From contig CAREEU010000007.1 in NCBI GenBank assembly GCA_948964755.1, positions 1 to 35,416 on the forward strand: a DNA stretch of 35,416 bases, given 5' to 3'. Source of the stretch: an uncultured Lachnospiraceae bacterium (lineage in GTDB: Bacteria; Bacillota; Clostridia; Lachnospirales; Lachnospiraceae). A program made the translations under genes and the position numbers. How positions within the stretch are numbered: the first letter of the stretch is position 1; the number at the start of each line of letters is the position of its first letter. The notes beneath the pieces were generated by a model, which was not told the origin of the DNA, ran no database searches, and saw only the letters and a program-made list of their open reading frames with translations. Positions 1 to 35,416 of the stretch are shown here, one piece after another.

Positions 1-202
1 CTTAATAGTATAGGTTGTTCAACTTTTTCTGTCCACAATTATATACTAACACCACATCTCGGCATGGCAAACCGGAAAGGTTTTTGAAAATTTCTCAAAA
101 AATTTATTGCCATTTCTTGACAATTTTCGACTATACAATGTAAAAAGGCCAATCCACACAAGGCAGATTGACCTTTCTGGCAAGATGGGCTTGCCCTGCA
201 AA

Positions 203-1105
203 TTAAAAAATTATATTTATAAAAATACCAACTGTAAAGGCAAAAAGCATAACAAAAATGAAATACATCAAAAACCTTTTCATACCTAATACAATCTTCA
301 AAGCGCCTAAATTTGTAATCTTTGTAGCCGGGCCTGTGATCATAAACGCCGCCGCACTCCCCATGCTCATCCCATCATAAAGCCACTGCTGCAAAAGCGG
401 GATTGTCCCACCTCCACAGGCATAAAGAGGCACACCTATGGTAGCCGCCATCAGAACGCCAAATGCCTCATTTCCGCCAAACACAGCCGTCAGAGCATCT
501 GCAGGCACATATCTTTGAAAAAGAGCGGAAAGAGCGATTCCTATCAAGAAATATAAGCCTGTCGCCCTGATATTCCGCACAAGATTTTTCAAAAACCGCA
601 GCAGCAAATTCGGATCTGTATCCCTACTCTTTGGTTCTTCAAATCCATCAAACCTGAAAAATGCTTTCTCCTTATAAAACAGGCGTACAACAAAACCGGC
701 CAGAATACCACAGAAGAAGCAAGTGACGATCCGTATTACAAGAGCCGTGCTTCCCAAAGCCGCACTATAAACGATAAGCTGCGGATTCAGTAAAATACTG
801 CTCACCATAAAGGCTGCCAGCCAGTCATCCTTGATCCCGCTTTTTGAAAAAGAAGCGGCAATCGGGATAGTGCCATACATACACAAAGGAGAGGCAATTC
901 CCAGCAAGCTGGCAATAACAACGCCAAATATGCCCAGCTTTTTTTCTCCAAGTCTGCGGAAAGTATTGTGGATATGGTCTTTCAAAAATACGGAAACCGC
1001 CGAGCCAAGCACCATGCCCAATACCCAGTACCCAAATATCTGCCGAAACTGAACATCAAAATAGTACCAAAGGTAAATAATCTCTCTATGTAGTATTTCC
1101 AGCAA
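203..1105 (-). CDS. Predicted multi-pass permease (UPF0718/DUF318, ArsP-like family)
   Basis: The 300-aa ORF is hydrophobic throughout with about 8 predicted TM segments. A G-rich loop (LYACGGGTIPLLQQW) is typical of the UPF0718 'predicted permease' family. It is the last gene of the minus-strand block, 44 bp after the upstream gene. Confidence 0.5.
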   Translation of the reverse strand: MLEILHREIIYLWYYFDVQFRQIFGYWVLGMVLGSAVSVFLKDHIHNTFRRLGEKKLGIFGVVIASLLGIASPLCMYGTIPIAASFSKSGIKDDWLAAFMVSSILLNPQLIVYSAALGSTALVIRIVTCFFCGILAGFVVRLFYKEKAFFRFDGFEEPKSRDTDPNLLLRFLKNLVRNIRATGLYFLIGIALSALFQRYVPADALTAVFGGNEAFGVLMAATIGVPLYACGGGTIPLLQQWLYDGMSMGSAAAFMITGPATKITNLGALKIVLGMKRFLMYFIFVMLFAFTVGIFINIIF

Positions 1106-1149
1106 TCCTCACCACCTCCATTTTAGGGATCAGAGCACGTCCACACTTT

Positions 1150-2265
1150 TCAATCATCCAGATCCACTAAACGATAGCTCCGGTTCCCAAGACCGATGGT
1201 TTCCGCGTTTTCAAGAGTGTGCAGTCCGTTTCTGCTTTCCACATGCTTAATAAACGGCCTGTTTCCCTCAGAGTTCCAGACCAGATCAATACAAGCCTGG
1301 TCCAGAGCCACCGGATCAACAGACGCTAAAATTCCAATATCGTGCATATCAGGCTCCTCAGGATTGCCGCTGCAGTCACAGTCAATGGAAAGTCTGTTCA
1401 TCACATTGATATAAACAATGCACTCCCCATTCCCAAGATAATCAGATACGGATTTCCCGGCATCCCCCATAGCTTCACAGAAAGCATCCTGTCTGCCTCC
1501 CCAAAAACTGATACGGCTTGTACCTCCGGTATGTATCCAGCACTTGCCTTCCGCAGAGCCAAGTCCGATAGAAATGTTTTTGATCGCTCCGCCAAACCCT
1601 GCCATTGAATGTCCCTTAAAGTGCGACAAGACAAGGTAGCTGTCATAATCCGCAAAGGCTGCTCCCACATAGTTTTCGGAAAGCACCGTTCCTCCTTCCA
1701 CCGGCAATGTCATAGAACCGTTTTCATCCTGGATCTGCACAGCGGCAATATCCGTAAATCCATGATCTTCCGCCACCTGATAGTGCATGGCCGTCTCCGA
1801 GCGGGAACCGCCGTAAGCCGTGTTGCACTCTACAATCGTGCCATCCACAAGCTGTACCAGATCCGCGATCAGCTCCGGGCGGAGATAGTTGGAGGCCGGC
1901 GGCTCCCCGGTGGAAAGTTTTACAGCCACCTTGCCCGTAGGAACCCATTCAAGCGCATGATAAATTTCCACCATAGCCTCCGGCGTAATATCGGAAAGAT
2001 AATAGACCACGGGTGCATCTTCACTTTCTACATAATATTCAAGAGAAGAAAGCCTAATCTCAGAGCCTCCATTTGTAACAATGACGGCGCTATCCTCCGA
2101 AACATCTGACGGACTGGTTCCCTCAATATGTATATCTTCCCCGGAGGCGTCTGTCTTTGACGGCGTTTCAGATGCTGCCTGCTGCCCACCTGTATTTGCA
2201 CAGCCAGCCACAACTGCTGTAAAAACAAGCAATAGCACTAATAATACAATTCGATTCCTTTTCAT
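1150..2265 (-). CDS. Secreted lipoprotein, DUF362-like domain protein
   Basis: The N-terminus (MKRNRIVLLVLLLVFTAVVAGC) is a lipoprotein signal peptide with a lipobox Cys. It is followed by a low-complexity Ser/Thr/Glu linker. The C-terminal region (LVLSHFKGHSMAGFGGAIKNISIG...CDCSGNPEEPD) resembles the DUF362 family. There is a 3-bp gap to the upstream SDR gene. Confidence 0.45.
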   Translation of the reverse strand: MKRNRIVLLVLLLVFTAVVAGCANTGGQQAASETPSKTDASGEDIHIEGTSPSDVSEDSAVIVTNGGSEIRLSSLEYYVESEDAPVVYYLSDITPEAMVEIYHALEWVPTGKVAVKLSTGEPPASNYLRPELIADLVQLVDGTIVECNTAYGGSRSETAMHYQVAEDHGFTDIAAVQIQDENGSMTLPVEGGTVLSENYVGAAFADYDSYLVLSHFKGHSMAGFGGAIKNISIGLGSAEGKCWIHTGGTSRISFWGGRQDAFCEAMGDAGKSVSDYLGNGECIVYINVMNRLSIDCDCSGNPEEPDMHDIGILASVDPVALDQACIDLVWNSEGNRPFIKHVESRNGLHTLENAETIGLGNRSYRLVDLDD

Positions 2266-2268
2266 TTA

Positions 2269-3075
2269 TTATTTCTCCTCTTTTTGCATCAACGCATTTC
2301 TTACATAGCGGCGGAATCCTTCCCCGCCCATTTCCTGACGTTTCGCGTAAAGCTCTTTCGCCCGCTTGCCCGTAACATAGCACATACGGTCTTTATCCCC
2401 ATCGGTTACAGCCGTATAGGCATCCTGTGCGGCTTCAGACGCATCTTCCACCTGCTCCATGTCCGGGATCAACAACTGAACCTGATTTTTTACCATTTCC
2501 TCATAGCCTTCATTGGGGATCTGCTCCATAACAAATCTGGTTTTGACCACACCCGGCACAAGCGTCTTAACCTGAATCCCAAAAGGTGCAAGTTCGCTGT
2601 AAAGCATTTCACACAGGCCGGTAACAGCCCACTTATCGGCGGCATAAACCCCGTCAAGTATCAGCCCCATTTCCCCTGCAAGTGAGGTGGTCGTTAAAAT
2701 GATGCCCGATCTTTTCGCTTTGAAATACGGAATAAATTTCTGCGTTACCCTCACCATACCGAGAAGATTTGTGTTTATGGATTTCCACATCATTTCTTCC
2801 GTCATATCCTCGAATCGGGCCTTCATCCCATAACCGGCGTTGTTAAACAGAACATCCACCTCATGATCTGCAAGAACAGCGGAAACGGTTTCCTCGATCT
2901 GTTCTGGTTTGGTAATATCCAATGGATACAGCTTCACATTTTCATAAGAAGTCAGCTCCTTTTCTTTCTCAGGCGTGCGCATTGTAGCGATCACTGTCCA
3001 GCCTTTTTCCGCAAACAGCTTTGCCGTTTCCTTTCCAATCCCTGACGATGAACCTGTGATAAAAATTGTACTCAT
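2269..3075 (-). CDS. Short-chain dehydrogenase/reductase (classical SDR)
   Basis: The TGSSSGIG Rossmann motif follows MSTIF and an NNAG motif is present. Start was re-placed at ATG 3075 (MSTIFITG) because AGGAGGA sits 8 nt upstream. The longer track ORF to 3159 has no RBS and would overlap the next gene. Confidence 0.8.
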   Translation of the reverse strand: MSTIFITGSSSGIGKETAKLFAEKGWTVIATMRTPEKEKELTSYENVKLYPLDITKPEQIEETVSAVLADHEVDVLFNNAGYGMKARFEDMTEEMMWKSINTNLLGMVRVTQKFIPYFKAKRSGIILTTTSLAGEMGLILDGVYAADKWAVTGLCEMLYSELAPFGIQVKTLVPGVVKTRFVMEQIPNEGYEEMVKNQVQLLIPDMEQVEDASEAAQDAYTAVTDGDKDRMCYVTGKRAKELYAKRQEMGGEGFRRYVRNALMQKEEK

Positions 3076-3103
3076 AAATAAAATCCTCCTATCAATTTTT
3101 ATA

Positions 3104-3937
3104 TTATTTTGCAGACAGGGGCGAGCCATAGAAATAGTTGGAAGTCGCACCACCGTCAATTAAAAACGTAGAACCGGTAATAAAAGTGCCTTTGTCACTC
3201 AATAAAAGCTCTGCGACATTTGCTACTTCATCTGCCGTTCCCGGACGACCGGCAGGAGAGTTTGCAAACATATTCTTATAAAAATCTCCGTGCGGGCCAT
3301 TAAATTCATCCAATGCCAGCGGCGTTACAATAATTCCGGGCACAATCGCATTGATACGGGCGTTCCGTTTTCCCCATTTAACAGCCTCTGCCATCACGCA
3401 CTTTTCATTACAGCGTTTCGCCATCTGGTAAGCATGAAGCGTATCACGGATATTTTCCGGCTGCAATATTTCCAATGAAAGCAGTTCCTCTGGCGGCGTG
3501 CAGGCAAGCTGCTCATCCGCCCCCGGAGACAGTTGTTCCATACGGTGTCCGGACTGGCTGGAAATTGTAACACCCACGCCTCCGGGAGCAATGATTTTTC
3601 CCACTTCTTCTAAAAGCACTGCCGTACCATACAGGTCAGCTTTCAAAATCTCCTCAACAGGAGCCTGACTTGGCGAAACACCGGCAGCATTCACCAGCAT
3701 AGTGATACGGCCAGCCTTCTTTGCCTCTGCAATCAAATTCAGGATGGAATCTCTGGAAGATAAGTCCATCTCCATCGGCAGCACATCAAAACCGGCTTCA
3801 TTCATAATCTTAGCGACAGCCTGCGCATTTTCCGTCTTCTTGTCTCCAAGTATAATTTTCTTTCCATAACCCATCCGCCGGGCAATCGCCATGCCAATCT
3901 GCCCTGCGCCGGTTAAAATCATGACTTCCTTTTCCAT
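3104..3937 (-). CDS. Short-chain dehydrogenase/reductase (SDR family oxidoreductase)
   Basis: The protein has a TGAGQIG dinucleotide-binding motif, an NAAG motif and a YxxxK catalytic motif (YQMAK). GGGAGA lies upstream of the ATG. Confidence 0.8.
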   Translation of the reverse strand: MEKEVMILTGAGQIGMAIARRMGYGKKIILGDKKTENAQAVAKIMNEAGFDVLPMEMDLSSRDSILNLIAEAKKAGRITMLVNAAGVSPSQAPVEEILKADLYGTAVLLEEVGKIIAPGGVGVTISSQSGHRMEQLSPGADEQLACTPPEELLSLEILQPENIRDTLHAYQMAKRCNEKCVMAEAVKWGKRNARINAIVPGIIVTPLALDEFNGPHGDFYKNMFANSPAGRPGTADEVANVAELLLSDKGTFITGSTFLIDGGATSNYFYGSPLSAK

Positions 3938-3966
3938 CTGTTTTTTCTCCCATTTATTTGGAATTT

Positions 3967-4680
3967 TTATAATCCAAGCCCTTCAACCCAAGAGCGGACT
4001 GTTTCCTCAGAAGCTCCTGACCGGAACCGTTCACCTTCCAGCCATTCTCCTGTCCCGGCCATTTCTTCCAGCAAAGCACCACTTTCTCCCAGATCAGAGC
4101 TTGAAGAAGTACAGAAAGGAATCACCGTCTTTCCGGAGAAGTCATTCGCTTTTATAAAACCATCCACAGGCCATGCCGCAGCTCTCCACCAGATCGGAAA
4201 GCCGATAAAAACTGTGTCGTACTCATTCCAATTATCCACCGTATCTGATACAAGCGGGACATTCCTTTCATCCTCATTATCATGCTCTCTGGAAACGCGG
4301 CTGTCCTTATCCGTCCAGTCAAGGTCTGCGTCTGAATAAATTTCTGCCGGTACAATCTCAAACAAATCTCCGCCCGTCACAGAAGCAATATGATTTGCAA
4401 CTTCCTCCGTATTCCCGGAAGCTGAATAATAAACAATCAGTGTTTTTCCACCCATACTTTCCACGCCAGTATCATTCGTATTATTTTCATTCTCTGCCAG
4501 GCTGTCGGAAGGTGTTTCGGAAGTCTGCAAATCTGCTTCCGGTTCTGGCAGAGTTTCGCCTGCCAATTCCGAAGAAGGCTCCGAAGCAGAGCCTCCTGCC
4601 TGCTGGTTATCGCCACAGGCCGCAAGGCTGGATACAAGTAATATGCTCAATAAAACAGTAATTACTTTTCTCATATTCAT
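3967..4680 (-). CDS. Lipoprotein-anchored flavodoxin-like protein (extracytoplasmic flavodoxin domain)
   Basis: Signal peptide with lipobox (LLVSSLAAC) followed by an Asp/Glu/Ser-rich linker. The flavodoxin fold signatures are TLIVYYSASGNTEEVA and FIGFPIWW. Confidence 0.7.
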   Translation of the reverse strand: MNMRKVITVLLSILLVSSLAACGDNQQAGGSASEPSSELAGETLPEPEADLQTSETPSDSLAENENNTNDTGVESMGGKTLIVYYSASGNTEEVANHIASVTGGDLFEIVPAEIYSDADLDWTDKDSRVSREHDNEDERNVPLVSDTVDNWNEYDTVFIGFPIWWRAAAWPVDGFIKANDFSGKTVIPFCTSSSSDLGESGALLEEMAGTGEWLEGERFRSGASEETVRSWVEGLGL

Positions 4681-4691
4681 TTTCTCCTAAA

Positions 4692-5864
4692 TCAAAAACA
4701 TTCTTTGAAAATCCCAAGTATTTCTTCATGGGTCAGCTTCTTATAGCTGCCTGGGGTGATAGCACAGGAATCCGCAATCGCTTTCAAATCGGTACTTTCG
4801 TCCACACCCAATTCACGCAAAGTCACAGGCAAGCCAATCTCCAAAATAAAATCTTCCAGCGCATTGATACCGGCACGGGCAGCTTCCTCATCCGTCTTTC
4901 CTTCCGCAGAAATTCCCCATACATTCTCGGCAAACCGCTTAAACTTTGCCAGTCCATCCTTGAAAATATGGCGGTAATAGACCGAGTGCAGTACCGCCAG
5001 CCCTGCACCATGATTGCAGTCTGTATAAGCTCCGAGCTGGTGTTCCATCTGGTGACACTGAAAATCCGTCCGCTTTCCCAGCTTGATGATCCGGTTTTCC
5101 GCCATTGTCGCATCCCACATAAGGTTACTTCTGGCCGTATAGTCTTCCGGGTTTTTGATAGCAGCCCGCAGGTTACGAATCACATTCCGCATAAGCGCTT
5201 CGGCAATGTCATCGGAAACATTATCCTCATCCGGCTCGCTGAAATAAATTTCCATGATATGCGAAAGGATGTCAAAGCTGCCGGATGCCATCTGGAATTT
5301 AGGGACGCTGTAAGTATAAGCCGGGTCAAGCAGGGCAAATCCCGGATTGCATTTCGGATAATCACGCCCCGTTTTTATTTTCAGTTCTTCGTTGGTAATG
5401 ACGGCTCCGCCGTTGCACTCGCTCCCGGTTCCCGCCACCGTGACAACCACGCCGAGAGCCAGCGGTTCAAAATCAAAGATACCGGGACGTGCGAAGAAAT
5501 CCGCCCACACATCTCCCTGATACCGGGCGGCGATGGATACCGCCTTACAGCAGTCCATAACAGAACCGCCGCCGACACCGAGGATCAGTCCCACATTGTT
5601 TTCTTTTGCCAGCTTTGCGCCTTCCAGCACCTTCGCATAAGTGGGATTTGCCATAATGCCCGGAAACTCAACGATATTCTTTCCCGCCGCTTTCAGGACT
5701 GCCATTACCTCGTCATAAATGCCGTTCCGTTTGATAGAGCCGCCGCCATATGCCAGCATGACCGTATCGCCATACTCTTTTATCAGGCAGCTCAGGTATT
5801 CCTTTACACACCCTTTCCCGAAAAACACCTTTGTAGCATTTTCAAAAATAAAATCTTTCATCAA
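4692..5864 (-). CDS. Iron-containing (group III) alcohol dehydrogenase, butanol-dehydrogenase-like
   Basis: The 390-aa protein has the GGGSVMDCCKAVS motif and conserved His residues typical of Fe-ADH. GAGGAAGG RBS is upstream. Confidence 0.85.
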   Translation of the reverse strand: MMKDFIFENATKVFFGKGCVKEYLSCLIKEYGDTVMLAYGGGSIKRNGIYDEVMAVLKAAGKNIVEFPGIMANPTYAKVLEGAKLAKENNVGLILGVGGGSVMDCCKAVSIAARYQGDVWADFFARPGIFDFEPLALGVVVTVAGTGSECNGGAVITNEELKIKTGRDYPKCNPGFALLDPAYTYSVPKFQMASGSFDILSHIMEIYFSEPDEDNVSDDIAEALMRNVIRNLRAAIKNPEDYTARSNLMWDATMAENRIIKLGKRTDFQCHQMEHQLGAYTDCNHGAGLAVLHSVYYRHIFKDGLAKFKRFAENVWGISAEGKTDEEAARAGINALEDFILEIGLPVTLRELGVDESTDLKAIADSCAITPGSYKKLTHEEILGIFKECF

Positions 5865-5876
5865 TACACCTTCCTC

Positions 5877-6992
5877 TTATGGCTGTTTTTCAAATTCCTT
5901 TGCCACATCCACAAGCAATTCCCGGATATGCAGATGCTGCGGACAGGCTTTCTCACATTTTCCACATTTCATACATTCCGAAGCCTTCCCTTTCCCGCCG
6001 CCGGTATGTACTGCGTTATAATAATAATCAGCGTTCCAGTCGTGATAAATCTGTTTGCTGTTCATGACAGCAAACAGGTCAGGAATGGAAATCTTTTTCG
6101 GACACCCCTCCACGCAATAGCGGCAAGCCGTACAGGGAATCAGATTCATGGAGCTGAAAATCTCCTGCACCCGGCCTACTGCAGCCAGTTCCTTATCCGA
6201 TAAAGGCTGAAAGTCTTTCATGTAACTGATATTGTCCTGCATCTGCTCCATATCGCTCATACCGGAGAGAACCATCATGATCCCCTCAAAGCCAGCGGCA
6301 AACCGGATCGCATAGCTGGCAAAGCTTCCCCCGTGCAATTCCTCCAGGACAGCCTTCGCATTCTCCGGCAAATTGACAAGGTTTCCTCCCTTGACCGGCT
6401 CCATGACGATCACCGGCTTGCCAAATTTCCGGCAGACCTCATAGCATTTGCGGCTCTCTACCGCCGGATCATCGTAATCCACATAATTAAACTGTATCTG
6501 TACCACTTCGATCTGCGGATATTCCGTCAGTATCTGTTCCAGAACCTCCGCCCTGTCATGGAATGAAATCCCAAAATGCCGGAATTTTCCTTCCTCCATC
6601 AGTTCCAGCGCAGTCTCATAAGCACGGCGCTTTTTGAAATAGGCAAAGTTATCCGCCCCCTGTGCGTGCATAAGATAAATATCAAAATAGTCCACTCCGC
6701 ATAGCTTTAGCTGGCTCTCAAAGAACGGGCGTATATCCTCCTGCTCCTTAAAGTAAAAATTGGTCAGCTTATTTGTCAGAATATACCGGTCACGGGGATA
6801 ACGGCTGGTAAGACAAGACTTTAATGCCGCCTCACTTTTCCCTTCAAGATAGCCGTGTGCAGTATCAAAATAATTGAACCCGTTTTCCAGAAAGGTATCC
6901 ACCATCCGGGAAAACTCCACCGTATCGACCTCCCCGCCCTTCATTGGGAGACGCATACATCCAAAACCAAAACTCTTTTTAATCTGTTCCAT
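5877..6992 (-). CDS. Aldo/keto reductase with C-terminal 4Fe-4S ferredoxin-type domain
   Basis: The N-terminal AKR TIM-barrel carries a conserved catalytic tetrad context (DTAHGY...K...H). The C-terminus has two Cys clusters, CTACRYCVEGCP and CMKCGKCEKACP. Confidence 0.8.
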   Translation of the reverse strand: MEQIKKSFGFGCMRLPMKGGEVDTVEFSRMVDTFLENGFNYFDTAHGYLEGKSEAALKSCLTSRYPRDRYILTNKLTNFYFKEQEDIRPFFESQLKLCGVDYFDIYLMHAQGADNFAYFKKRRAYETALELMEEGKFRHFGISFHDRAEVLEQILTEYPQIEVVQIQFNYVDYDDPAVESRKCYEVCRKFGKPVIVMEPVKGGNLVNLPENAKAVLEELHGGSFASYAIRFAAGFEGIMMVLSGMSDMEQMQDNISYMKDFQPLSDKELAAVGRVQEIFSSMNLIPCTACRYCVEGCPKKISIPDLFAVMNSKQIYHDWNADYYYNAVHTGGGKGKASECMKCGKCEKACPQHLHIRELLVDVAKEFEKQP

Positions 6993-8370
6993 AATCTACT
7001 TCTCCTTTTCTAAAAGTTTTTTCCCAAAATAAGCCTAAAAGCATACACGAAACCAAAGTCGAAAATGTATCCGCAACCGGCCCGGCCCATAAAATACCTT
7101 CAATCCCGAAGCAATCTCCAAGAAAAAGCATTGCCGGGATCATAAATACGATCTGCCGTGACATGGAGCAGGCTGCCGATAAAAACGGCCTGCCGATGGA
7201 CTGAAAAAATATCCCGGCGACAGAGGGCACAGGCTGGAGAAAACACGCCAGCAGGAAAATCCGGAATGACAGCACGGCAAATTCCATATATAACTCTGAT
7301 TCCTGGCCAAAAAGCCTGATAATGTTTTCCGGGAATATCTGGAATACCACCAATGCAATGCACATAATGAATATGCTTACTGCCATCGTTATACGAAATG
7401 TTTTTTTCACCCGGTCAAATTGACCGCTCCCATAATTATACCCAAGCAGCGGCTGGACACTGGTAGCAATTCCAAGAGCAACTCCAAACGCCAACTGACA
7501 GACTTTCATTGTAATGCCAAAGGTGGCCAGCGGTATATCCGAACCATACCTTGACTGTCTGCCATAGTTTACCAGCAGGTTATTCATAACGCCAATGACG
7601 AAAACCGCAGCTATCTGTGTGATAAAACTGGAAAAACCAAGCGTTATGATCTTACGGCTGATCCGTATATCTGGACACAGGAACTTTATTTTCAGTTTAA
7701 ATGTCTGAAACCGAAAAATGCAAAACACAAAGTATACCGTATTCAGGAACTGCCCGATGATCGTAGCCCAGGCCGCCCCCTGAACACCCCAATGGAATAC
7801 AAAAATAAATAAAGGATCAAGGATCATATTTGTAACACAGCCAATCAGCAGACCGACCATCGTCTCATTTGGCCTGCCATCCGCACGGATCATGCTGGCA
7901 AAAGAAATATTCACCGCAAAAAACGGGAAGCCAAGAACAATTATTTTCCCGTAATCCAGCGCATAAGGCATAATAGATTCCGTTGCCCCAAACAGGGAAG
8001 AAAGGGGACGGAGAAACACTTCAAAAAATATAAGAGATATAATCCCGGCAAATATCGTAAGTGAAATCATATTCCCTACGCTCCGGGCTGCCGCTTCCCT
8101 GTTTCCCTGCCCCAAATTCAAGCTCATAAACGCTGCAGCACCGTCTCCGATCAAAAGCCCGATAGCTAACATGATCGTTGTCAGCGGCATAATAACGTTT
8201 GTTGCCGCATTCCCAAGATACCCCACTCCCTGGCCGATAAAAATCTGATCAACCATGTTATAAAGAGAATTTACAACAAAAGAAATGATGCTGGGAATCG
8301 CATAACGAATCATCAGTTTTTCAATTTTTTCCGTCCCAAGCGGGTTCGTTATAGATGCTTCCTCAGACAT
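6979..8370 (-). CDS. MATE family multidrug efflux transporter
   Basis: 12-TM MATE architecture with the N-terminal motif LMIRYAIPSIISFVVNSLYNMVDQIFIGQ. Start is placed at ATG 8370 (MSEEAS), which has an AGGAAG RBS. The longer ORF to 8403 has none. The gene overlaps the downstream AKR gene by 14 bp. Confidence 0.75.
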   Translation of the reverse strand: MSEEASITNPLGTEKIEKLMIRYAIPSIISFVVNSLYNMVDQIFIGQGVGYLGNAATNVIMPLTTIMLAIGLLIGDGAAAFMSLNLGQGNREAAARSVGNMISLTIFAGIISLIFFEVFLRPLSSLFGATESIMPYALDYGKIIVLGFPFFAVNISFASMIRADGRPNETMVGLLIGCVTNMILDPLFIFVFHWGVQGAAWATIIGQFLNTVYFVFCIFRFQTFKLKIKFLCPDIRISRKIITLGFSSFITQIAAVFVIGVMNNLLVNYGRQSRYGSDIPLATFGITMKVCQLAFGVALGIATSVQPLLGYNYGSGQFDRVKKTFRITMAVSIFIMCIALVVFQIFPENIIRLFGQESELYMEFAVLSFRIFLLACFLQPVPSVAGIFFQSIGRPFLSAACSMSRQIVFMIPAMLFLGDCFGIEGILWAGPVADTFSTLVSCMLLGLFWEKTFRKGEVDYGTD

Positions 8371-8535
8371 TAAGCATTTTCTTCCTTTCTTTTCAAAACG
8401 CATTAAACTTTGGACATCTTACAAAAACTTCTTTCGTTTCATTTAATCCGTTTTTCATATCGTACTGTTTACGGACTATTTACTTATAATAAATCTGCAT
8501 AATGCACCGGAATCTGATTACTGACCTTCTCAATC

Positions 8536-8976
8536 TCAATGACTAAAAATTTTTTCACGAAAAATTTTGCCATATAGCCGGATGCTTTCGATCAGAATCG
8601 TGCGTTGCTCTTTAGAAAGAGCCTGCATAGCCTCATACTCGGCCTCTTTTATGTGCGGTGAAAAAGTATCCATATATTCCTGTCCTTTTTCTGTCAAATG
8701 GATTATTTTTGTTCTGCGATCTTCTGGTATTTCCCGCAATTCAATAAAGCCTTTTTTGTAAAATCCAGTAATAATTGTATTAACTGTTTGTTTAGGTAAA
8801 AAAGACATTTCACAAATGCTTTTTTGAGTACAGTTAGGAGTATGCGTTATATATCTCAAAATCTGGAGGCTGGTATAGGAAATCCCAATAGAACGCGCAA
8901 AGTCACTATACGTCATGGTAATGCTTTGCCATTCGTTTGAAAATTGCTCAACATCATTTTCAATTTCTTTCATCAT
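8536..8976 (-). CDS. MarR family transcriptional regulator
   Basis: The 146-aa protein has a winged HTH (SICEMSFLPKQTVNTIITGFYKKGFIEL...DRR). It is the first gene of the minus-strand MATE/oxidoreductase block, a classic MarR-efflux arrangement. Confidence 0.85.
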   Translation of the reverse strand: MMKEIENDVEQFSNEWQSITMTYSDFARSIGISYTSLQILRYITHTPNCTQKSICEMSFLPKQTVNTIITGFYKKGFIELREIPEDRRTKIIHLTEKGQEYMDTFSPHIKEAEYEAMQALSKEQRTILIESIRLYGKIFREKIFSH

Positions 8977-9241
8977 AAGAATTTATCCTTTCTTCATACA
9001 GTCCGAAATCAAGACTATATTATCACGTTCGCCATATCATGTCAAGTCTAAGGATATTACATATTTGTAAATTTTTATGCTGCTCCCGACCTGTCGCGCT
9101 AATTTTCTTAATGTTTGCAACAGTAAAAACAACAATTTCTTCAGAAAAAGCCTTGTCTTTCCACCGAAAATGTGTAAGCTGTCACTCACAAGGCAAGCAG
9201 CCAGTACAAAAACACAAACAAAACGAAAGGTGGAAAACATT

Positions 9242-9604
9242 ATGAAGACAGGAAAAATCACAGCAAAATTGAGGGACGCAGTTCCGGTATGCCTTATGGT
9301 AGAGGGACAGGAAGTAAAACGGTACAAGAACATTGGCCTGCCGGATATGCTCAAAGAAGTAGAAATGCTGGACTTCCATTTCAACGTACCGGAGGACGGC
9401 AAAATCACTTTTGAAATCAGCTATGCGCAGGGCGTACTGCCGGAGGTATTCCCGGAGCCGAGAACAAAAATGACACGGGCCAAGAAGGTCGTGGCCAAAG
9501 CGGCAGCGAAAGCCGCAGCAGAGCAGGAAGCCACGGCAGAAGAAAACGCTCCGGCGGCCATGCCGAAAGTATCATTTGAAGCAACAGAATTAAAGACGCA
9601 TTAA
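9242..9604 (+). CDS. Hypothetical protein with Ala/Lys-rich C-terminal tail
   Basis: ATG at 9242 is preceded by AAGGTGGA. The longer track ORF starting at 9077 has no RBS. The C-terminus (AKKVVAKAAAKAAAEQEATAEE) is low-complexity. No family was recognised. Confidence 0.45.
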   Translation: MKTGKITAKLRDAVPVCLMVEGQEVKRYKNIGLPDMLKEVEMLDFHFNVPEDGKITFEISYAQGVLPEVFPEPRTKMTRAKKVVAKAAAKAAAEQEATAEENAPAAMPKVSFEATELKTH

Positions 9605-9846
9605 AGATTTGGATACCAACGCAATAAATCTTCCCTCCCTTCCCCTTTCAATCTTTCTACAGCATATTTCAGCCACTCATCCGGTGTCGGAATTTCCCCG
9701 ATACATGGGATTTTTCTCCATTGCATCCGTTTCTCCGGGTCGGGGTCATTCCAGCCCCGCTCTATCCGTGCCGAAATAATCGCCCTCATTTCTTCAACTG
9801 TAATCCCACGTTCACGGGCAAAACGCTCAAAAATATGTTCTTCCAT
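9601..9846 (-). CDS. Small stand-alone Spo0A C-terminal (DNA-binding)-like domain protein
   Basis: ATG at 9846 (MEEHIF) has GAGGAGG 9 nt upstream. The sequence (EMRAIISARIERGWNDP...IPTPDEWLKYAVERL) parallels Spo0A_C (ERAIRHAIEVAW...KPTNSEFIAMIADKL). Confidence 0.4.
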   Translation of the reverse strand: MEEHIFERFARERGITVEEMRAIISARIERGWNDPDPEKRMQWRKIPCIGEIPTPDEWLKYAVERLKGEGREDLLRWYPNL

Positions 9847-10000
9847 AACTTTCTGCCTCCTCAGATATGAATATCTTCCCCAAATGGCTACCAAACTATA
9901 ATTCGGTATGTCCTTTTTGGGGGATTTCCTATCTACCAATCGTGACTATTATAGCACCCTTTTGGGAATTATAATAGTTACAGATTGGCAGGTGATAGAA

Positions 10001-10303
10001 ATGGATGTGCAGAAACGCATTAAGGAGTTGATGGAGGAAAGGGGCTGGACAGATTACCGCTTGGCAAAAGAGGCAAACCTCTCCCACTCCACGGTTACAA
10101 ATATGTTCAACAGAAATAATGCGCCAACGCTTCCTACTCTGGAATCGGTCTGCAGGGCATTTGGCATAACCTTGGTGCAGTTTTTTGCTGAAGGGGATGA
10201 ACCGATGCAAATGACCGATGAGCAGCGCATCCTGTTTTCCAGATGGAATCCGCTGACCGATGAACAGAAAAGACTTCTGCTCGACCTTATGAAAACAATG
10301 TAA
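10001..10303 (+). CDS. XRE-family helix-turn-helix transcriptional regulator
   Basis: ATG at 10001 is preceded by AGGTGA. The HTH is WTDYRLAKEANLSHSTVTNMFNR. It is transcribed divergently from the Spo0A_C-like gene. Confidence 0.75.
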   Translation: MDVQKRIKELMEERGWTDYRLAKEANLSHSTVTNMFNRNNAPTLPTLESVCRAFGITLVQFFAEGDEPMQMTDEQRILFSRWNPLTDEQKRLLLDLMKTM

Positions 10304-10350
10304 AATCCCGTTGATTCTATTTTTCAGAACCAACAGGATTTCTTTTTTAT
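10303..10350 (+). terminator. Rho-independent terminator after XRE gene
   Basis: An imperfect ~15-bp stem (AAATCCCGTTGATTC...GAACCAACAGGATTT) is followed by CTTTTTTAT. Confidence 0.5.
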
Positions 10351-10687
10351 GCCAATTTATACTTTTTGATTTTGCCTCTCAATAGAGGGTACAAAGCGAA
10401 ATCGGAAGGGTGCAACTATTCTTTGCCAACTTTGATATTTCACACATCCTCTAAAATCGAATAAAGGCATCTGTACACTTGACTGTACCGAAAGCCTTTA
10501 TTTCTGCCCTTTTTCTGATTTTCTGTGCAAGACGATTGTATCAAATAACGCAAATTCATATCTGTATGCAGGAGTTTTATGCTTTTTTGTTACGGCGGTA
10601 TTTGAATGTTTTATTAAGCTGGAATACATACCAATAGATAACAGTAAAGGTCTTTTATCCATTATCAAAAGTGATTTTCTAACAAGT

Positions 10688-11290
10688 ATGCGATTTATAG
10701 GCAAAGAACAGTCCTGTATTTTAAAAATGTTGCTTTTAAGCACATCGGTTAGTTTTTTTGTAATGGGAACAGCTATAGTAAGTCTGCCTTATATTGTGCG
10801 GAATGTACTGAGCTTAAATGCTGAATATTATGGTTTTGTAGAAAGTGCGTTGGGATTAGCTGCAATCATTGGGAGCATTGCAGCCGGACTATTAACAGAG
10901 AAAATGAAACCCGGAAAACTATCAATCGTAGTTGTTGTTCTTGGAGTATTTCTTTTTCCGGCGGGCATTATTTTTCTTCTTCCAACAACAGCAATTACAC
11001 GATACATTGTCAATATTATTTCGTTTTGTGGTATGCAGATTGCCGCTTGCATTTTTTCTATTTTTGCTCTCTCTATGATACAGCAAAGAACCCCTAACCA
11101 TTTAACGGGAAAAGTGATGGCATATATCGCTACTATTTCTATGTGTGCCCAACCGTTAGGGCAAATGGTTTACGGAATATTGTTTGATAAATTTAGCAAT
11201 GCCGTTTTTCTTGTATTACTCCCAACGGGAATATTTGTCTGCATGATAGGTTTACTTGCCGTAAACTTTTTTAAAAGTTTAGAAAATTAG
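10688..11290 (+). pseudogene. Truncated MFS transporter remnant (C-terminal six-helix half only)
   Basis: The 200-aa ORF has 6 TM helices and an MFS-like loop (LTEKMKPGKL) but no N-terminal half upstream. It sits in an AT-rich region that is atypical for the window. Confidence 0.45.
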
Positions 11291-11350
11291 AGGGATATTG
11301 GTATAGAATGATTTGAATGGGTACATTGCCCTGTTTACGGAAATAAAACA

Positions 11351-11398
11351 AGATTGCGAATACGGAAAGATACGAAAGTCAAATCGGATATTCGCAAT
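11351..11398. repeat. Hairpin (11-bp stem GATTGCGAATA/TATTCGCAATC, 26-nt loop) overlapping the 44-bp repeat core
   Basis: The stem pairs 11351-11361 with 11388-11398. It was read directly from the sequence. Confidence 0.6.
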
Positions 11399-11420
11399 CC
11401 GCTTCGCTACTTGCTCATAA
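11377..11420. repeat. 44-bp repeat core, copy A (inverted partner at 15512..15555)
   Basis: GTCAAATCGGATATTCGCAATCCGCTTCGCTACTTGCTCATAAC is the reverse complement of 15512..15555 at 41 of 44 positions. A related ~29-bp tail motif follows in direct orientation (11421-11449 vs 15556-15583). Confidence 0.8.
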
Positions 11421-11575
11421 CCTCATCAAGGAAGTCCCCGCTTCTAAGCCGCCAGACCATTGTGCCGAGGTTCGGCGGTTTCAACTATTTTATGCCCCAC
11501 TGCCTCTGCCCCTGCCAGCAAAAAGCACAGGAGGAACAGGCAAGATACAAAATATTACAAGCAGCAGAAAACAGC

Positions 11576-11815
11576 CAGAGTTGGGAAGCAATATCTTTCT
11601 GTTGTGACTTCGGAGGAAAGTTAGAAAATCTTAGGCTTCTGTCGATCTCTAGGATTTTTTGCCATTCTCGAATGGCAAAAAAAGGGGTGTGTTTAGCCCG
11701 TTGTACGGGCGAATTGCACCCCGGTCCGTCCGGTTGGATACAGGTAAATGCAGAAGCCTTAGATTTTCTTACTTTCCGTAGAGCGGAACAACAGAAAGAT
11801 ATTGCTTCCCAACTC
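11576..11815. repeat. 240-bp nested-palindrome element with a 28-bp perfect outer stem and multiple internal hairpins
   Basis: 11576-11603 is exactly complementary to 11788-11815. The inner stem 11614-11640 pairs with 11750-11776 (27 bp, 2 mismatches). A perfect 13-bp hairpin lies at 11654-11666/11669-11681. GGGGTG...CACCCC encloses GCCCG...CGGGC. The track's 154-aa ORF here is judged non-coding. Confidence 0.75.
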
Positions 11816-11902
11816 TAGCGTCCGTCTTGACACACCCCACTCTTTATTCCAGCCATAAAACATAAAACTTCCTCTCCGCTCCCCTCCCTTTCAACATGTC
11901 CC

Positions 11903-12841
11903 CTATTTCACCAGCAAATACCCAAAATAAACCAAATATCCAACTAACATCACTACTCCTCCAAACCGCTCCAGCCGCATTTTTCGAAATACACACACCC
12001 AAAGCAAAATCCCAGCCAATATAGCAACAACGCCATCCACCAAAAATTCCAAAGCAAACGGCACTGGTACAATCAAAGCCGTAGTCCCGACTACAAATAA
12101 AATATTAAAAATATTGCTCCCCACAATATTTCCAACTGCAATATCTGCCTTTCCCTTCCGTGCCGCAATCACCGAAGTAACCAATTCTGGAAGTGAAGTT
12201 CCAAAAGCCACAATCGTAAGCCCAATTAACCGCTCACTCATTCCAAAAATAGCTGCAAGCCGATTAGCCGCATCCACTGTCACATCACTCCCCACAATAA
12301 TCAGCACCATTCCAATCAAACCGGTAAGAAGCAGCTTCCCCATCCGCTCCTGTTTTTCTTCTTCTGACTCCTGCTCTGCCATTCCCTGCTTTGCAGCCTG
12401 AAACAAATATCCAAGATAGACAAGAAAAAATCCCCAAAGCAAAACCCCTTCCACACGGGTAATCATACCTCCGCTCATTCCGCAGACCAAAAGTACAGCC
12501 GAAACTCCAATCATAAAAGGCAGTTCAATCCGAATCGTAGATTTCTGCACCGCAATTGCTGTAATAACAGAAGTAATTCCAAGAATCACTAATACATTCA
12601 TAATATTGCTTCCTACCACATTTCCAATTGTAATTCCGGCATTTCCCTTCATAGCTGCGGTAATACTAACTGCCGCCTCCGGTGCACTTGTTCCCATCGC
12701 TACAATCGTAAGCCCAATTACTAACTGCGGAATTCCGAATTTCTCCGCAATTCCAGATACCCCGTCTACAAACCAGTCAGCCCCTTTAATTAACATTACA
12801 AATCCCAATACCAACAATCCCATCTGCAATAATACTTCCAT
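11903..12841 (-). CDS. CaCA family sodium/calcium exchanger (YrbG-like)
   Basis: Two alpha-repeat halves each carry GTSAPE/GTSLPE motifs. A strong AGGAGGAAG RBS is upstream. Confidence 0.85.
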   Translation of the reverse strand: MEVLLQMGLLVLGFVMLIKGADWFVDGVSGIAEKFGIPQLVIGLTIVAMGTSAPEAAVSITAAMKGNAGITIGNVVGSNIMNVLVILGITSVITAIAVQKSTIRIELPFMIGVSAVLLVCGMSGGMITRVEGVLLWGFFLVYLGYLFQAAKQGMAEQESEEEKQERMGKLLLTGLIGMVLIIVGSDVTVDAANRLAAIFGMSERLIGLTIVAFGTSLPELVTSVIAARKGKADIAVGNIVGSNIFNILFVVGTTALIVPVPFALEFLVDGVVAILAGILLWVCVFRKMRLERFGGVVMLVGYLVYFGYLLVK

Positions 12842-12931
12842 TTTTTCTTCCTCCTTTTTTCCTTTGAATTTTTACCAGATTTACTATTCCTATTTTGTGT
12901 TATGAAAGCAGCGATTATTCTGCAACCACAA

Positions 12932-12979
12932 AAAGGGACAAAACTTTTGCATATAATATGCCAAAAGTCTTGTCCCTTT
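12932..12979 (-). terminator. Long imperfect hairpin downstream of the MATE gene (possible terminator)
   Basis: AAAGGGACAAAACTTTTGCATAT-A-ATATGCCAAAAGTCTTGTCCCTTT forms a ~23-bp stem with one indel and one mismatch. Only a weak T-run follows on the minus strand. Confidence 0.3.
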
Positions 12980-13121
12980 CTATCTCTCAGAAAGTTGTAC
13001 AGCCACGATAACAAATCGGGGGATGTTGACTGTACAATGATAACTACTCCCTTTCAACTATCTTAAGTATACCTAATTTTTACAATATGTCAATCTTAAA
13101 ACTAAAAATTTTTTAATTTTA

Positions 13122-14447
13122 TTATAAAAAAGAATATTCTCGAATTACTTTCCAAGCAAATCCTCCAGAAAGCACCATAGCAATTGTCCACCCAATCGGC
13201 CAAGACAGCCATACTGCCGTTACTCCGCCAAGATAAGCAAACAGATAAGCGAGAATCACCCGAAGAATCAAATCTGTAAAAGTAGACAACATAAACATCC
13301 GCATCTGTCCGGTTCCCCGAAGTACTCCGTCAGCCGCTAATTTAATAGAAATTACCAGATAAAAAGGAGAGACAATCCGCAAAAACTCCACACCTGTTTT
13401 CATCGCCTGTGCACTTTCATCCTTTAAAAAAAGCCCCATCATCTGCCCTCCAAATCCAAAAAAACAAACCAGAAAAGGCAGTGCCGCCAACACACCGATC
13501 CCCATTCCCGCACGCAGTCCTTCTTTTATTCGTTTTAATTTTCCCGCCCCAAGATTTTGTGCCGTAAAACTAGAAATTCCATTTCCCAATGTAGTAAAAC
13601 TGGTAATCGCAAATGTATTTAATTTAATAGCAGCAGAATAGCCAGCTATTACAGAAGATCCAAATCCATTAATCAAACTTTGAATAAAAATATTTCCAAT
13701 CGAAACAAAACTCTGCTGTAAAATACTTGGAACCGCAATGGCACCAATTTTTTTTAACATATTCCATGAAAACAGTACCGTTCCTTCTCCGTGAATGTTT
13801 CTTATTTTTTTATTCAATGTCCATAGGGCAAATACACAGGCAATTCCCTGTGCTAAAAAAGTTGCCCAAGCTACTCCGGGTACGCCCCATTGAAAAACAG
13901 CAACAAATAGATAATCTAGTACAATATTTCCAAGGGAAGAGCCGATTAAAAAGTAAAGCGGTGTTTTAGAATCTCCAAGAGAAGTAAAAATACCAGTTCC
14001 TACATTATAAAGATATAAAAATAAAAATCCAGCAATGTAAATTCTAAGATAGACGGCACCCTCTTCAAAAATATTGCTTGGTGTGCGGATCATCTCCATT
14101 AAACTGCGTGTCCCCATCAAACCTGCTCCCATTAACAATATAGATAAACCTGCTGAAGCAACTAAAGTGGTAAAGATGGCGGTTTTCATCATTCCATACT
14201 GCTTTGCTCCATATAGCTGAGAAATGACAACGGCACATCCAATATTGCTTCCAATAGCAATCGCCATAAAGATCATCGTAATGGGATAGGAAGCTCCTAC
14301 TGCTGCCAGTGCATCCTCTCCTGCAAATTTTCCAGCAATTACGCTGTCCGCAATATTATAAAGCTGCTGAAAAATTACACTGATAAACATTGGTATTGAA
14401 AAATTCCACAATACATAAAGCGGTTTTCCCTCTGTTAAATCTTTCAT
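13122..14447 (-). CDS. MATE family efflux transporter
   Basis: 12-TM MATE. The track ORF begins at a TTG codon (14513). ATG 14447 (MKDLTEGKPLYVLW) has an AAGAAGGA RBS and is preferred. Confidence 0.8.
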   Translation of the reverse strand: MKDLTEGKPLYVLWNFSIPMFISVIFQQLYNIADSVIAGKFAGEDALAAVGASYPITMIFMAIAIGSNIGCAVVISQLYGAKQYGMMKTAIFTTLVASAGLSILLMGAGLMGTRSLMEMIRTPSNIFEEGAVYLRIYIAGFLFLYLYNVGTGIFTSLGDSKTPLYFLIGSSLGNIVLDYLFVAVFQWGVPGVAWATFLAQGIACVFALWTLNKKIRNIHGEGTVLFSWNMLKKIGAIAVPSILQQSFVSIGNIFIQSLINGFGSSVIAGYSAAIKLNTFAITSFTTLGNGISSFTAQNLGAGKLKRIKEGLRAGMGIGVLAALPFLVCFFGFGGQMMGLFLKDESAQAMKTGVEFLRIVSPFYLVISIKLAADGVLRGTGQMRMFMLSTFTDLILRVILAYLFAYLGGVTAVWLSWPIGWTIAMVLSGGFAWKVIREYSFL

Positions 14448-14520
14448 CTCGTTTGTCCTTCTTTCGTCTGTATCATTCTTCACCACTTTATACCTATTTT
14501 TTTTAAATAGCAAGCTTTTT

Positions 14521-15405
14521 TTATTCCACTATTGCATCTAGTCCATTTTCCCCTTCTTTTGCAGTAGAAATAAAAACTTCTACTCGATTAGGCAGACAAA
14601 CGATTCTTTCTTGTGTTCTAGAGATTGCCCGTTCTTTTACACAGAGTAAATCGGGACAAGAGGATTCACTGATAAAGGCTGTTTTATTCTGTATTGTTAA
14701 TATCGTATAGTTTCCATTTCCCCAATCGAGCCGATAAACCCCGTCCTGAGAAAGCGGATATTCTTGATAAAAAGATGCATCTTTATAAACTATAACACCC
14801 TCTCCCTCTCTCTTTGCAAGTTCGACTCCGCCAAGTACCAGTCCTCCTATTAAGACAAAGCCAAGCCCTATTGTTCCGTCTAATATCCCTATCTTTTGCT
14901 GATTGTGCTGCCCTTTTAAACTTTGCAAAACCTTAGAAGCAATTACTCCAATGACTCCTCCTGTCAGAACACCTGCGGGCAGCAAAATTCCCAAATAAGT
15001 AAAAATACTGCTGCTTTTTAGTACAATGGCTGCTATTCCTATCTGTCCGATATTGTGCAGTGCTCCTCCTGCCATACTAATGCCATATAGGCTGCAGCAT
15101 TTTTTTTGCTTTAAAAAAACCATTCCTAAAAAACTAAGGATTCCTCCAGATAACCCATAAATCATAGGAAATATCCCGCTAAATGCAAAACCGCTCAGTA
15201 AGATCCGAAGAATAGAAATAAAAAAAGCGGCTTTTTCTCCTATTGTATAGAGAGCAATTACTGTAACCAGATTTGCCAATCCAAGTTTTATTCCGGGTAT
15301 AGGGATAAGCACAGGAAACAGAGACTCTAAATAGCTAAAAATAAAAGCTAAAGCCACTAATATTCCTCCAGTCGCCAATTTCTCACCATATTGTTTGTTT
15401 TGCAT
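14521..15405 (-). CDS. Gx transporter family protein (Hpre_diP_synt_I-like) fused to a C-terminal NusG domain II-like domain
   Basis: The N-terminal ~180 aa form a multi-TM region with the GIKLGLANL motif. The C-terminal ~110 aa form a soluble domain with the Cys pattern CPDLLC...IVCLPN, typical of NusG_II/DUF1312. AAGGAG RBS is upstream. Confidence 0.6.
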   Translation of the reverse strand: MQNKQYGEKLATGGILVALAFIFSYLESLFPVLIPIPGIKLGLANLVTVIALYTIGEKAAFFISILRILLSGFAFSGIFPMIYGLSGGILSFLGMVFLKQKKCCSLYGISMAGGALHNIGQIGIAAIVLKSSSIFTYLGILLPAGVLTGGVIGVIASKVLQSLKGQHNQQKIGILDGTIGLGFVLIGGLVLGGVELAKREGEGVIVYKDASFYQEYPLSQDGVYRLDWGNGNYTILTIQNKTAFISESSCPDLLCVKERAISRTQERIVCLPNRVEVFISTAKEGENGLDAIVE

Positions 15406-15511
15406 ATTCTTTTCTCCTTATTACTAATAATCTGATTCAAAGTAGGTTTTTAAATAAAATAGGATGCCGATTCTAAGTATAAAAAAATTTAGAACCGATA
15501 TCCCATTCGAT

Positions 15512-15555
15512 TTCAGTATAGGTTATGAGCAAGTAACAAAACGGATTGCGAATAT
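15512..15555. repeat. 44-bp repeat core, copy B (inverted relative to 11377..11420)
   Basis: See copy A. The three differences are all G/A transitions. Confidence 0.8.
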
Positions 15556-15564
15556 CCGATTTGA

Positions 15565-15604
15565 CCCTATCAAAGAAGTCCCCCTTCTAAGCCAGAAAGC
15601 AGCG
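15565..15604 (-). terminator. Putative terminator hairpin downstream of rnfB
   Basis: GAAGTCCCCC...GGGGGACTTC forms a 10-bp GC-rich stem with a 20-nt loop. TTTGATAGGG follows on the minus strand. It lies 74 nt after the rnfB stop. Confidence 0.4.
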
Positions 15605-15677
15605 GGGGGACTTCCTTTGACTAAAAAACGGCTTTTTATCAAATTCCTTGTCTTTTCTAATGTAAGACATCCTCTTT

Positions 15678-16460
15678 TTAAGATATAATCTTAACTGGAC
15701 ATTTTTCTGCACATTTTCCGCAATTCGTACATTTCTCATAATCAATATGAGCGATATTCTGTGTTACAGTAATGGCACCGCTTTCACATTGTTTTGTACA
15801 AAGCATACAGCCGATACAGCCTACGGAGCAAGCCTCTTTTACCGCTTTTCCTTTTTCTTTTGAAGAGCACTGTACCAGATGTTTTGCTGAATAAGGTACC
15901 AGTTCAATTAACTGTTTCGGACAGGCTGCTACGCACTTTCCGCAAGCTACGCATTTTTCTTTATCGACTACGGCTACCCCATCTACTACATGAATCGCAT
16001 CAAACTGACATGCCGTTACACAAGATCCATATCCTAAGCATCCAAATGCACATGCTTTCTCTCCGCGTCCAGGAGCCATTACCGCTTCCTTACAGTCTGG
16101 AATCCCATAGTAATGATACTTTCTTTCCGTTTTATCGCAAGTTCCGACACACTTTACAAAAGCCACTTGTTTTTCACTGTCTCCGGCACTAATCCCCATA
16201 ACACCACTGATCTGTTCTGCTACAGAGGCTCCTCCTACCGGACATCCGTTTACCGGAGCTTCGCCTTTTACAATCGCAGCTGCCAGTCCATCACATCCGG
16301 CGTAACCACAGCCACCACAGTTATTTCCAGGGAGAAATCCACGCACAGCAATTTCTCTTTCATCTACTTCTACTTCGAACTTTTTATTGGCAATTCCCAA
16401 TACCAGTCCGATAATCAATCCCGTTATACCGACCACCGCAGTAGCAATTATAATATTCAT
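15678..16460 (-). CDS. rnfB: Rnf complex subunit B (polyferredoxin)
   Basis: A TM anchor is followed by multiple CxxCxxCxxxCP ferredoxin motifs. ATG 16460 is preferred because GGAGG is 9 nt upstream. The ATG at 16469 abuts the SD directly. Confidence 0.85.
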   Translation of the reverse strand: MNIIIATAVVGITGLIIGLVLGIANKKFEVEVDEREIAVRGFLPGNNCGGCGYAGCDGLAAAIVKGEAPVNGCPVGGASVAEQISGVMGISAGDSEKQVAFVKCVGTCDKTERKYHYYGIPDCKEAVMAPGRGEKACAFGCLGYGSCVTACQFDAIHVVDGVAVVDKEKCVACGKCVAACPKQLIELVPYSAKHLVQCSSKEKGKAVKEACSVGCIGCMLCTKQCESGAITVTQNIAHIDYEKCTNCGKCAEKCPVKIIS

Positions 16461-16478
16461 ACCTGCCATCCTCCTCTC

Positions 16479-17054
16479 TTATAATACACCCGAAAATCCA
16501 ACAAAAGCCATTGCCATCAGTCCGGCTGTAATTAAAAGAATCGGTGAACCCTGAAATGCTTTCGGCACATCGTTGTGCTCGTTTCTCTCTCGTATACCGG
16601 CAAGAATTACAATTGCTATTGTAAAACCTGCTGCCGTACCAAAACCATTGATAATACTTTTGAAAATGCCATATTCTTTCTGTACATTAATAATTGCAAT
16701 TCCCAATACCGCACAGTTTGTTGTAATCAAAGGCAGATAAACGCCAAGTGCCTGATAAAGCCCAGGCATTACCTTCTTTAATACAATTTCTACAAACTGC
16801 ACCAACGCTGCAATCACCAAAATAAATACAATCGTCTGCAGATACTCTAATTGAAACCGCTGTAACACCTGTGTATAAATCACACTGGTAACAGCCGAAG
16901 CAATTGTAATAACAAAGATAACTGCTGCACCCATTCCTATAGAAGTATCTACCTTTTTCGAAACACCCAAAAAAGGACAAAGCCCTAAGAACTGACTGAG
17001 AACAACGTTATTTACCAGTGCCGCACTAATTAAAATAATCAGTAATTCTTTCAT
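16479..17054 (-). CDS. rnfA: Rnf complex subunit A
   Basis: The 191-aa polytopic membrane protein is at the canonical position in rnfCDGEAB. Confidence 0.9.
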   Translation of the reverse strand: MKELLIILISAALVNNVVLSQFLGLCPFLGVSKKVDTSIGMGAAVIFVITIASAVTSVIYTQVLQRFQLEYLQTIVFILVIAALVQFVEIVLKKVMPGLYQALGVYLPLITTNCAVLGIAIINVQKEYGIFKSIINGFGTAAGFTIAIVILAGIRERNEHNDVPKAFQGSPILLITAGLMAMAFVGFSGVL

Positions 17055-17074
17055 CCTGCTTTCCGCCTTTCTTT

Positions 17075-17782
17075 TTATTTTCTATTTTCCTTCTGGTTCT
17101 CAATCTTTTCATGATTTGCCCGGCAGGTATTTCCAGAACACGCTGCACAATTTCCGCCGCAGGAAATTTCAGTTCCCTTTTGATTGGTAGCGGATTTTAA
17201 TTTTAGTTTATTTTGAAGTGCAGTTAATGCTGCAAGTACAAAAAATGCCCCAGGTGCCATAATAAAAATACTGACTGGTTCATACGAAGCCGGTGTAAGA
17301 GCTGCACCAAAGATCGTACCAGAACCGATCCATTCCCGAAATGCACCGATAAAAGTAAGCCCAACCGTAAATCCCAGTCCCATGCCGATTCCGTCACAGG
17401 CAGAAAGAAGCACTGGATTTTTATAGGCATACGCTTCTGCACGTCCCAAGATAATACAATTTACTACAATTAAAGAAATATAAATTCCAAGTGCCTGATA
17501 AAGTGAATAGATATAGGCTTCCATAATCAATTCCAGCATTGTAACAAACGAAGCTACAATTACAATAAATGCCGGAATTCTTACCTTATCTGGAATCACC
17601 TTCCGAAGCATAGAAATAATCATATTGGATAAAATCAGCACAACTGTAGTAGAAAGCCCCATTCCAAGCCCATTCATTGCCGAGGTGGTTACTGCCAAGG
17701 TCGGACACATACCAAGCATTAGAACAAAAGTAGGATTTTCTTTTATAATCCCGTTATAAATACGTTCGATATATTGATTCAT
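17075..17782 (-). CDS. rnfE: Rnf complex subunit E
   Basis: The 235-aa membrane protein is paralogous to RnfA. The C-terminal Cys cluster is CGGNCAACSGNTC. Confidence 0.9.
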   Translation of the reverse strand: MNQYIERIYNGIIKENPTFVLMLGMCPTLAVTTSAMNGLGMGLSTTVVLILSNMIISMLRKVIPDKVRIPAFIVIVASFVTMLELIMEAYIYSLYQALGIYISLIVVNCIILGRAEAYAYKNPVLLSACDGIGMGLGFTVGLTFIGAFREWIGSGTIFGAALTPASYEPVSIFIMAPGAFFVLAALTALQNKLKLKSATNQKGTEISCGGNCAACSGNTCRANHEKIENQKENRK

Positions 17783-17912
17783 TTTGTTCCTCTTTCCCTA
17801 ATATTTTTATGTTATTCTTCTAATTTCTTCTAATTTATAAAATCTTAACTTTACACGATATTTTGATATTTTGATATTTCAATGCTTTGATGCTTTAATA
17901 CTTTGATGTTTT

Positions 17913-18539
17913 TTATTCCGCATAATCAGAAGCAAAGGCAAGAGCGGCATTAACAGCATTGGTCACTGCTTTTGAAGTAATCGTAGAACTTGTCATTGCA
18001 TCAATTTCATTCTCTGCTGTTGCCCCAGTTGTTGTCACTAAAAACCGATCTACGGTTTTATCCATATATTGAGATAAAAAAGCAGGTTCCTTTGCCCTTG
18101 CACCAAGTCCGACTGTCTCATTCATATCTAAAATGGAAACCCCTTCAATATGTCCGTCTAAGCGGATTCCCATTGCTACTTGAATATCGCCTCCGTATCC
18201 TTCTCTTGAAGTAGCAGAAACAATATAGCCGACAACAGCACCGGATTCATCCTTTGCATACAGTGCCTCATTGACAACCACCTTACCAAACTCGCTTCCG
18301 TTTGTATTCCAATCATTGGAACAAGCCAATACTTTTTCTGCCAATTCTGCTGATTCTTCAAACTCTGCTGCCGTCTGATAAACAGAGCGGTATGTATTTT
18401 GCTTTTCTATCACTTTCCGCTGTGCAATCGGATCTTTTGTCATATCATAAATAACTCCCAGCAAAAGTCCTGCAATCAATGTAATGGTACAGAGAATCAG
18501 AGCATCTTTTATCATTGTATCTTTTTTCTTATTTTCCAT
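17913..18539 (-). CDS. rnfG: Rnf complex subunit G (FMN-binding)
   Basis: A single N-terminal TM helix is followed by an FMN-binding domain with the flavinylation motif (SSTITS). Start is at ATG 18539 with an AAAGGAGAAG RBS. It overlaps the rnfD end by 11 bp. Confidence 0.85.
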   Translation of the reverse strand: MENKKKDTMIKDALILCTITLIAGLLLGVIYDMTKDPIAQRKVIEKQNTYRSVYQTAAEFEESAELAEKVLACSNDWNTNGSEFGKVVVNEALYAKDESGAVVGYIVSATSREGYGGDIQVAMGIRLDGHIEGVSILDMNETVGLGARAKEPAFLSQYMDKTVDRFLVTTTGATAENEIDAMTSSTITSKAVTNAVNAALAFASDYAE

Positions 18540-19467
18540 TTCCTGTCTTCTCCTTTCCAAATGCAGCCGGCAAGGTGACACGCTCAATCAATGGCACCAG
18601 CATATTGCAGAAAATAATCGCATAAGAAACACCTTCTGCAGAAGCACCAAAGATACGGAAAATTCCAGTTAAAATACCCAGCATTACCCCAAATACAATC
18701 TGTCCGTTTGGTGTAATCGGACTGGTCACATAATCAGTTGCCATAAAAAATGCTCCCAGCATCAGCCCGCCGCCGAATAACTGTGCACCCAAATAAGAAA
18801 GATCCAAGCCATGCCCGCCAAATATTACTGCAAACAAAGCAAATGTTCCAATATAAACCAAAGGAATCCGCAGACTAATCACTTTTTTCCACACCAGATA
18901 AGCAGCACCGATTAAAACAGCCAGTGCAGAAACTTCCCCAATCGTACCTCCGATAAATCCAAAAAACATATCCATCACATTGACGGATTCTCCATTCTTT
19001 AACAGAGCAAGCGGCGTTGCACCGGAAACTCCGTCACAGGAAAACCGTGTCATTCTTCCGGCAAAAGAGATCAGCAAAAAACAACGTGCTGCAAGTGCCG
19101 GATTCATAAAGTTCTGTCCCAATCCTCCAAAGAGCTGCTTTACTACTAAAATAGCAAATACTCCGCCAATTAAAGGAATCCACCAAGGCACTTCCACAGA
19201 AAGATTTAATCCCAGTAACATTCCCGTTACTAATGCACTGCCGTCCTCTATTGTAATCTTTTGTTTCATTCCCCTCTGATAGAGATATTCCGTTCCGACA
19301 CATGCTGCAATTGACACCAGCATAATAATCAAAGCCCGATATCCAAAATGAAAAATACCAAAGGCAGTGGTCGGAAGTAACGCAATCGCCACATCAAACA
19401 TAATACTATGTGTTGTATCCTTGCTTCTGACATGAGGTGCACAAGATACATTTAACATCTGACTCAT
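18529..19467 (-). CDS. rnfD: Rnf complex subunit D
   Basis: Polytopic NqrB/RnfD-like protein. Start is at ATG 19467 (MSQMLNVS) with GGAGGAG 6 nt upstream. Confidence 0.9.
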   Translation of the reverse strand: MSQMLNVSCAPHVRSKDTTHSIMFDVAIALLPTTAFGIFHFGYRALIIMLVSIAACVGTEYLYQRGMKQKITIEDGSALVTGMLLGLNLSVEVPWWIPLIGGVFAILVVKQLFGGLGQNFMNPALAARCFLLISFAGRMTRFSCDGVSGATPLALLKNGESVNVMDMFFGFIGGTIGEVSALAVLIGAAYLVWKKVISLRIPLVYIGTFALFAVIFGGHGLDLSYLGAQLFGGGLMLGAFFMATDYVTSPITPNGQIVFGVMLGILTGIFRIFGASAEGVSYAIIFCNMLVPLIERVTLPAAFGKEKTGNGK

Positions 19468-19482
19468 AAAGGTCTCCTCCAT

Positions 19483-20805
19483 CTATTTCTTCTTACGATT
19501 TGCCATTACAGTGGCACGCATCTGTGCAAATGCCTGCGTCAAGTTTCTTTTGGCAGGGCATACAAAGGTACAGCTTCCACATTCACAACATTCCATTCCA
19601 TTTAACTTTTCAAACTGCTCCGCTTCTCCGTGTACTGCCACATCATAAAGCATCTGAGGCACGATATGCCCTGGACAGACAGAAACACAGCGTCCGCAGC
19701 GGATGCAGGCACTTGGTTCCATAGCAGAAACTTCATCCTTTGTCAAAGCAAGCAGTGCAGTAGAATTCTTTGTCACTGGCACATCCAGCCGAAACATTGC
19801 CTTTCCCATCATCGGGCCGCCGTTAATAATTTTTTCCGGCTCACAAGTCAGTCCTCCTGCTGCATCCAAAAGTTCCTGATAGCAGATTCCGGTTGGCACA
19901 ATAAAATTCTGAGGGTCTTTTACTGCATTTCCTGTTACCGTAATAATTCTTCTCATTAAAGGAGTTGATTCACATACTGCCATCTGAATGGCTGCTGCTG
20001 TATCCACATTGCTGACGACACAGCCTGCATCAGCCGGAAGCATAGAAGAATTAATCTTACGCCCGGTTACCGCATAAATTAAAAAACGCTCCCCGCCTTG
20101 AGGATACTTTGTCTGCAGCGGACATACCTTAATTCTAGATTCCTGTGCTACCAATTTTTCGATCTTTGCAATCGCATCAGGCTTATTATTTTCAATCGCA
20201 ATAATACCTTGTGCCCGTTCAAAAAGCTGCAGTTCTACTTTTAATCCTTCTATTACCCGCTCCGGCTGTTCTAAAAGCATCCGGTAATCCGAAGTAAGAT
20301 AAGGTTCACATTCTGCTCCATTGATAATGACAAAATCAATTTTATTGTCATCTTTTGGAGTAAGTTTTACATTGGTAGGAAACCCGGCACCGCCAAGTCC
20401 GACAATCCCGGCTTCTTTTACAATTCCTCGAATCTGTTCTTTTGAAAGTTTTCGATAATCCCGTTTTTCGCCTACTCCTGGTGCCTTTGTATATTGTTCA
20501 TCATTTTCTATTACAATACAAAGTGCCGTATTTCCATTTGCCAAAACCCGATTTTCAATTTTCTTTACCTTACCGGATACCGAAGCGACTACCGGTGCCG
20601 ATATAAATCCCCCTGCTTCAGCAATCTTCTGCCCTGCCTGCACCAAATCCCCTACTGCTACATTAGGAACAGCAGGTGCACCGATATGCTGCGATACCGG
20701 ATAAACTAATTCTTTTCCTGGCTTCAATTCCCGCATGGGTTTATCTTTCGATAACTCTTTTCCCTCTGCCGGATGAATTCCGCCCTTAAATGTTGCTAAT
20801 TCCAT
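19483..20805 (-). CDS. rnfC: Rnf complex subunit C (NADH-binding, 2x[4Fe-4S])
   Basis: The 440-aa protein has the RnfC N-terminus, a GGAGFP NADH/FMN motif, and C-terminal CIRCGRCVSVCP and CCECGSCTFVCP motifs. GAGAGGA RBS is upstream. Confidence 0.9.
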   Translation of the reverse strand: MELATFKGGIHPAEGKELSKDKPMRELKPGKELVYPVSQHIGAPAVPNVAVGDLVQAGQKIAEAGGFISAPVVASVSGKVKKIENRVLANGNTALCIVIENDEQYTKAPGVGEKRDYRKLSKEQIRGIVKEAGIVGLGGAGFPTNVKLTPKDDNKIDFVIINGAECEPYLTSDYRMLLEQPERVIEGLKVELQLFERAQGIIAIENNKPDAIAKIEKLVAQESRIKVCPLQTKYPQGGERFLIYAVTGRKINSSMLPADAGCVVSNVDTAAAIQMAVCESTPLMRRIITVTGNAVKDPQNFIVPTGICYQELLDAAGGLTCEPEKIINGGPMMGKAMFRLDVPVTKNSTALLALTKDEVSAMEPSACIRCGRCVSVCPGHIVPQMLYDVAVHGEAEQFEKLNGMECCECGSCTFVCPAKRNLTQAFAQMRATVMANRKKK

Positions 20806-20845
20806 GAACGTCCTCTCTTTCCATTGATATACTGTACTTTATCTA

Positions 20846-20874
20846 ACTATAATCCAAAATAAAAATTAATGCAA
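20846..20874 (-). promoter_or_regulatory. Candidate sigma-A promoter of the rnf operon (TTGCAT-17-TATAGT)
   Basis: On the minus strand the -35 element TTGCAT is 20869-20874 and the -10 element TATAGT is 20846-20851, with a 17-bp spacer, about 45 nt upstream of the rnfC ATG. Confidence 0.4.
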
Positions 20875-20881
20875 GTCATAA

Positions 20882-20911
20882 GTTGACATCTTTTGATAAA
20901 AGCAAATAAAA
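20882..20911 (+). promoter_or_regulatory. Candidate divergent promoter (TTGACA-18-TAAAAT) reading toward the hairpin element at 21121
   Basis: Consensus -35 TTGACA is at 20882-20887 and TAAAAT is at 20906-20911. No annotated gene lies downstream on the plus strand. Confidence 0.35.
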
Positions 20912-21120
20912 TAACCCATTTTTTTCTTGAAAATATAGAAAAAAACACCAATAAATCCATAAAAATAAAATTTAACAGGATTTATAAGTGTTTAAAACTG
21001 CTAAAATTTTTATAAAATAAGTGCCAAAAAAGGAAAAATCTACAAATCCTGTTTGGTTAAATTTACTGTCTATTTTTTGTATATTTATTCCTATTGTATT
21101 TATAGCTATCCCGTACGCCT

Positions 21121-21252
21121 GTATCGAAGGAGGTTTCTTTGCTGGGGCCGTTTGCACTAAGGCTTCCTCGCAGCGGACACATAAGGCACGAAAATACCGT
21201 GCCTAAGTGCCGGCGGGAAGCAATACCCCTGCAAAGAAACCTCCTTCGATAC
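21121..21252. repeat. 132-bp hairpin-forming palindromic element, copy 1
   Basis: The 22-bp perfect terminal inverted repeat is GTATCGAAGGAGGTTTCTTTGC/GCAAAGAAACCTCCTTCGATAC. The inner stems are GCTTCC/GGAAGC and GGCACG/CGTGCC. The core is ~96% identical to the reverse complement of copy 2. Confidence 0.8.
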
Positions 21253-21342
21253 AAGCTGTCTGTTCCTTCCTATTCATTTTGCACCATCTCTGCTGTATAA
21301 AATTTATCCATATTTTCAACTAAACGATTCGCCTTAATATTC

Positions 21343-21392
21343 TTTTCTAATTTAAAACGTTTTTTTATTTTCTAATTTAAAACGTTTTTTTT
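21343..21392. repeat. Tandem direct repeat (2 x ~26 bp, TTTTCTAATTTAAAACGTTTTTTT)
   Basis: The repeat was read directly. It lies in the 251-bp segment between the two inverted palindromic elements. Confidence 0.7.
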
Positions 21393-21503
21393 AATATCAA
21401 ATCAATAGCATAAGCATATCTCTACTCTATATCTATTCACCGTTTATTAAGAATACAAAATCAAAACAGGATTTATCTGCCAACAGGTCGGTATATACAG
21501 TAG

Positions 21504-21636
21504 GTATGGAAAGGGAATTCTCTGCAGGGGTATTGCTTTCCGCCGGCACTTAGGCACGGTACTTTCGTGCCTTATGTGTCCGCTGCGAGAAAGCCTTAGT
21601 GCAAACGGCCCCAGCAGGGAATTTCCCTTTCCATAC
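21504..21636. repeat. 133-bp hairpin-forming palindromic element, copy 2 (inverted relative to copy 1)
   Basis: The outer stem GTATGGAAAGGGAATTCTCTGCAGGGG/CCCCAGCAGGGAATTTCCCTTTCCATAC has a different sequence from copy 1 but is equally self-complementary. The inner stem carries a compensatory change (GCTTTC/GAAAGC vs GCTTCC/GGAAGC in copy 1). Confidence 0.8.
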
Positions 21637-21684
21637 CTACGTCCGCCCCGAAACTACCTTCCTATGCAACCATCTTGCCCTTCT

Positions 21685-23769
21685 CTACCGAACATCCTTT
21701 ATACTAAAACTAATTCGCCCCATCTTATCCTTCCCAAGGCAAACTACCTTTACAATATCTCCCAAAGTAAGCACATCTTCCACATGTTCAATCCGTTCCT
21801 TAGAAATCTTAGAAATATGCACCATTCCTTCTTTTCCAGGGGCAAACTCTAAAAAGGCTCCGAATTCCTTAATGCTGATTACTTTCCCGGTATAATACTT
21901 TCCTTCTTCAAAATCCGAAGCAATCATCTGGATATATTCTACTGCTTTTTCCATCTTCGCCCGATCCGTTCCGCAGACAGAAACAGCTCCCTCATCTGTA
22001 ATATCAATTTTTACATCGGTTTCTGTAATAATCGCATTGATGGTTTTTCCCTTTGGTCCGACTACATCTCCTATTTTAGCCGGATCAATCATAACCTGTA
22101 TAATTTTCGGTGCATATATCCCTACCTCTTTGCGGGGTTCTGCAATCGCAGGTTTCATACAATGCTCCATAATATATAACCTTGCTTCTCGGCAGCGTGC
22201 AATCGCTCCCTCTACAATCTCTCTTGTCAGACCATGTATTTTAATGTCCATTTGGATTGCGGTTATTCCAGCATCTGTACCAGTTACTTTAAAGTCCATA
22301 TCGCCGAAAAAGTCTTCTAGCCCCTGAATATCTGTTAATAAAAGATATTCTTCATCTGTTTCGCCTGTTACCAATCCGCAGGAAATGCCGGCTACCATTT
22401 TTTTGATTGGCACGCCTGCTGCCATAAGGGACATACAAGAAGCACAGGTGGATGCCATAGAAGTAGAACCATTGGATTCAAATGTCTCCGAAACAGTACG
22501 AATCGCATATGGGAATTCTTCTTCAGAAGGAAGTACTGGTACTAAAGCCCGTTCAGCAAGTGCACCATGTCCGATTTCTCTTCGTCCCGGACCTCTGGAG
22601 ACTTTTGTCTCTCCTACGGAATAGGACGGGAAATTGTAGTGATGCATATAGCGTTTGGAGGTTTCATTGACATCTAACCCGTCTAGTTTCTGTGCTTCAG
22701 AAAGTGGTGCTAAAGTACATACATTGCAGATCTGGGTCTGTCCTCTGGTAAACATAGCAGAACCATGTACTCTTGGAATAATATCTATTTCTGCAGCAAG
22801 CGGACGAATCTGGGTGATTTCTCTGCCGTCTGGACGTTTTTGATCTTTTAAAATCATCTTTCGAACAGTCTTTTTTTCATATTGATAGACTGCTTCATCT
22901 ATCAGAGGAAGCCATTCTTCTTTTTCTGCAAATGTTTCCAACAGGTTGTCTTTTAACAAGCGGATTCGCTCTTCTCTGACCTGTTTTTGTTCTGCAAACA
23001 TGACTTTTTCCATTTCTTCCGGGGGTACAATTTCTTTAATGGCAGTGAATAATTCTTCTGGTATGGCACAACTGGTATATTCATGTTTTGCTTTTCCACA
23101 CTCTGCTACAATGCTGTCAATAAATGCAATCACTTGCTGATTGACTGCATGGGCAGTATAAATGGCCTCTATCATCTGTGCTTCTGGTACTTCATTGGCT
23201 CCTGCCTCTATCATAATGACTTTTTCTCTGGTGGAAGCAACCGTTAATTTTAAATCGGAAATAGTGTTTTGTTCTGCATTTGGATTGAGCACAAATTTTC
23301 CGTCAATTAATCCAACCTGTGTAGTTGCACATGGACCGTCAAACGGAATATCGGAAATCGCTACTGCAATAGCAGAACCTAACATAGCCGTTAATTCCGG
23401 GCTGCACTCTGGATCAACCGACATAACCATATTGTTGATTGTTACATCATTTCTATAATCTTTTGGAAATAATGGACGCATAGGACGGTCAATTACACGG
23501 GAGGTTAGAATTGCATTTTCGGATGCTTTTCCCTCTCTTCGATTAAAACCTCCTGGAATTTTTCCTACTGCATATAATTTTTCTTCATATTCTACACTAA
23601 GCGGGAAAAAATCAATTCCCTCTCTTGGTTTTTCGGATGCAGTTGCTGTAGATAATACTGTGGTATCTCCATAGTGCATAAATGCAGCACCATTCGCCTG
23701 AGCTGCTACACGTCCTATGTCTACCCGCAGCGTCCTTCCAGCTAATTCCATCTCAAAACTTTTATACAT
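21685..23769 (-). CDS. pnp: Polynucleotide phosphorylase (polyribonucleotide nucleotidyltransferase)
   Basis: Two RNase PH domains are followed by KH and S1 domains. Start is at ATG 23769 (MYKSF) with GGAGGAA 5 nt upstream. The track's longer start lacks an RBS. Confidence 0.9.
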   Translation of the reverse strand: MYKSFEMELAGRTLRVDIGRVAAQANGAAFMHYGDTTVLSTATASEKPREGIDFFPLSVEYEEKLYAVGKIPGGFNRREGKASENAILTSRVIDRPMRPLFPKDYRNDVTINNMVMSVDPECSPELTAMLGSAIAVAISDIPFDGPCATTQVGLIDGKFVLNPNAEQNTISDLKLTVASTREKVIMIEAGANEVPEAQMIEAIYTAHAVNQQVIAFIDSIVAECGKAKHEYTSCAIPEELFTAIKEIVPPEEMEKVMFAEQKQVREERIRLLKDNLLETFAEKEEWLPLIDEAVYQYEKKTVRKMILKDQKRPDGREITQIRPLAAEIDIIPRVHGSAMFTRGQTQICNVCTLAPLSEAQKLDGLDVNETSKRYMHHYNFPSYSVGETKVSRGPGRREIGHGALAERALVPVLPSEEEFPYAIRTVSETFESNGSTSMASTCASCMSLMAAGVPIKKMVAGISCGLVTGETDEEYLLLTDIQGLEDFFGDMDFKVTGTDAGITAIQMDIKIHGLTREIVEGAIARCREARLYIMEHCMKPAIAEPRKEVGIYAPKIIQVMIDPAKIGDVVGPKGKTINAIITETDVKIDITDEGAVSVCGTDRAKMEKAVEYIQMIASDFEEGKYYTGKVISIKEFGAFLEFAPGKEGMVHISKISKERIEHVEDVLTLGDIVKVVCLGKDKMGRISFSIKDVR

Positions 23770-24022
23770 CGTTTCCTCCATTCTCCGCTGTCTGCGGAAT
23801 CTTATTTTCTTAATTTTCTAATCTGTCTGTCCCGCCGGAGAGTTCCGAAACTACTGAAAAATACAGAAAATAGGACTATTTCGTTATTTCTTATTAGATG
23901 TTTATTTGTTTATTTCTTTATTTCTTTTTTCTGTCCTTTTCAGTGGTCTCGGCTAACTTTTTTCCTTTGGGAGTCTTTTGTTTTTTCCTAATTTTCTTTT
24001 CCAATTTTCTTTCACAAATATA

Positions 24023-24040
24023 GGGCGGATTACTCCGCCC
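24023..24040 (-). terminator. rpsO terminator / pnp leader hairpin
   Basis: GGGCGGA-TTAC-TCCGCCC is followed by a T-rich run on the minus strand, 45 nt after the rpsO stop. Confidence 0.5.
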
Positions 24041-24084
24041 CATAAAACGACAGACACCCAGAATCCTGCATGCCGCCGCTTTTC

Positions 24085-24351
24085 TTACTTTCTGATTCCT
24101 AACTTTTCAATTAATGCACGATAACCATCCAGATTTGTCTTTTTTAAATAGTCCAATAATCCACGTCTCTGTCCAACCATCTGTAATAATCCGCGTCTGG
24201 AATGATGATCCTTTGGATTGTTCTTTAAATGTTCGGTTAATTCATTGATTCGAAATGTTAAAATGGCAATCTGTACCTCTGGAGAACCTGTATCATTTGG
24301 TGTTCTTCCATAAGTTGCAATTAATTCGGCTTTCTTTTCCTTTGAAATCAT
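24085..24351 (-). CDS. rpsO: 30S ribosomal protein S15
   Basis: The 88-aa protein has a conserved S15 sequence ([21 protein letters not shown]). rpsO-pnp synteny is canonical. Confidence 0.9.
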
Positions 24352-24449
24352 AATTCAGTATTCCTCCTAAAATTTTCTTATCCCCTCTACTAAGCACAGG
24401 TTGGAGCAGCCATATCCTGAGTAAAGGTTAAAATATCACAACAGTTAAA

Positions 24450-24478
24450 AGTATAACATAGGAAAAAGGCTTTGTCAA
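24450..24478 (-). promoter_or_regulatory. Candidate rpsO promoter (TTGACA-17-TATACT)
   Basis: On the minus strand the -35 is at 24473-24478 and the -10 at 24450-24455. Confidence 0.45.
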
Positions 24479-24483
24479 TTTTT

Positions 24484-26658
24484 TTATTTGGAATACTCTG
24501 CTTTTCTCTCTATAATCCAGTCCTCTAGTTTCGGAAAGTTTGGATTGGCTTGCTGCCAGGCAACAGAAACAGGCGGTGAACAATATCTGCAGCGGTTCAT
24601 TGGAGTTAGTAAGGCTTGTTTTATCTGACAGAGTGTCAGATTCGGCTGATATAAATCAACCGCACCGTCACATGGAATTGCTTTTTGAAAGGTTTGATTA
24701 AAATAAGGGGTTACAAACGGCAGAAAGCACGCCGCTATTTTTCCCTCATATAAATTATGATAGTGAGCCTGTAGGCATCGGAAAAATTGTTCTGTTTTAT
24801 CATTATCTCCCGAAACATTCTGCTTCATTGTAAAATTTTCCATTAAAGGCGAAACCCAATAAGATACCCCCTTTTTATTTAAAAATTCTTTGATTTCTTC
24901 TATTTTATCCTTCATTGGTGGATACCAAGAAATAGAAAAATAACCGTTTACTATCTTCATCAAATAAAATAGTTCATCTTCCATTTGCTTTAATAAAAGA
25001 GCATTGGTTACAACGGCTATTTTAGAATCTGGATAAACTTCTTTTGTTAAAAGAAGAAATTTTTTTAATTCTTTATTTAATAAAGGTTCCCCGCCCATAA
25101 TTCTGATTATTCCAATATCTTTGATAAATGATTTTAACTGAAAGAAATCTTTCTTAAACTGTTCATAATTGGTAATTTTCTTTTTTTCTACTAATGGAGC
25201 ATAATGCTCACATGCTTTACAATTTAAGTTACAATGATCTACAACATGATATTCCAGATAAGGTAAATAGGGACAATCTAAATAAGGTACCAGTAAATGT
25301 GATAATTCTTCTTTAGCATATTGATTTTGTTTTAATAAATTTCTTCCTATACAGTAGATATCATTAATATCCACCCCTGCCTGAATCAAATCGGTAATTA
25401 AAAAGGATTGTCCTATATAAGCAGCAGTTGGAATTACGATTGCTGCTACTTTTTGTTCCTTATATAGAGTGACAAACTTTTTTAACTCTATAACTGGTAC
25501 TCCTTTTTGCATCGATACAAAAGGTTTTTCTACAACAAAATGTGTAACTTCAAATTTATAATTATTGGGATCTAAATCCTGAAGATACATATTATATAAA
25601 TTTTCAATTAAATTTTTCGCCGTTATACTATAATTTTCTGTTCCATATACTGCAATCTGAATCCTATCTTCCAATTTTTGTATGACATTTATTTCTTCTG
25701 AATTTCTAAATGGATTATGTTCTAATAAAATAGAAAGTAAATCGCTTACTGCTTTTTCAAATTTTGATTTCTCTGCCCGAATAAAAGAACGATAATATTC
25801 AAAATCTGAAATATAGGTATCATATTCATTTACTAACTGTTCTATACAGGAACAAATTGCTGGTACATCTGCTATTGTACGTTTAAACTTATATTGATCC
25901 ATAATCGGAATATCTTCATAGTAATCTGCACTTCCATTCCTGCCTGTTACAATGCAGCAACCGCTGATTGCTGCTTCCCTTGGCATCCGATCTTTGCCCG
26001 GATGATTTCCAAAATCAATATATACCCGACTTTCCAGCATAAGATGGGAAACCTCATCTGGTGACATTTGGGCAATTGGAATCCAATGCAGATTTGGCGA
26101 AAATGCTATCAATTTATTTGTAAAATCAAGACCTTTTTTCGGATTATAAAGAACATTTAACTTACGTTTCGAAGAATCCAACAATACTTCTTCTGTAAAA
26201 AAATCTTCTCCCAAATAATCGGATACCTCAAAAATCTGTTCTTCAGAAACGCCTGCTTTTTTTAAAAAATCTTTTGCATACATGGATTGTGTCATATGCA
26301 ATATTGATTTATTTTTTTTAAAGCTATACCATTTTTCAACAGGATTTGCTAAAAAATAATTGTCTACACTTTCCCACCATATAATAACAGAACATCTTCT
26401 AAATTGAGTTTCTGCCATAACAGCCATCACTTCCGGCAAAACAATAATAGCATCCTTTTCATTATAAGTATTTACCAAAAAAGGATTTTTATATTTTTCA
26501 TATTGTTCTGGAACGGGATGCCCCATTTCAGGAGTATTATCTATATACAATAATTTTGCTATTCCAAAATGCTGTTTATTCAGTTCAAAAACAAGCTGTT
26601 GAAGCAGTTCTACCCCCCCGGTAGTAACTCTTGGCGGGGAACAAACATAAATATTCAT
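24484..26658 (-). CDS. Large fusion protein: N-terminal glycosyltransferase-like region, central unknown domain, C-terminal radical SAM domain with SPASM/twitch-like Cys cluster
   Basis: The C-terminal domain has the CxxxCxxC motif (HCNLNCKAC) followed by GGEPLL and a terminal CRYC Cys cluster. The N-terminus (VCSPPRVTTGGVELL) resembles the GT-B 'GGxE' start. ATG 26658 has an AAGGAG RBS at 7-nt spacing. The track ORF begins at a TTG codon at 26724. Confidence 0.7.
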   Translation of the reverse strand: MNIYVCSPPRVTTGGVELLQQLVFELNKQHFGIAKLLYIDNTPEMGHPVPEQYEKYKNPFLVNTYNEKDAIIVLPEVMAVMAETQFRRCSVIIWWESVDNYFLANPVEKWYSFKKNKSILHMTQSMYAKDFLKKAGVSEEQIFEVSDYLGEDFFTEEVLLDSSKRKLNVLYNPKKGLDFTNKLIAFSPNLHWIPIAQMSPDEVSHLMLESRVYIDFGNHPGKDRMPREAAISGCCIVTGRNGSADYYEDIPIMDQYKFKRTIADVPAICSCIEQLVNEYDTYISDFEYYRSFIRAEKSKFEKAVSDLLSILLEHNPFRNSEEINVIQKLEDRIQIAVYGTENYSITAKNLIENLYNMYLQDLDPNNYKFEVTHFVVEKPFVSMQKGVPVIELKKFVTLYKEQKVAAIVIPTAAYIGQSFLITDLIQAGVDINDIYCIGRNLLKQNQYAKEELSHLLVPYLDCPYLPYLEYHVVDHCNLNCKACEHYAPLVEKKKITNYEQFKKDFFQLKSFIKDIGIIRIMGGEPLLNKELKKFLLLTKEVYPDSKIAVVTNALLLKQMEDELFYLMKIVNGYFSISWYPPMKDKIEEIKEFLNKKGVSYWVSPLMENFTMKQNVSGDNDKTEQFFRCLQAHYHNLYEGKIAACFLPFVTPYFNQTFQKAIPCDGAVDLYQPNLTLCQIKQALLTPMNRCRYCSPPVSVAWQQANPNFPKLEDWIIERKAEYSK

Positions 26659-26681
26659 CTTTTTCTCCTTTACTTTTCCTA

Positions 26682-27836
26682 TTACTTTTTCCATACCTCT
26701 AATATTGCAGCAATTCGATGCCAATAAGTATGTCCCTCTATCAGTTTCTGATATGCCGCCTCCTTTACACGTTCTCTTTCTTCTATATGATTTCCATATC
26801 GTACAATCGCACGTGAAAACTCTGCAGGATTTGTAAAATATACTAATGTTTCATCTCTCTTAAAAAAATAAGCATAATCCCTCTGAAATCCAACAATAGG
26901 AAAACCTCCTGCTGCTATTACTTCCAACGTATCCCTTGGAATACCATTATGTAAAGTATGAGGTGCTAATACCAAAGTAAATTCTTTTCCGGCATAAATT
27001 TTCTTCCTCGCTATTTCATCTTCCACCAAAGCCTTTTTTTTAGAATTACAATCTGGAAACTCTCCGTTAGAATAAATTGTCATAATGGAAGCAAAATTTT
27101 GTAAAAATATTTGCTGCTGTATTCTAGTACATACAGGTGCAAAATATCGATCTGCCACAAAAAGTTTCTGCATTTCTAAAAGAAGATTCTCTGGAAGGAT
27201 ATTTCCCTTTAAAAACTCCTGTTGTACCCGAAGCAATAATCCATTTTCTAGAATATATGCCCCATATAATACCCTTTGTGCATGAATAAAAGCATCTAGA
27301 TAGCCTTTACTGTAAATGGACATTTCCTTTGTATTTAAAACATCCTCTGGGCATTTTGCAAGAAAACATACTTCTCTTTCCATAGGCACAATTTCTCGTA
27401 CACTATCTACTTCTACAGCATCAGGCAGAAAAAAGGCATTTGTAATTCCTAATTGCCATAGTTTTTCTACCAAATAACTATCACATACAAAAAAATAATT
27501 ATATCCATTCCGCACAGAAGCTGTATATAAATCAAAATTAGGAAGCTGTAAGATCCAACTGCAATAAGGAATGGCTTCTCTTTGGCAAAAATCCGATATA
27601 AACGATAAAAAATTAACAGAAAACACCATATCACCCGCTGCTGCTCGAATCTGCTCTTTCAAGGAAAGCAAAAGAGATTCCACTTTTTCTTTCTGTTGTA
27701 TTTCCTTTTTTTCTTCCCAATTCTGTATCAATTCATGTGAAAGCAGAATTGTATTTACCAAAATTCCCATCTCTTTCCATGCTTTTAGAATAGCTTTATC
27801 ATAAGGATAGCCCCATATAAGATATGTTAGCTTCAT
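26682..27836 (-). CDS. CgeB-like glycosyltransferase (DUF3880 + GT1-like C-terminal domain)
   Basis: The 384-aa protein is paralogous to 28046..29065. It ends with the typical family motif (GHTYWHRIAAIL). ATG 27836 has a GAGGAA RBS. Confidence 0.6.
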   Translation of the reverse strand: MKLTYLIWGYPYDKAILKAWKEMGILVNTILLSHELIQNWEEKKEIQQKEKVESLLLSLKEQIRAAAGDMVFSVNFLSFISDFCQREAIPYCSWILQLPNFDLYTASVRNGYNYFFVCDSYLVEKLWQLGITNAFFLPDAVEVDSVREIVPMEREVCFLAKCPEDVLNTKEMSIYSKGYLDAFIHAQRVLYGAYILENGLLLRVQQEFLKGNILPENLLLEMQKLFVADRYFAPVCTRIQQQIFLQNFASIMTIYSNGEFPDCNSKKKALVEDEIARKKIYAGKEFTLVLAPHTLHNGIPRDTLEVIAAGGFPIVGFQRDYAYFFKRDETLVYFTNPAEFSRAIVRYGNHIEERERVKEAAYQKLIEGHTYWHRIAAILEVWKK

Positions 27837-27859
27837 AATAATTCCTCGCTTATCTGTCT

Positions 27860-28045
27860 TTATTTTGATAACTTGTTTTTCAAACCTGAGAGTTCCCATA
27901 TTCGATTTAATTGATGTTCATAACTAAACTTATCTTTGACAATTTTATAACCGTTTTGTCTAATTTTTTCTGCTTCCTTTTCATGACTTAGATAATATTT
28001 GCACTTATCTAATGCCTCTTCCATAGAACTATATATCAAAAGATC
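27860..28045 (-). other. In-frame 3' continuation of the CgeB-like gene at 28046..29065, separated from it only by one TAA codon
   Basis: Translation directly after the TAA at 28046-28048 continues in frame as DLLIYSSMEEALDKCKYY...FSYEHQLNRIWEL. This aligns residue by residue with the C-terminus of the paralog (ETLVYFTNPAEFSRAIVRY...GHTYWHRIAAIL). The stop aligns with Glu, so GAA to TAA is a single substitution. Confidence 0.55.
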
Positions 28046-29065
28046 TTATCCGTCTTTAAAATATTCATTTAAATCTTCTTGATAATTTGTCATTGCTAAT
28101 GCATGACAGCCCATAATATCAATCACTCGCTGAGGGATACCCCGGCGAATATTTCGCAATGTAATATTTAAATTTATTTTACTACACTTAAATACAAGCG
28201 GCATATCATATCTATAATCTACAGGTTCACATATCTTTACATTTGGAAGTTTCGGACTATTTATGGTAAACAACTTTACATGATAATATTTTGCCAATAG
28301 TGTAAGTAAAAGTATTCTCTCTTTATTGGTTACTGCCTTTAAAAGAAAAGCAATCAATCCCCAACTTTTTACTTCTTCTACATCATGAAAAAAATTATGA
28401 TTCAAATTTTTCAATAAAGCTTCTGTTACTTTTTGATTGCATAGACGTTTAATAAGATTTTCATTAATTAATTCTTGAATAAAATTCGTACCATAAACAT
28501 TTAACTGTATATTAATCAGTGCTGCAATATAGCCTGCACCATATTCATCAAATAGGGGAAACATTTTATCCATATCTGATTGATAAAGCTGCCCAACAAA
28601 AGAAATATCTGCATGATATTTCATCCTTCCCATGGGAGTAGGTTTCATTCGACTTAAACGTCTAGCATCAGCTGCCAAAGGTAAATAATAAAAAATATTT
28701 TTTACTCCATGTTCCTGAAATTCCTCATATTCCGAAGAATCAAATAAAAAAATACGATTGGTGTCAAAAAAATGAGTTTCATTTGCTATGCCTAAGGCTG
28801 GACTATCATATGTCCAACAAATATAAAGTATATTTCTTGCATGTGCTGCCTCTGCCAACTCCAAAAAAAAATTAATAGAAAAAATTGCATCATATTTTTT
28901 ATTATCTAAGGCTTTTTCCAAATCCTCCCGAAACTGCTTACTTTGTGAATTTACTCTAGGATTTGACTTTGAATTAAATAAATCATATTCAATCCCCTGT
29001 TTCTGCATTGCTCTATACAAATCATACTTTGTAATAAAATTCCAATCATAAATAAATAGCTTCAT
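28046..29065 (-). CDS. CgeB-like glycosyltransferase, truncated by an in-frame TAA (possible pseudogene or nonsense allele)
   Basis: The 339-aa protein has an AGGAG RBS. It lacks the last ~60 residues present in the paralog. Those residues are encoded in frame immediately after the stop. Confidence 0.6.
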   Translation of the reverse strand: MKLFIYDWNFITKYDLYRAMQKQGIEYDLFNSKSNPRVNSQSKQFREDLEKALDNKKYDAIFSINFFLELAEAAHARNILYICWTYDSPALGIANETHFFDTNRIFLFDSSEYEEFQEHGVKNIFYYLPLAADARRLSRMKPTPMGRMKYHADISFVGQLYQSDMDKMFPLFDEYGAGYIAALINIQLNVYGTNFIQELINENLIKRLCNQKVTEALLKNLNHNFFHDVEEVKSWGLIAFLLKAVTNKERILLLTLLAKYYHVKLFTINSPKLPNVKICEPVDYRYDMPLVFKCSKINLNITLRNIRRGIPQRVIDIMGCHALAMTNYQEDLNEYFKDG

Positions 29066-29098
29066 ACTATACTCCTACAAAATAAAGAATAAATAACA

Positions 29099-29127
29099 AT
29101 AGGCGGTGTAAAAACCGCACCGCCTAT
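29099..29127 (-). terminator. Rho-independent terminator of flagellin gene
   Basis: The 10-bp GC-rich stem ATAGGCGGTG/CACCGCCTAT is followed on the minus strand by TTGTTATTTATTCTTTATTTT. Confidence 0.6.
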
Positions 29128-29174
29128 AGATATTCATACCATTTAATCTAATCTGTTTTTTACAACAATTACTA

Positions 29175-30758
29175 TTAACCAAGAAGAGAAAGAACTCCTT
29201 GATTGCTCTGATTTGCTTGAGCTAACATAGATTGACCAGCTTGAGCCAAAATATTATTATTCGCATATCTTACCATTTCAGTAGCCATATCCGTATCACG
29301 AATTTGACTTTCAGCACTTGTCGTATTCTCCACTACATTATCTAAGTTATTAATTGTATGCTCTAAACGGTTTTGAACAGCACCAAGGGCAGCTCTTTGA
29401 TCAGAAACCTTATTCAATGCCGCTTTAATTGTTTCAATTGCATTTAATGCATTTGTATCATCTTCTCCATTTACCTTTAAACCAGTGACACCAATTGCCT
29501 TAGCACTCATAGACTTTATATCAAGAGAAATCTGATTATTGGTTGTAGCATCTGCACCTACATGAAGATTCAAAGTTAAAGCACCTACATCAAATTTATC
29601 TGTATAACTTAACAATCTATCCACGTCAGCCTGTGTTGCCAACTGACGGTCAGTTGCACCCTCTCCTGTCTTTAAATACAGTTCTGCATTAGGATCTAAC
29701 TTACCGTTGTTGTTAATATATTTATCTAAACCATTCGCAGCAATCTCATTACCATCCTTATCAATAAATTGAACTACGCCCTTACTTGTATAGTCAGAAT
29801 AAGCGACAGAATCTACAGCAAGTTTTACAGGAGCAAGCGTAGAATAATACTTCGATATATCTGCAGCAGTCGCACCAATATCTGTCCCTATCTCTTTCCT
29901 ATTTCCATCTGAATCATATACTTCTGTCTTCAGCTTATAATGTGCACCAGTATCAGTTATAGTATTACTAGCAATTGCAACTGCTTGGCTCTTTATATCA
30001 CCTGTTCCAGCACTAGAAGAATAATAAGTTATTGTTGAATCATATGCTTCCCCAGAAGCAACTTGATAATATTCATCTCCCACTTTCTTCAAATACTTAC
30101 CTGTACTATCCGTGAAAACTGCTTCCGAATTATTTAAGAAATTACCAGAATCACTAGATGCAATCGCTACTCCATAGGTTGCACCTGTACTGTCACTATA
30201 ATATACTTTTGTTGAATCAACTGCTGTTTTCAACGTCCCTTTCGATAAAGTCTTAACGGTATTATCTTCTACATAGTAAAGGTCTTGGCTAATCACATCT
30301 ACTTCTTTATATTGGAAATTTGTGTCTTTTGCAGCATTTACATCCCCTTTTAACAAATAAGTTTCATTAAACTTCGTTGTCTCCGATACACGATCGATTT
30401 CTGTTACCAACTGATCGATCTCAGCCTGAATCGCATCTCTATCAGAAGAAGAATTCGTTCCATTTGCTGCCTTTACTGCCAATTCATTCATTCTCTGAAG
30501 CATATCCTGTACTTCTGTCAATGCACCTTCTGCTGTCTGTACGGCACTGATTCCGTCCTGTGCATTAGAAGAAGCCTGTGTCAGTCCTCGGATCTGCTTT
30601 CTCATTTTTTCGGAAATTGCCAAACCTGCTGCATCGTCTGCTGCACGATTGATCTTATAACCAGATGATAATTTTTCTGTGGATTTTGCCTGAGCCTTGG
30701 TTGTGATACCTAGCATACGATTAGAATTCATTGCTGTAAGATTGTGTTGTACTACCAT
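29175..30758 (-). CDS. fliC: Flagellin
   Basis: Conserved N-terminal ([24 protein letters not shown]) and C-terminal ([24 protein letters not shown]) flagellin domains flank a ~250-aa Ser/Thr/Tyr/Asp-rich variable region. AAGGAGG RBS is upstream. Confidence 0.9.
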
Positions 30759-30826
30759 AAAATATACCTCCTTGTAATACGGCTTGTTTCATCATTTTTC
30801 TTTTCCCTTGCCGTTTCTTTGTTATG

Positions 30827-30846
30827 CGGTCAACTCCATTTGCCGC
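30827..30846 (-). promoter_or_regulatory. Candidate CsrA-binding hairpin in fliC 5' leader (GGA in loop); a second GGA site overlaps the SD
   Basis: On the minus strand GCGGcaaatGGAgttgaCCGC presents the GGA in a loop. The SD context is caAGGAGG. This is the pattern known from the B. subtilis hag leader. Confidence 0.35.
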
Positions 30847-30894
30847 TTTGGTAAGAAAAGTCTTACCTCATTTCTTAAAAAATCTATCTCGGAT

Positions 30895-30903
30895 TTCCAC
30901 CAA
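30895..30903 (-). promoter_or_regulatory. Weak sigma-D-like -10 (TCCGAGATA vs GCCGATAT) upstream of fliC
   Basis: The match is partial. The -35 TAAA element was not found convincingly. Confidence 0.2.
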
Positions 30904-31022
30904 ATATCATTTCTTTTGATTTCTTTCCGAATTTAATAATCCGAATCGCATCCCGCTTTTGGGCCCGATTGTTGCGGACTGCTTTCGGTTATTAACCATA
31001 ATAAATAACCTCTCTTCTTCTT

Positions 31023-31277
31023 TTAGCTTCCTGCCTTCGAAGAAAATTTCTTTTTTCGAAACCGTTCTGCCAATTCCGGTTCTGCATAATATTGAGGAAG
31101 AGATCCCCTCTCTTCTTCCGGCACGTTCTGTTCCATCACTTTACTTCTCACTACACCGACTTCCTTTGGTGCATCAATCAGAATTCGAAGATGGCTTTTA
31201 CTGCCTCCTAAAAATGCAATCTTAATATTATCCCCTATCATCAGGTATTCTTCTGTACTTAGAGTCAGTCTTAACAT
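31023..31277 (-). CDS. csrA: Carbon storage regulator CsrA (flagellin translational repressor)
   Basis: MLRLTLSTEEYLMIGDNIKIAFLGG...ILIDAPKEVGVVRSKV matches the CsrA fold signature (MLVLTRK..IGD.I...V......V.IGI.AP..V.I.R.E). AAGGAGG RBS is upstream. It lies directly upstream of fliC. Confidence 0.8.
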   Translation of the reverse strand: MLRLTLSTEEYLMIGDNIKIAFLGGSKSHLRILIDAPKEVGVVRSKVMEQNVPEEERGSLPQYYAEPELAERFRKKKFSSKAGS

Positions 31278-31320
31278 CTAAAAACCTCCTTGTTTTCTCC
31301 ATGTCTTCTGTGCCAATATG

Positions 31321-31355
31321 AAAATGCAACATTTGTTAGTAAAATGTTGCATTTT
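31321..31355. promoter_or_regulatory. lox/FRT-like candidate recombination core site 1 (14-bp perfect inverted arms, 7-bp spacer GTTAGTA)
   Basis: The site reads AAAATGCAACATTT-GTTAGTA-AAATGTTGCATTTT. It lies between the divergent csrA and recombinase genes and overlaps a putative -10 (TAAAAT 31340-31345). Confidence 0.6.
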
Positions 31356-31390
31356 TAAGAAAGCAAAATTCAACGAACGGAGGATCTATC

Positions 31391-31981
31391 ATGAGCACAA
31401 CACAGCCTATTAAAAGCAAAGATGCACTGAACCAATTTAAAAATTATTATTTGCTGCAAAAACCTCAGCCAAGAAACTATACCCTGATTATATTGGGACT
31501 AAATACAGCACTGCGAATCTCCGATATTCTCACATTAAAATGGAACGATATCTATGATGACCATACTAAAACCATGAAAAAACATTTAGAAGTAATAGAA
31601 CAAAAGACTGGAAAATCCCGCACGATTGCATTAAACCGCTCTATCTGCACCACCCTAAAAAACTACCTCTCGTATTCCTTCCAGGAAAAACCCTATGAAA
31701 AAGAGCAGTATCTCTTCTTAAGTCAGAAAGGAAAGAATGAGCCAATCAGTCGTTCTCAAGCCTACCGAATTATCTGTACTGCTGCCAAAGCATCTGGACT
31801 GGATCAACATATCAGCTGCCACTCTCTAAGGAAGACATTCGGTTATCATGCGTGGAAACAGGGAACCCCTCCAGCCCTTTTAATGGATCTTTACAATCAC
31901 TCCTCCTACAGCATTACCAAGCGATATTTAAGTATTGAACAAGACGAAAGAGATGAAGTGTATTTAAAAATTACACTCTAA
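31391..31981 (+). CDS. Minimal tyrosine recombinase (phage-integrase catalytic domain only, FimB/FimE-sized)
   Basis: The 196-aa protein has the catalytic residues in order: R (NTALRISD), K (TGKSRTIAL), HxxR (HSLRKTF), H/W (GYHAW) and Y (TKRYL). GGAGGA RBS is upstream. There is no N-terminal core-binding/SAM-like domain. Confidence 0.8.
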   Translation: MSTTQPIKSKDALNQFKNYYLLQKPQPRNYTLIILGLNTALRISDILTLKWNDIYDDHTKTMKKHLEVIEQKTGKSRTIALNRSICTTLKNYLSYSFQEKPYEKEQYLFLSQKGKNEPISRSQAYRIICTAAKASGLDQHISCHSLRKTFGYHAWKQGTPPALLMDLYNHSSYSITKRYLSIEQDERDEVYLKITL

Positions 31982-31996
31982 TCCAATCACAAAAAA

Positions 31997-32031
31997 AAAT
32001 GCCGCTTATCGACAGAGGATAAGCGGCATTT
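31997..32031 (-). terminator. Strong hairpin terminator (14-bp stem, 7-nt loop) with A9 on the plus strand, giving T9 on the minus strand
   Basis: AAATGCCGCTTATC-gacagag-GATAAGCGGCATTT is the stem-loop. On the minus strand it is followed by TTTTTTTTT, so it terminates transcripts arriving from the ABC-transporter side. On the plus strand it is a weaker terminator for the recombinase gene. Confidence 0.65.
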
Positions 32032-32109
32032 CCCTTGAAAAATAAAAAATTTAAAAAAATTCAAAAACGCTATAAAGTATTTTATAAAAACACCGATATA
32101 AAAAATATA

Positions 32110-32144
32110 AAAATACAACATTTTACTAACAAGTGTTGTATTTT
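32110..32144. promoter_or_regulatory. lox/FRT-like candidate recombination core site 2 (spacer TACTAAC, exact reverse complement of the site-1 spacer)
   Basis: AAAATACAACATTT-TACTAAC-AAGTGTTGTATTTT matches the reverse complement of site 1 at 32 of 35 positions. The arm changes within site 2 are self-consistent (G to A in both arms). Confidence 0.6.
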
Positions 32145-32309
32145 TATTTTTTATAAAGTATCTTCCTTTTCTATTCTACTAAACAGCATAAACAAAAGCA
32201 AATATTTTTATACATATCTATCATATCTTATAAAATTCAAGAAAATTTTTCATCTTTTTCCTAAATTTTCTGTATTTTACAACACATTATACAAATCAAA
32301 TATTCTATT

Positions 32310-34523
32310 TCATTCACTAATAGAGTACTGAAATAAAATCCAAGTACTAATAAAATAACAAATCAGCAGCAGCATAAGAATTCCCCCAGTTGCACCTATC
32401 TGTATCAGCAGTGCCCTACTCCCAATATATGCCGAAATTTCTGCCGATATCGTCTGAACAAAGTAAACAAGCACAACGACAGCCGCCCCTACTGCAACAA
32501 CAACGGGAAGTCCAAACCACACTCCTAACTGCCGAAATACAAGTCTTTTGATTCTCTGCTCTTCCACTCCCAATTTTCGAAGTACGGAAAAACGATAGCG
32601 ATACTGCCCTGCATCCAAAAGCTGCTGCAGAGAAAGTATGGTAAGACAGATTACCATCAACACAACGGCAGCATAAATCATCCCCGCCTGCAGAACAAAA
32701 TTATTGGCCTTTGTACCATTTATCTGCAGGGTACGCAAACGAATTCCATATGCTGTGCCATTCTCTGTCTGCTCGGGATATTCTTTTATAAATTCCCTTT
32801 CCAATTTACAAGCATCCGCATAAGAAATCCCTCTCTCTGTTAGAATATAGCGATCCCGCATAACCGGAAGCAAACTTTCACAAATCGAATCTGGAAAGAC
32901 ATACAAAACATTGGTATAGGAATTGTAAACCGTTTGTCCGATTTCATGCTGATAATAAGACTCTTCTGAAAGCGTCAATTCCCCGGCATCTGTTAGGATA
33001 TGGGTATGTTCTCTAAGAAAATCGTCCCGTTCCTCCTTTGCTGCAACGGATTTCCACTGTGTTGTAAATTCATTCTCCTCTAAAAAAATCGGTTCTTTCC
33101 CTAACATCGTCAGTATCCTATTATAATCACTAAGAGAAATCGCCACAGCAGGAAATTCATATTTCTTCCGATTATGAAACTCTTCTTTCTTAGGTAAATA
33201 CAGATAAAAGGTACAATCAGAAGCAATCTCGATCCTATGCTCTCCCAAAAAATCACTTGCCAGCAAATAGTCATCCTGCGGCAAATATTCTTCTTGATAG
33301 ACCTGATTATATCTGGAAAAAATCTGCACATCATACATCGAACGGCTGTCCAAATATCCAGAAGCCCAACCTGTTAAAATAGGTGCCGCAATAAACATCA
33401 CAATCGCAAGTACTAAAGTAATACTGATCAGCGTCATTGTCTTACTGGTGGTATTTAATTTCGAAATAATCTGTCCCCAAAAAAACAAATTTTCTCCATT
33501 ATACTTATGTTCCGGTGACTTTTCCTTCCATGCGGCAATCTGACCGCTTGCCAAATAGATCAAATCACAGATAAAAAACAGCAGATCCGCCAAAAGAAAC
33601 ACCAGATATTGATTTTTTATCCCCGACCCCAACGGCAGATAATATTGATGGATTATACCCGGTACACTGGCTGCCAAAAAAGCATTACAAACCGAACACA
33701 CCAACAGTCCCAAAAGTAAGGAAGAATCCTTTCTTTTTTTCCTTCGGACAATCCACAATAAAAAGCAGCCTAATGTAACAGCCGGAAAAAAAAGATTCCC
33801 CCAGAACATAACCTGTACAGGAACAGCAAAACGGCTGTCATAATAAAACCAAACCTTCCGTATCCCAGTTATAAGTCTCCAAAGCATAAATCCTTCGAAA
33901 ATCCTCACCACTGCAAAAATCCAACGGCTCTTCTTCAATTCAGGCTCATTCTCTCTATCCGCCGAAAGCATCGCAACAATTTTCGTCTTTCGAATCATAT
34001 AAGTATTCAAACTTCCCACTGCAAAAAAACTTAAAATAAAAAACACTGCCGTCAGCAATACCGTATCTGGAAACAGTGTCCATGCCAACTGATACGTTTT
34101 CCCATAAGAAGTCAATAACATTGCCGTAATAAACTGAGAACAAAACACACCAAAAAAAATTCCCAGTCCGATAGAAATCATTCCCATTATCAGCGTTTCC
34201 GCAAAGAAAAGCCCCGCAACCGTCTTTTGCTCCATTCCCATAATCAACTGAAGGGCAAACTCTTTCTGCTTCCGCTGCAGCATATATCGATTCACAAACC
34301 AGATTAAAAAAGCCAAACACAATGTAATCATACAGACGGCCGCTTTCATTCCGTCACTAAGCATCGTAAAATCATACTCACTTCCAATATCCGGCTTATA
34401 ATATCTGCTGGAAATAGACAAAAACGAATAAAACAGCGTTACACATATCGTCATAGTTACAACATAAACTAAATAATCCCTTACCGACCGCTTAGCATTT
34501 CGAAAAACCAGTTTCACATACAT
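32310..34523 (-). CDS. ABC transporter permease, FtsX-like (BceB-type, 10 TM with large extracellular loop)
   Basis: The 737-aa protein has the FtsX/MacB-type permease architecture. It overlaps the upstream ATPase gene by 32 bp. Confidence 0.8.
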   Translation of the reverse strand: MYVKLVFRNAKRSVRDYLVYVVTMTICVTLFYSFLSISSRYYKPDIGSEYDFTMLSDGMKAAVCMITLCLAFLIWFVNRYMLQRKQKEFALQLIMGMEQKTVAGLFFAETLIMGMISIGLGIFFGVFCSQFITAMLLTSYGKTYQLAWTLFPDTVLLTAVFFILSFFAVGSLNTYMIRKTKIVAMLSADRENEPELKKSRWIFAVVRIFEGFMLWRLITGIRKVWFYYDSRFAVPVQVMFWGNLFFPAVTLGCFLLWIVRRKKRKDSSLLLGLLVCSVCNAFLAASVPGIIHQYYLPLGSGIKNQYLVFLLADLLFFICDLIYLASGQIAAWKEKSPEHKYNGENLFFWGQIISKLNTTSKTMTLISITLVLAIVMFIAAPILTGWASGYLDSRSMYDVQIFSRYNQVYQEEYLPQDDYLLASDFLGEHRIEIASDCTFYLYLPKKEEFHNRKKYEFPAVAISLSDYNRILTMLGKEPIFLEENEFTTQWKSVAAKEERDDFLREHTHILTDAGELTLSEESYYQHEIGQTVYNSYTNVLYVFPDSICESLLPVMRDRYILTERGISYADACKLEREFIKEYPEQTENGTAYGIRLRTLQINGTKANNFVLQAGMIYAAVVLMVICLTILSLQQLLDAGQYRYRFSVLRKLGVEEQRIKRLVFRQLGVWFGLPVVVAVGAAVVVLVYFVQTISAEISAYIGSRALLIQIGATGGILMLLLICYFISTWILFQYSISE

Positions 34524-35280
34524 GACTCTTTCCTCCTCCCATCATAGTCAGCACATTTAAAATCTTTTGAAAAAAGGCACTTCTGCTGTCACTCCCTTTA
34601 TACAATTCCATAAAAATTTCCCCATCCTGCAAAAATAAAATCCGCTCAGCATAACTAGCTGTAAAAGCATCATGTGTCACCATTAAAATCGTTGTTCCAA
34701 TCTGTCTATGAATCCCTTGAATCGTAGATAACAGCATCTGTGCCGAATGACTGTCCAAAGCCCCGGTCGGTTCATCCGCTAACAAAAGCTTCGGCTTATG
34801 AATCATTGCCCTGGTACAGGCACAACGCTGCTTCTGCCCTCCAGATACCTGATAAGGATATTTATCAAGAATATCACAAATATTCAACTGTTCTGCCATT
34901 TCTAAAACAGCTTTCTCAATCATCCTTGCAGGCATCCGATTAATTGTCAGTGCCAATGCAATATTTTCGGAAATGGTCAGTGTATCCAACAAATTAAAAT
35001 CTTGAAACACAAAACCCAAATTTTCTCTGCGAAACCGAGCAAGCGACTTTGGCTTTATCTCCGTTATATCTGTTCCATCCAAATAGATATGACCTGCACT
35101 TACCGTATCAATCGTAGAGATACAATTAAGCAGTGTTGTTTTCCCGGAACCAGAAGCTCCCATAATACTAAGAAATTCACCTGCTTCCACCGAAAAACTA
35201 ATATCTTTAATCGCTTTTGTCAGATTTCCTTTATTTCCATAATATTTTTGAATATGTTCCAACTCTAAAATCATATACAT
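34492..35280 (-). CDS. ABC transporter ATP-binding protein (BceA-type)
   Basis: The protein has Walker A (GASGSGKTT), the ABC signature (VSGGQKQR) and Walker B (LLLADEPTGALD). The start may instead be ATG 35274, which has better RBS spacing. Confidence 0.85.
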   Translation of the reverse strand: MYMILELEHIQKYYGNKGNLTKAIKDISFSVEAGEFLSIMGASGSGKTTLLNCISTIDTVSAGHIYLDGTDITEIKPKSLARFRRENLGFVFQDFNLLDTLTISENIALALTINRMPARMIEKAVLEMAEQLNICDILDKYPYQVSGGQKQRCACTRAMIHKPKLLLADEPTGALDSHSAQMLLSTIQGIHRQIGTTILMVTHDAFTASYAERILFLQDGEIFMELYKGSDSRSAFFQKILNVLTMMGGGKSHVCETGFSKC

Positions 35281-35353
35281 TCTCTCTCCTTTTCCTTTTT
35301 TCTGCTCTTATTATAACGAACCTGCAAACATTTTGGTATCAAGTTTCCTTACA

Positions 35354-35379
35354 CACTTCTTACAAAAATGTAAGAAGTG
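35354..35379. promoter_or_regulatory. Perfect 11-bp inverted repeat CACTTCTTACA-aaaa-TGTAAGAAGTG (TNACA-N4-TGTAA type response-regulator operator)
   Basis: It lies ~75 bp upstream of the ABC ATPase start. The downstream promoter has a good -10 (TATAAT, minus strand 35310-35315) but a poor -35, which fits an activator-dependent promoter. Confidence 0.45.
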
Positions 35380-35416
35380 CAGAATCGATCCATCCGATCA
35401 ATTCTGCACTCCATCC

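Follow-up and report, generated by a model that had tools for sequence, protein, structure and literature searches.

A long-stemmed structured RNA element from a Lachnospiraceae genome, read as a candidate AYGGAY-less variant of the TwoAYGGAY family

The stretch of DNA analysed here (the window) comprises 35,416 nucleotides of contig CAREEU010000007.1 from an uncultured Lachnospiraceae bacterium. A 612-bp gap, bounded by the stop codons of a truncated MFS transporter gene (11290) and of a convergent Na+/Ca2+ exchanger gene (11903), holds an element built of nested inverted repeats: a 32-nt outer repeat, 97% complementary with one mismatch (11574-11605 / 11788-11819), whose perfect 28/28-bp portion lies at 11578-11605 / 11788-11815; a 27-nt inner repeat, 93% complementary with two U.U mismatches (11615-11641 / 11751-11777); and a 13/13 apical hairpin repeat (11655-11667 / 11670-11682). 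The first-pass annotation had described these nested repeats (28/28 outer, 27-nt inner, 13/13 apical), and all three were confirmed where it had placed them. The fold that they produce is not random: the folding energy of the + strand RNA is -141.4 kcal/mol, compared with -73.0 +/- 5.3 for shuffled sequence (z = -13.0; 0 of 200 shuffles), and that of the - strand RNA is -134.7 kcal/mol (z = -14.1). The 44-bp repeat that the first-pass annotation placed beside the element proved to be a 46-nt module at 11378-11423, which has an inverted copy at 15520-15565. The genes and the parts of the element are as follows:

10688-11290, + strand: MFS transporter, a 200-aa C-terminal fragment
11560-11573, + strand: purine-rich conserved 5' flank ending in ACAG, kept across copies in alignments A1/A4
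11574-11605, + strand: 5' arm of the outer closing helix P0, with the 28-bp perfect part from 11578
11603-11614, + strand: P0/P1 internal loop, 5' strand GUGACUUCGGAG, conserved with 92% identity among copies
11608-11784, + strand only: match to Rfam RF01731 (TwoAYGGAY), 68.8 bits against a gathering score of 43, E = 3.6e-11, model positions 1-168 of 168
11615-11641, + strand: 5' arm of the long inner helix P1, in which 7 of 25 pairs covary
11642-11654, + strand: 5' side of an internal loop plus the P2 5' strand UAGGA (11650-11654), aligned to RF01731 positions 34-48
11655-11682, + strand: hairpin 1, a 13/13 inverted repeat with the loop UCUC; the stem covaries and the loop varies between copies
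11683-11738, + strand: hairpin 2 (with a UUUA/GAAU internal loop) and the junction GG-UCCG-UCCGG, near-invariant; apical loop GUUGUAC
11739-11750, + strand: 3' side of the asymmetric internal loop, 60% identity (alignments A4/A5)
11751-11777, + strand: 3' arm of P1, from the inverted repeat and covariation
11778-11790, + strand: P0/P1 internal loop, 3' strand CGUAGAGCGGAAC, conserved
11788-11819, + strand: 3' arm of P0, from the inverted repeat and Watson-Crick pair counts
11820-11825, + strand: conserved 3' flank GUCCGU; GCGUCC follows P0 in 4 of the 5 distinct copies
11903-12841, - strand: Na+/Ca2+ exchanger (Na_Ca_ex) gene, convergent with the MFS fragment

Several details of this architecture recur below. 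P1 is interrupted by U.U mismatches at a pair of UUA/UUA sites spaced 10 bp from each other, of which one belongs to the motif CUUAG; the antisense of the 5' flank (11560-11573) reads CUGU and then a U-rich tract; and UUGGAU (11733-11738), just 5' of the 3' side of the asymmetric loop, is a partly conserved YGGAU. In the P0/P1 internal loop UGAC stands opposite GGAA, and judging by these letters tandem sheared G.A pairs can form there; tandem GAs have been reported for the TwoAYGGAY family (PMC4333381).

The match to RF01731 was obtained with lax filters on positions 11000-12200 (a 1.2-kb scan). Rfam scans of the full window, in both gathering and E-value modes, returned none owing to their speed filters, and an Rfam scan of two further loci that carry copies of their own (L085 and L088) did not detect them. 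In the alignment to the model a long closing helix leads into an asymmetric internal loop of 9 nt (5') versus about 22 nt (3'), followed by a short P2 (UAGGA/UCCG), hairpin 1, 1-2 linker nucleotides, hairpin 2, GG, the 3' strand of P2 and CGUC. The match thus spans every helix and junction and goes beyond the stem alone: the three-way junction, the two hairpins, the short P2 and the conserved GG and CGUC are all present, and CGAAU, GG and CGUC of the hairpin 2/junction block fall on conserved positions of the model. The element thus matches a known ncRNA model, an outcome that the first-pass annotation had named as counting against its own reading. With equally lax filters, the two long-stem hairpins upstream of the rnf genes of the same window (21117-21256 and an inverted twin) gave no RF01731 match at E<=10, which argues that the 68.8-bit score is not a generic response to palindromes. 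The 11-mer GGGAAGCAATA, which the first-pass annotation had seen as linking these hairpins to the element, does recur at 21215, but this is one coincidence and no sign of relationship: neither Rfam at E<=10 nor a covariance model of our subfamily (R1) picked up a link between the rnf-upstream hairpins and the element.

TwoAYGGAY was described by Weinberg et al. (2010; PMC2864571) and named for two terminal loops with AYGGAY; its closing stem was said to be “often very large,” it was found in Clostridia, in gamma-proteobacteria and most of all in the human gut, and the main-text table rated it as probably RNA and not cis-regulatory. A long stem is thus a published hallmark of the family, and the view that so perfect a stem is atypical of an evolved RNA does not hold, since long near-perfect closing stems were part of the 2010 description. 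The gut seed sequences of the family (e.g., BABG01023967) resemble the element in several respects: their outermost near-perfect stem is about 36 bp, with ACAG directly 5' of it and GUCCGU or GUCCGG directly 3', as in our element, and they share with it CUUAG on both P1 arms (which produces the U.U mismatch) and the CGAAU-GG junction. These common features fall partly outside the Rfam model.

The resemblance has limits. Canonical members carry AUGGAU or ACGGAU in their terminal loops; AYGGAY is absent from both terminal loops of the element (UCUC, GUUGUAC) and likewise in all five copies. An nhmmer profile built from three gut seed sequences did not find the element in the window, and R1 gave only 9.9 bits on a canonical TwoAYGGAY copy (L100) that itself scores 46.4 bits with Rfam. 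With filters off, R1 also gave unrelated long palindromes about 27 bits (E about 3e-7) via deletion of the entire core, so that E-values of long-stem covariance models must be regarded as inflated. Taken together, the element is likely to be a true homologue of TwoAYGGAY; on balance we would class it as an AYGGAY-less variant, a subfamily lacking both terminal-loop AYGGAY, rather than as a plain member, the label resting on the missing loops and on the lack of a sequence-profile link to canonical members.

No fewer than 10 independent assemblies, produced by different assemblers (ENA, NCBI MAGs, Logan), contain the element in identical or almost identical form; the concern that the palindrome might be an assembly chimera can accordingly be set aside. 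Ten strain contigs, from different samples and assemblers, were retrieved via the exact exchanger protein, and all 10 carry the element at the same site in what is a small sample, two of them disrupted by insertion sequences. The element harbors an IS4/IS5-type insertion sequence in L108, L112 and, as a separate event, L087, indicating that it is dispensable, and in contigs L109-L112 the assemblies often end within it. The first-pass annotation had also considered a hairpin telomere or an origin; the curve of cumulative GC skew stays monotonic across 11-12 kb, and on contigs reaching 132 kb in length the element sits in the interior and not at a replicon end, which speaks against both.

A scan of metagenome contigs for the conserved-junction pattern gave 16 loci, and BLAST and nhmmer found more copies in L085, L087, L088, L092 and L094, as well as a partial copy in L001, the closest species representative (exchanger protein 85% identical). 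A strain that is 98% identical, L104, has a second, diverged copy (L104_E2) 3 kb from the first, in the order exchanger, element 1 (-), full-length MFS (-), TetR (-), element 2 (+), rhamnosidase (+); relative to it, the window strain has lost everything past about 10561. Copy pairs occur in L085 and L088 as well, and in 3 of 3 two-copy loci the left copy reads on the - strand and its right-hand counterpart on the + strand, with their 5' ends facing inward around a cassette (TetR-MFS; HAD hydrolase) or a short spacer. No further copies were found by nhmmer or R1 in about 830 kb of 79 other Lachnospiraceae loci; weak nhmmer matches in L076, L032 and L019 proved to be coding sequence. BLAST with the element, an Rfam-consensus string, a gut seed and a Psychromonas copy gave no match among phages, plasmids and E. 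coli genomes. Pattern scans of viral contigs found neither the subfamily nor the CUUAG signature, and yielded one canonical TwoAYGGAY copy, L100, beside a Mu-like prophage end.

These copies also settle the status of the 154-aa ORF that covers the element (11354-11818, +). It had been called an artefact, and rightly: the translation has no Pfam match and the frame is not kept, with 1-nt indels in alignments A1/A4, no comparable ORF in L085 or L088 and no called gene over L104_E2. A conserved small ORF within the invariant block was considered separately and rejected, a length difference of A6/A7 breaking the frame.

Evidence on the nature of the element comes from comparison of the copies, with covariation counted on four distinct full-length copies (five distinct copies in total). 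Across the four, 97.1% of cells are standard pairs and 25 of 88 pairs have changed on both sides; in slid controls, with the partner taken 1-3 columns off, only 3-8 pairs are double-changed and pairing falls to 42-48%, and none of 500 shuffles reaches the observed values. Mean pairwise identity is 38% in the variable P0, 83% in P1, 92% in the P0/P1 internal loop and 95% in hairpin 2 plus the junction. P0 is held by 32 Watson-Crick pairs in the copy from the window; in the remaining copies the number is 29-35, with 0-2 G.U pairs and an occasional mismatch, and 15 of the 34 pairs of variable P0 have changed on both sides. Positions 11680-11732 are invariant across 6 sequences. The L001 copy has a compensatory U-A to C-G change in hairpin 2, tolerates an insertion of about 70 nt in the apical loop and has a different, compensated stem for hairpin 1. 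On the + strand there are about 26 G.U cells, several of them invariant, versus 2-3 A.C cells, an excess that identifies the + strand as the functional one.

The window and L104 differ by 1 SNP in the 254 nt of the element versus 1.9% divergence in the flanks, and this sole SNP (A to G, in the 3' arm of P0) turns a U-A pair into U.G on the + strand. The outer stem is thus not hypermutating, and its change is that of background-rate drift limited by the need to pair. That the window strain shows 28/28 is no more than its present state: the same stem has a U.G pair in L104 and other copies have 1-2 G.U pairs, which contradicts the first-pass reading of perfection as the mark of a recent DNA-level palindrome. 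The old paralogous copies show the signature of a selected RNA fold and not that of a young DNA palindrome, and the element is very probably a selected, structured RNA element.

Two other origins for the outer stem were tried and dropped. Hypermutation of P0, or copying from arm to arm, is out given the 1 SNP between strains and the G.U pairs and mismatches in other copies. A palindromic insertion target as the source of the variable stem is out as well, both because the variable part does not include the conserved base CYAGAGU/ACUCURG and because near-identical gut copies have the same outer stem.

The multi-copy distribution raises the question of a non-autonomous mobile DNA element (MITE, REPIN, ERIC or Correia-like), in which the hairpin would be a by-product of inverted repeats or would arise in single-stranded DNA for a trans-supplied transposase. 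The MITE/REP-like reading of the first-pass annotation was right in that this is a dispersed, multi-copy family: there are two copies 3 kb apart in L104 and pairs in L085/L088, canonical TwoAYGGAY has at least five copies in Psychromonas ingrahamii and three almost identical gut copies whose flanks differ, copy positions differ between related species (L001 vs. L104), and assemblies break within the element (L109-L112). It failed in taking the palindrome to be a recent DNA structure, since P0 is only 38% identical between copies and is paired nonetheless. The copies are old, with flanks that cannot be aligned, yet they stay paired through double substitutions; this pairing, together with a core kept at 95%, is unlike the neutral decay of MITE copies. 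Nor is there a target-site duplication or direct repeat at the L104 pair, presence/absence polymorphism among the 10 strains (IS disruptions aside), a transposase consistently nearby, or any additional copy in about 1 Mb of related DNA, and the G.U asymmetry favors an RNA made from one strand. We consider a mobile DNA element unlikely.

The genes beside the element differ from locus to locus (MFS and Na_Ca_ex; methyltransferase and MCP; HAD hydrolase; TetR and rhamnosidase) and its orientation relative to them varies, in agreement with the 2010 judgement that the family is not cis-regulatory (PMC2864571); a known riboswitch in the Na_Ca_ex leader was also sought, with no Rfam match. Two of these settings, here and in L085, lie between convergent genes, and in most copies the antisense CUGU and U-rich tract follow the hairpin, as might be expected if the element were a mere bidirectional terminator or 3'-end stabilizer. 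The + strand has no U-tract, however, and other copies (L001, L104_E2, L085A) precede genes or separate divergent units, and a terminator would leave the three-way-junction core, 95% conserved, unexplained. This makes a plain terminator very unlikely as the whole account. On the + strand neither a sigma-70-like promoter nor a classical terminator consensus was found; on the antisense strand the hairpin is followed by CUGUUUUCU, in a stem so large that the terminator scanner cannot score it.

A second family of explanations assigns the RNA to a known kind of protein. Long closing duplexes around a structured core recall the a1/a2 stem of retron RNAs, and the element could act with a reverse transcriptase (retron-like or DRT-like), as its RNA partner or its template, the window copy being a solo copy served in trans. 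A bioRxiv preprint of 24 September 2026 (10.64898/2026.09.22.753630) names TwoAYGGAY 52 times, the abstract included; by term counts it also has “reverse transcriptase” 14 times, “cDNA” 24, “phage” 11 and “ssDNA” 5, with “retron” 2, “transposase” 1 and “recombinase,” “nuclease” and “CsrA” 0 each. These counts are a lead only, as the terms may concern other parts of the preprint. No RVT-family protein is encoded among the scanned ORFs of the 35-kb window (the remaining rnf-operon ORFs were identified from gene tables of the strain loci), none lies near the loci of other copies or beside the canonical copy in L100, and the 2010 description gives no RT association for TwoAYGGAY (PMC2864571). More broadly, neither a reverse transcriptase, a transposase nor any other recurrent gene was found near the copies in the scanned window ORFs and flanking loci. 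A reverse-transcriptase partner thus appears quite improbable here.

The other known kind of protein is CsrA, with the element as a small RNA titrating it through two GGA-containing loops, a role put forward for TwoAYGGAY in the RMfam paper (PMC4333381). The host would offer a setting for this, being flagellated, with a flagellin gene at 29175-30758. CsrA regulates flagellin in Firmicutes. Moreover, GGA does occur in conserved single-stranded stretches of the element (CGGAGGA at 11611-11617, UAGGA at 11650-11654 and UUGGAU at 11733-11738). It is found, however, only in internal-loop strands and in neither terminal loop (0 of 5 copies), the hairpin 1 loop is wholly unconserved, L104_E2 and L001 no longer have UUGGAU, and CsrA titration is a proposal only, even for canonical TwoAYGGAY members. 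For this element we find it scarcely credible.

The reading that we favor is a stand-alone RNA whose conserved parts would contact a partner, and we tentatively suggest, from the pattern of conservation, that the invariant hairpin 2/junction block together with the mismatch-marked P1 may be the partner-binding surface. We infer that the + strand is transcribed. The RNA takes the shape of a rod of about 60 bp, of which P0 makes up about 32 bp, its sequence free to vary; above P0 comes the conserved internal loop, possibly with tandem G.A pairs, and then the 27-bp P1 with U.U mismatches about one helical turn apart. Atop the rod, the three-way junction presents the variable hairpin 1 and the near-invariant 56-nt hairpin 2/junction block. 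This block would be where a trans-encoded partner docks, most probably a protein, with the mismatch-marked face of P1 probably part of the same site. The near-perfect complementarity arises from purifying selection on pairing, the rate of change being otherwise neutral, and the element would act as a stand-alone RNA whichever gene adjoins it. By locking both ends together, the P0/P1 duplex may protect the RNA, and it may also be a site for double-strand-specific processing (RNase III). On the antisense strand, the giant hairpin followed by CUGUUUUCU may stop transcripts leaving the Na+/Ca2+ exchanger gene. Targets for the variable P0 arm were sought within the window, and nothing beyond a 12-mer was found.

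A bolder version of the stand-alone RNA is conceivable, although we think it improbable: the AYGGAY-less lineage may have swapped partners, keeping the rod, the U.U-marked P1 and the junction while offering the invariant hairpin 2 to another protein supplied in trans (possibly a reverse transcriptase or other nucleic-acid enzyme), and its copies may work in pairs, as RNA-level insulators or as the ends of an undescribed type of cassette.

Since its description in 2010 TwoAYGGAY has stayed an orphan RNA family, and the element, as a variant copy of a catalogued family, is explained in kind. That a lineage has dropped both AYGGAY loops while its scaffold was kept under purifying selection argues against CsrA titration via the loops, the one idea published so far, as a universal role of the family, and suggests that the conserved functional surface lies in the hairpin 2/junction block and the mismatch-marked helix; the element may serve as a natural loss-of-loop variant. 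If the preprint (10.64898/2026.09.22.753630) does tie TwoAYGGAY to reverse transcription, solo copies of this sort would become test cases for action in trans. The locus also exposes a blind spot in annotation: default Rfam scans miss the element, and public MAG gene callers place a 154-aa “protein” over it.

Among known systems, CsrB/RsmZ-type sponges resemble the element in being stand-alone RNAs proposed to bind protein; canonical TwoAYGGAY members show two identical GGA loops, whereas the apical loops of the element have no GGA, unlike the CsrB/RsmZ type. Retron msr-msd and other RT-associated ncRNAs resemble it in that paired ends enclose a structured core, but no RT gene stands beside any examined copy and the element has no separate msd-type hairpin. 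With MITE-like repeats (REPIN, ERIC, Correia/NEMIS) it shares dispersed, intergenic long hairpins, often between convergent genes, and breaks in assemblies; it differs from them in the compensatory maintenance of old copies, in an apical domain conserved across phyla, and in that neither target-site duplications nor a cognate transposase were seen for it. The closest comparison is with TwoAYGGAY. The element departs from that family in missing both AYGGAY terminal loops, in an extra lower stem in hairpin 2 (its most conserved part), and in escaping sequence-only profiles and default Rfam filters, with a weak reciprocal covariance score. It resembles the family in its above-threshold covariance score, very long closing stem, asymmetric loop, short P2, two hairpins and GG-P2'-CGUC junction, as well as in its occurrence in Clostridiales and the human gut, in multiple copies and beside no fixed neighbor gene.

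The TwoAYGGAY-type (RF01731) structured RNA at 11574-11819 on the plus strand is easily overlooked. When 1.2 kb was scanned, RF01731 matched positions 11608-11784 with 68.8 bits; Rfam run on the entire 35-kb window gave no hits to the element in either mode (gathering or E-value), and 6.8 kb of sequence containing three homologous copies likewise returned none. In scans longer than about 1 kb, the element's match is concealed by the Rfam filters. Separately, an unrelated viral contig caught by chance in a pattern scan, L101, carries a hammerhead ribozyme of type II at 1799-1867 (48.6 bits).

Three of the comparison loci carry two copies of the element, and all three are arranged alike: the left copy lies on the minus strand and the right copy on the plus strand, with the 5' ends facing inward. 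In three loci, element copies are interrupted by insertion sequences of the IS4/IS5 family, with DUF4096 and DDE_Tnp_1 transposases; one of these insertions lies in the inner stem, after ...GAAAAUCUAAG.

Paired and interrupted element copies in the comparison loci
L085, 1945-2621: two copies, separated by a 130-nt AT-rich spacer
L088, 1-1615: two copies, separated by a HAD hydrolase gene
L104 (sister strain, 98% identical), 7009-10545: two copies, separated by a TetR-MFS pair
L108, ~7089-7224: insertion sequence within a copy
L112, ~3805: insertion sequence within a copy
L087, 539-2135: insertion sequence within a copy

Homology between the window and the sister strain ends at ~10561. The sister strain (7552-10545) has a full 491-aa MFS gene, a TetR gene, the second element copy and a rhamnosidase gene; the window strain retains only a 200-aa C-terminal fragment of the MFS gene (10688-11290), and where the sister strain carries these genes the window holds an Xre-type HTH gene and ORFs without a family match.

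At the window copy, the 3' flank ACACACCCCAC (11830-11845) is complementary to the 5' strand of hairpin 2 (11677-11692; 16 nt, 81%), with which it could form an alternative pairing; among the other copies, this is found in part in one of the two L085 copies (L085B) and is absent from all others.

The window also carries other repeats. A 46-nt module, present as two inverted copies (11378-11423 and 15520-15565, 4.1 kb between them), with ATCAARGAAGUCCCC.CUUCUAAGCC coming after each copy in direct orientation, also occurs in comparison loci L085 (3492-3541), L038 (three copies) and L049. It is a short repeat family of its own, outside the TwoAYGGAY-type element, and its likeness to Clostridiales-1 RNA (RF01699) is weak and partial, at 18 bits where the gathering score is 48. 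The region upstream of the rnf operon (21117-21621) holds two inverted elements of ~140 nt (21135-21274 and 21482-21621; 86% complementary), each predicted to form a hairpin whose stem is 31 bp long, and between the two is a 25-nt tandem repeat (21340-21389); the elements had no match in Rfam at E<=10, and the TwoAYGGAY-like covariance model did not pick them up.

A gene for a 196-aa Phage_integrase-family recombinase (31391-31981), flanked on both sides by 43-nt inverted repeats (31315-31357 and 32108-32150), adjoins the flagellin (29175-30758) and DUF3880 glycosyltransferase genes, and 31315-32150 is a candidate invertible (phase-variation) switch.

The leader that precedes the Na+/Ca2+ exchanger gene had no Rfam match at E<=0.01.

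Exchanger leader
Window, 12842-13121, minus strand
L001 (closest species representative), 340-575
L104, 5749-6000

Exchanger gene plus leader stand at 79% between species, with the leader conserved. The leader contains a promoter (TTGACA...TATACT) and a hairpin (GGGACAA...UUGUCCC) followed by a U-run, and has the look of a riboswitch or attenuator.

Follow-up and report, generated by a model that had tools for sequence, protein, structure and literature searches.

Paired long hairpins between pnp and rnfC belong to an undescribed repeat family of gut Lachnospiraceae

Results

Two inverted hairpins between pnp and rnfC

The pnp-rnfC intergenic region of an uncultured Lachnospiraceae bacterium contains two elements, A and B, of a previously undescribed family of many-copy, noncoding hairpin repeats of ~175 nt that occurs in a few gut Lachnospiraceae. 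We consider it rather probable that A and B are tail-to-tail REPIN/MITE-like hairpin repeats, copies of which are likely kept as terminators or 3'-end hairpins, and that they form no flipping switch. The existence of the feature is statistically beyond doubt, the initial annotation was accurate in all but minor points, and the pair represents one ordinary doublet of its family (family 1). Coordinates are those of the window, i.e., the whole 35,416-nt stretch of DNA that was analyzed, and copies are read on their canonical strand, which is plus for A and minus for B.

19483-20805, minus strand: rnfC (Pfam RnfC_N, Complex1_51K)
21113-21117, plus strand: 5' tag of A, GTACG, a variant of the family tag GGACG (family alignment)
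21117-21256, plus strand: element A, family-1 hairpin, canonical strand plus (self-complementary repeat, RNA and DNA folds, BLAST)
21143-21232, plus strand: core of A, TGGGGCCGTTTGCACTAAGGCTTCC ... GGGAAGCAATACCCCTGC, with the apical stem-loop GGCACG-AAAATAC-CGTGCC
21257-21274, plus strand: 3' tail of A, TGTCTGTTCCTTCCTATT, which fits the family consensus (position-specific composition)
21275-21481, no strand: doublet spacer, AT-rich, without an ORF (composition, BLAST, TRF)
21482-21499, minus strand: 3' tail of B, TGTATATACCGACCTGTT on the minus strand
21500-21640, minus strand: element B, family-1 hairpin, canonical strand minus (self-complementary repeat, folds, gene context)
21524-21613, minus strand: core of B (same-locus alignment, nine strain contigs)
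21640-21644, minus strand: 5' tag of B, GGACG on the minus strand
21685-23781, minus strand: pnp, encoding PNPase of 698 aa (Pfam RNase_PH, PNPase, KH_1, and S1 on an identical protein)

The initial annotation had placed two inverted hairpin elements between pnp and rnf, and both were found there, each folding into one long hairpin of ~140 nt. RNA folding energies for A and B ranged from -78 to -91 kcal/mol, versus -42 to -45 kcal/mol for shuffled sequences (z = -9.7 to -11.7), and none of 200 shuffles matched the native values. With DNA parameters, the hairpins were no weaker than as RNA (z = -10 to -11.3); for element A, the RNA fold reached -83.7 kcal/mol (z = -11.1) and the DNA fold had a z score of -10.9. 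The arms of A (21117-21147 and 21226-21256, 31 nt) were 94% self-complementary and those of B (21500-21517 and 21623-21640, 18 nt) were 100% self-complementary, and only the final G of the 5' tag of A was paired. A and B together constitute a 140-nt inverted repeat (21135-21274 and 21482-21621) that is 86% complementary.

Near-identity of the cores, put at ~96% in the initial annotation, was confirmed by alignment of the 90-nt cores at 21143-21232 and 21524-21613, which lie in inverted orientation and differ at 3 positions (97% identity). Among these differences, the paired inner change GCTTCC/GGAAGC versus GCTTTC/GAAAGC also proved real (alignment columns 62/113). The outer stems had been said to differ completely while remaining perfectly paired, and neither part of that description held: 16 of 22 positions agreed between A and B, with all 6 differences compensated, and the stem of A contained one C.A mismatch while that of B contained a 1-nt bulge and one mismatch. 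The bracketed segment was AT-rich with a two-unit tandem repeat, as described, at 27% G+C, the repeat (21343-21391) having a period of 25 nt, 2.0 copies, and a 100% match by TRF. One strain had a single unit of this tandem repeat in its spacer. Since pnp and rnfC are both on the minus strand, B is sense and A is antisense to both genes; B, the gene-proximal member, lies 44 nt past the pnp stop codon, and A is the distal member.

The locus in other strains and a sister species

Nine other assemblies of the window's species showed the same arrangement as far as each contig reached, most of these contigs terminating within an element. The spacer had the same orientation in all seven same-locus assemblies that span it. 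In seven other strain contigs of the species, the apex of B read GGTGCT/AGCACC, not GGCACG/CGTGCC, which amounts to three compensated pairs, and single-step C/T polymorphisms were present in the lower stems of both A and B.

In a sister species whose PNPase is 96% identical, pnp-rnfC synteny is kept and neither hairpin is present. At this locus (L054), 190 unrelated bases take the place of window positions 21021-21684, and homology returns in the 215 nt upstream of rnfC (~20806-21020), outside the doublet and the segment it brackets. No clean empty site was found at pnp-rnfC, and because the sister species carries the unrelated 190-nt segment, insertion boundaries at this site are not definable.

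Copies and distribution of family 1

The initial annotation would have been refuted by an element found nowhere else; this one is present elsewhere, and BLAST with element A returned 58 copies, a count that covers genome fragments rather than complete genomes; 14 of these were cut off at contig or tile ends. The 56 copies in other genomes matched A at 85-99% identity. When one genome per GTDB species was scanned for exact matches to the core 20-mer GGGGCCGTTTGCACTAAGGC, 44 stretches were recovered, 42 in MAG MGBC128194 (mouse-gut Lachnospiraceae) and 2 in a second Lachnospiraceae MAG. All copies were in intergenic DNA, assemblies broke inside the elements, and no ORF was compatible with the variable paired stems. 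The family is therefore like MITEs in being small, noncoding, multicopy, and polymorphic for presence (absent from pnp-rnfC of the sister species).

A metagenome collection contained only one match to the family, and none was found in phage and plasmid records (blastn) or viral contigs (19-mer scan). Comparison with Rfam, a check that the initial annotation had proposed, gave no match across the whole window at gathering thresholds and nothing relevant over 20800-21800 at E values up to 10, where the only match was a chance one to STnc410 (E = 1.8) inside the spacer.

Anatomy and covariation

Forty-one complete copies, read on the canonical strand, could be aligned nearly without gaps and share one plan: an unpaired tag cGGACGc, a lower stem, the core, an apical stem, and a T-rich tail CTGTnTnTT. 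Mean pairwise identity was 78% in the tag columns versus 33-35% in flanking DNA. The lower stem (~18 bp) differed in sequence in nearly every copy with pairing kept (mean pairwise identity, 0.46), and the stem base TTCTCTGC/GCAGAGAA was conserved. The two core halves contain fixed bulges, are asymmetric, and had a mean pairwise identity of 98-99% over the 41 copies; in the middle helix, 16 of 17 pairs were invariant. The apical 5-bp stem occurred in six versions around a fairly constant loop, AAAAGAC. Following the hairpin, the tail had the consensus TGTnTnTTyCArCCrrAA, with T at tail positions 1, 3, 5, and 7 in 35-39 of the 41 copies. Its first 9 nt held a mean of 5.2 T, versus 2.3 on the other side of the hairpin, and the tail was T-rich on the canonical strand only. 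The tail of B, UGUAUAUAC, is a poor U-tract.

The hairpin arms coevolve with almost pure Watson-Crick pairing. Standard pairs filled 98.0% of 2211 cells, versus 82.4% when partners were shuffled and 36-48% when partners were slid by 1-3 columns. Changes on both sides affected 29 pairs and 385 cells, versus 120 cells in shuffles. G.U pairs were nearly absent (5 of 2211 cells), and mismatches on the canonical strand were more often A.C (28) than G.U (8). So few G.U pairs speak for control of pairing on the DNA itself or on both strands. The claim of the initial annotation that covariation implies selection for the hairpin was upheld as far as maintenance of pairing goes, which is much plainer in the family (98% versus 82% shuffled in 41 copies) than between A and B alone. 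Covariation by itself is insufficient proof of a structured RNA, as the DNA hairpins of REPINs likewise compensate (PMC3116915).

Gene context and doublets

The usual site of a copy is sense and just past a stop codon, with an inverted second copy being optional. There were 23 sense copies after a gene, 20 of them at most 130 nt from the stop codon. Single copies were mostly sense, 17-180 nt past a stop codon (13 sense versus 6 antisense), and five of the six antisense singles were near the high-coordinate end of the genome fragment that carries them, the downstream side expected for a tail-to-tail partner. All 13 doublets were tail-to-tail, with tags outward and tails inward; between codirectional genes, the gene-proximal copy was sense and the distal copy antisense, as with B and A.

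Doublet spacers ranged from 93 to 1068 nt and were unrelated, and the window spacer had no BLAST similarity beyond ~20 nt to those of 10 other doublets. Some spacers held ordinary genes, namely, a metallophosphoesterase-like ORF, scpA/scpB, and a Cys/Gly-rich ORF. On these grounds, a doublet that moves as a transposon with conserved cargo was ruled out. With respect to termination, position and strand fit in 23 copies, and the tail combines 5.2 T per 9 nt with a fixed TGTnTnTT motif, weak for B; a simple terminator scan, which cannot evaluate loops of >8 nt, made no call on the element.

A second family with the same termini

Folding, alignment, and a tag-plus-palindrome scan identified a second hairpin in the window:

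11565-11825, minus strand: family-2 hairpin, ~260 nt

This copy lies 78 nt past the stop codon of the ORF at 11903-12841 (minus strand) and folds at -135 kcal/mol (z = -13.8). Its ends are of the family-1 type, starting with GGACGC plus a variable stem and closing with the stem plus GCTGTTTT. The core differs from that of family 1 and includes a terminator-like hairpin, GGGGTG..CACCCC followed by T7, in the same orientation. Copies in MAG loci were ~80% identical, and three aligned copies showed compensated lower-stem changes. The family thus exists in many copies with a core that hardly varies, and a second family has the same termini. The same short termini around unrelated cores would be expected if a mobilizing or processing enzyme sees the termini.

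The tag-plus-palindrome scan found only full family-1 and family-2 elements, leading us to discard insertion of a core into older, "empty" GGACG hairpins.

Copy evolution and mobility

The lower stems of family 1 form a graded network (identity of a copy to its nearest relative: median, 72%; maximum, 94%), a pattern more in keeping with divergence during descent than with de novo generation. Furthermore, independent copies never share a lower stem, which, with the median of 72%, gives no sign of a recent transposition burst. An orthologous copy present in two MAG species showed 4-5 compensated lower-stem changes, and only a few bases differed in its core, at the 3' edge. Of the partner copy, one of the two species retains a 16-nt remnant (L028). 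What could be taken there for an empty site, with an inverted target duplication making the variable stem, is more readily explained by a deletion between GTTTTT microhomologies. Doublet partners had the same apical version in 7 of 11 cases, which is above chance (P = 0.006) and suggests gene conversion between neighboring copies.

No direct repeat indicative of a target-site duplication flanked singles or doublets (flanks, with inspection by eye for the window and L017). Conserved terminal inverted repeats of the MITE type were not found, the terminal ~18 bp of the arms being the least conserved part (46% pairwise identity), and no IS with the family's ends was seen. A tblastn search of ~400 kb for a Y1/RAYT-like ORF gave nothing below E = 4, a weak test in that the query was an approximate IS200 TnpA. 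All-against-all BLAST of 289 ORFs revealed no gene family that consistently adjoins copies, only common paralogues, two TnpB-like genes, and two small recombinases. The two TnpB-like genes (PF07282) are diverged and lie 174 and 466 nt from copies; a tnpB unit carrying the hairpin was ruled out, as homology of the tnpB units stops 385 nt before the hairpin. As for the two small tyrosine recombinases (PF00589, ~195 aa), a family-1 doublet (L033) and a family-2 copy are 148-194 nt distant from them. Their homologue in the window (31391-31981) is the one nearest to A and B, at a distance of 10 kb; it is located beside csrA-flagellin, and its own 43-nt inverted repeats are unrelated. This recombinase family has >6000 homologues across Lachnospiraceae, far wider than the distribution of the hairpins.

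Discussion

The initial annotation had offered three options for the hairpins (a structured RNA, a hairpin-recognized REP/MITE-like element, or a cruciform DNA), and the second fits best, given at least 58 intergenic copies, conserved unpaired termini, and assembly breaks. REPs are mostly downstream of genes and occur as head-to-head or tail-to-tail dimers (PMC3733652), and REPINs are inverted doublets with compensatory changes and no target duplication, from which singlets arise by decay (PMC3116915). Family 1 resembles the REP/REPIN-RAYT systems in consisting of high-copy extragenic palindromes downstream of genes, in forming inverted doublets, and in bearing a short unpaired tag by the stem. 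The systems are also alike in that compensatory changes preserve the hairpin, target-site duplications are absent, and singlets can be doublet remnants; one family-1 singlet with a remnant beside it has a doublet as its counterpart in a related species.

There are also differences. REP units are 20-40 nt long, with 8- to 9-bp stems, conserved ends, and a GTAG or CGTC tag at one end, whereas here a ~140-nt hairpin has an invariant centre and a hypervariable base. The doublet spacers here span 93-1068 nt and are unrelated, each unit folds alone, and singles are sense biased. The REP/REPIN-RAYT systems belong to Pseudomonas and enterobacteria, whereas the host of family 1 is a Firmicute in which a RAYT gene was not found by the weak tblastn search. 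Membership in the CGTC-tagged REPs was rejected on size and on tag polarity, the family having GGACG at the 5' end on the canonical strand and CGTCC at the 3' end on the other; polarity is judged here on our own understanding that the definition places the tag at the 5' end of a unit, although the wording of the paper is only "terminal". Neither REPs, by size and tag polarity, nor MITEs, by terminal repeats and duplications, can accommodate family 1, which makes it a related type that is a member of neither. Family 1 varies at its base and is invariant in its centre, the opposite of the REP/MITE arrangement.

ERIC/IRU, Correia (NEMIS), RUP, BOX, and SMAG elements are likewise imperfect palindromes of 100-200 nt in transcribed intergenic DNA, noncoding and lineage specific. 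They are present in tens to hundreds of copies, are often cotranscribed, and act as terminators, RNase targets, or mRNA stabilizers. In these families the terminal inverted repeats are conserved, and insertion usually leaves a target-site duplication (TA for Correia and RUP); no such feature was found here. We know of no description of a hypervariable paired basal stem around an invariant core in the ERIC, Correia, RUP, BOX, or SMAG families. Intrinsic terminators are similar in presenting a strong hairpin and then a T-rich tract, sense and tens of nucleotides past a stop codon, but the hairpin here is ~10 times larger, has a conserved, bulged core, and ends in a fixed TGTnTnTT tail instead of a simple run of U. 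Elements of this general kind are familiar, but the architecture of family 1 and the purity of its covariation are unusual.

Our preferred reading can be extended to a mechanism. The family would have originated as a REPIN/MITE-like element and dispersed as DNA, with its unpaired termini and invariant core presumably recognized by some enzyme on the single-stranded hairpin. Pairing of the arms may have been kept through selection on the hairpin, arm-to-arm correction, or both. Copies would then have been retained mainly where the canonical strand is transcribed at a gene end, with the long hairpin and T-rich tail serving as a putative terminator or 3'-end protecting hairpin; the sense bias of singles, the T-rich tail on one strand, and the terminator of family 2 all point to retention as 3'-end hairpins. 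At the pnp locus, B would close the pnp transcript, and the B-spacer-A unit would separate pnp from the rnf promoter region. Several observations sit poorly with this account. No transposase is linked to the family, there is neither a target-site duplication nor a clean empty site, and only 5-6 nt are conserved per end together with the invariant centre, whereas MITEs and REPINs conserve their termini. The terminator or RNA part is further weakened by the near absence of G.U, by the excess of A.C over G.U mismatches (28 versus 8), by the poor U-tract of B, and by half of the doublet members being antisense to both neighbors.

Alternatively, the hairpins may be host-selected structured RNAs, in which the core, and perhaps also a recurring single-stranded CGGAC motif, binds one RNA-binding protein or nuclease, so that at least 50 transcripts share a 3'-untranslated-region element; the lower and apical stems would be generic helices, and mobility would be irrelevant or long past. 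The sense orientation of copies 17-130 nt from stop codons, the strand-specific, unpaired tag and tail, and the rarity of antisense copies standing alone speak for such an element. So do the lack of variation in the core over 41 copies, even at 16 helix pairs where covariation would have been possible, and the persistence of orthologous copies in two species, whose stems drifted at about the rate of the flanks (roughly 19%). We nonetheless regard this explanation as unlikely. Having G.U in only 5 of 2211 cells, with wobble-type mismatches that favor the opposite strand 28 to 8, is unusual for a fast-evolving RNA helix; moreover, there was no Rfam match even at E values up to 10, the distal member of a doublet is antisense to both genes, the sister species lacks the elements at the same locus, and no candidate protein was found. 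The Watson-Crick-only covariation, together with the conserved asymmetric bulges and strand-asymmetric mismatches, would suit folded single-stranded sites for a tyrosine recombinase or an IS200/IS605-type enzyme that recognizes structure, extrahelical bases, and tags. Integron attC sites are of this sort, being imperfect palindromes of 57-141 nt in which structure is conserved more than sequence and key bases are unpaired, and which a tyrosine recombinase uses as folded single strands. The absence of target-site duplications and the presence of recombinase or TnpB-like genes within 150-470 nt of copies at 4 loci are in keeping with such sites, but adjacency would be expected fairly often, the loci having been chosen for the hairpin, and the geometry of hairpin and recombinase varies by locus. 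In addition, the >6000 Lachnospiraceae homologues of the recombinase are far more widespread than the hairpins. Family 1 departs from attC in lacking RYYYAAC/GTTRRRY (R/L) boxes, direct-orientation cassette arrays, and intI, and in having the centre as its conserved part; its termini are GGACGC ... GCTGT, and its copies are dispersed or in inverted pairs. A role as folded recombination sites of this sort is quite improbable.

The inverted geometry had also led the initial annotation to propose that recombination between the two copies would invert the bracketed segment. A phase-variable version of this idea, in which a site-specific recombinase flips 21257-21499 via A and B and so switches transcription into rnf, could draw on the inverted repeats around an AT-rich stretch upstream of an operon, on the inverted arrangement of every family doublet, and on the small Fim-like tyrosine recombinases of these genomes (148 nt from the L033 doublet and at 31391-31981 in the window). 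We hold it to be highly improbable. All seven spanning assemblies had one orientation, itself a weak test since assemblies report the majority orientation only. A crossover inside the hairpins would join left and right arms of different elements, which for A and B would pair at 16 of 22 positions, so the matched arms within each element, seen in 11 doublets with both copies complete and in complete strain elements, oppose inversion. Other doublets enclose ordinary genes (phosphoesterase, scpA/scpB), doublet partners are often unlike in their apical stems, the conserved region upstream of rnfC is outside the bracketed part, and no dedicated recombinase is alongside, the nearest being 10 kb off with unrelated 43-nt inverted repeats. 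A search of metagenome contigs for recombinant junctions gave no match but had no power, the species being absent and the collection holding one family copy.

Returning to REPIN/MITE-like repeats, a bolder variant would treat the hairpins as genome-wide addresses, each combining an invariant protein-binding core with a locus-specific Watson-Crick stem that a dedicated enzyme reads in single-stranded form. The reading may occur on one strand, as folded single-stranded DNA or RNA, with a small tyrosine recombinase, a TnpB/HUH-type protein, or an RNA-binding protein as candidates. We consider this improbable; if true, it would define a new structure-specific recognition system in Firmicutes, in which the mechanism itself, rather than drift plus selection, would maintain or even generate the hypervariable stems.

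If our account of the family is correct, the Lachnospiraceae gain a large family of structured repeats; REP/MITE-type elements have hardly been described in this clade, which is dominant in the gut but has been little studied. The positions of the elements probably indicate where transcription units end. In searches for structured RNAs or invertons they may be taken for either, as they display textbook covariation and inverted-repeat geometry while belonging to neither class. With its invariant bulged core, its stems changed on both sides in 385 cells at almost no G.U, and its termini common to two families, it also provides a natural data set on the means by which the arms of long DNA or RNA hairpins stay matched. 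At a practical level, the elements disrupt short-read assemblies, and many contigs stop inside them.

Variation in the paired hairpins among strains and species

Hairpin B, the minus-strand partner in the tail-to-tail doublet of family-1 repeats between pnp and rnfC, exists in two versions within the species. A comparison of the equivalents of window positions 21560-21580 at the same locus of other strains (stretches L001-L009) showed an apical stem of either GGCACG/CGTGCC or GGTGCT/AGCACC, fully compensated, and strains that differ in this apex encode an identical PNPase protein. Because the version in the window is also that of its plus-strand partner, hairpin A, the comparison suggests recent gene conversion between A and B.

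In the alignment of family-1 copies (A3), lower-stem mismatches (columns 13-31 paired with 134-151) were asymmetric, with 28 A.C/C.A vs 8 G.U/U.G on the canonical strand (plus for A, minus for B), which would place wobble pairs on the antisense strand relative to the gene upstream. The two single-step polymorphisms within the species were both of this strand-asymmetric type. In a sister species (L054, PNPase 96% identical), the pnp-rnfC interval (L054:5122-5545) has neither A nor B and holds an unrelated 190-nt replacement containing TTCTGAACGCAGATTGTTTTTT. Judged by its sequence similarity to the tag and stem start of an element, TTCTGAACGCAGATTGTTTTTT may be a relic of an element.

A second hairpin family and neighboring genes

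The window also carries a larger hairpin repeat.

11565-11825, minus strand: family-2 hairpin repeat, ~260 nt

Its ends (GGACGC ... GCTGTTTT) are the same termini as those of family 1, and its lower stem is likewise variable with compensated changes. The core differs from that of family 1 and contains a terminator-like GGGGTG..CACCCC hairpin followed by T7. Copies of ~80% identity occur in L011, L021, L025, and L040. The CGGAC motif recurs in the tag, the core, and the family-2 apex.

Elsewhere in the window, a 46-nt inverted repeat (arms 11378-11423 and 15520-15565, 93% complementary) encloses 4.1 kb with three minus-strand ORFs; both arms adjoin a common motif, AAGAAGTCCCC..CTTCTAAGCC, whose copy at 15566-15620 folds as its own hairpin.

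In two stretches outside the window, family-1 hairpins lie 174-466 nt from TnpB-like genes with a Cas12f1-like TNB domain.

L038:5725-6912: TnpB-like gene
L043:3965-5287: TnpB-like gene

These genes have diverged (68% nucleotide identity), the cores of the adjoining hairpins are identical to one another, and the conserved tnpB unit stops short of the hairpin.

Fragments of element ends are tandemly amplified beside some copies, as ~7 repeats of ~61 nt, each with the tail motif TTTCAGCCGAAACGTTGTTTT, in a spacer (L033:5337-5781) and, ahead of the tag, as five GGGAATTCTAGCGGAC repeats (L041:4270-4360) or three GGAC(A) motifs (L026:5140-5175).

A recombinase and flagellin region

31391-31981: small tyrosine recombinase gene (PF00589, 196 aa)

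This gene is flanked by 43-nt inverted repeats (31315-31357 and 32108-32150) and is oriented divergently to two neighbors, csrA and a flagellin gene on the minus strand (29175-30758). Six other assemblies share this gene order. The region (31315-32150) looks like a flagellin phase-variation switch. The recombinase family has >6000 homologues, many on contigs of 1-3 kb.

Follow-up and report, generated by a model that had tools for sequence, protein, structure and literature searches.

In the 35,416-nucleotide stretch of an uncultured Lachnospiraceae genome analysed here (the window), a glycosyltransferase gene next to a flagellin gene, called GT_A below, is broken by a single in-frame TAA, which raises the question of whether this codon is a sequencing error, the ordinary end of a shorter protein or a true mutation and, if the last, what it does to the enzyme. 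An earlier note on this DNA had offered three readings, namely a nonsense mutation of very recent date, an error in sequencing and a polymorphic allele. The answer reached here is that the stop, designated Q340*, is a genuine, very recent and segregating nonsense allele. The explanation as a whole, namely a recent Q340* in a flagellin-locus glycosyltransferase that is likely to inactivate the enzyme, with flagellin as the probable substrate, is given a probability of about 0.85.

The GT_A open reading frame runs on the minus strand from an ATG at 29065 to a TAA at 28048..28046 and encodes 339 aa (28049..29065), after which the same frame continues for 61 further codons until a second TAA at 27862..27860. 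The full frame (27860..29065, minus strand) comprises 401 codons plus the natural stop and is interrupted at codon 340 by the premature TAA (28046..28048, minus strand); the mutated base is 28048, an A on the plus strand and a T on the coding strand. The orphaned tail (27860..28045, minus strand) consists of the 61 codons and the natural stop, and the probability that as many codons would stay open by chance is, by our own arithmetic, ~0.007 at ~30-33% GC. A Pfam search was run on the 401-residue read-through protein with the stop masked; it returned PF12996 (DUF3880/YkvP_N) at residues 83-161 (65.7 bits, cut-off 25.2) and PF13524 (Glyco_trans_1_2) at residues 272-389 (80.5 bits, cut-off 25, E = 1.5e-22), and the latter match is continuous across codon 340. 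In BLASTP, the alignment with the intact paralog GT_B (26682..27836, minus strand; 384 aa), which has the same two-domain architecture and is only ~20% identical overall, likewise passes the stop and reaches the C-terminus.

The observation is therefore confirmed as real, and the frame beyond the stop is no chance open frame. The earlier note was right that the ORF 28046..29065 ends at the TAA at 28046-28048, beyond which the same frame and the Pfam domain continue, and that ~60 codons further on align with the C-terminus of the paralog at 26682..27836, the number being 61. The H-x-Y-x-HR-I motif that it placed in the tail did not stand: HTYWHRI belongs to the paralog, whereas the GT_A tail reads FSYEHQL and only Y-x-H is common to both. 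Its statement that the stop lies opposite a Glu holds for GT_B, but the change from GAA to TAA derived from it does not, because the conspecific intact alleles have CAA.

A protein search recovered many full-length GT_A orthologs alongside a 401-aa protein (MCX4268048.1, 'DUF3880 domain-containing protein, Lachnospiraceae bacterium') that is identical to GT_A at 398 of 401 residues and has Gln at residue 340. Codon 340 is CAA in three contigs of conspecific strains with ~99% nucleotide identity, and the mutation was thus CAA to TAA, that is, C to T on the coding strand and G to A at 28048 on the plus strand. Among 61 orthologs this codon is variable, encoding K (n = 29), R (n = 16), E (n = 7), Q (n = 4), D (n = 3), N (n = 1) or V (n = 1). 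A second protein (P0124), 400/401 identical to GT_A, represents the window haplotype itself (E47, R139) with Gln at 340, and it is present in four further runs (SRR27010433, SRR9052927, DRR775640 and SRR22017155). The contig from SRR27010433 (L011), which carries the intact allele, matches 7,607 bases of the window with a single exception, base 28048, and three other contigs with the intact allele (L012-L014) also differ from the window at base 28048 only.

Q340* arose on one defined haplotype, and not a single substitution separates it from the intact sister haplotype downstream of the stop. As nothing else has changed around the stop, and nothing in the orphaned tail, the mutation is very recent. 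A single substitution had been proposed as the origin of the stop, and the preserved downstream frame had been taken as a sign of recency; the one-base difference from the intact sister haplotype and the tail without accumulated substitutions support both proposals, and with them the reading as a very recent nonsense mutation. The alternative of a polymorphic allele is equally borne out, the stop being found in at least four runs and the otherwise identical intact haplotype in four others.

The part of the protein beyond the stop was evaluated in an alignment of 61 GT_A orthologs (36-78% identity, 382-416 aa), all of which (61/61) keep the tail. The frequency of the majority residue is 0.673 at positions 341-401 and 0.652 at positions 1-339, and in 45 of 60 sequences the tail exceeds the head in identity to MCX4268048.1. 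By these measures, conservation of the tail is no lower than that of the remaining protein. Of 27 invariant residues, the tail holds two, Y345 and Y358, and of 47 nearly invariant ones it holds 10. An AlphaFold model of GT_A built from the ortholog alignment (pLDDT 94.0, pTM 0.92) predicts a beta-strand at 342-345 and helices at 348-359, 362-379 and 382-393 after the stop. In a Foldseek comparison with the PDB, the best matches of this model were retaining GT-B enzymes (MshA, PglA, BshA, TreT and sucrose-phosphate synthase; probability 1.00, TM ~0.55-0.60, sequence identity 8-12%), which points to a two-domain GT-B fold. As in the model, the solved structures of MshA (3c4q), PglA (8dqd), BshA (3mbo) and TreT (2x6q) combine two Rossmann-like domains with helices at the C-terminal end; GT_A differs from them in its N-terminal domain, a DUF3880 variant, and shares only 8-12% identity with them.

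In the model, the lost tail provides the C-terminal Rossmann-like domain with its last beta-strand and the GT-B fold with three helices at its C-terminal end. In enzymes of the GT-B class it is the final beta-alpha units that finish the Rossmann-like domain for donor binding, and the helix at the C-terminus folds back against the N-terminal domain; a protein cut at residue 339 is therefore likely to be unstable or inactive. Together, the conservation of the tail and its predicted position suggest that GT_A activity is likely lost in the stop allele. Some residual activity is possible, since invariant P311, R313, D316 and Q329, which are among the catalytic or donor-binding residues, lie upstream of codon 340 and are retained.

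Among the alternatives, the one that survives best, improbable as we consider it, is that the split gene still works, either through re-initiation at TTG 28039 or ATG 28024, with the resulting fragment complementing the 339-aa part in trans, or through read-through of the UAA by tRNA-Gln at a low level, which would restore a little of the wild-type protein. These start codons lie 6 and 21 nucleotides past the stop, and a weak GGA is found 9 nucleotides upstream of the TTG, but there is no strong Shine-Dalgarno sequence. Gene callers do list the orphaned tail as an ORF, of 59 aa with the TTG start or 54 aa with the ATG start; however, the split organisation occurs in none of the 61 orthologs, and the sole other split ortholog, in locus L025, has two lesions and looks like decay. 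The break also falls, in the model, not between domains but within the C-terminal one, just before the last beta-strand. The tail has so far suffered no damage, as would be expected of a working fragment, but recency alone suffices to account for this, because the sister haplotype shows zero differences. Near-cognate read-through of UAA would insert Gln, the original residue of GT_A, although UAA is, to our knowledge, the least leaky stop codon in bacteria.

A sequencing or consensus error, with CAA as the true codon and GT_A intact in this organism, is a very unlikely alternative given how often the stop recurs, even though it would take only a one-base difference and an intact sister haplotype does exist. 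The exact 339-aa product (P0121) is on record, verbatim, on 15 contigs, among them the ENA assemblies of ERR3199646 and ERR3199684, the Logan assemblies of ERR3199589, ERR3199684 and SRR20488358, and the deposited assemblies GCA_948806775.1 and GCA_949064275.1. Over the 1,206-base gene, the seven loci fetched from these 15 contigs (L004-L010) show no difference from the window. A third deposited assembly, GCA_948762045.1 (L022, from the recombinase look-up), has its GT_A gene called as 339 aa; the stretch compared there comprises the 5' 675 bases of GT_A only, which match the window exactly, the stop site lying outside. Taken together, the truncated gene is carried by at least four runs and three deposited assemblies. 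For ERR3199684 the same base was obtained by two different assemblers (ENA and Logan), and the surroundings of the stop (GACGGA-TAA-GATCTT) hold no homopolymer.

The same T across runs and assemblers effectively excludes a one-off consensus error, and the suggestion of a sequencing error is set aside, since the base was assembled independently from ERR3199646, ERR3199684, ERR3199589 and SRR20488358. Several of the samples with the stop allele share the ERR3199xxx series and may represent one host cohort and not independent populations.

That the short form is ancestral or normal, the downstream frame being fortuitous or an independent small gene, is scarcely credible. The two ORFs in the gene-caller listings would fit such an arrangement, but the orthologs (61/61) have the conserved tail and a length of 382-416 aa, PF13524 crosses the junction, and the conspecific strains have CAA at the codon. 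The comparison with orthologs in other genomes, which the earlier note had recommended, thus shows the full-length form to be the ancestral one. A genetic code in which TAA is a sense codon, or recoding of a programmed kind, would render the change silent if TAA encoded Gln, and it is very unlikely: 19 of the 29 genes in the window end normally at TAA, the other genes of the region are all uninterrupted, TAA stands at codon 340 in no relative (0/61 orthologs; CAA in the conspecific strains), and the tRNA scan found no tRNA gene in the window and therefore no local suppressor tRNA.

A phase-variable gene switched by slipped-strand mispairing was also considered and rejected, as the change lies outside any simple-sequence repeat. 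The point substitution behind Q340* has the surroundings GACGGATAAGATC, from which such repeats are absent, and its reversal is therefore not easy; GT_A is no contingency locus in the strict sense. Elsewhere in the gene, a run of nine T (window ~28863-28871, minus strand; codons for N-F-F-L) could be a potential slippage site; no variation in its length was seen among the 14 contigs compared.

Returning to the nonsense allele and the function that it would affect, the genes around GT_A follow on the minus strand in the order csrA (31023..31277), flagellin, GT_A, GT_B and a radical SAM protein, then ribosomal protein S15 and PNPase. The flagellin gene (fliC; 29175..30758, minus strand) encodes 527 aa with Flagellin_N and Flagellin_C domains; it lies directly upstream of GT_A, and its product is the presumed substrate. 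The radical SAM gene (24484..26661, minus strand; 724-725 aa, domain at aa 473-565) is intact and is the last of the cassette fliC-GT_A-GT_B-radical SAM, which spans 24484..30758 and has a low GC content (~30-36%). GT_B has a ribosome-binding sequence of its own (GAGGA) upstream of its ATG at 27836, and polar effects of the GT_A stop on GT_B are possible.

The order fliC-GT_A-GT_B is kept in four other Lachnospiraceae species (L015-L018), in which GT_A is 63-78% identical; the scan of genome contigs recovered relatives with at most 78% identity and no further genome of the species itself. Within the species, a second strain type (L019, L021 and L026) shows only 79-83% nucleotide identity in fliC, GT_A, GT_B and the radical SAM gene, whereas the flanks (ABC transporter, FtsX, recombinase, csrA, S15 and PNPase) are 98.8-100% identical. 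By this comparison of strains, 24484..30758 is an allelic hypervariable island, in which the flagellin and the three enzymes appear to vary together, a pattern expected if the enzymes modify flagellin. GT_A most likely helps to build an O-linked glycan on flagellin, a role for which its gene neighbourhood is the basis.

In Pfam searches, GT_A and GT_B gave PF13524 and PF12996 only, and no Maf (DUF115) protein was found in the cassette; no NCBIfam model matched GT_A or GT_B, and a profile search of the PDB with the ortholog alignment returned no match. The third enzyme gave Radical_SAM and Fer4_12 only; it resembles MoaA, twitch-domain and viperin-type models weakly, with scores below threshold, and no Pfam family was found in its N-terminal 317 aa. 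The fusion of an N-terminal region of ~320 aa to a radical SAM domain is unusual, and uncharacterised, in a glycan cassette. No Rfam family was detected in the whole window, and a promoter and terminator scan of it gave counts at chance level; terminator-like hairpins occur after fliC (29118-29103) and near 32014-32000. The literature search yielded no paper on flagellin glycosylation in Lachnospiraceae and none on CgeB-like enzymes acting on flagellin, and the run and protein accessions gave no match in it.

The two domains of GT_A, both above the Pfam thresholds, are those of the CgeB/YkvP-type enzymes of Bacillus subtilis (COG4641; PF13524, PF12996). JGI labels homologs that are 64-67% identical to GT_A as 'spore maturation protein CgeB', and the link to B. 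subtilis CgeB is by that naming; the gene context differs, being spore coat or crust for CgeB/YkvP in B. subtilis and a flagellin locus for GT_A. The flagellin glycosylation islands of Clostridia and Campylobacter offer a second likeness. A DUF3880-glycosyltransferase is part of a surface-glycan cluster in Clostridium acetobutylicum (CA_C2186-2199), where CA_C2193 (DUF3880 plus glycosyltransferase) adjoins a Maf-type protein (PMC4000134), and GT_A is the next gene after fliC and varies along with it. In contrast to these islands, the cassette of the window has neither Maf (DUF115) nor genes for nonulosonic-acid synthesis, and consists of three enzymes, one of them a radical SAM protein. In genetic terms, Q340* resembles the strain-specific nonsense pseudogenes of surface-antigen loci, with a single-base stop on one clonal haplotype and intact alleles elsewhere in the species; it is an ordinary strain-level null allele, a known phenomenon that calls for no new mechanism.

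The proposed course of events is as follows. GT_A would be a GT-B fold glycosyltransferase of CgeB/YkvP-like architecture that helps to build the O-linked flagellin glycan. In the clone of the window, one C to T transition would have turned Gln340 (CAA) into TAA, so recently that an otherwise identical intact segment still circulates. Translation would end at residue 339, without the last beta-strand and the three C-terminal helices, and the product would most likely be misfolded or inactive. The flagellar glycan of the stop-allele clone would then be lost or altered, GT_B and the radical SAM protein remaining intact, and the change could carry some effect on fitness. For annotation, the 339-aa and 59-aa ORFs belong together as one disrupted gene. 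The stop and intact clones also form a natural near-isogenic pair, with 1 base of difference in 7.6 kb of the locus, and this pair could show whether, and how, the widespread and uncharacterised DUF3880 glycosyltransferase family modifies Lachnospiraceae flagellin, a modification that bears on how the host perceives commensal flagellins.

Other lesions were noted in the locus. In a different strain with an intact GT_A (L003), the flagellin gene carries R89* (AGA to TGA; window 30492-30494), a codon within the LQR motif, the counterpart of the TLR5-contact region in Salmonella FliC. The recombinase gene upstream of csrA carries K75* (AAA to TAA; window 31613-31615) in a contig of the stop-allele clone (L006, ERR3199684), and the flagellin of L005 has T81N, through two adjacent base changes, together with one synonymous change. 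In a different species (L025:403-1591), the GT_A ortholog, 58% identical, is hit twice, by an in-frame stop at W8 and by a frameshift close to codon 265, and is followed by an intact GT_B and then a methyltransferase gene.

Five of the five clone-level mutational events in window-like contigs fall within 28048..32119, of ~13.2 kb compared, a post hoc count on small numbers. A mismatch at 32119 in L009 was discarded as an end artefact, lying 16 bases from the contig end and being unlike the other repeat arm. The clustering is compatible with selection on the flagellar surface. It is conceivable, if doubtful, that Q340* is one of several independent, selected loss-of-function hits (with flagellin R89*, recombinase K75* and the GT_A of L025), by which the host, through antibody or innate recognition for example, drives the shedding or change of glycosylated flagella, in an island that would also be under a possibly undescribed tyrosine-recombinase cassette with inverted sites.

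This recombinase cassette lies directly upstream of csrA-fliC. It encodes a tyrosine recombinase of 196 aa (31391..31981, plus strand) that consists of the catalytic domain only; it matched Phage_integrase in Pfam, the FimB/FimE-type 'tyrosine-type DNA invertase' models remaining below threshold. Inverted repeats of 43 nt (31315-31357 and 32108-32150) enclose the gene, each arm with a 14-7-14 palindromic core whose 7-nt spacers are asymmetric and mutually inverted (GTTAGTA and TACTAAC). The cores of ~30 bp are conserved in L015 and L027, the recombinase of L027 being only 57% identical at the protein level and its flanks unrelated; in L015 the spacers read GTTAATA and TATTAAC, a joint change of the two. 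The cassette has one orientation in every contig inspected, the opposite one not being found, and it is a possible, putative flagellar switch judged by its arrangement. In 41 of 159 blocks of the collection, the contigs with the recombinase protein measure less than 2 kb, compared with 3 of 53 blocks for GT_A. The difference is in keeping with breaks in assembly, either at the inverted repeats or at flagellin repeats, and is not decisive for inversion.

In a related species (L016, RGIG8731 MAG), no long inverted repeats surround the recombinase, and an apparent inverted repeat between the 5' codons of integrase and flagellin was rejected as a probable by-product of the conserved N-terminal coding sequence. 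The same contig holds two recombinase-flagellin modules (5141-7909 and 11669-14202) at a distance of ~6.5 kb, an arrangement that suggests a recombinase of its own for each flagellin gene.

Follow-up and report, generated by a model that had tools for sequence, protein, structure and literature searches.

A candidate self-contained invertible promoter cassette with its own tyrosine recombinase, predicted to switch flagellin expression in Lachnospiraceae

Phase variation through invertible promoters is an established phenomenon, of which the candidate cassette described here would be a variant. The Salmonella Hin/hix system (hin-fljBA) resembles our locus in that the invertible segment contains the gene for its recombinase. 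At one end of that segment, a promoter directed outward drives (here, would drive) both a flagellin gene and a gene for a post-transcriptional regulator of flagellin (fljA there, csrA here), giving either an ON/OFF logic or alternation between flagellins. Hin, however, belongs to the serine recombinases, requires an enhancer bound by Fis and acts on 26-bp hix sites with a 2-bp crossover, whereas our cassette has a tyrosine recombinase (PF00589) and lox-like sites with 11-14-nt arms and a 7-nt spacer; the family to which it belongs also differs from Hin in its sigma-28-type promoter, in a site that appears to double as a terminator stem, and in its many copies per genome. Escherichia coli fimS, served by FimB and FimE, shares with the cassette the use of tyrosine recombinases of ~200 aa that lack an N-terminal core-binding domain and the inversion of a promoter-bearing element that turns a surface appendage ON or OFF. 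The inverted repeats of fimS, however, are 9 bp long, its promoter is of the sigma-70 type, its recombinase genes are external and it depends on IHF and Lrp; in the cassette family, the sites are long palindromes and the segment usually includes the recombinase gene. The sites themselves are built like those of Cre/loxP and FLP/FRT, with two inverted arms around a short, asymmetric spacer. Which way the spacer points determines whether DNA is inverted or excised, and partner sites must have identical spacers. The Cre and FLP sites measure 13-8-13, compared with arms of 11-14 nt and a spacer of 7 nt here, and Cre and FLP differ further in their extra N-terminal DNA-binding domain and their roles in plasmid or phage maintenance. 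In inverting type I hsdS loci (S. pneumoniae SpnD39III/creX), the locus likewise includes its tyrosine recombinase gene, placed within the repeats that invert or between them, but the inversions shuffle coding segments via intragenic repeats and no promoter is moved. Finally, flagellar switching by a tyrosine recombinase is already known in Clostridia, as the preliminary description of this locus had stated: inversion of the Clostridioides difficile flagellar switch (Cdi4) by RecV controls flagellar genes (PMC5386303, PMC7446863). Cdi4 is a 154-bp switch in the flgB leader that acts after transcription initiation via Rho (PMC7446863). In contrast to our cassette, it depends on a recombinase that is encoded elsewhere and serves several switches, moves no promoter, and controls the early flagellar operon rather than an individual flagellin gene. 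A full-text literature search found no description of the present arrangement, which had been noted as unfamiliar from the outset. We also considered inverton group 139 and invertase group 35 (PMC11892184), and set them aside as ~230-bp invertons that do not match the cassette.

The DNA analyzed here, which we call the window, is a stretch of 35,416 nucleotides from an uncultured Lachnospiraceae bacterium. We read its positions 31321-32144 as a self-contained invertible promoter cassette that makes flagellin expression phase-variable, and put the probability of this reading at roughly 80% (Table 1). Phase-variable flagellin through inversion had already been proposed in the preliminary description; comparative evidence upholds the core of that proposal, but not the part that was thought to move, which would instead be a sigma-28 promoter that had gone unseen.

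Table 1. Predicted and observed features of the candidate cassette and its surroundings (positions in the window)
Feature	Position	Strand	Basis or remark
Flagellin gene, 527 aa, presumed output of the switch	29175-30758	-	Flagellin_N and Flagellin_C domains
csrA paralogue, 84 aa, first gene of the presumably controlled operon	31023-31277	-	PF02599, E 1.3e-16
csrA leader, 43 nt, RBS AAGGAGG	31278-31320	-	Without own promoter; no T-run after the palindrome
Site 1 (csrA side)	Outer arm 31321-31334; spacer GTTAGTA 31335-31341; inner arm 31342-31355	.	
RBS GGAGG of the recombinase gene	31379-31383	+	7 nt 5' of ATG, read off the sequence
Tyrosine recombinase gene, 196 aa, catalytic domain only	31391-31981	+	PF00589, E 7.9e-32
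Hairpin, 14-bp stem, then nine T on the minus strand only	31997-32031	-	-24.3 kcal/mol, z -6.3
A/T-rich tract 5' of the promoter	32036-32072	+	Sequence
Sigma-D/sigma-28 (FliA)-type promoter TAAAGTATTTTATAAAAACACCGATAT, predicted	32073-32099	+	Motif match
Site 2	Inner arm 32110-32123; spacer TACTAAC 32124-32130; outer arm 32131-32144	.	
T-run TTTTTATTTTTT immediately 3' of the site-2 palindrome	32141-32152	+	RNA fold
FtsX-type permease gene	32310-34523	-	
ABC ATPase gene	34492-35280	-	

The two sites are as previously described. Site 1 (31321-31355) reads AAAATGCAACATTT GTTAGTA AAATGTTGCATTTT, with 14-nt arms that are perfectly palindromic around the 7-bp spacer, and site 2 (32110-32144) reads AAAATACAACATTT TACTAAC AAGTGTTGTATTTT, with three substitutions and a spacer that is the exact reverse complement of that of site 1. 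When the site pattern was searched with up to three mismatches, it occurred at two places in the 35.4-kb window, exactly sites 1 and 2, while 100 dinucleotide-preserving shuffles gave no chance matches. The inverted repeat is longer than the sites, reaching 43 nt at 88% identity (31315-31357 / 32108-32150); the locus has an inverted-repeat pair of 35-43 nt, separated by 750 nt, that bounds a short segment, as in an inverton. Both sites are unchanged in eight strain variants of the window's species, and the half-site consensus of the family is (A)ATGCAACATTT on either side of the 7-nt spacer. The genes named in the preliminary description (csrA, flagellin, FtsX-type permease and ABC ATPase) were all borne out by our annotation; csrA adjoins the cassette in most homologous loci, and homologues almost always lie beside csrA or flagellin genes.

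The protein encoded between the sites has PF00589 as its sole Pfam match (110.8 bits against a cut-off of 27.1). Its proposed active-site residues (R42, K72, H144, R147, H170 and Y179) do not vary among 24 homologues and align to the motifs RVGE, GKGDK, HVLRH, GHAS and IY of XerA (5hxy). The AlphaFold model (pLDDT 88.4) matched the Brujita integrase, XerA, Tn1549 Int, the lambda Int core and Cre with a Foldseek probability of 1.00; the match to XerA begins no earlier than XerA residue 120-150, and a separate N-terminal core-binding domain is absent. The likeness in size to FimB and FimE that had been pointed out earlier is confirmed, in that the protein falls into their ~200-aa class and is collinear with both models, residues 27-177 corresponding to positions 32-174 of the 200-position FimB model. 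Its scores nevertheless fail to reach any of the curated family cut-offs: 58.9 bits with the FimB model and 54.3 bits with the FimE model (NF007370 and NF007371; cut-offs 221 and 222), 89.6 against XerA (220), 67.7 against XerD (329.6), 66.8 against XerC (335) and 46.9 against XerS (267). A serine invertase of the Hin/Gin/Cin/Pin type was rejected, since no serine recombinase (resolvase) domain is present and PF00589 is the only Pfam domain found. Among the eight strain variants, the gene has 12 polymorphic positions, all of them third codon positions and all synonymous. Judged by its sequence, the recombinase is uninterrupted, lacks none of the catalytic residues and evolves under purifying selection; strand exchange would be carried out by the window's own enzyme. 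A search for a promoter of the recombinase gene itself gave only weak sigma-70-like matches, overlapping site 1.

At the 3' end of the cassette, directed outward through site 2, lies a predicted promoter (-35 element TAAA(GT), 32073-32078; -10 element (A)CCGATAT, 32092-32099) that matches TAAA-N15-GCCGATAT with one mismatch (11/12 consensus positions) and exact spacing, and from which transcription is predicted to start near 32106-32108. A sigma-28 motif on the outward strand is present in 69/69 cassettes, compared with 4/2222 control windows (0.18%); its spacing is constant in 66 of the 69, and the family form is TAAAGT-N14-CCGATATA. In line with this type of promoter, sigma-28 dependence has been predicted in silico for most flagellin genes of Roseburia and Eubacterium (PMC3720852). 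The A/T-rich tract 5' of the promoter, which has comparable counterparts in most homologues, is possibly an UP element. A separate promoter for fliC was considered and dropped: neither a sigma-28 nor a sigma-70 promoter was found for it in the window or in 59 homologous loci, and the sigma-28 motif is missing from the csrA-fliC intergenic region in the window and in every one of those loci (0/59). The activities of promoter, terminators and recombinase discussed here are all predicted from sequence.

Two hairpins deserve separate treatment. The one followed by nine T on a single strand exists as first described, where it was stressed as a part that inversion would flip; however, it is kept in just 4/69 cassettes, and we rejected it as the moving regulatory part of the family. 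It is at most a local element, probably a terminator that guards the cassette and csrA-fliC against read-through from the ABC-transporter genes. The second is formed by the site-2 palindrome itself. Together with its T-run, this palindrome folds as RNA with -16.6 kcal/mol (z -4.9) and resembles an intrinsic terminator that would end the sigma-28 transcript in the OFF orientation. Across the family, the flank away from csrA has a mean of 7.2 T per 10 nt, compared with 2.0 on the csrA flank, and this asymmetry is seen in OFF and ON loci alike. Because the non-csrA flank is the one that always bears the T-run, the combination of palindrome and T-run is terminator-like. The site RNAs form stable folds, and an Rfam search over 30500-32500 returned no credible RNA family.

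To place the locus in a wider context, we compared 85 homologous loci, one per species. Paired CAAC-N15-GTTG sites surround the recombinase gene in 69 of them, and no recognizable pair is present in the other 16. The central 7 nt of the paired sites are identical as reverse complements in 67/69 loci, with 42 distinct spacers in all, whereas spacer identity is 0.44 between loci and 0.31 when the sites are read as direct repeats. In other words, the architecture from which inversion had been proposed recurs at the family level, with strict covariation of the spacers. The layout does vary: in L082 and L073 the cassette lies between two divergent flagellin genes; in L067 a segment of ~125 bp between two such sites holds the promoter alone and the recombinase gene lies outside, which is the layout of fimS; and the locus of P0022 is degenerate, with a single site. 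Hundreds of gut Lachnospiraceae species have relatives of the cassette; genomes contain multiple copies, and a copy usually has a spacer of its own. Among cultured bacteria, Acetatifactor aquisgranensis DSM 110981, Petralouisia muris and Jutongia huaianensis NSJ-37 have homologous cassettes.

In the window, the promoter is directed away from csrA-fliC, an orientation that we read as OFF. Orientation by species is OFF in 63, ON in 5 and a complete toggle in 1 (n = 69), and this dominance of the putative OFF state (63/69) would be unusual if the flagellin were needed. The species with mixed orientation is that of recombinase P0123 (54.6% identical to the window's), for which an identical protein is found on contigs of both orientations from different samples: L112-L115 and L121 read recombinase, promoter, csrA, flagellin, and L116-L120 are inverted. 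Aligned to L112, L116 matches in the forward direction over the 780-bp cassette (99.7%) and in reverse over the flanks (99.3-100%). The breakpoints coincide exactly with the two sites, where they have a 30-bp overlap. An arm variant remains with the csrA flank in both states, and the crossover is located no more closely than to the spacer and inner arm (~18 nt). The homologous loci in both orientations that the preliminary description had proposed to look for thus exist, with breakpoints in the sites. It had also stated that strains showing one orientation only would speak against inversion, and here the outcome is split: all 21 contigs read for the window's own species have the same orientation, and the homologue has both. 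Inversion of the window's copy is accordingly suggested by its relatives. Samples with the window's species include ERZ14231454, ERZ12802846 and ERZ13657768. The opposite orientation was not seen among the contigs read for six further species with paired sites (P0078, P0021, P0003, P0002, P0219 and P0113), and a metagenome scan for the window's promoter-plus-inner-arm sequence gave 0 matches. Contig ends were dropped as an indicator of mixed orientation because those of the P0113 Logan contigs lie in a tRNA gene and not in a site, and L155, near the ON locus L013, is too short to inform on orientation. With the cassette inverted in silico, the left ON junction, given as CCAATATGAAAATGCAACATTTGTTAGTAAAATGTTGTATTTTTATATTTTTTATATCGGTG, contains GCAACATTTGTTAGTAAAATGTTGTATTTTTATATTTTTTATATCGGTG, and the right one is TTTTGCTTTCTTAAAAATGCAACATTTTACTAACAAGTGTTGTATTTTTATTTTTT.

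The single orientation in the window's species is what would be seen if the family switch were real and this copy were locked OFF, as a silent, archived flagellin locus with no meaningful inversion rate. Sites 1 and 2 differ at three arm positions, locked or degenerate relatives are known (L126 has one degenerate site and one orientation in all 22 contigs read for its recombinase), and the 16/85 loci with no recognizable site pair point the same way. Yet sites, spacer identity, promoter hexamers and recombinase protein are perfectly kept even though 1-1.5% of neighbouring positions differ between the strains, the 12 substitutions in the recombinase gene being exclusively synonymous, and the arm variants of site 2 (TACAAC, twice, and AAGTG) also occur in the sites of other members, including the inverting homologue. 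Moreover, a minority ON population would be invisible, because assemblies give the majority orientation only. On balance, we consider a locked copy unlikely.

Other explanations do away with site-specific inversion altogether. The palindromes could be operators or terminator hairpins bound by a recombinase-like regulator or another factor, the two orientations arising by rare RecA-dependent recombination. MrpR of SPbeta is a recombinase-fold protein that acts as a transcriptional regulator, and this repressor (8a0a) was among the fold matches of our protein; the sites do fold as stable, terminator-like RNA hairpins with the T-run, and orientation is constant within most species. But neither operators nor terminators need an identical, inverted, asymmetric 7 nt, which is found in 67/69 loci with 42 different spacers, and the catalytic residues, the tyrosine among them, are all invariant. 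For homologous recombination, furthermore, repeats of 30 bp would be very short, and the L112/L116 breakpoints fall within the 30-bp sites, the arm variant staying with its flank. This makes a regulator-bound palindrome very improbable in our view. We give hardly any credence to a mobile element that inserts upstream of csrA-flagellin genes, with orientation reflecting the direction of insertion rather than flipping in situ. Genomes do contain several members of the family, terminal inverted repeats are always present, and cassettes can diverge more than their flanks (L055 compared with L061). However, flanks and cassette of L112 and L116 are 99-100% identical and differ, in place, by orientation alone; no direct repeats that would represent target duplications were found around the window's cassette; transposon repeats need neither spacer identity nor a T-run on the non-csrA flank; and in L048 the csrA-flagellin module has apparently been duplicated together with the cassette.

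Returning to the invertible cassette, we propose that its recombinase binds the two palindromic sites as dimers through their 11-14-bp arms and exchanges strands inside the identical, oppositely oriented 7-bp spacers, so that the ~750-bp interior flips. The functional cargo would be the outward-reading sigma-28 promoter. In the OFF state, the transcript would start a few bases before site 2, fold into the site-2 hairpin and meet the U-run, and is predicted to end after ~45 nt; csrA-fliC, which has no promoter of its own, would be silent, and the T9 hairpin would additionally stop read-through from the upstream ABC-transporter operon. In the ON state, the promoter would lie 10 nt from the hybrid site adjoining csrA, and since the csrA flank has no T-run, transcription should run on into csrA and the flagellin gene, and probably also into the flagellin-modification genes beyond. 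Since spacers usually differ from copy to copy, they would serve as addresses, so that a site pairs with its partner in that cassette and with no other.

Among the major targets of the host immune system are the flagellins of Lachnospiraceae, recognized through TLR5 and IgA responses and by the anti-flagellin antibodies of Crohn's disease; these bacteria are also the main source of immunodominant commensal flagellins. We think it slightly better than an even bet that Lachnospiraceae hold silent flagellin operons, each gated by its own tyrosine-recombinase cassette, and that this amounts to an undescribed, family-wide flagellar antigenic variation. In that wider reading, the cassette would connect a sigma-28 promoter either to a dead-end terminator or to a csrA-flagellin operon, or would alternate it between two flagellin genes. 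Spacers specific to each cassette would stop the many copies in a genome from recombining with each other, the recombinases would form an uncharacterized family, and the co-transcribed CsrA paralogue might silence other flagellins, like FljA in Salmonella. Since the cassette is compact (~820 bp) and apparently spacer-addressed, it could also supply orthogonal recombinase/site pairs for Firmicutes. If true, the wider reading would give a function to thousands of proteins labelled merely 'tyrosine-type recombinase/integrase' and would make flagellin expression states readable from metagenomic reads. It would also mean that hundreds of gut species have a heritable, reversible switch for each operon, which would explain why they have many flagellin genes but expose few.

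The site pattern, allowing up to 3 mismatches, occurs at only 2 places in the window, on the csrA side (site 1) and the ABC-transporter side (site 2) of a tyrosine recombinase gene, and in none of 100 shuffles of the window. The spacer of site 2 is the exact reverse complement of that of site 1, and the inverted repeat around this cassette measures 43 nt in full extent. The sequence thus bears out the preliminary description, which had reported 2 palindromic sites with inverted spacers enclosing a recombinase reduced to its catalytic domain. The end of the site 1 spacer and the inner arm (31335-31345) also form a -10-like hexamer, TAAAAT, facing the recombinase gene; such hexamers are often present at homologous sites (TATAAT or TATAAA in other loci), and in several homologues just some 22 nt separate the site from the start codon of the recombinase gene. 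Judging from these motifs, the site may double as a promoter element of that gene, and whichever flank adjoins it would then contribute the -35 element.

Features of the cassette and its surroundings in the window
Feature	Position	Strand	Sequence	Remarks
DUF3880/glycosyltransferase gene	27860-29065	minus		beyond flagellin gene on left
Radical-SAM genes				beyond flagellin gene on left
Flagellin gene	29175-30758	minus		left of cassette
csrA	31023-31277	minus		left of cassette
Site 1	31321-31355		AAAATGCAACATTT-GTTAGTA-AAATGTTGCATTTT	14-nt arms, perfect palindrome
Recombinase ORF, 196 aa	between sites			PF00589 catalytic domain, E 7.9e-32, no other match
T9 hairpin, strong	31997-32031			nine T, minus strand only
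Sigma-28 motif	32073-32099		TAAAGTATTTTATAAAAACACCGATAT	consensus match
Site 2	32110-32144		AAAATACAACATTT-TACTAAC-AAGTGTTGTATTTT	three arm substitutions vs site 1
FtsX-type permease and ABC ATPase genes (BceAB-type transporter)	32310-35280	minus		right of site 2, end 165 nt from it

In the homology search, each of the 7,965 candidates scored passed an E-value of 1e-3, and the thousands of relatives of 192-196 aa, mostly from Lachnospiraceae, are annotated merely as "tyrosine-type recombinase/integrase". Residues R42, K72, H144, R147, H170, and Y179 are invariant among 24 homologues and, in an alignment with XerA, coincide with its active-site motifs. The AlphaFold model (pLDDT 88.4) matches, at 14-24% identity, the catalytic domains of Brujita integrase, XerA, Tn1549 Int, lambda Int, and Cre, and the N-terminal core-binding domain has no counterpart in the window protein. 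While collinear with the FimB/FimE models of about 200 aa, the protein scores far under their thresholds, and it reaches the threshold of no Xer or integron model either. We therefore assign it to an uncurated family of tyrosine recombinases, with predicted catalytic activity.

A scan of species-representative genomes found at least 587 loci, often several in one genome, from which the best 80, together with five others, formed a comparative set of 85 loci. In 69 of these, the recombinase gene is flanked by a site pair of one plan: a half-site (A)ATGCAACATTT, a 7-nt centre and the inverted half-site. The spacers vary widely among loci (42 distinct, mean identity 44%), and the 2 spacers of a locus are identical as reverse complements in 67 of 69 cases, with 31% identity if taken as direct repeats. 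Such covariation is what a tyrosine recombinase needs in order to exchange strands between inverted sites, and operators, terminators and transposon ends can do without it. Paralogous cassettes of one genome carry unlike spacers in 4 of 5 genomes (L009/L010, L015/L037, L020/L024/L039, L022/L029, and L047/L051), which fits a role of the spacer as an address that limits pairing to the 2 sites of one cassette. In CBFFYP01, both cassettes have the spacer GTTAATA, which could permit recombination from one cassette to the other.

In the stretch from the recombinase stop codon to the second site, all 69 cassettes hold, on the outward-reading strand, a close match to the sigma-D/sigma-28 motif TAAAGT-N14-CCGATATA, which was found in 4 of 2,222 control windows. 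Its spacing is constant in 66 of 69 cassettes, and the median distance from the end of the -10 element to the site is 22 nt. A csrA-flagellin pair almost always adjoins the cassette, and the intergenic region between these genes holds no sigma-28 motif in any of 59 loci, nor in the window; the operon therefore has no recognisable flagellar promoter other than that of the cassette. In addition, regardless of cassette orientation, a T-run directly follows the palindrome on the flank away from csrA (mean of 7.2 T in 10 nt, against 2.0 on the csrA flank). Considering that the site palindromes fold stably as RNA (-16.6 and -17.7 kcal/mol in the window), a transcript leaving on the far side meets a terminator-like structure, and one leaving on the csrA side meets none. 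The preliminary description had instead stressed the T9 hairpin; this hairpin is indeed strong, with its T-run on one strand only, but it is found in 4 of 69 cassettes and is therefore an extra of this locus. The central part of the switch is the outward sigma-28 promoter, which had been overlooked. The BceAB-type transporter locus, whose histidine kinase and response regulator genes lie past the right end of the window (L001 10008-11710), is transcribed toward the cassette, and the hairpin is positioned to block such transcription.

The promoter points away from csrA and flagellin, as in the window (OFF), in 63 of 69 loci, while in 5 the order is recombinase, promoter, site, csrA, and flagellin (ON). 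Homologous loci in both orientations, the check proposed in the preliminary description, were found for P0123, a recombinase 54.6% identical to that of the window: the same protein occurs in independent samples both ON (L112-L115 and L121) and OFF (L116-L120). Between contigs L112 and L116, the left flank (99.3% identity) and the csrA-flagellin flank (100%) align in reverse and the 780-bp cassette (99.7%) aligns forward, with junctions that overlap by 30 bp and coincide exactly with the 2 sites. A one-base arm variant (CACTT vs CATTT) keeps to the csrA flank in ON and OFF alike; crossover therefore took place within the spacer or inner arm. The csrA gene is called as 116 aa in ON (L112 4643-4993) and 82 aa in OFF (L116 422-670), the ORF being extendable through the hybrid site; this annotation artefact could mark orientation in databases. 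In one sample of this P0123-bearing species, L114 (2219-3598), the non-csrA flank contains an inserted relaxase gene, which the other samples lack. If the palindromes were an operator or terminator only, as their RNA folds might suggest, both the spacer covariation and the inversion breakpoints would go unexplained, and this reading fails. A mobile element or transposon fails as well, since the inversion happened in place and the T-run rule would have no explanation.

For the window copy, the main rival to a working switch is a cassette locked OFF. An identical recombinase protein occurs on at least 21 long contigs of the window's species, and all 21 are oriented like the window. The proposed inversion is seen in the P0123 relative, and a single orientation in the species itself; six further paired-site species likewise showed the OFF arrangement alone, in about 20 contigs each. 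Conservation of sites, promoter and protein nevertheless argues for continued use. Across 1.1 kb around the cassette, 8 same-species contigs show 0-17 differences from the window and retain both sites unchanged, and all 12 polymorphic positions in the recombinase gene are third-codon and synonymous, which indicates purifying selection. The DUF3880/glycosyltransferase gene is broken into ORFs of 339 and 59 aa in the window and in L002, and intact (401 aa) in same-species strains L003, L004, L006, and L007; it may be a strain-specific pseudogene within a flagellin-modification cluster.

Several loci depart from the common plan. The cassette of L082, the one remaining locus of the 69, lies between 2 divergent flagellin genes that are nearly identical at their 5' ends, and L073, counted as ON since one end of its contig is truncated, shares this plan. 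The inverted repeats made up of the 5' UTRs and N-terminal coding regions of these flagellin genes measure 216 bp (L082, 3601-5059) and 84 bp (L073, 34-1058). Here, the promoter would toggle between two flagellins instead of ON and OFF. In L067 (Agathobacter sp., 3744-3935), the sites bracket only a segment of about 125 bp with the sigma-28 promoter now facing csrA, and the recombinase gene, with its own terminator, lies just outside, a layout like that of fim; the T-run rule is obeyed. L126 (1355-2290), encoding the 69% identical P0022, lacks the upstream site, the sigma-28 motif and csrA, and keeps one decayed downstream site; its recombinase is co-directional with a flagellin gene in 22 of 22 contigs, and the locus is degenerate and looks locked. 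Acetatifactor aquisgranensis DSM 110981 (L048, 2021-7705) carries 2 flagellin-csrA-cassette modules in tandem, and the match to its second recombinase gene in 2 pieces (6763-7146 and 7151-7315) suggests a frameshift.

Taken together, the observation is confirmed, and its interpretation as an invertible cassette that phases flagellin is supported by spacer covariation and the P0123 inversion, with the moving part corrected to the promoter. The closest design is hin-fljBA of Salmonella, which also has the recombinase inside, an outward promoter, and a flagellin with a post-transcriptional regulator; Hin, however, is a serine recombinase. FimB/FimE and RecV of C. difficile are closest by enzyme type, but their switches differ in site structure, recombinase gene location and mode of action (PMC5386303, PMC7446863). 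A genomic survey of flagellin loci in Roseburia and Eubacterium predicted sigma-28 promoters and did not mention a recombinase (PMC3720852). The open-access literature searched yielded no account of the cassette, nor of any phase variation of flagellin in Lachnospiraceae, and an earlier description may exist elsewhere.

For the window copy, we infer that the promoter and terminator work, that the protein is catalytically active and that the cassette inverts. In the OFF state, the sigma-28 promoter would fire rightward from about 32106, and its transcript would fold into the site 2 hairpin and stop in the U-run at 32141-32152. csrA-fliC would be promoterless, with a 43-nt leader alone between site 1 and the start codon, and the T9 hairpin would halt transcription arriving from the ABC-transporter operon. 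In the modelled inverted state, the promoter would stand beside a hybrid site, AAAATACAACATTT-TACTAAC-AAATGTTGCATTTT, with TTTTCATATTGG and then the ribosome-binding site of csrA coming after it, and transcription would proceed into csrA and fliC, probably reaching the modification genes as well. Classical invertible-promoter phase variation follows the same logic. By analogy, and as speculation, csrA may serve in autoregulation of the new flagellin, or may repress other flagellins as FljA does.
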